Part shown: positions 1 to 64,000 of the stretch, one piece after another | Numbering within the stretch: position 1 is the stretch's first letter | How the letters are laid out: the number at the start of each line of letters is the position of its first letter | From: Eledone cirrhosa | Taxonomy: Eukaryota | NCBI GenBank assembly: GCA_964016885.1 | Contig: OZ024749.1 | Coordinates: 52,390,001 to 52,454,000 of the forward strand | Direction of reading: 5' to 3' | Length of the DNA: 64,000 nucleotides | The notes under the pieces: model-generated | What the model was told of the DNA's origin: nothing | Database searches by the model: none | Seen by the model: the letters and a program-made list of their open reading frames with translations, nothing else | Translations under genes and position numbers: made by a program

Positions 1-769
1 TCTCTCTCTCTCTTTCTCTCTCTGTCTCTCCCACCCCACCCCCTATATAAAATGTGAGACCAGCCCATAGTATATTATGTTTCTCCTATATGGTAACATC
101 TGCTATTGTCTTATTGATTATTACCAATCAATAATAAGATAACTTCAAGAAGTTTGTTAACTTAACTCTTCAGTCCACTCCTTATTTAGGGTCAATCATT
201 AATATTTTGTTTGTTAACCCCCCAAAACTGTGCTTCCCAAATTTATTTCATCACAGAACCATATATCAATCGCCCCCCGCCCACACAAAAAAAAATCAAA
301 GAACCTTTACTTTATGGACAATCACCACAGTTTTACATTTTGTACCATAACAAAGTTTTAAGGTAATTTTCCCTGCTAAAGTAGGGGTTACCTTCTCAGG
401 CCCTATGGCAGGCTTCACACTCATTCTGAGGCAATGTTTTATGACTAGAGGCCCTTCTTTCTCACAACACATTTAGTTGTATCCTATGACCAACAGGGAT
501 ATGGTGTACCTATTCCAAACCAGCGTCAAGAAGGGCATCCAGCTGTAGAAACAGCTATATGAGCAAGACACAGTCACCTGACCCAACTTGCCTCTAATGG
601 TACAAACCCATCTAACCCATGCTAGCATGGAAAATAGATGATAAACGATGATGATGATATACAACATATTCTTTTAGTATGACATTAAATCAACCAAAAA
701 TTGTTCTAAAGCGAGAACTTATTCATTTATAAAGAAACTAATACAATAAATTTATATGAGATATTTTTC

Positions 770-990
770 AAATGAGATATTATTTCCCAGAACCTCAAAA
801 TTATCTCACAGAGCCCTAGAAATATCGCATAGAAGTACAGAAATATTCTACAGAACCCCAGAAATACCTTACAGAACAACCGAAATATCTCACAGAGCTC
901 TAAAAATGTTTTATGGAGCTCCAGAAATATGTCATGGAGCCCTAAAAATATCTCACAGAGTCCTAGAAATATCTCAAAGAGCCCTAGAAA
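770..990. repeat. Degenerate 21-bp minisatellite
   Basis: Recurring gagccctagaaatatctcaca-like unit. Confidence 0.8.
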
Positions 991-2157
991 AACCAAAATG
1001 GTAATAGGCTCAGATCAGATGAGAAATGTAGGCCTGTATAAATATATAATAGGCTCAGGTGGGATGTGAAATGTAGGCCTGTACAAATAGGACTAGGTGA
1101 GATATAAAATGTAGATCCCCAAAGCTGGTAATATAGGCCCAGGACATGTGGAATGTAGGCAACTAAAAAAAAATTCAGCCCCATATAGGCCAGAACTTAA
1201 AGAAATTCTTCTTCTTCTTCAGAAACTGACTGGTAAATATAAATGCACACACACACATACACACACACATATATATATATACCCCATGCTAGCGAGGAAG
1301 ATGGACGTTAAACGATGATAATGATGATATATTAAGAAAATATGTTTCTACCAAAATAATTGTTTCTACTTTAGGCATAAGGCCAGCAATTACCCAGTGC
1401 ATTGCTGGTACTTTATTTTATCGACCCCGTAAGGATGAAAGGCAAAGTCAACCTCGGTGGGATTACCAAAATAATAATTAATGAGATCAGGAGATCAGGA
1501 CATCGTGAGATCAGGAGATTGAGAGAATAGTAACAGCTGTTTTTGTTCTGTCTTATAAATTACCATATAACATTAATAGATTTTTTACTGGTGTCTTGTT
1601 GCATGATTGCGTTTATTTGTTTATTTATCTTTTTTTTTCAGTTTTTCTTTTTCTAATACACTGTAGTTATATGTCTTAATATCATTAGATGCGTAATTAT
1701 TTTTATAATATTCGCTGCTGAAATGGAGAGGACTTGTATGTCAGTGTGTCCTTCTTTGTATTGTCCCCTTTTCTTGTGCGCCCTTGTGGCAAATAAAGAA
1801 ATATATCTATTACGATGTTTTAAATATTCCAATAATACAACTGTTTTAATAATTTATAGTTAAAAAAACAACAACAACAAAAACCCTCAATTGCAAAGGG
1901 AGATTACGTTGAAATATTTATAAAAGTTATCTCCCTTGAAGGGGGGGGAGTAGTTTATGTAACATTATCTGTTTGTACTGTACAATAGAAAATAGTAACC
2001 TCAGCAAACATGAAAGGACAGCCGAACTTCCACTGTCATCGCCTCCATCTCTCCGTATGGTGAGCAAATGGGGTCCCACGTGCTGGCCTCCCCACAGCCC
2101 CGGTGGACAGAATTCGACCTAGTACTGAGGGAATTTTTATTTGTTTTTATTATATTT

Positions 2158-2342
2158 GTTTCTACTTTAGGCACAAGGCCAGCAATAACTCAGTTCATTA
2201 CTGGTACTTTATTTTATCGACCCCGTAAGGATGAAAGGCAAAGTCAACCTCGGCGGGATTTGAACTCAGATCGTAAAGGGACGTAAGTATGCTGGAAAGC
2301 ATGGCGTCCGACCCTCTACCGATACTGCCAATCCACCGCCTT
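2158..2342 (-). mobile_element. SINE family 1, full copy. Others: about 1362-1465(-), 4683-4900(+), 5400-5585(+), 10978-11240(+), 19130-19275(-), 23492-23565(+), 53880-53960(-)
   Basis: Reverse complement of the 3685-3870 unit. Confidence 0.85.
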
Positions 2343-2589
2343 AAATTTGGATTTTGTTTTCCGTGTTTTTCTTTATTTACAAGTTTTTCGTGTAAACCCA
2401 CACAGCGTATTATCCCGCACCATCCTCGATCTTTCTGTAAACAAATGTAGTTAATAAATAAATAACCATATATGCAGAAACCCACATTGTACCAGCCTCT
2501 GCTGGTAATGTATTTTTAATGTATTTTTTATGTAAACCCTTTGTTGTCAATAAAGAAAATATTATTATTATTATTATTATATCATCTTT

Positions 2590-2770
2590 TTACGGGCAAA
2601 ACCAACCGACAGGAGACCCAGGGGTAGACCCACTCCGAGCAAGATGGTTGGATAACATCCATGAGTTTGGTTGGTCCAGTTGGAGACAGTTGCTTCTGAA
2701 AGGAGTGTTTGAGGACTCTGACCTCCCACGACCGTCCCAGGAATAAGTGGGCGAAGAAGAAGCAGAAGAC
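2590..2770 (+). mobile_element. Degenerate 3' end of an RTE-clade LINE
   Basis: Frameshifted PRGRP..RWLDNIHEFGW..LPRP* C-terminus followed by a (GAA)n-like tail. Confidence 0.6.
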
Positions 2771-3424
2771 ATAATATTCAGTTTCGTTTTTAACCACGCT
2801 GCGAATCTCAACAGTTACCCTCCATAGTTACTAGCAAGCAGTCTCACAGCCACATTTTAACATTCAGAATTAACTTAGCTAAAATATCTGACTATATACC
2901 TTTTGAAAAATACATATTTTATATTTATAGAATAAAAAAAATATGTTTTAATATTCATCTAAAACTAAGATTTATTCTTTTTAGTAAAACAGTAAATACA
3001 TTTAGTTTGGTATTTCCTATTAGCGCGAGTTACGGTATTGACATTAACAAGGCACAGCGTGAGTATTTTCTCTTATTGTTAATTACTGCTAATTTAACGG
3101 CTCCTGTTAATTAATTAATTAATTAATGGTCTTCTGTTATTTTCTCCAGTTTAAAAGCTATTTTACAACATATTTTAAACTATATATGTTTAATGGAACA
3201 AATAAATCCCGCAAAACATAACTCGTTATATAAACATTAAAATCTTGTTATAAAACCAAATTTTTACGGTAAAACTTTGTTAGAATTCTTAAAGCAAATC
3301 AAACTCTCGACGGTTCGATTTATATTCAATAGAATTTTAAACAATTTCTAAACTATATTTGGCGGTCAGTAAAATGTAATACTCCTGGAATGTTTTGTTT
3401 TAGGTTTTTAAATGACAGACAATA

Positions 3425-3622
3425 CGGGAGTCGGCTGAAAAGTTCATAGGCTGACCTAGATACTCTCATAGAATGACTAAATGGGGTTTATTTTTCGACA
3501 TAGTCCCTGGAAAGAAACTATGCAGTTATTAATAAGTAGAGTTGGAATTAATGCATGCAAGATTTCACAGCTCTAGCCTCACTCCTTTATAGTCAGCCTA
3601 TGAACTTTTCAGCCGACCCTCG
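3425..3622. mobile_element. Mariner-type MITE
   Basis: TIRs of about 31 bp (cgggagtcggctgaaaagttcataggctgac / gtcagcctatgaacttttcagccgaccctcg), preceded by TA. Confidence 0.75.
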
Positions 3623-3684
3623 AACATTTTTCTTTCTCTTTCCTTTTTTGTGTGCGTGGGGATCATTTAAACATTATTATTTTT

Positions 3685-4050
3685 GCGGTGGATTGGCAGT
3701 ATCGGTAGAGGGTCGGACGCCATGCTTTCTAGCATAGTTACGTCCCTTTACAGTCTGAGTTCAAATCCCGCCGAGGTTAACTTTGCCTTTCATCCTTACG
3801 GGGTCGATAAAATAAAGTACCAGTAATGTACTGGATATTTGCTGGCCTTGTGCCAAAAGTAGAAACAATTATTTTTGGATTGGCAGTATCGGTAGAGGGT
3901 CGGACGCCATGCTTTCCAGCATAGTTATGTCCCCTTACGATATGAGTTCAAATCCCGCCGAGGTTGACTTTCATCCTTACGGGGTCGATAAAATAAAGTA
4001 CTAGTAATGCACTGGGTAATTGCTGGCCTTGTGCCTAAAGTAGAAACAAT
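3685..4050 (+). mobile_element. Two tandem tRNA-derived SINEs (family 1, Meta-domain-like core)
   Basis: Head tggcagtatcggtaga..gagttcaaatccc; core gcctttcatccttacggggtcgataaaataaagtaccag; tail ggccttgtgccaaaagtagaaac. Superfamily assignment is from recall. Confidence 0.85.
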
Positions 4051-4318
4051 TAATTTTTCAACATAAAATTTTACAATTCCAAGCCAAACACTCTAACCAC
4101 TAGACCACATGTTTTCAGAATGACTATGGATTGCCAATATTGATGTTATTGATGACTATTGATGACCAATGATTACCAATATTGCTGTTATTTGGAAGCT
4201 AGAAATGTCTATTTTTATTGTTTTCAGAATTTCTTCCATTCCTTAGTTTTGTCTCAAGATTAGGCAGATATTTTCTCCGTTCCTGTTGAGTCTCCGACAT
4301 TTATTAGCCGACAGGAAT

Positions 4319-4553
4319 ATGCCCAAACGTTCTGCAAGTTCCAAAGATGAAGGAAAGGCAGCAGATTCTAAGAAATCAAAGACTCAGGCTCCTCTCTTGG
4401 AGGAAATTCAAGAATCTCGTATAAAATGTGCAAAATCTATTCAAGATTTCAAATTCAATAAAAAACGAGTTCGTTTATTAAACGAAGTTGAAGAATTTCT
4501 TGAAGGTTCTGATGGAGTTCTCTATTGGATGGTTCGTGACCAGAGGGTTGAAG
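4319..4553 (+). CDS. phr: Photolyase coding exon 1 ([10 protein letters not shown]...[10 protein letters not shown])
   Basis: ATG at 4319; basic NLS-like N-terminus; donor G|GTATGT at 4554; candidate acceptors at AG 4226-4227 and 4245-4246. Confidence 0.9.
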
Positions 4554-7500
4554 GTATGTCCATGCTTTATTGTGACTTTTATCAAATATAATAATAGTAA
4601 TACCAGTTGTTTATTGTAATTTCTTTAGTGTTAATCATGTTTAAATTTATAGAACTATCCAACCCACATAAAAATCTCTGATAAGGTAGTGAATTGACAA
4701 TATCGGTAGAGTGTCGGACACCATGCTTTGTGGCATATAGTTACAGCCCTTTACTGTCTGTGTTCGAATCTGACTGGGGTCAACTTTGCTTTTCATCCTT
4801 TCGTGGTCGATAAAATAAAGGATCAGTCAAGTACTGGGGTTGATTTAATCGACTTTCCCCTCTTCCAAAATTCTTGGCCTGGCACCTAAATCAGAAACCA
4901 TTATATTTTTTCATTCCAGATAATTGGGCTATGCTGTTTGCCCAAAGACTCGCCCTTAAAGAAAAGACATCTCTTCATGTATGTTTTTCTGTGGTAGTTC
5001 CATATCTTGAGGCAACCAGACGGCATTACCATTTTCTCTTGAATGGACTGAAGGAAGTTGAAACGGTTTGTTACAATTTTTTTTAAAGTATTTGTTTTCA
5101 TTTTATTTAAAAGATATTAGTATGACGCTAACTACACAGCCATACCTACACCTACACTACCACCTTAACCACACAGCCATACCTACACCTACACTACCAC
5201 CTTAACCACACAGCCATACCTACACCTATACTACCACCTTAACCACACAGCCATACCTACACCTATACTACCACCTTAACCACACATCCATACCGACACC
5301 TATACTACCACCTTAACCACACAGTCATACCTACACCTATACTGTACTAATCTACCACCATAACTACGTCTGTACCTAAGATGGCTGTTCATAATTCTGT
5401 AGTGTTGGCAGTATCGGTAGAGAGTCGGACGCCATGCTTTGCAGCATAGAGTTACCTCCCTTTACGATCTGAGTTCAAATCCCGCCGAGGTTCACTTTGC
5501 CTTTCATCCTTATGGGGTCGATAAAATAAAGTACCAGTAATACACTGGGGAAATTGCTGGCCTTGTGCCAAAAGTAGACACAATTATAAAATTATATTTA
5601 TTGCTATATTTTTCTTCTTTCATCTTCTTTCCACAGGAATGCAACAGTTTAGACATTCAGTTCCATCTTTTGGAAGGGGATCCCTCTTCTGAAGTATCTA
5701 ATTTGGTAAAAGAGTTGAGTATTGGCACCGTTGTCACTGATTTCAGCCCCTTAAAACTACCTAGAAAATGGCTGAGTGATTTATCTGACTCTCTTCCTAA
5801 AAATGTTGGCTTGTGCCAGGTGAGACTGATTGTTCTCATTATGGATATCATCATCATTGCCATCACCATCACCACCACCATCACCACCATTATCATCACC
5901 ACCACCATCATCACCACCATCACCACCATTATCATCACCACCACCATCATCACCACCATCACCACCATTATCATCACCACCACCACCATCATCACCACCA
6001 CCATCACCATCACACCACCACCATCATCATCACCATCATCATCTTTATTTGTCCCTTTTAAACCCAATACATATATAGCAGTGAATACACAAACATCTGT
6101 CCCCTTTTACAACTGGCACATATATAGCAGTGAATACACAAACATCTGTCCCCTTTTACAACTGGTACATATATAGCAATGAATACACAAACATCTGTCC
6201 CCTTTTACAACTGGTACATATATAGCAGTGAATACACAAACATCTGACCCCTTTTAAACTCGATACATATAGCAATGAATACACACACCTGTCCCCTTTT
6301 TAAGGATAATTTATATTTATTCTGTTGGTTTTATCTTTCAGGTGGATACCCACAATATTGTTCCATGCTGGATAACATCTGAGAAGCAAGAATATGGGGC
6401 CAGAACAATTAGAAACAAAATTCACAGCCAGTTATGTAACTTTCTCACTGAGTTCCCTCCAGTTATCAAGCATCCATACAAAGCCAAAAATGAAGCAAAG
6501 GTAAATTCTATTTCTTTAACCCTTTAACATTTACATTACTTTATATTTACTATTATATTTTCACAGTAAACACTTTATCTCACATAATATTGAGTATACG
6601 AGATTTTGATGTTATTTATTTTGAGAACAATACCTTAACAAGAGTATGTCCGGTTATAGCCAGTTTGAACAGAAAGGGGTGGGAGAATTCTGGCTGGATA
6701 TGGCCGGTTTAACCCTTTACCATTTACACTACTCTATATTTACTATTGTATTTTCATAGTAAAGGCTTTACCTCAAATAATATCGAATCTATGAGATTTA
6801 TTTATTTTAATCTATGTTATTTATTTTGAGAACAATACCTTAACATTGGTATGAATGGCTGGTTACAGCCGGTTTGAACAGAAAGAGGTGAGAGGATTTT
6901 GGCCGGATACAGCTGGTTTAAATGCTAAAGGGTTAAACTTTAAATTAAAAATACCATGTTACATTGTAAATGTCATATATAAAATGAAAAAGTAACTTAT
7001 ACTCAAGTAGTAGATATAGAATAGCTTAGTTTTCTGTGTTGTAAATGTTATTTTATGTAACAAACCAGTTTATCAGAGATGAGGAAAGTAATGTCATTAT
7101 CTTCACTCTGTTTTTAAAGCAATTATTCTCTATTTTTCTAGTCAATAGATTGGAGTAAAATTGTTGCCAACTCTGATATAGATGAAAATGTGAAACCAGT
7201 AGACTGGGCAAAACCAGGCACAACTGCAGGTTATACAACATTGGAAACTTTCTGTAACGAACGCCTGAAATACTTTGCTAATGAACGTAATGATCCGACC
7301 AAGAATAGTCTAAGTAATCTTTCACCTTGGCTTCGCTTTGGTAAGATTTATATTTATATATTTTTATATAGTTATGTTGGTACCACACCATCCAGTCCAA
7401 ACTAATGAGGTTGTGTAGGTGTCACGACAAAAAACTAAAACAAAAAAAAAACACTGTCCACGCTGTAATGTGGCCGTGTATGTAACATGGTAAAAAGCTC

Positions 7501-7701
7501 CCAGTCCACACTGTAAATATGGTTGGTGTTAGGAAGGGCATCCAGCCATAGAAAACCTGCCATACAGTCCTATACGAGCGAGACGCGGTCACCCAACCAA
7601 TCTTGCCTCAAATGGGACAATTCCATACTACTACCACTACTACTACTACCACCACCACCACCACCACCACCACTACCACCACCACCACCACCACCACCAC
7701 C

Positions 7702-7751
<50 letters not shown>

Positions 7752-10700
7752 CACCACCACCACTACTACATACAGGACCTCCAAGAGAAATTTTGCAAGG
7801 CAGTACAAGACCCTTTTGGGGCCCAAAGCAGGAAAAGATCTTTCTCAAAATGGATATTGCATGGTTGCTGTGGGGCCTCGGAACAAAGAAACGGCTGGAC
7901 CCCACCTCTCATAGGCCCTGTTTACATCACTTTACTTCCCTTGTACCTGACACTTCCTCCTTGTTTCTGTAACAGGTCACATATCTCCACAGAGATGTAT
8001 ATTGGTTGTTAAAAAACTACAGAAGTCACACAAAAGCAGTGTAGATGCATTTATTGAAGAAGCTGTTATACGGAGTGAATTGGCAGATAATTATTGTTAT
8101 TATCAGAAGAATTACGACAACATTAATGGTAAGATTTAGCTTTTCTGTCATTGATTCTGTAGAATTATCATTATCTAAACTGGAATTATCATTATCTAAA
8201 CTCTAATTATCATTATCTAAACTCTAATTATTATTTAAATTGAAATTACCATTATCAAAACTGAAAAAAATCATTATCTAAACTGGAATTATCATTATAT
8301 AATCTGATTTATTTAGATTAATGTCCTCACTTTGGTTATTATAATCACCACAACATTTGACCTCTGACCCTTGCCAAAACTATTTCTGTATTTCTCAGGA
8401 GCGTATGAATGGGCTCAGAAGAGCTTGAAGCAGCATACTATGGACAAACGGGAATATATCTACTCAAAGGAAAAGTTTGAGGAAGGTAAAACACACGACC
8501 AACTCTGGAATGCTGCCCAAGTAAGAAGAATATGGCAATATATTGCTATTTTCTGTAACATGAGTTTCATTTTTGTTTTATTAATGTTGTTATTAATGTT
8601 TTTTTTTGTATATTTTCTTTACATTCATCATCATCATTATCATCATCGTTTTTACGTCCATTTTTCTATGCTTGCTTGGGTTGGATGGGTCCTTCTCAGC
8701 ACGCCATCTCTCACTCACCGTGTTACTTAGTCATCTCCTCAGTGAGTTTCAGCAATTTGAGGTCAGCTCTCACCACCTCTGCCCAGGTCTTCTTTGGTTT
8801 ACTTCTACTGTGGCTTCCTTCAACTGGTATTTCCTGGCACTTCTTCACCCAGCAATCATCATCCATGCACATCACATGTCCTGCACACCACCTCAGAGAC
8901 CTCTTAAATCCAGCTTCTCCCTCAATTCATCCAAACTCTGATTTTCTCTCACATTTATGTTGCACATCCAACGAAGCATTGTTACTTCATTTAATATTTT
9001 TTTAGGAATTACTATGTGTATGTGTAACCTTTTACTATGTATATGTGTATGTTTAACCTTTTACTATGTGTATGTTTAACCTTTTACTATGTATATGTTT
9101 AACCTTTTCCACACCATATTTCTAACGAAATACTGAGTATTTCAATAAATTAATAAAGAATTATGAGGGCTTTGTTAAAATTATTATTTCATTACTGAGA
9201 TGTTTGTAACATAACAGGATTTTATTTCAAATAATCTTGGAAGATTTAATTGAAATATGAACACATTAAAATGTCTGGTTTTGTTTTATAGAATCAGATG
9301 TAGTTTTGGGTGGGTTGGTATTAAAAACAGTTTAGTTGTCCTACCTGGTCAGTAAACTTCATGTTATTTCGAAGAATTATTTCTCTATTTTCAGATACAG
9401 CTTGTTAAAGAGGGTAAAATGCATGGTTTCCTGAGGATGTACTGGGCCAAAAAAATTCTAGAATGGTCACCTAGCCCTTCTGATGCTCTGGAGATTGCTC
9501 TGTACTTAAATGACCGATATTCTTTAGATGGCATTGATTCCAATGGTTATGTTGGTAAGTATTTCTCTAAATATTCTTGAACATTCAGAATAGAATAGAA
9601 ATTCTTCTCAGATAAATTTAATGTAGGTGTAACTTCTGATAGATAAACCTCCTCATATAGTCTGTGTTAACCCTTTCATGACCACATTTCTAATGAGATA
9701 CACTCTATTTTAATTAATGAAGAATTTCGAGGGATTTACTAAAGTTATTAATGATTTCATTACTAAGATAGTAACTTAATGTAGGGCTCTTATATAAAAT
9801 TATGTTGGAAGATTTTAATTTAAATTGGAAACCTTTAAAATGGATGGTTTTGGCTGGATTGGTAACTAAAAGGTTACTGTAGGTATAACTTCAGTTTTAT
9901 AAACCTCATTTAGTCTGTGTTCTGCAAGATTTCTTGGTATATATTTCACTATACTATTAACCATTTTGATACCAAACAAACTGTAACCACACCTGGTTCT
10001 GTCTTACAAAGTTGTTTGTTTTAAAGTGGTTTTATTTATCTGAAAACCTTCCATTATAATTTAAGTATGAACCTTTATTAAGTTATATTCCAAACACTAG
10101 ATTAATGATGAAAAACTTAGTTATATTACAAAACACCCCCATTTAAATGTTTTATTGTTTTCAAAATTATTTGGAAATCATAAGCAGTGTCTTTCATTGG
10201 AGATATGTTAACATTGCTGTTGAATTTATATTTCTTTTGTTTCCCCTAGAATTGCTATTTATTGTCTCTTTGTAGGGTGTATGTGGTCAGTTTGTGGCAT
10301 TCATGATCGTGCATGGGGGGAACGAAAGGTCTTTGGCAAGATTCGAATCATGACATATGAAGGCTGTAAGCGGAAGTTTGGTGTCGATGCATACATTACT
10401 AAATATTGCTCCAAGAATTCTAAAACAGGATAAAGTCCGACTCCCTTTCACTTCCATCTTTGTTCAAAATGTTTGTAGAAAGAGATTTTCTTTTTTGTTG
10501 TTGTTGTTGTTGTCTCCTGGCTTTATATGTATGTGTATGTTTATGTATGTATGTGTGTGTGTATATATGTTTATGTATGTATGTGTGTGTATGTATGTTT
10601 ATGTATTTATGTGTTAGTAATGTTGCTACTGTGGTAGAGAATAAATAAAATAAATAAATAACTACACTGCCTCAGTGTGAGTATGTCTTTGTGTATATGA

Positions 10701-11548
10701 GTGTGTCAATGTATGTGTGTGTTTGTTTATGTATGTGTGTTTTCAGTAAGTTTTTTTAAATTATATTTTTCAAATATTTAGTTAGATATTCCTTTCTATT
10801 AACTTCAAGTTAAAAGTTATTAAACATTCTTTCCATGTCTGGGGAGAAAGTTCCACATTTTTCTTCATTTTATTTCCTTTTCTCTGTAATATTCGTCAGA
10901 CATAGTTAACAGATCTGATCCGATTATATATATGTGTGTATATATAATGTATATATATTATTTATATATATATTATAAAGTACCAGTAATACACTGGGAT
11001 AATTGCTGGCCTTGTGCCAAAAGTAGAAACAATTATTTATATATATATTGGCAGGGACTGGCAGTATCAGTAGAAGGTCGGACACCATGCTTTGCAGCAT
11101 AGAGTTACGACCCTTTGTGGTCTGAGTTCAAATCCCACCGAGATTAACTTTGCCTTTCATCCTTAGGGGGTCAATAAAATAAAGCACCATTAATGAACTG
11201 AGATAATTGCTGGCCTTGTGCCAAAAGTAGAAACAATTATATATATGTGTGGTTGAGATGCTGTTTGGCATCTCTTTTGGTTGTTTTTATTCATGTTAAA
11301 TATTTAAGTATAGGATTTTGTGGGGGGATTACATTGTCATCAGTGTATTCCTTAAATCTTACATCTTATGTTTTTTTTCTTTTTGTATCTTTTCTTCATC
11401 TCTAGGCTGTATGTGGTCCATCTGTGGAATACACGACCAAGGTTGGGCTGAACGACAGGTTTTCGGCAAGATCCGTTTCATGAACTTTAATGGATGTAAA
11501 AGAAAATTTGATGTGAACAAATATATAATGCGTTATAAGGCCAAGTAA
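4319..11548 (+). CDS. phr: Class II CPD photolyase gene (deoxyribodipyrimidine photo-lyase): 8 shared coding exons plus two alternative last exons; 504 aa (9a) or 499 aa (9b)
   Basis: Exons 4319-4553, 4920-5065, 5637-5819, 6342-6500, 7142-7340, 7976-8128, 8399-8520 and 9395-9554 (1357 nt) join in frame through GT-AG introns to 10276-10433 (total 1515 nt) or 11406-11548 (total 1500 nt). Class II motifs present: [70 protein letters not shown]. Confidence 0.97.
4920..5065 (+). CDS. phr: Photolyase exon 2 (DNWAMLFAQ...GLKEVET)
   Basis: ttccag|AT acceptor, donor GT at 5066; phase matches exon 1. Confidence 0.93.
5130..5342. repeat. 37-bp minisatellite (intron 2)
   Basis: ccacacagccatacctacacctacactaccaccttaa at 5169, 5206 and onward. 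Confidence 0.9.
5637..5819 (+). CDS. phr: Photolyase exon 3 ([12 protein letters not shown]...VVTDFSPL...GLCQ)
   Basis: Pyrimidine tract with cacag| acceptor; donor CAG|GTGAGA. Confidence 0.93.
5848..6300. repeat. (CAC/CAT)n tract followed by a 49-bp minisatellite (intron 3)
   Basis: Direct reading; units start at 6069, 6118 and onward. Confidence 0.9.
6342..6500 (+). CDS. phr: Photolyase exon 4 ([10 protein letters not shown]...EYGARTIR...EAK)
   Basis: tttcag| acceptor; donor AAG|GTAAAT; 53 codons. Confidence 0.95.
6516..6936. mobile_element. piggyBac-like (TTAA) MITE, tandem dimer, in photolyase intron 4
   Basis: ttaa-CCCTTT...AAAGGG-ttaa ends; second unit starts at about 6709. Confidence 0.7.
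7142..7340 (+). CDS. phr: Photolyase exon 5 (SIDWSK...WAKPG...[10 protein letters not shown])
   Basis: ttttctag| acceptor; donor G|GTAAGA. Confidence 0.93.
7976..8128 (+). CDS. phr: Photolyase exon 6 (GHISPQRC...[18 protein letters not shown]...); missing from the ORF track
   Basis: aacag| acceptor; donor G|GTAAGA; translated by hand. Confidence 0.93.
8399..8520 (+). CDS. phr: Photolyase exon 7 (GAYEWAQ...[10 protein letters not shown])
   Basis: ttctcag| acceptor; donor CAA|GTAAGA. Confidence 0.95.
9395..9554 (+). CDS. phr: Photolyase exon 8 ([24 protein letters not shown]...[16 protein letters not shown]); FAD-binding core; missing from the ORF track
   Basis: ttttcag| acceptor; donor G|GTAAGT; translated by hand. 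Confidence 0.95.
10276..10433 (+). CDS. phr: Photolyase alternative last exon 9a ([52 protein letters not shown])
   Basis: ctctttgtag|GG acceptor in the correct phase; open to TAA at 10431-10433; AATAAA cluster from 10640. Confidence 0.85.
11406..11548 (+). CDS. phr: Photolyase alternative last exon 9b ([47 protein letters not shown])
   Basis: Long pyrimidine tract with tctag|GC acceptor in the same phase; TAA at 11546-11548; AATAAA at 12085. Confidence 0.92.
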
Positions 11549-11744
11549 TTACCAACCACTGGTATAAATACATTAGTATTTGATAGTGAAATCTCATCAT
11601 TAGAAACAACAATGGAGGCACATGGCTTAGTGGTTAGAGCATTGCCTTGCAATCAAAAGGTTTGCTCCAAGAATTCTTGGAGCAATAATCCCCAACTCTG
11701 ACTGATAAGTTAACCCTTCTAATCAAGCAGAAACAACAGGTATT

Positions 11745-12043
11745 AGTGTGGGTGTGAAGTGGGTATTGTGTAAGTGTGAGGTGGGTATTGTGTGGGTGTG
11801 AGGTGGGTATTGTGTGGGTGTGAAGTGGGTATTGTGTGGGTGTGAGGTGGGTATTGTGTGGGTGTGAGGTGGGTAATTTGTGGGTGTGAAGTGGGTATTG
11901 TGTGGGTATTGTGTGGGTGTGAGGTGGGTATTGTGTGGGTGTGAGGTGGGTATTGTGTGGGTGTGAGGTGGGTATTGTGTGGGCGTGAAGTGGGTATTGT
12001 GTGGGTGTGAGGTGGGTATTGTGTGGGTGTGAGGTGGGTGTGA
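11745..12043. repeat. 22-bp GT-rich minisatellite in the predicted 3' UTR of exon 9b
   Basis: gtgggtattgtgtgggtgtgag repeated about 13 times before AATAAA at 12085. Confidence 0.9.
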
Positions 12044-12457
12044 ATGAAAAATGTTTCTATTTTCCTTCTCTCAGGGTTATTTGAAATAAAACAAAATAAA
12101 ACAACTATATTTTAATTATGTGTTTTAATTAAGATTGTTGATGTATGTAATTACAATTGTTAATGTGTTAATGTATGTAATTATAAGACAGCCAATTAAC
12201 AGAGTCGTTAGAATATTGGCCCTGGAACCAACTTTGTGTTTCATCGTTTGAAGAATCTCGTTAACTTTAATAAGTCATTAAATGAAACAATAATTGTTTC
12301 AGAAAGAGAATTTATTCATATAAAAAAGAACAATAAATTTTTAATTAAATTTTAGTAAAAGACATTTTATGTTGTGGAAACTTGGTGTTCTTGAAAAACC
12401 AGTTTAGGAAACAGTTATAGAGTTCACCCATTAGCATTTACATTATTCTATATTAAA

Positions 12458-12652
12458 CCCTTTAGCATTTAAACCGGCCATATCCGGCCAGAATTCTCTC
12501 ACCTTTTTCTGTTCAAACTGGCTACTCATACTTATGTTAAGGTATTGTTCTCAAAATAAATATCAAAATCTCATAGATTCGATATTGTGTGAGGTAACGT
12601 CTTTACTGTGAAAATACAATAGTGAATATAGAGTAATGTAAATGCTAAAGGG
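12458..12652. mobile_element. Same piggyBac-like MITE, inverted copy
   Basis: ccctttagcattt...aaatgctaaaggg-ttaa; reverse complement of about 6713-6932. Confidence 0.7.
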
Positions 12653-14731
12653 TTAATTAATAGTTTCAATAATTTTAATTATTAAATTAATTATTTAATT
12701 AAATTTTATTTCCATAAAGCAGAAGCAACAAACAATGTGGTATCGTTAATAGTTACATTTCTTCCGATCTGGAGATGACACAGTTGACTTAACAGGGGCC
12801 AACTGGAACAAACCTGATTGTTATAATGTAAGGCAAGAGGCTAGGCAGATACATGTGAGGAAAGGGGCTGAGGACTTGTGATACACCAGTGGTGGTGGAG
12901 GACTAAGGATTGAAAGATAAACCACAACAATTACAATGATGACATCATTAGATATGAAATGGTGATAGAAGTCTCTCTAACAGTCACTTGCTCTGATTGA
13001 TCAACAAGGTCCCAAACCTCAATCCCTTGTCGATAAGGGTGGACCTCGTCAAATCAGACCAAGGAAACTTTTGTTTCCATTGGTCTTTCCATTGCTGATA
13101 CTATCTACCAGTCGCAACTCCTTGGCAAAAGGAGCAACATCATCATTATCACCGTTTAAAGTCTATCTTCCACGCTAGCATGGGTTAGACGGGAATTGTC
13201 CCACTTGAGGCAAGATTGGTCGGGTGACCGTGTCTCGCTCGTATAGGACTATCTGGCAGGTTTTCTACAGTTGGATGCCCTTCCTAACACCAACCACATT
13301 TACAGTGTGAACTGGGAGCCTTTTACCGTGTTACCTACACAACAACATTACAGCGTGGACTGTGTTTGTTTTTTTGTTGTGACACCTACATGACCTCATT
13401 AGTTTGGACTGGATGTTGTGGTACCAACATAACTTTATAGAGAAAGGGTGGTGTTGGTGGGAGTCGGAGGATGGAGCAGTGGTAGTGGGTTGGGGTGTAT
13501 ATTGGGTTAAGAGGTGCCTACTGACTGTAGGCACATGAAATAAAATGTCTTTCTCAAGGCCAAAACGCATCTCCCAGTCTAAGAATTGAACTCGCAACCT
13601 CACCATTGCAAATCCAACTCTCTAACTACTAAACCATGTGACTTCACCTCTCTACTACAGATGTTGCTTATTTTAAGAAGCTCTTCATATTGTTCCTTAT
13701 AAAACTGCAAGTAAGTATTATTGGATATTTATTGTCTGGAGCAGGGAGGGGAGGTCCTCAAAATTGGTCGATATCACCCCAGCCCCACCCCCAGGGGCAG
13801 TCGGACTATCCAGTGGGGTCAACTGGACATAGGACCATAAAATAGTACAATAAAGTCCAATTTAATTATTTACAAGTTTCTAATTGATATTTAATTAGTA
13901 TTTATTGACTATTAAAATTTCTGTTTATTGATTGATTGATTTTTGTACATGGCTGGGATCAATGAAAAGGGTCAAGGATTCCTTGAAGGGATCAATTGTC
14001 TAAAACCTTTACAGATCCCTGGTCAAGAGTTAAGTTTCTGGTCAGTGAGAATACATTTGTTTTTTCTACGTTTTTACAGTATATCTTTTTAACACCAAAT
14101 ATGGTTTTATATTGAGGGTAGGTTAAAGGTTTTGAGGTGTTGTATTGAGGGTAGGTTAAAGGTTTTGAGGTGTATTGAGGGTGGATTAAAGGTTTTGAGG
14201 TGTATTAAGAGTGGATTAAAGGTTTTGAGGGTTGAAGCAACAGAATGCTTTAGAATCATTGGTCGAAATGGTTGACTGTAGGTTCTGAAATGTTATAAAT
14301 TAAATTAATTCCAAGAAATTACCAAGAAGAAATATATTTCTAAATATTTAGAGGTGTTTGTAAAGTGGTTTTCATGTTGGTGTTTTTTTTTATTTCATCA
14401 TTAAAAGTCTTTCTTGAACCCAGAGGTTCATCCAGCTGGGGCTTATCCTGTTTCAATGGCAACTGAGAGTACAAGACTTCACTCTAGATGGGGCACTAGT
14501 CTGGCCCAGGGCCAAAAGCCCCCCACCCACCTGCTGCTGGTACTCATTCGTTTCGATTGGATAGACTTGTACAATGTGAAATGAAGTGCCTTACTCAAGG
14601 ACGTATCACGTCACCCTCTGCCAGAATCGAACCCACGACCTTCCAGTTGTGAACCCAACATCTCCAAACACTAAACAACATACCTTCAATCTCTCATGAC
14701 TAAATAATCCATTGAAGCAATTTTTCTCTTG

Positions 14732-14930
14732 TAATTCCAGGAATATTTTACTAAAACTTTTGTTACATAACATCTGAGATGTTATTCCAGGAATATATTA
14801 CTATAAGTTGTGTTACATAACATCTGAGATGTTATAATTCCAGGAATATATTACTATAAGTTGTGTTACATAACATCTGAGATGTTATAATTCCAGGAAT
14901 ATATTACTATAAGTTGTGTTACATAACATA
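14732..14930. repeat. 50-53-bp minisatellite, 4 units, each containing GTTACATAAC
   Basis: Motif at 14762, 14812, 14865 and 14918. Confidence 0.9.
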
Positions 14931-15154
14931 TGAAATTCTGTCTATAAGTTGACGTTCAAATCTTTAGTTTTTCCACAAAAAAAGAAATTATTATGCGATA
15001 AACGTTGTAGCTGTTGACGTCTCATATTCTCTCCAGATGTTCACAGACGATTTATAAAGTCTTTAATTTAAACTAATTGATGTATTAAATGGTAAAACTG
15101 ATCATATTTCCTAATATAGAAGACAAAATCAATAAATGTCGACACACTTCAATA

Positions 15155-16649
15155 TCAGTCGATATCGCAAGAAATCGTTTCTGGAAACTTCTGCTTTTCA
15201 GAAACACAGGAAGTTTTTCTGTTAGTTATGAGGGGAATCGGACTATTTTCTCTGAAATCATTTCGCGGCGGAATTATTGTTGTATCAAGGAGTTTGTTAT
15301 AGCTCTCTGTATCACAATTAATTGTAGTGCAGTCTACATCACTATCAGAAGAATGAAATCCACCGTCATTAGAATTGGTAATCCTGCCACTAATATGGTT
15401 GCTGTGGGCAAGCAGCGGCACTGGTTCGTTTATTTTCAGTCTGTCGTGAATTCGTTTATGTCTTTCTAGGTTACTCTTGTGGCTAGTTGCGTAATCACAA
15501 TGTGGACAGTTGTAGTCTTTCTGTCCATTATGGACAGACAGATGACGTCTTAGCAAAGCTTTCCGACAGAAACGTCGTCCACAAAATGGACAGGAATAGC
15601 CATTATGATGAAATATGGTTATGTGTTCTCGCAGAGATGCTTTTGTAGAGAATGTTACACCACAACATTCGAGAACTTTATCGCAGGCTTGATGCATTGT
15701 AGAAATATGTCGCTTTAGATTGTTTCGTCTGTCTGTGACGTAGCGACAGTGTGAACAAGGAAATAACTTACCACGAAATGTGTTACACACCAACATAGCT
15801 AGTTCTAAATAGTTTCTGTTCACTAAAGGAGTTTTGTATTTGAAATATGATAGATCAGTCGGCATACTGGCTTGCTTGAATTGTTGGTGATATTCTACAA
15901 GACTCAGTGGACGTGTACTACCAGCAAGGGAGGTTGGTGGAGGATAGAGTGAGTATTGTAGCCAAGCAGCAGGTAAACCGAGAGCAGCCGGTAAAGATGC
16001 TGTAGGAGACATTATTGGAATACTGCCATGGAGGTAATGGCGGCCGTTAGAACTACCAAATGGTGTAAAAGAAGTGAGAGGACTTTTCCTATTGGTCTTC
16101 TCCGAGTCTGAGTTGGGAGACTGCGGAGGGAAACGATCTGTTCGATCTATCGATCCAGGAGAATGAAGAGAAAGGCGATCGGTTCGGTCTATCGATCCAG
16201 GAGAGTGTAAAGGCAGGCGATCAGTTCGGTCTATCGATCCAGGAGAATGAAGAGAAAGTCGATCAGTTCGATCTATCGATCCAGGAGAATGAAGAGAAAG
16301 GCGATCAGTTCGGTCTATCGATCTAGGAGAATGAAGTGAAAGGCGATCAGTTCGGTCTATCGATTCAGGAGAGTGCAGAGAAAGGCGATCAGTTCGGTCT
16401 ATCGATCTAGACGAATGAAGTGAAAGGCGATCAGTTCGATCTATCGATTCAGGAGAGTGTAGAGACACGCGATCAGTTCGATCTATCAATCCAGGAGAGT
16501 GTAGAGAAATGCGATTAGTTCGATCCATCGATCTAGGAGAATGTAGAGAAAAACGATCCTTTTGTTCTATTGACCCATGAATGGAGTTGTCTCCTCCTTG
16601 AGAATTGGTTGACATCCGTGAGAGAAGATTTTCTGTCCGAGAAGAACCA
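15155..16649 (-). CDS. C2H2 zinc-finger protein, main coding exon (4 fingers; N-terminal 14-aa tandem repeats)
   Basis: 504-codon ORF. Fingers: CSHC..HISTMH, CC..HITIFH, CPFC..HLSVH, CPHC..HKRIH. Acceptor ttctctctgcag| at 16650-16651 (phase 2); first internal Met at 16615. Confidence 0.92.
16139..16558 (-). repeat. Coding 42-bp minisatellite, 10 copies (consensus DRLSLHSPGSIDRT)
   Basis: Period of 42 nt seen directly (gatccagga at 16152 and 16194); reading frame preserved. Confidence 0.95.
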
Positions 16650-17394
16650 CTGCAGAGAGAATTAACCAAACATTAGATTATCAAAAGTAGAAATACAACA
16701 ATCACGTGACTTTTTACGTCATTTACCAATTAAAGTTTAATCATATGAAAATCGATTACAAAAATCAATTTAAAACGTTTAAAAAATGCAATAATTGAGA
16801 GTATGAAGTGGATAAAATTTCAAAATTTCAATGGAAAGAAAAAAATCTAATTTTAAAAAATACATTGAATGTTGAAACAGTTTAAAAATAAAACATTTAA
16901 AAAAAACCAATATTATCTATAGATTTCTAATCGATCATGTCATCTAGTGTCAGAGCTGATCGATGAAGATATTTGCTGGACGGTATCCATAGGAGTATAT
17001 TAGAAATAAGGTCAGGCTTAACTCTCTTCAATGAACGCAATCAAAGAAAACCTTCGTATTAACAACATCACAAATCTGTAGATATTCTCCTCGATGGTTT
17101 TGCTGTCCTTTTCTGGATGTCATCGTTTTCAGATGATCTTGGGCATCCACGAAACATCACGAGGAAACACTTGATGTCGCCTACATTCGTTCGTTTAGGG
17201 CCACTCTTAATATTTCTTGGAAGGGAGCATCAGAGGACGAAACGAAGGCTATAGAACAAGATTTCTACAACTACTGTTGGAGACAAAGAGGGGAGGGGCT
17301 GGAGAGAGAGAGAGAGAGAGAGAAATGCAAGTGTTTTGCAAGACATTGCTGGAGAAGTAAACAAGAAGTGTGTGAAAATAGCATCTACAATCAC

Positions 17395-17435
<41 letters not shown>

Positions 17436-18061
17436 ACGGGAGGGGGGGGGGACTGAGAGACAGAGAGGGACTGAGGGAAGTGTGTGAAAATAACATCTCC
17501 AAATCAATAGGAATTAGATCTAGATTGGAGAAGCGATTTATTTGGCATTCGTTAGAGAGTGAGAGAGAGAGAATAGTTAAGAATCAGACATTTAGACATA
17601 TAGATAGTACATAATGGTTTTATTTAATAACACAACGACAACAACAACAACAACAATAACAGTAAACAAACAAACAAAAACAACTGTTCATTGCTTGATA
17701 ATTATCAGTAATTTGTTGGTTGCGATAAGATGAAACAAATAAATAAAAAGAAATTAAAACAAATCCCCCAAACAAAATGGCCGCCAAGGACAGAAGCAAC
17801 TCTGCTTTACTGCCAGATGCCCACTGAAGCTATTTAGCAAATAATGTTATAATAAGTGGCATTCAATGGTAATTGGAAGTGAAGGGAACAGAACAGCAGA
17901 GAAATGAGCAGAATTGAGTTAACTGTAAATAAGAGAGATTCTCAGTCGAAAACCATTGAATATTACTGGAGCCAGTCAATGAGGTCTATATCGGAAACTA
18001 ATAACGGAATCAGTCGCGACATCAAATTATATTTAATTATATTTAATTATATTTAGTTATA

Positions 18062-18143
<82 letters not shown>

Positions 18144-18294
18144 TGTATATATATATATATATATATAAAACAAATAAACAAACGGAATAATTCGTTCAAG
18201 AAATTCAGAAATGAATCAATGTTTTCCGTCATTTGTACACACACACATATATACATACATACACACATACGCAGATACTGTGTGTGTATGTGTG

Positions 18295-18383
<89 letters not shown>

Positions 18384-18436
18384 TTTGCAAGTTTTTTTAT
18401 ATGAAATCGTGTGTCGAAACAAATATTGTTTATTAC

Positions 18437-18531
<95 letters not shown>

Positions 18532-18581
18532 CATATATATACACATACATATATATATATATATACACATACATATATATA

Positions 18582-18615
<34 letters not shown>

Positions 18616-18855
18616 CCAACCTTTCAGTATCTTTAAAATAATAAGAAATATACATTTAATGACGTCATACATCGATTTATGATTGACATAATATTGATTA
18701 CTAATCAAAGTCTTGGCTACAGACAATTGATTAAATTGATTAGTCAATTAAATCGATCACAATATTATCTGGTGTATTGAACGCAATATCTTTCTAAAGA
18801 TTTTGACCTTAAAATCCAATATATCGAAAGTACAATATTAATAATTTGATGAGGA

Positions 18856-18887
<32 letters not shown>

Positions 18888-19301
18888 ATGGTGATGATGA
18901 TGGTGGTGATGGTGGTGATGATGATGGTGATGATGGTGATGATGATGGTGGTGATGGTGATGGTGGTGGTGATGATGGTGATGATGGTGATGATGATGGT
19001 GGTGATGGTGATGGTGATGATGATGGTGATGATGATGGTGATGGTGATGATGATGGTGATGGTGATGATGATGGTGATGATGATGGTGATGGTGGTGATG
19101 ATGATGATGGTGGTGATGGTGATGGTGATGGTTTCCGATTTAGGCACAAGGCCAACAATTTTGAGGGAGGGAAAAGTCGGTTAAATCGACACCAGTGAAT
19201 TACTGGTACTTTATTTTATTGACCCCGTAAGGATGAAAGGCAAAGTTAACCTCGGCGGGATTTGAACTCAGATCTTCTTTGAACAAATCATATATAGAAG
19301 T

Positions 19302-19379
<78 letters not shown>

Positions 19380-19412
19380 GTGTGTGTGTATATATAAATG
19401 TATATATATATG

Positions 19413-19463
<51 letters not shown>

Positions 19464-19522
19464 ATATATATATGTATATATATATATATATGTGTATATA
19501 TATATATATATATGTGTGTATA

Positions 19523-19580
<58 letters not shown>

Positions 19581-19584
<4 letters not shown>

Positions 19585-19660
19585 GATAAATCTACCAAGA
19601 GTTTACGGTAGTGTCCAATCCGTATGAAGAACTCAATGTAATCCGGATATCATAGAATGA
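19581..19660. mobile_element. Short TA-associated dispersed repeat (reverse-complement copy at about 55735-55810)
   Basis: gtagataaatctaccaagagtttacggtagtgtccaatccgtatgaagaactc occurs twice, each time abutting (TA)n. Confidence 0.65.
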
Positions 19661-19716
19661 TATATATAATGTGTATATATACGTATATATATATATATAT
19701 ATATATACGTATATAT

Positions 19717-19796
<80 letters not shown>

Positions 19797-19804
19797 GTAT
19801 ATAT

Positions 19805-19844
<40 letters not shown>

Positions 19845-19847
19845 CAG

Positions 19848-19896
<49 letters not shown>

Positions 19897-20644
19897 ATAT
19901 ATGTATATATGTATGTATGTACATGTGTGTGTAAGTGAGAGTGTAGATGTGTGTGTGTAACAGTAATCACAGACCCAGTACCACAATTAACCCAATTGTC
20001 TCGCAACAATTATCAAAATCTCACAATAATCAACACACCACGCCCATCCATCGTTACTTTTAAACCAATCAATTTCGAGCGTTATCCCTATTACGCAAGT
20101 CCCGCCCATTATTGTCTGAAGTCTTTTCTGATTGGTCTGCAGTAACTCCTCCTACTAATCTTTGATATACTAAACGTCACACAACAATGGAGTCGCTAAT
20201 TTGTTACTCGATCTGCTAAAAATAGCAGCCAAATCTCCCTCATATCACATTAAAAATTAGTAGACACAAATCTAAATGACTAGAAAGAGAGGACAGTCAT
20301 GACTGGAACGCCTTTAGGGTAGAGTCCTAGTTGAGGGTTCCAGTAACGTGAAAGAAAAATTGAAAATGCAAACGTAAGCATAAACGATGAAATAAGTTTC
20401 TGTATATATATATATATATATATATATGAAAAGATTCAGGATCCCAACGGCTGAGCTCCGGCTGTTTCGACAGCTAGATCACCCCCCCCCCCCCCCCCAC
20501 ACACACACACATATATAAATCTAAAAGATGATTGACTGAATACACACGTGTGTTTTTTTCTCCCCCTTTTTTACTTCATTTTTCCACCTGTTCCTTCCTC
20601 TCTTCACTCTTTACTTTCTATTTATCTTCTATTTCTAACTCTAT

Positions 20645-20679
20645 CTTCTGATGAAGGACTAGTGTCCGAAACGTTAAGA
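20645..20679 (+). ncRNA. Minimal type I hammerhead ribozyme motif (Penelope-like)
   Basis: tctt CTGATGA a ggac-tagt-gtcc GAAA cg TTA agac; palindromic AACGTT helix III; helix I is short. Confidence 0.7.
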
Positions 20680-20766
20680 CTCTCTTCCTGCTATTTCAAG
20701 CGTTAAACTAATATATTTCTTCACTGTACTGTGTCGTTTATTTTGTTTTTTTTTCTGTTTACCTTT

Positions 20767-20799
<33 letters not shown>

Positions 20800-20810
20800 G
20801 TGTGTGAATA

Positions 20811-20842
<32 letters not shown>

Positions 20843-20843
20843 A

Positions 20844-20912
<69 letters not shown>

Positions 20913-20950
20913 CGAAACATAAGTCAAAATGAACTCATAATCCTTTATTT

Positions 20951-21006
20951 ACTGCTATATATATTTCGATGATAGCCATTGAATGGCTATGACCTCATCA
21001 GGCAGT
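20951..21006 (-). ncRNA. Intact minimal type I hammerhead ribozyme motif in a (TA)n-flanked element (about 20908-21053)
   Basis: Minus strand reads actgc CTGATGA ggtc-atagccat-tca-atggctat-catc GAAA tatatatA gcagt. Helix I actgc/gcagt, 8-bp helix II stem, palindromic helix III, AUA site. Confidence 0.8.
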
Positions 21007-21049
21007 TAGTCAGTTCTGTGTTTATAGTGTTGATGGTATCAGAGCCTTG

Positions 21050-21105
<56 letters not shown>

Positions 21106-21242
21106 CGAAGTGGGTGTGGCAAGGCACAAGATGGACCATAAGGCACCAGAGTACTCAATACCTAGGGTAGTTTAGTGGGTAATAGGAAAATGTTTAACCC
21201 CGACGGCAGAGTTCAAGCCGTTTCGTCGGTGTTAAACATTTT

Positions 21243-21301
<59 letters not shown>

Positions 21302-21440
21302 CTGTAGTTTGCTTGAAGTATTGTGGAATAAGAAATAGTAATTTAACTAGGAAATAAGTTTAAATATTTGGAAGGCCGACAATGTGAGATTATAAGTGCC
21401 GAGGTAGGGATTAGAGAAAATAGGATAAAAAGAACTTTTA

Positions 21441-22418
21441 TGGTGGTGTCGGTGGTGGAGTTGTTGGTGGTGTAGGTGGTGGTGTTGGTGGTGTCGGTGG
21501 TGGAGTTGTTGGTGGTGTTGTTGGTGGTGTTGGTGGTGTAGGTGGTGGTGTTGGTGGTGTCGGTGGTGGAGTTGTTGGTGGTGTAGGTGGTGGTGTTGGT
21601 GGTAGTTGTGGTGTCGGTGGTGGAGTTGTTGGTGGTGTTGGTGGTAGTTGTGGTGTCGGTGGTGGAGTTGTTGGTGGTGTAGGTGGTGGTGTTGGTGGTG
21701 TCGGTGGTGGAGTTGTTGGTGGTGTAGGTGGTTTTTAGTGTCGTAGGTGTTGTCGGTGTTGTCGGTGTTGTCGGTGGCGTAGGTGGTAGTTGTGGTGTTG
21801 GTGGTGTTATAGGTGGTAGTTGTGGTGTTGTTGTAGGTGTTGTCGGTGGTGTTGGTGGTAGTTGTGGTGTTGTTGTAGGTGTTGTCGGTGGCGTAGGTGG
21901 TAGTTGTGGTGTTGGTGGTGTTATAGGTGGTAGTTGTGGTGTTGTTGTAGGTGTTGTCGGTGGTGTTGGTGGTAGTTGTGGTGTTGTTGTAGGTGTTGTC
22001 GGTGGTGTTGGTGGTAGTTGTGGTGTTGGTGGTGTTATAGGTGGTAGTTGTGGTGTTGTTGTAGGTGTTGTCGGTGGTGTTGGTGGTAGTTGTGGTGTTG
22101 GTGGTGTTATAGGTGGTAGTTGTGGTGTTGTTGTAGGTGTTGTCGGTGGTGTTGGTGGTAGTTGTGGTGTTGGTGTTGTTGTTGGAGTTGTTGCTGTCGT
22201 CCTGGCGTTGTTTAAGAGCTGCTAAATTGTCATATGTTAGAATGGTGAGTGATTAAACTCAACAAAACAGCCAAACATTGACCAATCAAGGTGACATGAC
22301 ACCTTCCTTGGCAAACTAACAGACGTCAGCCTCAGGGTGGGGAGAGAGAGAGTGATAAAGAGATAGAGAGAGAGATAGAGAGAGAGAGTGATAGAGATAG
22401 ATAGAGACACATTGATAG

Positions 22419-22472
<54 letters not shown>

Positions 22473-23490
22473 GTGAGCTACACACTAGAAGCTATTATGG
22501 GGTTGTCAACATGATTCTAAAGATATACAGAAGCAAGTGTGACATACAGCTACATCGACATACTGCGAAAACATTGAACAAAAACAACCCCCAAAAACCG
22601 TAAACTTTAGTCTGATAGACATTCGGCCATTTTGACTTCTCTGAACATCAACAATGAGAGGTAGCCCTCCACCACCACCACCACCACCTCCACCACCACT
22701 ACCACCACCACCACCACCTCCAACACCACCACTACCACCACCACCACCACCTCCACCACTAGCACCACCTTCAACACCACCACTACCACCTCCACCACCA
22801 CTACCACCACTACCACCACCTCCAACACCACCACTACCACCTCCACCACCACTACCACCACCACCACCACCACCACTACCACCACTACCACCACCTCCAA
22901 CACCACCACTACCACCACCACCACCACCTCCACCACCACCACCACCACCACCACCACCACCACCACCACCTCCACCACCACTACCACCACCTCCAACACC
23001 ACCACTACCACCACCATTACTACCACCACCACAACCACCACCACCACCTCCACCACCACTACCACCACCTCCAACACCACCACTACCACCACCACCACCA
23101 CCACCACCACCTCCAACACCACCACCTCCACCACCACCTCCAACACCACCACCTCCACCACCACCATTACCACCACCTCCAACCCCACCACCACCACCAT
23201 CACTCAATCACTATCACTGACTTTCATATCCGACCCCACCCGCCCCCAATCCACACAACACCGCTGCCCTTTTCTCCAAGCTAGCAAATCCACCACCACC
23301 ACCACCACCACCACCACCACAACTATCACTAACACCACCAACGCCACCACAACCACCACCATCACCACTACCACCACCACCATCACGCCACCATCACCAT
23401 CACCACCACCACCATCACTACAACCACCACTACCATCACCACCACCACTACCACCACTACCACCAGCACCAGCACCACCAGCACCACCAT
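21441..23490. repeat. (GGT)n-derived tract at 21441-22200 and (CCA)n-derived tracts at 22668-23490
   Basis: Direct reading; source of spurious Gly/Val/Pro ORFs. Confidence 0.95.
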
Positions 23491-23931
23491 TCTTACGGGG
23501 TCGATAAAATAAAGTACCAGTAATACGCTGAGATAATTGCTGGCCTTGTGCCAAAAGTAGAAACAACCATTATCATTATCCATAACTTCAGTATAATAGG
23601 TCGCAAGCAGATTTTGAGAGAGCAAATTTTTCAGGGTAAAAAAGGTGCGTCTTATACACCGAAAAACCACGTTAGTTTGTATGGTATGTGACATGCAGCT
23701 ATGTTGAGTGATTGTGGCCGTAGTTTATGAGAGGGGTCACTCCCATTTTCCTATAGATCAACTTCCTAAAGATGAGCTATAAATCTACGCTAGGCCATTG
23801 TCAGAACTGTCTTATATTTCAATATTGTATTACAAAGAGGGGAGAAATATTTACCTCTGCTCATTAAATACGACGCACACACACACACACACACGCACAC
23901 ACACACGCACACACACACGCGCACACACACA

Positions 23932-23996
<65 letters not shown>

Positions 23997-24162
23997 ATAT
24001 ATATATATATATGTATATATACAACCACCAAATTCTCCCCGTCTCTATATCTACTACACGTAACTCTCTTCCAATACCCCTCTCTATATCAATTAACCCC
24101 AAACTCTCCCCCTCTCTATATCTAATGCAAGGAACTCTCTTTCAATACCCCTTTCTATATCA

Positions 24163-24465
24163 ATTTTGAAAGTAGGTTTATAAGTATGAATTTTCATAAG
24201 ATCTTCGTAGTTGTCTCTGTGGCCTAGCGGTAGGTATTAGAAACGGTGGAGACCCTGGTGCTGGGTTCAATCTTGGTCAAGAGGTGCATGTACCCTTTTT
24301 TCAGTTTTTATTTTACAACCTGCAAAAGTTTACCGGGAACCCTACTCCCGACCAGGATCGAACTTCAGACCCCGAACACCACCATCTACGATCCCTCCAA
24401 CTCGGCCACCGAGACAGCTACAACAGTATAATGAAAATTGATAATTATAAACCTACTTTCAAAAT
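24163..24465. mobile_element. Element of about 300 bp with 21-bp terminal inverted repeats and two convergent tRNA-like heads
   Basis: TIR attttgaaagtaggtttataa / ttataaacctactttcaaaat; A-box gtggcctagcgg and B-box ggttcaatc on +, mirrored on -. Confidence 0.7.
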
Positions 24466-25140
24466 CAAAGTTTAAAAGACGTGGTGTCGTTCATGGCTTT
24501 CCTAGAGCTATTAGTAATATTTAGGGTCGACTTCTGGTAATTATTAAAAGTCTCTGGATTTCGCAAAATACATAATATATTTTATTGTGAAGTAAGATAT
24601 TTTTCCGCAAAAATTTGATTGCACTGCTTTGTTTCCCCTTATGTATTTTTCGAAAATGTTATTTATTCATTATAAAAATTAAATGAGAGCATTCTATATG
24701 TAGGTGGGCCCCCTTCATCTCCTGGCAACCAATATTTTGGAACCCAGTCCGCCACTGATTGTAGATCAACAGTGAAATTGGTTTAACTGAGTCACAATAT
24801 TAATGTATTGTAAATCAACAGTGAAACTGGTTTAAATCAAGCCTAATATTAGTATTCTGTTACTAATCCTAGTTTGTTCATCATTTTAGCGTCTTACATC
24901 ATCGTTATATTGTAATGAAGAGATTAACTTCTACTTGTAGAAGTTGTAGAACCACTTCAGAGTTCAGAGCCTCTTAACAAGATATAAGGATTGTCAGTTA
25001 AATGTAACACAGATCTCAACACATAAGTGTTTATAAGAGATACTTTAAAACAAGAATAGACGAAGCATCGTTAATGATGAAAGCAATCTTATAAAACACT
25101 GTTTATCTTCTAGCCATTGACGTCTCTAAACTTTCCAGTT

Positions 25141-25402
25141 CACCTGACTTCACATTTTACATCTTTTAACAATTACCTGACTTCACATTTTACATCTTTT
25201 AACAATTACCTGACTTCACATTTTACATCTTTTAACAATCACCTGACTTCACATTTTACATCTTTTAACAATTACCTGACTTCACATTTTACATCTTTTA
25301 ATACTTACCTGACTTCACATTTTACATCTTTTAATACTTACCTGACTTCACATTTTACATATTTTAACAATTATTTAACCACAAATTTCCCATCTTTTAA
25401 CA
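25141..25402. repeat. 30-bp minisatellite
   Basis: acctgacttcacattttacatcttttaaca-type unit, about 8 copies. Confidence 0.9.
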
Positions 25403-25616
25403 GTTGTTTAACCATACATATCACCTTATAGCAGCTGATGTGAAGGACATTCTCTCTAGCTTTACAAGAAATATTGCAATGGACTGGCGCCCTATCCGGG
25501 AGGGAGGTTTGTACTCATCACAGTCACTTAATGCTCACAAAACTGAGATAAGTTTCTGTCTGATGAGACTCTGGGCTAGGAACCGACTTTGACTTAACTT
25601 TTAAAGGGCTGTTAGA

Positions 25617-57855: not shown

Positions 57856-58508
57856 ACACACACATACTCTCTCTCACATACACACATACGCGCTCGCTCT
57901 CTCACACACACACTCTCTCATACATCCTCTCTCTCTCTCACACACACACCCTCTCTCTCACCAAACTGAACATCCTTGTCGTACCCTAAATAGTTTCACT
58001 GTTCACCTGGTTGTATCTGGTTCTATCTGGTTGTTTTAAGAAACCATATATTTCTAGTTTTGTTTTGTCTTTCTTGACAGCTAATTAATCCCGGGACTTT
58101 ATAAGCAACACATCAAATGTTATTCCAATCTTAATGGAATATTCGATGAAAATATTCCATTGTTTTATTTATAAAAGGTTGATACTCGAGTCTTAATCTT
58201 TCAGTTGTTCTACAACAGAGGTTCTCAAACTTTTTGGGACCACCGCCCCCTCACGGCCACGTAATACCCCCAGCGCCACCTAACCCTATTTCCAGAGAGA
58301 TCTGTCTACATGCAAATTGTAAATAATATGTAATAAATAAAATCGTTAATTTATATATAATATATAATATAATATATACTATGTATAAATAAATATTATA
58401 TATTTTTTATTTTACTATATTTATATATACTATTCATCATTTGATATTTAATATACTATTATATCAGCTCTAATTTGGTAGACGGAAACTATGTGGAAGT
58501 CCATCATG

Positions 58509-58568
<60 letters not shown>

Positions 58569-58576
<8 letters not shown>

Positions 58577-59117
58577 ATACTTTGGGAGGGTCATGTTGCC
58601 AATAAGAAACACACGCACCAGTTGCTTTCACTTCAATTTATTATAATAAATTTATAAATTTAGGAATTTATAAATTTTCGGTTGGTTGGTTGGTTCCACA
58701 ACCAGATGGTTGTTTATATATTGTCAAAGTTCTTTCGTCACACATTCTGTGACCTCTTCAGTGACTGGGGATTCTTTTCTTTGTTTTTTGTGCCTCTCCT
58801 TTGTTCTGTCCTACGCCATCAAAAACAAGATGGCGTAGGACAGAACAAAGGAGAGGCACAAAAAACAAAGAAAAGAATCCTCAGTCACTGAAGAGGTCAC
58901 AGAATGTGTGACGAAAGAACTTTGACAATATATAAACAATCTGGTTGTGGAACCAACCAACCGGAAATTTATAAATTCCTAAATTTATTATAATAAATTG
59001 AAGTGAAAACAACTGGTGCGTGTGTTTCTTATTGGCAACATGACCCTCCCAAAGTATAACAATATCGGTTTCAACACACGTTTTCAGATAAAGAATCTTG
59101 CTAAACAAACAGAAACG

Positions 59118-59120
<3 letters not shown>
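58569..59120 (+). mobile_element. Fold-back hammerhead element, family F; related pieces at 42147-42255 and about 18380-18440
   Basis: Arms 58569-58820 and 58829-59065 with an 8-nt loop and a few indels; 55-bp tail; (TA)n flanks. Confidence 0.75.
58884..58926 (+). ncRNA. Type I hammerhead motif, with a mirror copy on the - strand in the left arm of the palindrome
   Basis: gtca CTGAAGA g gtcaca-gaatg-tgtgac GAAA gaa CTT tgac; helix I gtca/tgac, 6-bp helix II. Confidence 0.75.
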
Positions 59121-59184
<64 letters not shown>

Positions 59185-59797
59185 CATAGAGAGAGAGAAT
59201 CGTCAGCCATGATGATCCCATCACTAAAATTTTCAAGTCTGAGACCTATTTTATCGATCTCTTTTTGTCGAACCGCTAGCTAACGGGACATGAACACAGA
59301 CACCCACACATAATACAAGCATGTGTGTGGATGTGTTTATGTATACATATACATACACAGAACACATATACACACACACACAGATATTCCATCCAACACT
59401 TGTCTTCTATATTCACACTGCTGCCGAGTTGTACAACGTCAGCAATAAAGACCAACTTTAGCAGTTCTGTTCAATATTGTGTGTGGTGTATGTTGTAGTT
59501 GAGATAAGGAACGAACGAGGTCTTAATTAGATTGCTTACTATAACAGACCGCAGATTCAGCGATGTGGTTAGATTTGCTGGGAGCCACATGGGTGACCCT
59601 GACAATACAAACTTGACCCTCCATTTCGATGGAGTTCTGTAAAGCTACTTTCATCAGCTGAAGATGACAGAAAGGGGAGCTTATCAGATATGTCTCCAAT
59701 AATTATCGCTTAGTTTCTTTATTTTATTTTATTTTTATTGTAGTTGTTGTTGTTTTGCCGCTACCATAACAAAAATACACACAAGCACACACACAAG

Positions 59798-59840
<43 letters not shown>

Positions 59841-60019
59841 GTATGCATATTACACGTCTTCGCAGATATATTCGCAAGATGAGAGAGAGAGTGGGGGAAG
59901 AAAGAGAAAAAGAGAAAGAAAATGAGAAAGAGAGAGTGAGAGAGCGAGAGAGAGAAAAAGGAGAAAGAGAGAGGAGGGGGGGAGAAAGAAAGAAAAAGAG
60001 AATGAGAGAGAGAGAATGA

Positions 60020-60069
<50 letters not shown>

Positions 60070-60478
60070 AAGAGACTTCAATAATTAATGATAATGTCTA
60101 TCTAAACATCATTTGTGTATCTTCCATTGTTTCGGTTTTGCTGTTTTATGGACTTCTCTTTAAAACAGACGATCGACGATCTCTTGGGATTCACTTCAAC
60201 AACAGCAGCCGACATCTTTCTAAGCAGACGATTTTAACAAAATTATAAAGGTTAACATGTTATCAACATCATACTCTCTCTCTCTTCCTCTCCTCTCACT
60301 TTATCTTTCTCTCTCCTCCCTTCCTCCCGCATTCTTTATTTTTTCACTCTCTCTCTCTCTCTTCCTCCCTAACTCCCTCCCTTATTTCTCTCACTCTCTC
60401 TCCTCCCTCCTTCCAATACTAACGTATTGAATAGCTTTTTAACAGTGGATATCTCCTAATACACATTTGGAATCTACG

Positions 60479-60523
<45 letters not shown>

Positions 60524-60592
60524 GAGTGCCCCAAAATGTATGTACATATTTAATAGAATGCTGTTGAAGTGTGTATGTAGTTTTGGGACACA

Positions 60593-60894
<302 letters not shown>

Positions 60895-61304
60895 GAAAAT
60901 GTGAAAGTCCCAAATGTAGAAAATAACTGTAATAACAGTTAATCACTAAATATGATTGTTAAGAAAATTAGATATATTACTCTTAAGAGATGTAAAACGT
61001 GGAGAGAAGTGTCTAGAAGTAATCGAACCCCGCGTCTCTTGAATACCGTGTGATTACTTTACTCTTACAACTGACACATCATCCCGTGGGGTTTCTGGTC
61101 TTATCGCCGACGACTTGACCACATAACAGGTTGTACTGGGTAACATGCTACCATCAGAACTGCTTCAGAAACTTCCAAAACATATCCCGGAAACAGTTGT
61201 TCTGAAGAGAGCAAACATAAGTTTTATAGAGGCAATGATTACGCTTAGTCTCCTAAGAGGTTCAGAACGTATGTGTGTGTATACATAAATGTTCTTAACA
61301 TAAT

Positions 61305-61555
61305 TGCCCCTCTGGTTAATAAACCTATCACGTATTGTTCTGAACTTCTCTGCCCCTCTGGCTAATAAGCATGTCATGTAATGTTATGGACTTTCTTTCC
61401 CCTCTGGCTAATAAGCATGTCATGTAATGTTATGAACTTTCTTGTCCCCCTGGCTAATAAATCTATCCCGTGATGTTTTGTACCTTTCTGCCCCTCTGGC
61501 TAATAATCGTGTCACGTAATGTTCTGAACTTCTCTACCCCTCTGGCTAACAAGCA
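61305..61555. repeat. Degenerate minisatellite of about 47 bp
   Basis: cccctctggctaataa recurs about 6 times. Confidence 0.85.
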
Positions 61556-62683
61556 AGTTTGGCTGTTATTTCTGGCACTTATATTGACCATGTAGATATA
61601 CAGCGGCTGGTGTTTGTTGCCGGCCTACATTCGCACAAACTGTCTCAGGCATTTTTTTTTTACTTCCAATTCATTGAGTTATCTTCCTTTTTCTTTTTAT
61701 AGAGAGTTAACTCCCTTGTTAAGATTTCTATTTTAATGTAAATAGAATACGTCCTTTATCTTCGTTTATTCAAGTTTCCTTTCTCCGTCTTTTTTCAGAC
61801 GTGTTCTTTCTTTGTGTGTATGTATGTATGCATGTATATATATATAGGAAAAAGTATGACCACGACGGCAGAGCTCAAGCCGTTTCGACGGCTAATATAT
61901 ATATAGACATTTGTTTTGTAGACTAACTTACCTTTAAAAGGTTTCTGTAATTTTTTTTCACTTTCCTGTTTCGGAGAAGAAAAAGATTAGTCTCGGCTAG
62001 AATTGAACGAGCAAGACATTTACAACAACACAGTAAAAATTAATGTATATAAATCTTTATTTCACACAGAGATATCGATGTTATTTACTTTTATTCACAA
62101 ATCAGACTATATTTTTGTAGCTATCTCGGTGGCTTAGTGGTAGGTATTATAGACAGTCTGGGGTTTCAATCTGAGTCAGAATCTACACTCTAAGGGGGTT
62201 TACTATTTACCCAGTGACTACACATGCTGGAATTATTGTTTGCCTCATTTTAAATTGAGTATTATTCAGTGTTCGGCCCAGTTTTTCTGCTTCTGTTTCA
62301 ATTTCGTTTATATTTTGTTCGATGTTTAGCACCAAGTTGAACATTTTTTGTCATCAATGGTATATTTACATTATAAATACATAAACACACGTTATATATA
62401 TATATATATATATAGGTAAGTTATTCCGGGTAACCACAGTTAGGTAAGTTATTTGGAGGTAACCACAGTAAGTGAATAGAAAATAAGTTACAAGGGTAGG
62501 TGATAGTGTAAAGTTTTTATGGATAATGGATTTACTTTAGAAAATAGGGGATGATGATGGTGATGAGGTAGAAATAGATATGAGAAAGGTGGGGTATGAA
62601 AAGAAAAAGAAAAGGAAAAAATGAAAGAAATGGGCATGATATATATGATGATGGTGATGATGATGACTTGAAAATAACTTAGG

Positions 62684-62905
62684 TGGGTAGGTGTGCATCA
62701 AGGTTCAGTCCTCAGCCCACTTTTGTTTATTATAGTTATCCAGGTCATAACAGAAGAGTTTAAGACTGGATGTTCATAGGCACTTTCTATATGCTGACAA
62801 CCTCAGAGCTGAATCTGTGAAAGAACTAGAGAGTAAATTCCAGCTGTGGAAACAGAACTTACAATGAAAAGGGCTGAGAATAAAACCAAAATGTTAATAA
62901 GTAAG
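62684..62905 (+). mobile_element. LINE (RTE-like) reverse transcriptase fragment, decayed
   Basis: VGVHQGSVLSPLLFIIV..., YADNL, ..ELESKFQLWKQNL; contains stops and frameshifts. Confidence 0.85.
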
Positions 62906-63369
62906 AAAGAAGACAGGACCCGAAAATAAATAAATATATAAAAATATTTGTTGGCAACACAAATTGAATTAATATACATATATAAATATGTGTGTATTGT
63001 TATTCTGTTGTATTTTCTCTTAACTTTAAAAAAGGCACTGAGTATTTTTCAGAATTTTGAAATGTTTTCTATCAGTCTATAAAATATATGACAATACTGT
63101 TTCAATGTCACACATAACTATGTGACAATACTGATTCAATGTCACACATAACTATATGACAGTACTGTTCCAATGTCACATAACTATATGACAATACTGT
63201 TTCAACGTCACATAACTAACAATGGCAAATGTGAGACTTAGAGTTTGTTGAACTTGGCAAGTTTCAGTCTACAAAATATAGACTCTTCTTCTTGTATTGA
63301 GTATTTTACCCTCTAGTTTGAAGCCCCAAAGTTTACCTACTGTATGTATGAATGTATATATATATATAT

Positions 63370-63568
63370 AACGAAGGTAATGTGGTAAGGAACCAGGTGG
63401 ACCATAATGCACCAAAGTACTCAATACTTAGGGTAGTAGAGTGGGTAATAGGAACGAGTAGGACCCCGACGGCTGAACTCAATCCTTTTCGACGGCTAAT
63501 TCTGGACTGTCCAGAATTAGCCGTCGAAACAGCTTGAGCTCAGCCGTCGGGGTCCTACTCGTTCCTAT
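63370..63568 (-). mobile_element. Fold-back element, family E; related pieces at about 20430-20480, 21105-21245, 38010-38102, 42858-43027, 55290-55441 and 61847-61895
   Basis: 60-bp arms (63448-63568) around T63508; shared tail gtggaccataa..gtactcaatacttagggtagtagagtgggtaatagg; GAAACGGC..GCCGTC helix III-like half. Confidence 0.7.
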
Positions 63569-64000
63569 ATATATATATATATATTCATATATATAGGGAG
63601 AGAGAGACTAGATGAGGGGTCCATGGATGAATCACTGAAAGGTAAAGGATTTAAGTCTTTTTAGCAGGTGTGTCCATGTAGGGTGGTAATCTGGTGGGGG
63701 CCTTCTCTGGTTTACACAGCACCGTATTACACGGGGTTGATGCAATAGAGATGTGCCTGAAATAACAACAACAAAAACATTCATTGTAGTAATGATAAAA
63801 ACAAGAGGCATTGTACAACATCAAAACAATACAATTCAACAAGAGATCTATTTATAGTAAGTAGTATTAGTTTGGTAAAGATATCCAAGATATAGAGCAA
63901 CTCAAGTCTGTAGGGCATGTTTAAATATAATTATTAAGGCCAGTTACTACAATGGTGCCATACCAGGTACTAATGTTTCATTAGTCCTGAGGACCAACTT

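Follow-up and report, generated by a model that had tools for sequence, protein, structure and literature searches.

Gene structure and alternative last exons

The locus examined here raises the question of whether one class II CPD photolyase gene of Eledone cirrhosa, which ends in two homologous last exons, gives rise to one repair enzyme or to two. The answer towards which we lean, with modest confidence, is that the two intact paralogous exons yield two active enzymes that are predicted to differ in how the bubble-intruding loop grips opened DNA. The window is the whole 64,000-nucleotide stretch of contig OZ024749.1 that was analysed, and all coordinates below are positions in it on the plus strand.

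The gene contains eight shared exons (4319-9554), which total 1357 nt, are separated exclusively by GT-AG introns and end in phase 1. Exons 1 (4319..4553), 2 (4920..5065), 3 (5637..5819) and 4 (6342..6500) were placed by the gene model and by tblastn with the Octopus bimaculoides X2 protein. The gene model and alignment assign to exon 5 (7142..7340) the equivalents of R256 and N257 of the Methanosarcina mazei enzyme (MmCPDII), together with an Arg at the usual H272, to exon 6 (7976..8128) that of E301, and to exon 7 (8399..8520) those of Y345 and W360. Exon 8 (9395..9554), the last shared exon, ends in a phase-1 donor, encodes the equivalents of M379, W381, W388 and N403 with Ile at the R411 position, and is covered by DNA contigs without other letters.

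Joined to exon 9a (10276-10433), the shared exons form an open frame of 504 amino acids; joined to exon 9b (11406-11548), they form one of 499, each closed by its own TAA. The sequence-only reading of two homologous, in-phase last exons with intact frames is thereby confirmed. Exon 9a, of derived type, encodes W421, D428, R429 (10308-10310), A430, W431, G432, R441, I442 (10347-10349) and T444, and the ancestral-like 9b encodes W421, D428, Q429 (11438-11440), G430, W431, A432, R441, F442 and N444. These two exons are the only genome matches to the last exon (2 of 2 candidates). Both acceptors consist of a pyrimidine tract and TAG/G, with 14 (9a) and 16 (9b) pyrimidines in 19 positions, against 13-17 in the seven constitutive acceptors. 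A candidate competing AG at 10248..10249, 26 nt before the 9a acceptor, also has a good pyrimidine tract, and splicing there is predicted to give a frameshifted stop and a truncated protein; an AG 20-25 nt upstream is also found at three of the seven constitutive acceptors.

Candidate poly(A) signals follow each exon: two AATAAA at 10640 and 10649 (10640..10654), next to GT-rich sequence, for 9a, and two at 12085 and 12095 (12085..12100) for 9b. The motifs noted earlier downstream of each exon are thus present, but they are weak evidence, because AATAAA turns up in 348 of 1275 windows when these are 250 nt long and in 665 of 1268 when they are 600 nt long. The earlier term 'mutually exclusive' holds in the sense of two alternative last exons, but not in the classical sense of internal exons joining a common downstream exon, as both carry a stop (definitions in PMC8373072). 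The tandem homologous 3' coding exons, with the same phase and a stop each, have the layout of a C-terminal substitution by exon duplication. Use of both exons in E. cirrhosa transcripts is predicted from the gene structure and from the automated gene models of relatives.

Class II photolyase identity and fold

Against the NCBIfam phr2 model TIGR00591 (cut-off 550 bits), O. bimaculoides X1 scores 699, X2 710 and P0142 701; these are orthologs whose core is 85% identical to the spliced proteins of the window. The AlphaFold model of X1, which carries the 9a-type tail, has a mean pLDDT of 91.1, with low-confidence loop blocks at 54 and 69, and its matches in the PDB at ranks 1-44 are all class II photolyases, with TM-scores of 0.84-0.87 by query. 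Hand reading of the alignment and translation located R256, N257, E301, M379 and W421 among the lesion-pocket residues listed in PMC6126647. Both last exons encode the residues of the bubble-intruding region (D428, one of R, Q, M or H at 429, W431 and R441). Arg occupies the W305 position, a replacement shared with rice and with the further molluscs that were compared. W360, W381 and W388, mapped by hand to shared exons 7-8, form what we take to be the tryptophan chain of class II photolyases, together with N403.

A motif for the 8-HDF antenna that includes H272 and R411 was reportedly described by Kiontke in 2014. This motif is not found here, Arg and Ile standing at 272 and 411; R411 is replaced in all cephalopod sequences and H272 in the octopods. 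Class II membership does not depend on the motif: for the Arabidopsis enzyme, no bound antenna is known (PMC13769073).

Divergence and conservation of the two last exons

Exons 9a and 9b align without indels and are identical at 94 of 143 nt (66%). The 46 aligned codons encode the same residue in 30 cases and a different one in 16; 16 of the 30 shared residues are specified by different codons and 14 by the same codon, four of the latter being Met or Trp. The proportion of synonymous differences is 0.86 and that of nonsynonymous differences 0.19 (43 codons; Fisher p 2e-10 on rounded counts). Homology in the 300 nt flanking each exon is limited to simple repeats, the extreme C-terminal tails are unlike in length and sequence, and the UTRs are unrelated. 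In AU tests, a history in which 9a and 9b are a window-only sister pair was rejected (p 0.037), and two alternative histories stayed unrejected (p 0.105 and 0.111). The pair is an old duplication with both copies intact and under purifying selection, and its divergence is one-sided, 9a being derived and 9b ancestral-like. The synonymous-codon pattern and the old age proposed for the pair, as opposed to a decaying or assembly copy, are borne out by the saturated synonymous sites, the absence of flanking homology and the orthologs.

Automated gene models with both tails exist for O. bimaculoides (XP_052830650/651), O. sinensis (XP_029648244/245) and O. vulgaris (CAI9736512/511). Two isoforms from one gene are thus recorded in related octopuses, and the presence of 9a in related species, set beforehand as a test, is seen in all three. 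The orthologs of 9a are P0003, P0011, P0012 and P0142, and those of 9b are P0017, P0015, P0016 and P0013. The 9a of the window shares 38-40 of 44 residues with the Octopus 9a tails, and its 9b shares 38 of 44 with the 9b tails. Conservation among octopods is 86-91% in the last exons and 85% in the shared exons, and the first 44 residues of 9b are identical across the three Octopus species. The single Argonauta model (1/1) has 9b only. DNA contigs cover 9a without other letters at a depth equal to that of exon 8 (three runs from one sample, possibly the assembly source). Among the contig rows listed, none joins exon 8 to 9a, which carries no weight on splicing because these contigs look like DNA.

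A Logan cluster from a more distant cephalopod comprises 8 members and 41 contig records, with the longest contigs 1.8-2.2 kb. All five full-length members continue past the junction of exons 8 and 9 with a tail of 9a type; the remaining three end at the start of intron 5, which suggests that the long members represent spliced RNA. The 9b-type tail occurs in none of the five, so this lineage may use one tail only, an observation that speaks against two enzymes there. Among the best 150 of 771 matches to 9a in a search of 50% clusters there was no additional fragment from a cephalopod, and the article supplements searched yielded no cephalopod sequences.

Residues of the bubble-intruding loop

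The roles of R429, W431, R441, D428 and W421 in lesion binding and in the DNA bubble have been described for the archaeal structure, in which R429 contacts unpaired adenines; Gln, Met or His may stand in its place (PMC6126647). This supports the earlier statement that the exon encodes DNA-contacting residues. The further proposal of different substrate-contact modules stands in part: the lesion-pocket and 'bolt' residues W421, D428, W431 and R441 are kept in both exons, but the replaceable plug residue 429 and its neighbors differ. Exon 9a has fixed R429, A430, G432, I442 and T444, where 9b has Q/M, G, A, F/Y and N, and these five changes are conserved between octopods and the distant cephalopod lineage. 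Ile at 442 occurs in none of 241 other segments, and of 104 non-cephalopod rows 101 have Asn at 444. The residue at 430 varies with that at 429: R is followed by A (RA) in 34 of 40 segments, Q by G (QG) in 169 of 170, and M by G (MG) in all 25. The fixed 9a changes cluster modestly in the loop (5 of 6 within 21 of 44 columns, p 0.07). In the Octopus 9a tails, moreover, Ala replaces G425, which is nearly invariant, and Ile replaces F437, which is invariant. We infer that 9a and 9b may differ in function.

Transfer of 9a from a prokaryote, a candidate prompted by the HDRAW motif, was rejected, as the eukaryote-type exon start and the intron position are kept; the recurrence of RA in 5 of 185 other eukaryote-type segments also counters it.

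Comparison with known systems

Class II CPD photolyases (TIGR00591 phr2), represented by MmCPDII (PDB 2XRZ/5ZCW) and the rice enzyme (PDB 3UMV), share the fold and the FAD-, lesion- and bolt-residues found here. Exon 9a matches MmCPDII at R429, A430 and G432, and 9b matches rice and most animals at Q and G. The locus differs from these known enzymes in having two alternative bubble-intruding regions in one gene, and in I442 and T444 of 9a. The mechanism class, a duplicated last exon with alternative polyadenylation, is already known: tandem exon duplication-derived substitutions such as those of GNAO1 and FBLN1 give homologous C-termini through a duplicated 3' coding exon, and are rare, old and conserved in a catalogue of 236 human events (Martinez Gomez et al. 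2021, PMC8373072). Here, unlike in that catalogue, the gene encodes a mollusc DNA-repair photoenzyme, and what is exchanged is its plugging loop for opened duplex. Alternative splicing is reported for a rice class II photolyase (Hirouchi 2003, cited in PMC7042379), and the citing passage gives no indication of a duplicated last exon.

The X1/X2 models of O. bimaculoides, O. sinensis and O. vulgaris are database records in which these two tails follow one unchanged core (differences at 0 of 408 core positions and at 16 of 44 in the tail). The literature search found no paper on a duplicated alternative last exon in a photolyase. This agrees with the sequence-only reading, which knew of no description of the arrangement, but its tails already stand in RefSeq and GenBank as automated isoform models. 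One survey removed isoforms (PMC9498864), and another lists one phr per coleoid (PMC10733189), a count of one photolyase that the present locus would correct.

Functional interpretation

If two enzymes are made, exon 8 would be spliced to 9a in transcripts that stop at the proximal poly(A) site, and to 9b in those that continue past it. FAD binding and the splitting of cyclobutane dimers would be common to the two products. In 9a the Arg plug would contact the unpaired bases across from the lesion, in the manner of R429 in MmCPDII, and the Gln or Met of 9b would contact them in another way; as a result the isoforms might differ in affinity, in turnover or in which dimers (TT, TC, CT or CC) and DNA contexts they prefer. 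The isoforms constitute a natural swap experiment, with an identical 453-residue core and either an Arg-type or a Gln/Met-type loop, both kept by selection. The part played by individual side chains in stabilizing the unpaired bubble has been called not properly addressed (PMC6126647), and a comparison of 9a with 9b is a direct test of what position 429 and its neighbors do. It also bears on UV-damage repair by shallow-water cephalopods without CRY-DASH and (6-4) photolyase.

Both isoforms could be real and catalytically equivalent, the second exon being kept for another 3' UTR or C-terminal tail that determines tissue, response to light, stability of the mRNA or targeting to organelles; this is less likely than two differing enzymes, and would make the locus an ordinary duplicated last exon. 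The unrelated UTRs and dissimilar tails agree with it, as do reviews reporting rice CPD photolyase in the nucleus, mitochondria and chloroplasts (PMC7694213, PMC12707071). R, Q and M moreover all occur naturally at 429 (PMC6126647); neither state is unusual there, and the two may be functionally equal. Equivalence does not account for the fixed changes at five loop positions that are conserved elsewhere, 442 and 444 among them, or for the conservation of the 9a changes between octopods and the distant lineage. It is unlikely that one exon alone matters, either with 9a having replaced the ancestral tail and 9b a fading relic, or with 9a poorly spliced here through the competing AG. The 9a-only Logan lineage, the 9b-only Argonauta model, the upstream AG and the Ala and Ile at G425 and F437 in Octopus 9a favor this, but it is hard to square with octopod conservation of both exons at or above that of the shared exons, or with the identical 9b residues of the three Octopus species. 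An assembly artefact or recent local duplicate is exceedingly improbable. The region is rich in repeats and no single DNA contig spans the stretch whole, but the 66% nucleotide identity, saturated synonymous sites, lack of flanking homology, rejected sister pair and the single-sample contigs over 9a all oppose it, and the two tails in three other species already refute it.

A change of substrate class in 9a would relate the exon to photolyase losses. A single phr is reported to remain in coleoids, with CRY-DASH and (6-4) photolyase missing, and land snails mostly lack both of the latter (PMC10733189); 9a might have taken over their work on dimers in ssDNA, looped DNA or RNA, or might bind damage without repair. 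Searches of this genome with PF03441 and PF00875 gave two cryptochrome-type loci only, in keeping with such losses, but they are insensitive to split genes, because the known photolyase gene itself was missed. The two models of the land snail Bradybaena (BFZ00295/296), whose differences are confined to this exon, point the same way; Bradybaena and Physella (XP_059175004, XP_059174994) were not found in the PMC10733189 supplement, so its loss data do not cover these snails. Exon 9a keeps every duplex-binding bolt residue and at 429/430 resembles the archaeal enzyme whose structure was determined with CPD-containing duplex. To our knowledge, repair of (6-4) lesions by a class II active site is unprecedented. 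Such a change is on these grounds quite improbable, and two enzymes acting on cyclobutane dimers remains the preferred reading.

In two snail pairs divergence lies mainly in this last exon and at 429. It can be speculated, though we consider it doubtful, that coleoids with one repair photolyase have had two distinct enzymes for perhaps at least 250 million years through a swap of the DNA-plugging loop, that snails have repeatedly done likewise by exon or gene duplication, and that QG versus RA at 429/430 is a recurrent substrate-range switch in class II photolyases. The JGI pair P0005/P0247, considered as a further exon swap, was rejected for its 43 differences in 408 core positions.

Structure of the photolyase gene and its two last exons

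In the class II CPD photolyase gene, eight shared coding exons (4319-9554), with all introns GT-AG and the last ending in phase 1, are followed by two paralogous last exons. Both are intact and under selection, and what sets them apart is the plug of the loop that contacts DNA. With exon 9a (10276-10433) the reading frame runs to 504 amino acids, with exon 9b (11406-11548) to 499. They align without gaps, with 94 of 143 nucleotides the same, and no homology was found between their flanks. Among 46 codons, 14 are identical, 16 carry synonymous changes and 16 change the residue (pS 0.86, pN 0.19; Fisher p 2e-10). The sequence-only reading, which had proposed paralogous last exons of the same phase with open frames, no indels and many shared residues encoded by different codons, is borne out. 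The E. cirrhosa genome contains these two copies of the exon only. Exon 8 and exon 9a are covered, without other letters, by DNA contigs at similar depth, all from one sample that may be the assembly source.

Two supporting signals are weaker than that reading implied. AATAAA, seen downstream of both exons, is frequent here: 27% of windows of 250 nt contain one, and 52% of those of 600 nt. The 9a acceptor has a competing AG (10248-10249) 26 nt before it. If used, this 3' splice site would give a short truncated product, possibly an unproductive splice. Exon 8 is flanked by two diverged repeat copies (9217-9271 and 9785-9839), the downstream one at very high contig depth. SINE-like copies recur across the locus, one with AATAAA at 11173, between 9a and 9b.

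Residues encoded by the last exon

The exon was mapped by alignment to the Methanosarcina mazei enzyme (MmCPDII), with residue numbers counted by hand. It begins at the G418 equivalent and contains W421 and the bubble-intruding region. According to the accessible part of PMC6126647, W421 stacks on the dimer, D428, W431 and R441 form the bolt of the bubble-intruding region, and R429, for which Gln, Met or His can stand in, contacts the unpaired adenines directly and via water. The claim that this segment meets lesion and DNA stands. That of different contact modules needs narrowing to the plug residue 429 and its neighbours, as both exons retain W421, D428, W431 and R441.

Six residues (R429, A430, G432, I442, T444 and K460) are invariant across the five 9a rows compared and occur in none of the three 9b rows. 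Five of the six are loop residues, which is a modest enrichment (p 0.07). Ile at 442 occurs in none of 241 distinct non-cephalopod segments, a set from which 48 proteins without the motif were removed and which is biased to matches of the queries used. Positions 429 and 430 covary in this set: RA in 34/40, QG in 169/170 and MG in 25/25. By a rough sequence rule, RA is commonest in prokaryote-type segments (23/37) and rare in eukaryote-type ones (5/185). The 9a isoform of Octopus bimaculoides is modelled as a class II photolyase (pLDDT 91), the loop being a low-confidence part of the model. Both isoforms of this species exceed the phr2 cut-off.

Distribution in cephalopods and age of the duplication

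The two-tail photolyase is a real, old and conserved feature, and both tails are already in databases as unremarked isoforms. The top match of 9a is isoform X1 of O. bimaculoides, whose cluster (11 members) includes 9a and 9b tails alike for O. bimaculoides, O. sinensis and O. vulgaris, and for Argonauta hians a single model, of 9b type. Core identity to the window is 85% for Octopus and 81% for Argonauta; the window's 9a shares 38-40 of 44 residues with Octopus 9a tails and its 9b shares 38 of 44 with Octopus 9b tails. The octopod isoform records are automated gene models, a kind mostly backed by RNA-seq, and both isoforms are very probably made in octopods.

P0142, a protein of a Logan cluster, has a core 69% identical. 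In a quick tree of 37 rows built on the shared exons, its lineage is sister to octopods (SH-aLRT 100). Five of the eight cluster members are full length on short contigs, all five with a 9a-type tail, and the remaining three are fragments ending at the start of intron 5; from this we infer that the contigs derive from spliced transcripts, and that the animal is a cephalopod but not an incirrate octopod, probably a squid or cuttlefish.

Exon 9a is the derived copy, since 9b-type tails are closer to 27 outgroup animals (mean identity 32-33 of 44, versus 26-29 for 9a-type tails). The 9a tails form a single group (SH-aLRT 95), and a duplication within E. cirrhosa itself was rejected (AU p 0.037). 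With 44 columns and little power, neither a duplication within octopods that postdates their separation from the Logan lineage (18.8 log-likelihood units worse, AU p 0.11) nor orthology of the Logan tail to 9b (AU p 0.105) was rejected; five shared derived residues favour a deep date.

Proposed mechanism and alternatives

The choice between 9a and 9b would be made by alternative splicing and polyadenylation of a duplicated last exon, a class of mechanism described in the accessible part of PMC8373072. The products would be two active enzymes that handle the opened duplex differently. This whole reading, including the difference in DNA engagement, seems to us somewhat better than an even bet. 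That the exons differ in regulation or targeting only is rather unlikely. Fading of one exon is improbable; the old duplication with both copies under selection, as proposed earlier, is supported. A new substrate class for 9a is quite improbable, and an artefact is practically negligible.

A known mechanism and a known enzyme family are found here in a combination for which no description was found. Among the papers listed by full-text searches, mostly outside subscription journals, none has a title or abstract that treats a pair of photolyase tails in cephalopods or, for photolyases in general, duplication of the last exon, and the accessible parts of PMC10733189, PMC9498864 (a survey that removed isoforms), PMC7553075 and PMC10354468 do not mention a two-tail photolyase. 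The two tails, predicted to differ in function, offer a clean natural test of the role of the bubble-intruding loop.

Other molluscs and related proteins

In ten clusters of other molluscs, the last exon is present in 45 of the 52 members listed, the oyster cluster being listed for 15 of its 73 members; among those listed, tails are of a single type in eight of ten clusters. Two Bradybaena similaris models (P0175 and P0449; BFZ00295.1 and BFZ00296.1), whose locus tags are consecutive, share all but 4 of 602 residues. The 4, which include Q429H, all fall in the last exon; this may be a young duplication of that exon, independent of the cephalopod one. Physella acuta paralogues P0239 and P0453, each on a 264,135-base contig, have their differences concentrated in the last exon: 6 of 44 residues in the tail, with QG to RA, the same change as in 9a, against 7 of 408 in the core. 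Of 356 close non-cephalopod pairs, these two alone stand out (p 0.0008 and 0.003; not corrected, and the pairs are not independent), and the snail tail divergence is a lead, not a result. The JGI proteins P0005 and P0247 are a close pair, 10% divergent along their whole length; at 429/430 one has RA, the other MG. The 696-residue model P0023 of Armadillidium nasatum has two photolyase C-terminal halves in succession, probably two tandem genes joined by annotation.

Coleoids have one phr each and no CRY-DASH or (6-4) photolyase, and both are mostly absent in land snails as well (PMC10733189, accessible part). Family searches of the E. cirrhosa genome, weak because they missed the photolyase gene itself, gave two cryptochrome-type loci only: an intronless open frame of 560 amino acids on contig C12 (locus L003, 1375-3057, minus strand), Drosophila-like as we read it, and a second, split into exons, on contig C11.

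R411 and P413 of the MmCPDII DGRDPNG motif are replaced in all cephalopod sequences (exon 8, 9395-9554), and octopods have Arg at H272 (exon 5, 7142-7340), where 187 of 207 other sequences have His and 1 has Arg. If H272 and R411 are, as we assume, 8-HDF antenna residues, the octopod antenna is likely lost or changed. The tryptophan chain of the class II enzyme we take to be W360, W381 and W388 with N403. In the RRELAD motif (exon 6, 7976-8128), the second Arg is Ser in the three cephalopod sequences compared and not in two other molluscs.

What the first reader, a model, noticed from the sequence alone, without database searches (positions are those of the whole stretch)
10276..10433. Exon 9a carries a prokaryote/virus-like class II signature while 9b is animal-like
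Seen: 9a reads [23 protein letters not shown] and 9b reads [23 protein letters not shown]. From memory, animal and plant class II enzymes typically have HDQGW.ER..MNY, whereas the Methanosarcina mazei enzyme has [18 protein letters not shown] and poxvirus enzymes have HDRAW. Yet 9a begins with the eukaryote-style GCMWS.CG at the same intron position. Inference: either an ancient variant was retained, or 9a converged on a functionally distinct loop, or (less likely) it was captured from a virus or microbe.
Basis: partly seen in the sequence, partly recalled or inferred. Interest (0 to 1): 0.72.

Follow-up and report, generated by a model that had tools for sequence, protein, structure and literature searches.

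The report
Octopus photolyase with two DNA-grip exons
This octopus gene for a light-driven UV-damage repair enzyme has two alternative last exons that differ in the loop predicted to grip the opened DNA, and the same two-residue difference separates duplicated copies of the gene in a frog, a snail and Antarctic fishes, so it is likely a repeatedly evolved tuning switch rather than a piece captured from a microbe or virus.

Summary
Observation confirmed. The window holds a single-copy octopod class II CPD photolyase gene with eight shared exons and two intact last exons, 9a (HDRAW) and 9b (HDQGW). Three Octopus species have both forms annotated.

The 'prokaryote-like signature' shrinks to two residues, Arg-Ala versus Gln/Met-Gly, at M. 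mazei positions 429-430. These lie in the bubble-intruding loop, whose Arg429 contacts the unpaired bases opposite the lesion. YEG is common in animals; IMT is not a prokaryote trait.

HDRAW is rare outside cephalopods (2 of 118 clusters). It recurs as the difference between 90-95% identical duplicate genes in Rana temporaria, Physella acuta and notothenioid fishes, each sister to its own QG copy. 9a is an old duplicate, not a recent one: synonymous sites are largely diverged from 9b, and an orthologous exon exists in a distant cephalopod-like relative.

Best reading: exon duplication plus convergent QG-to-RA change, probably giving two DNA-grip variants. Function is untested, no RNA of this species was available, and a 44-residue tree cannot formally exclude viral origin. 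No paper describing this was found.

The parts
4319..4553 (+). exon 1 (coding, from ATG) of class II CPD photolyase
   Evidence: tblastn with Octopus proteins; GT donor
4920..5065 (+). exon 2
5637..5819 (+). exon 3
6342..6500 (+). exon 4
7142..7340 (+). exon 5
7976..8128 (+). exon 6
8399..8520 (+). exon 7 (carries equivalents of Tyr345 and Trp360)
9395..9554 (+). exon 8 (equivalents of Tyr380, Trp381, Trp388, Asn403); phase-1 donor shared by 9a and 9b
10276..10433 (+). last exon 9a, coding part to the stop codon; Arg-Ala loop, IMTY
   Evidence: 46 of 52 aa identical to O. bimaculoides isoform X1
10308..10313 (+). codons CGT GCA = Arg-Ala (M. mazei 429-430)
   Evidence: numbering from the alignment and PMC6126647
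10640..10654 (+). two AATAAA hexamers, candidate poly(A) signal of the 9a isoform (inferred)
11406..11548 (+). last exon 9b, coding part to the stop codon; Gln-Gly loop, FMNF
   Evidence: 40 of 47 aa identical to O. bimaculoides isoform X2
11438..11443 (+). codons CAA GGT = Gln-Gly (M. mazei 429-430)
12085..12100 (+). two AATAAA hexamers, candidate poly(A) signal of the 9b isoform (inferred)

Best explanation
The single class II CPD photolyase gene of this octopod has two intact alternative last exons, likely from an old duplication within cephalopods, that are predicted to give two enzymes with the same core but a different DNA-gripping loop (Arg-Ala in 9a, Gln-Gly in 9b), likely tuned to different lesion contexts or binding strengths. 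Steps: (1) SHOWN: the anatomy, and its presence in three Octopus species. (2) INFERRED: exon 8 is spliced either to 9a, ending at the proximal poly(A) site, or past it to 9b. (3) SHOWN by alignment plus the paper: the differing residue is the equivalent of M. mazei Arg429, which plugs the DNA bubble and contacts the unpaired bases opposite the dimer; Asp428, Trp431 and Arg441 are kept in both exons. (4) INFERRED: 9a reached Arg-Ala by two point changes from Gln/Met-Gly, as happened independently between duplicate genes in frog, snail and notothenioid fishes. (5) PREDICTED, untested: the Arg-Ala form handles cytosine-containing dimers (G opposite) better and/or holds and releases DNA differently, while Gln-Gly is the animal default. 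My odds: duplication plus convergence about 0.85; a real biochemical difference about 0.7; lesion context as the main axis about 0.35, binding or release rate about 0.3.
For: Gene model with GT-AG introns and two open isoforms. Both isoforms are annotated in O. bimaculoides, O. sinensis and O. vulgaris. 9a is as conserved as the rest of the gene: 46/52 versus 385/451 for exons 1-8 and 40/47 for 9b against O. bimaculoides. 9a and 9b share 30 of 46 residues but only 10 of 26 shared degenerate codons. An unnamed cephalopod-like relative (P0026, 68% identical to Octopus) has a 9a-type end with RAWGER..KIRIMT in 5 of 5 full-length cluster members, as uninterrupted ORFs on contigs of about 2 kb, i.e. 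presumably spliced RNA. It groups with 9a at 100/95. RA versus QG/MG separates near-identical copies: Rana temporaria 538/565 identical, Physella acuta 592/622, notothenioids 458/508, an unnamed JGI pair 462/515. On the tree without the last exon each RA copy groups with its QG/MG partner at SH-aLRT 98-100. The two positions covary: in 113 parsed of 150 broad representatives, Arg is followed by Ala/Pro in 60 of 65 and Gln/Met by Gly in 41 of 43. In 113 background clusters these columns are 99% Gln and 100% Gly. Role of Arg429, its replacement by Gln/Met/His, and the suggested link to tolerance of C-containing dimers: PMC6126647 (passages). This loop is displaced at product release: PMC10819086 (whole text).
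Against: No enzyme data exist for either isoform. No RNA run of this species was listed, so splicing here is inferred. PMC6126647 treats Arg/Gln/Met/His at 429 as interchangeable bulky residues, which fits near-neutrality. The duplicate pairs were found by starting from RA-bearing hits, so duplicates without the change were not counted. RA occurs with no QG sibling seen in Diamesa midges (9 of 9 sequences) and in the P0026 cluster. That the JGI pair comes from one genome is not shown. The last-exon tree cannot place 9a: sisterhood with 9b is not the best placement (4.6 log units behind the virus placement, p-AU 0.35), and a tree with 9a held to prokaryotes scored 6.2 units higher than the free search. 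9a and 9b also differ in 14 other residues, the C-terminal tail and the 3' UTR, any of which could be the selected difference.
Confidence: 0.62

Rival explanations
1. Old exon duplication kept for regulation: different 3' UTRs or C-terminal tails set expression, stability or organelle targeting, and the loop change is a tolerated by-product.
For: The isoforms have separate candidate poly(A) signals and different tails. PMC6126647 says position 429 accepts several bulky residues. C-terminal targeting signals in plant class II photolyase are recalled, not checked.
Against: It does not explain why the same two otherwise near-invariant columns change between whole-gene duplicates in frog, snail and fish, nor the Arg/Ala coupling.
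Confidence: 0.15
2. Near-neutral toggling: QG and RA are two equally good compensated states two point mutations apart, and duplicates drift from one to the other under relaxed constraint.
For: Each change needs one nucleotide (codons). An intermediate RG exists in Patella vulgata. RA copies carry other departures from consensus, such as Asn414-to-Ile in the Rana RA copy. Diamesa appears to live with RA alone.
Against: RA is in only 2 of 118 non-cephalopod clusters, and both of those have a QG sibling. 9a has stayed as conserved as the core exons. RA is kept across seven notothenioid genera.
Confidence: 0.14
3. 9a was captured from a virus or microbe, by insertion or by gene conversion onto a duplicated exon.
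For: With all 44 columns the best placement of the 9a group is beside entomopoxvirus MSV235, which has CMWSICG together with HDRAW. Holding 9a with prokaryotes is not rejected (p-AU 0.63).
Against: That preference disappears when the two loop columns are removed. 16 of 23 placements in or beside prokaryotes are rejected with all columns, and 21 of 23 without the two. 9a starts at the same phase-1 site as 9b, a site that a Mya cluster fragment suggests is also an intron in bivalves (P0022). Searches with 9a found nothing close outside cephalopods. Viral contigs gave 1 relative among 12 pattern hits, over residues 2-17 only. GC3 is ordinary: 20/52 versus 154/452 in the core and 21/47 in 9b.
Confidence: 0.05
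4. RA is an ancient pre-animal variant retained as a second exon since early eukaryotes.
For: RA/RP is the commonest state in proteins lacking the CMW motif (59 of 96), and RA occurs in some unnamed alga-like proteins.
Against: No bivalve, gastropod, chiton or annelid hit showed a 9a-type end with IMT (one representative per cluster, isoforms seen for only a few). The other animal RA cases are recent duplicates nested in QG lineages.
Confidence: 0.04

Closest known systems
Octopus bimaculoides / O. sinensis / O. vulgaris deoxyribodipyrimidine photo-lyase isoforms (XP_052830650.1/651.1, XP_029648244.1/245.1, CAI9736512.1/511.1)
   Same: Orthologous gene with the same two last exons: RA-type 503 aa and MG-type 498 aa.
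   Different: Database annotation only; no paper on them was found. 9b has QG here and MG there.
[quoted passage not shown]
   Same: Same fold (TM 0.83-0.85 for the model of the O. bimaculoides 9a isoform). Trp381/360/388, Tyr345, Asp428, Trp431, Arg441 kept; 9a shares HDRAWGER.
   Different: About 45% identity; single form; 9a has CMWSVCG and IMT where M. mazei has AWSIGG and YMS.
Duplicate class II photolyase genes of Rana temporaria, Physella acuta and notothenioid fishes
   Same: An RA copy beside a QG copy in the same genome.
   Different: Whole-gene duplicates, 90-95% identical and independent in origin; octopods use two last exons of one gene.
Tandemly duplicated alternative last exons in general (recalled)
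   Same: Homologous exons used one at a time to swap a functional C-terminal module.
   Different: None was found reported for a photolyase in the searches run.

Membership tests
Class II CPD photolyase | Scores above the curated cut-off of TIGR00591 (phr2) | tested here: met
   O. bimaculoides orthologous isoforms score 699 and 710 bits against a cut-off of 550; the two window exons match the model's last 43 positions. The window's whole spliced protein was not scanned.
Class II CPD photolyase | Class II Trp triad (381/360/388) with Tyr345 | tested here: met
   All present by ungapped offset from His427 in both window isoforms; residue roles from PMC5885780 passages.
Class II CPD photolyase | Bubble-intruding bolt Asp428, Trp431, Arg441 with a bulky residue at 429 | tested here: met
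   D/W/R in both exons; 429 is Arg in 9a and Gln in 9b (PMC6126647).
Class II CPD photolyase | Class II photolyase fold | tested here: met
   AlphaFold2 model of the O. bimaculoides 9a isoform, pLDDT 92.3; the top 44 Foldseek hits are class II photolyases. The 9b isoform was not modelled.
Class II CPD photolyase | FAD binding and light-driven CPD repair | not testable with these tools
   Needs enzyme assays.
Alternative (duplicated) last exons | Two homologous exons with same-phase acceptors, own stop codon and own poly(A) signal | tested here: met
   the poly(A) signals are consensus matches only.
Alternative (duplicated) last exons | Both junctions seen in RNA | tested here: inconclusive
   No RNA holder was listed for this species. 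Indirect: both isoforms annotated in three Octopus species; a 9a-type end in uninterrupted ORFs of a relative.
Horizontally acquired exon | Nests within a foreign clade with support, and native placement is rejected | tested here: inconclusive
   Neither sister-to-9b nor sister-to-virus is rejected; most placements in or beside prokaryotes are rejected.
Horizontally acquired exon | A close foreign donor sequence or foreign composition | tested here: not met
   (no close donor; the searches are word-limited); GC3 ordinary.

The most novel reading that the evidence does not exclude
Animal class II photolyases have a two-residue specificity switch (Gln/Met-Gly to Arg-Ala at 429-430) in the DNA bubble-gripping loop. 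It has been flipped independently at least four times after duplication (octopods by exon duplication; frog, snail and Antarctic fishes by gene duplication) to add a second repair enzyme for a different class of UV lesions or conditions. In cephalopods, which are reported to lack 6-4 photolyase and CRY-DASH, splicing would supply two photorepair specificities from the one remaining photolyase gene.
Probability: 0.4. Interest if true: 0.72.

Novelty: new variant of a known kind. Interest (0 to 1): 0.52.

Why it matters
Structural work on class II photolyase shows that position 429 contacts the bases opposite the lesion and varies between Arg, Gln, Met and His. I found no test of what that variation does. 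Here nature supplies matched pairs: two octopus isoforms identical over about 450 residues, and frog, snail and fish duplicates 90-95% identical, that differ at this site. That makes the question directly testable and points to repeated specialisation of UV repair in animals. It also shows that a 'prokaryote-like' motif in an animal exon can be convergence and not gene transfer.

Tried and rejected
RNA evidence: no RNA holder was listed, which is no evidence either way. The three runs laid are DNA-like contig sets of one sample, possibly the source. They cover 9a at the depth of exon 8 (7.9/12.7/5.7 versus 8.4/12.6/6.2) and say nothing on splicing; 9b was not covered by that call.

A chance figure of about 2e-8 for four pairs hitting the same two conserved columns is rejected as circular, because the pairs were found through RA.

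Exon-only phylogeny: the free search missed a better tree, four of six constraint tests and the no-loop-columns tree did not finish, and the placement test could not choose among animal, viral and sister-to-9b positions. One alga-like row with an insertion was left out of both.

'YEGCKRKF is prokaryotic' is rejected. Cold adaptation was considered (icefishes, Diamesa, Rana temporaria; habitats recalled) but not adopted, since Physella and Octopus do not fit and it was not tested. No similarity was found between the intron flanks of 9a and 9b beyond one 81-base 75% match and short repeats.

No named squid, cuttlefish or nautilus protein appeared among the 120 listed hits. Kiontke 2011 and 2014 were not held. 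No earlier scan findings. Literature searches listed no paper on photolyase last-exon isoforms or RA/QG duplicates; most subscription journals are not covered and supplements were not read.

Full report
Observation. The two peptides are in the window as described. The closest named proteins are Octopus photolyases, and the genome is 3.0 Gb, so the source is an octopod. tblastn and splice-site checks give eight shared coding exons (4319-9554) and two last exons, 9a at 10276-10433 and 9b at 11406-11548. All introns are GT-AG, both last exons take the phase-1 donor of exon 8, and the spliced frames are open at 504 and 499 aa. AATAAA lies at 10640/10649 and 12085/12095, with one more at 11173. The genome search returns two matches for exon 9 and one for exon 8, so this looks like one gene with a doubled last exon. 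Three DNA contig sets of one sample cover 9a at the depth of exon 8.

Conservation and age. O. bimaculoides, O. sinensis and O. vulgaris each have both forms annotated, a 503-aa RA form and a 498-aa MG form; the one Argonauta model listed is 9b-type. Against O. bimaculoides, 9a is 46/52 identical, 9b 40/47 and exons 1-8 385/451, so 9a is not decaying. 9a and 9b share 30 of 46 residues and 92 of 138 bases, and only 10 of 26 shared degenerate codons are identical, so the duplication is old. An unnamed Logan cluster (P0026, 68% identical to Octopus, sister to the octopods at SH-aLRT 100) ends in a 9a-type sequence with RAWGER and KIRIMT in 5 of its 5 full-length members. These are uninterrupted ORFs on 1.8-2.2 kb contigs, which I read as spliced RNA. 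That end groups with the octopod 9a exons at 100/95. I infer that the duplication predates the split of that lineage from octopods. No 9b-type member was seen in that cluster, and no named squid, cuttlefish or nautilus protein was among the 120 listed hits.

What the signature is. Among the 120 best clusters of a full-length search (all named ones animals; 6820 passed the threshold, 120 listed), 115 have HDQGW, 4 HDRAW (2 cephalopod, Physella acuta, Rana temporaria) and 1 HDRGW (Patella vulgata). YEG is in 14 of the 118 non-cephalopod clusters. IMT is only in the 2 cephalopods and, in another search, in a chicory duplicate. The CMWSVCG start is eukaryote-like. So the prokaryote-like part is two residues. 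With the spacing D, R+1, W+3, R+13 from PMC6126647 (passages seen) and the alignment, they are M. mazei 429-430. The same ungapped offset recovers Tyr345, Trp360, Tyr380, Trp381, Trp388 and Tyr445 (roles from passages of PMC5885780). PMC6126647 states that Arg429 plugs the unpaired bubble, contacts dA7' directly and through a water, may allow tolerance of C-containing dimers, and is replaced in other class II enzymes by Gln, Met or His. PMC10819086 (whole text) says this region is displaced when the repaired bases leave. Tyr445, a side electron donor candidate in PMC5885780, is Tyr in 9a and Phe in 9b. An AlphaFold2 model of the O. bimaculoides 9a isoform (pLDDT 92.3, 77 over residues 461-470) matches M. 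mazei and rice class II structures (TM 0.83-0.88); it was not docked on DNA.

The same change elsewhere. Rana temporaria has two gene series on contigs of the same length, one RA and one QG, 538 of 565 identical. Physella acuta has two on contigs of the same length, 592 of 622 identical. In notothenioids, 12 of 15 listed cluster members are RA, 2 are QG and one fused model holds both; Champsocephalus gunnari has them under consecutive locus tags, and the Pseudochaenichthys pair is 458 of 508 identical. An unnamed JGI pair differs by RA versus MG at 462 of 515 identity, but one genome is not shown. On a tree built without the last exon, each RA copy groups with its own QG/MG partner at SH-aLRT 98-100 (quick tree, 57 rows), so these origins are independent. 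At columns at least 95% conserved in 113 background clusters, the five pairs differ at 4, 5, 9, 10 and 4 places, and only these two columns are shared by all five. I do not use the probability computed there, since the pairs were found through RA. Across 113 parsed of 150 broad representatives, Arg goes with Ala/Pro in 60 of 65 and Gln/Met with Gly in 41 of 43. Against the pattern: Diamesa midges show RA in 9 of 9 sequences with no QG sibling seen, and duplicates without the change were not counted.

Capture test. The 44-column tree keeps 9a, 9b and prokaryotes as three groups, but a tree holding 9a with prokaryotes scored 6.2 log units higher than the free search (p-AU 0.63), and four other constraints did not finish. 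Placing the 9a group on each of 107 branches of the core tree, the best place with all columns is beside entomopoxvirus MSV235. Sister-to-9b is 4.6 behind (p 0.35), and 16 of 23 prokaryote placements are rejected. Without the two loop columns the best place is a crab branch, sister-to-9b is 2.1 behind, the virus 2.9, and 21 of 23 prokaryote placements are rejected. The tree therefore neither shows nor excludes capture. The case against capture rests on four things: the identical phase-1 start of both exons; a 57-aa Mya cluster fragment that runs off at the same point, suggesting the intron is older than cephalopods (P0022); the lack of a close donor; and repeated native origins of RA.

Mechanism. 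Exon 8 is likely joined to 9a with proximal polyadenylation or to 9b with distal polyadenylation (inferred; no RNA run was listed). The products share the core and differ in the bubble-intruding loop, the following strand, the last helix and the tail. I judge a real biochemical difference likely (about 0.7), most plausibly in how the enzyme holds the bases opposite the dimer, and hence in lesion context or in binding and release. This is untested. PMC10733189 (passages) reports that cephalopods lack 6-4 photolyase and CRY-DASH, which makes a second form from this gene plausible but is no evidence for it.

Novelty. The family and the role of the loop are known, and both isoforms sit in database annotation. 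Nine searches of the held library listed no paper on photolyase last-exon isoforms or on RA/QG duplicates. Passages of PMC9498864 and PMC7553075 did not mention them, and PMC12153352 (passages) had no bearing. Subscription journals and supplements were not seen. Verdict: real feature, new variant of a known kind, interest 0.52.

Noticed in passing
window 9395-9554 (exon 8): The usual DGRDPNG motif reads DGIDSNG here (I/M/L and S in all cephalopod-type proteins seen); RPN holds in 104 of 120 clusters. By offset this is M. mazei Arg411, which I recall as an 8-HDF antenna-binding residue; the paper was not held.
   Followed up: partly
window 15155-16672, minus strand: 505-aa open frame (stop to stop) with several C2H2-type zinc-finger motifs and about ten tandem 13-aa repeats, convergent with the photolyase gene.
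   Followed up: no
proteins P0025, P0081, P0085 (Armadillidium): Duplicate photolyase copies in which the same loop reads HDQMSW (insertion) beside an HDQGW copy in a fused model: another post-duplication change in this loop.
   Followed up: no
proteins P0044, P0121 (Cichorium intybus): Neighbouring duplicates with HDHGW..IMTY versus HDQGW..CMTY; IMT matches octopod 9a by apparent convergence.
   Followed up: no
proteins P0060, P0071, P0118, P0295: Unnamed eukaryote-type proteins of about 640 aa with HDRAWGP plus a one-residue insertion; P0071 also carries Pfam PF08711.
   Followed up: no
protein P0281: A 4593-aa representative with 18 photolyase-matching stretches, a possible tandem array or fused gene model.
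   Followed up: no
window 8648-8908 and 9605-9865: Very high-copy interspersed repeats in introns 7 and 8, with contig depth above 100,000.
   Followed up: no
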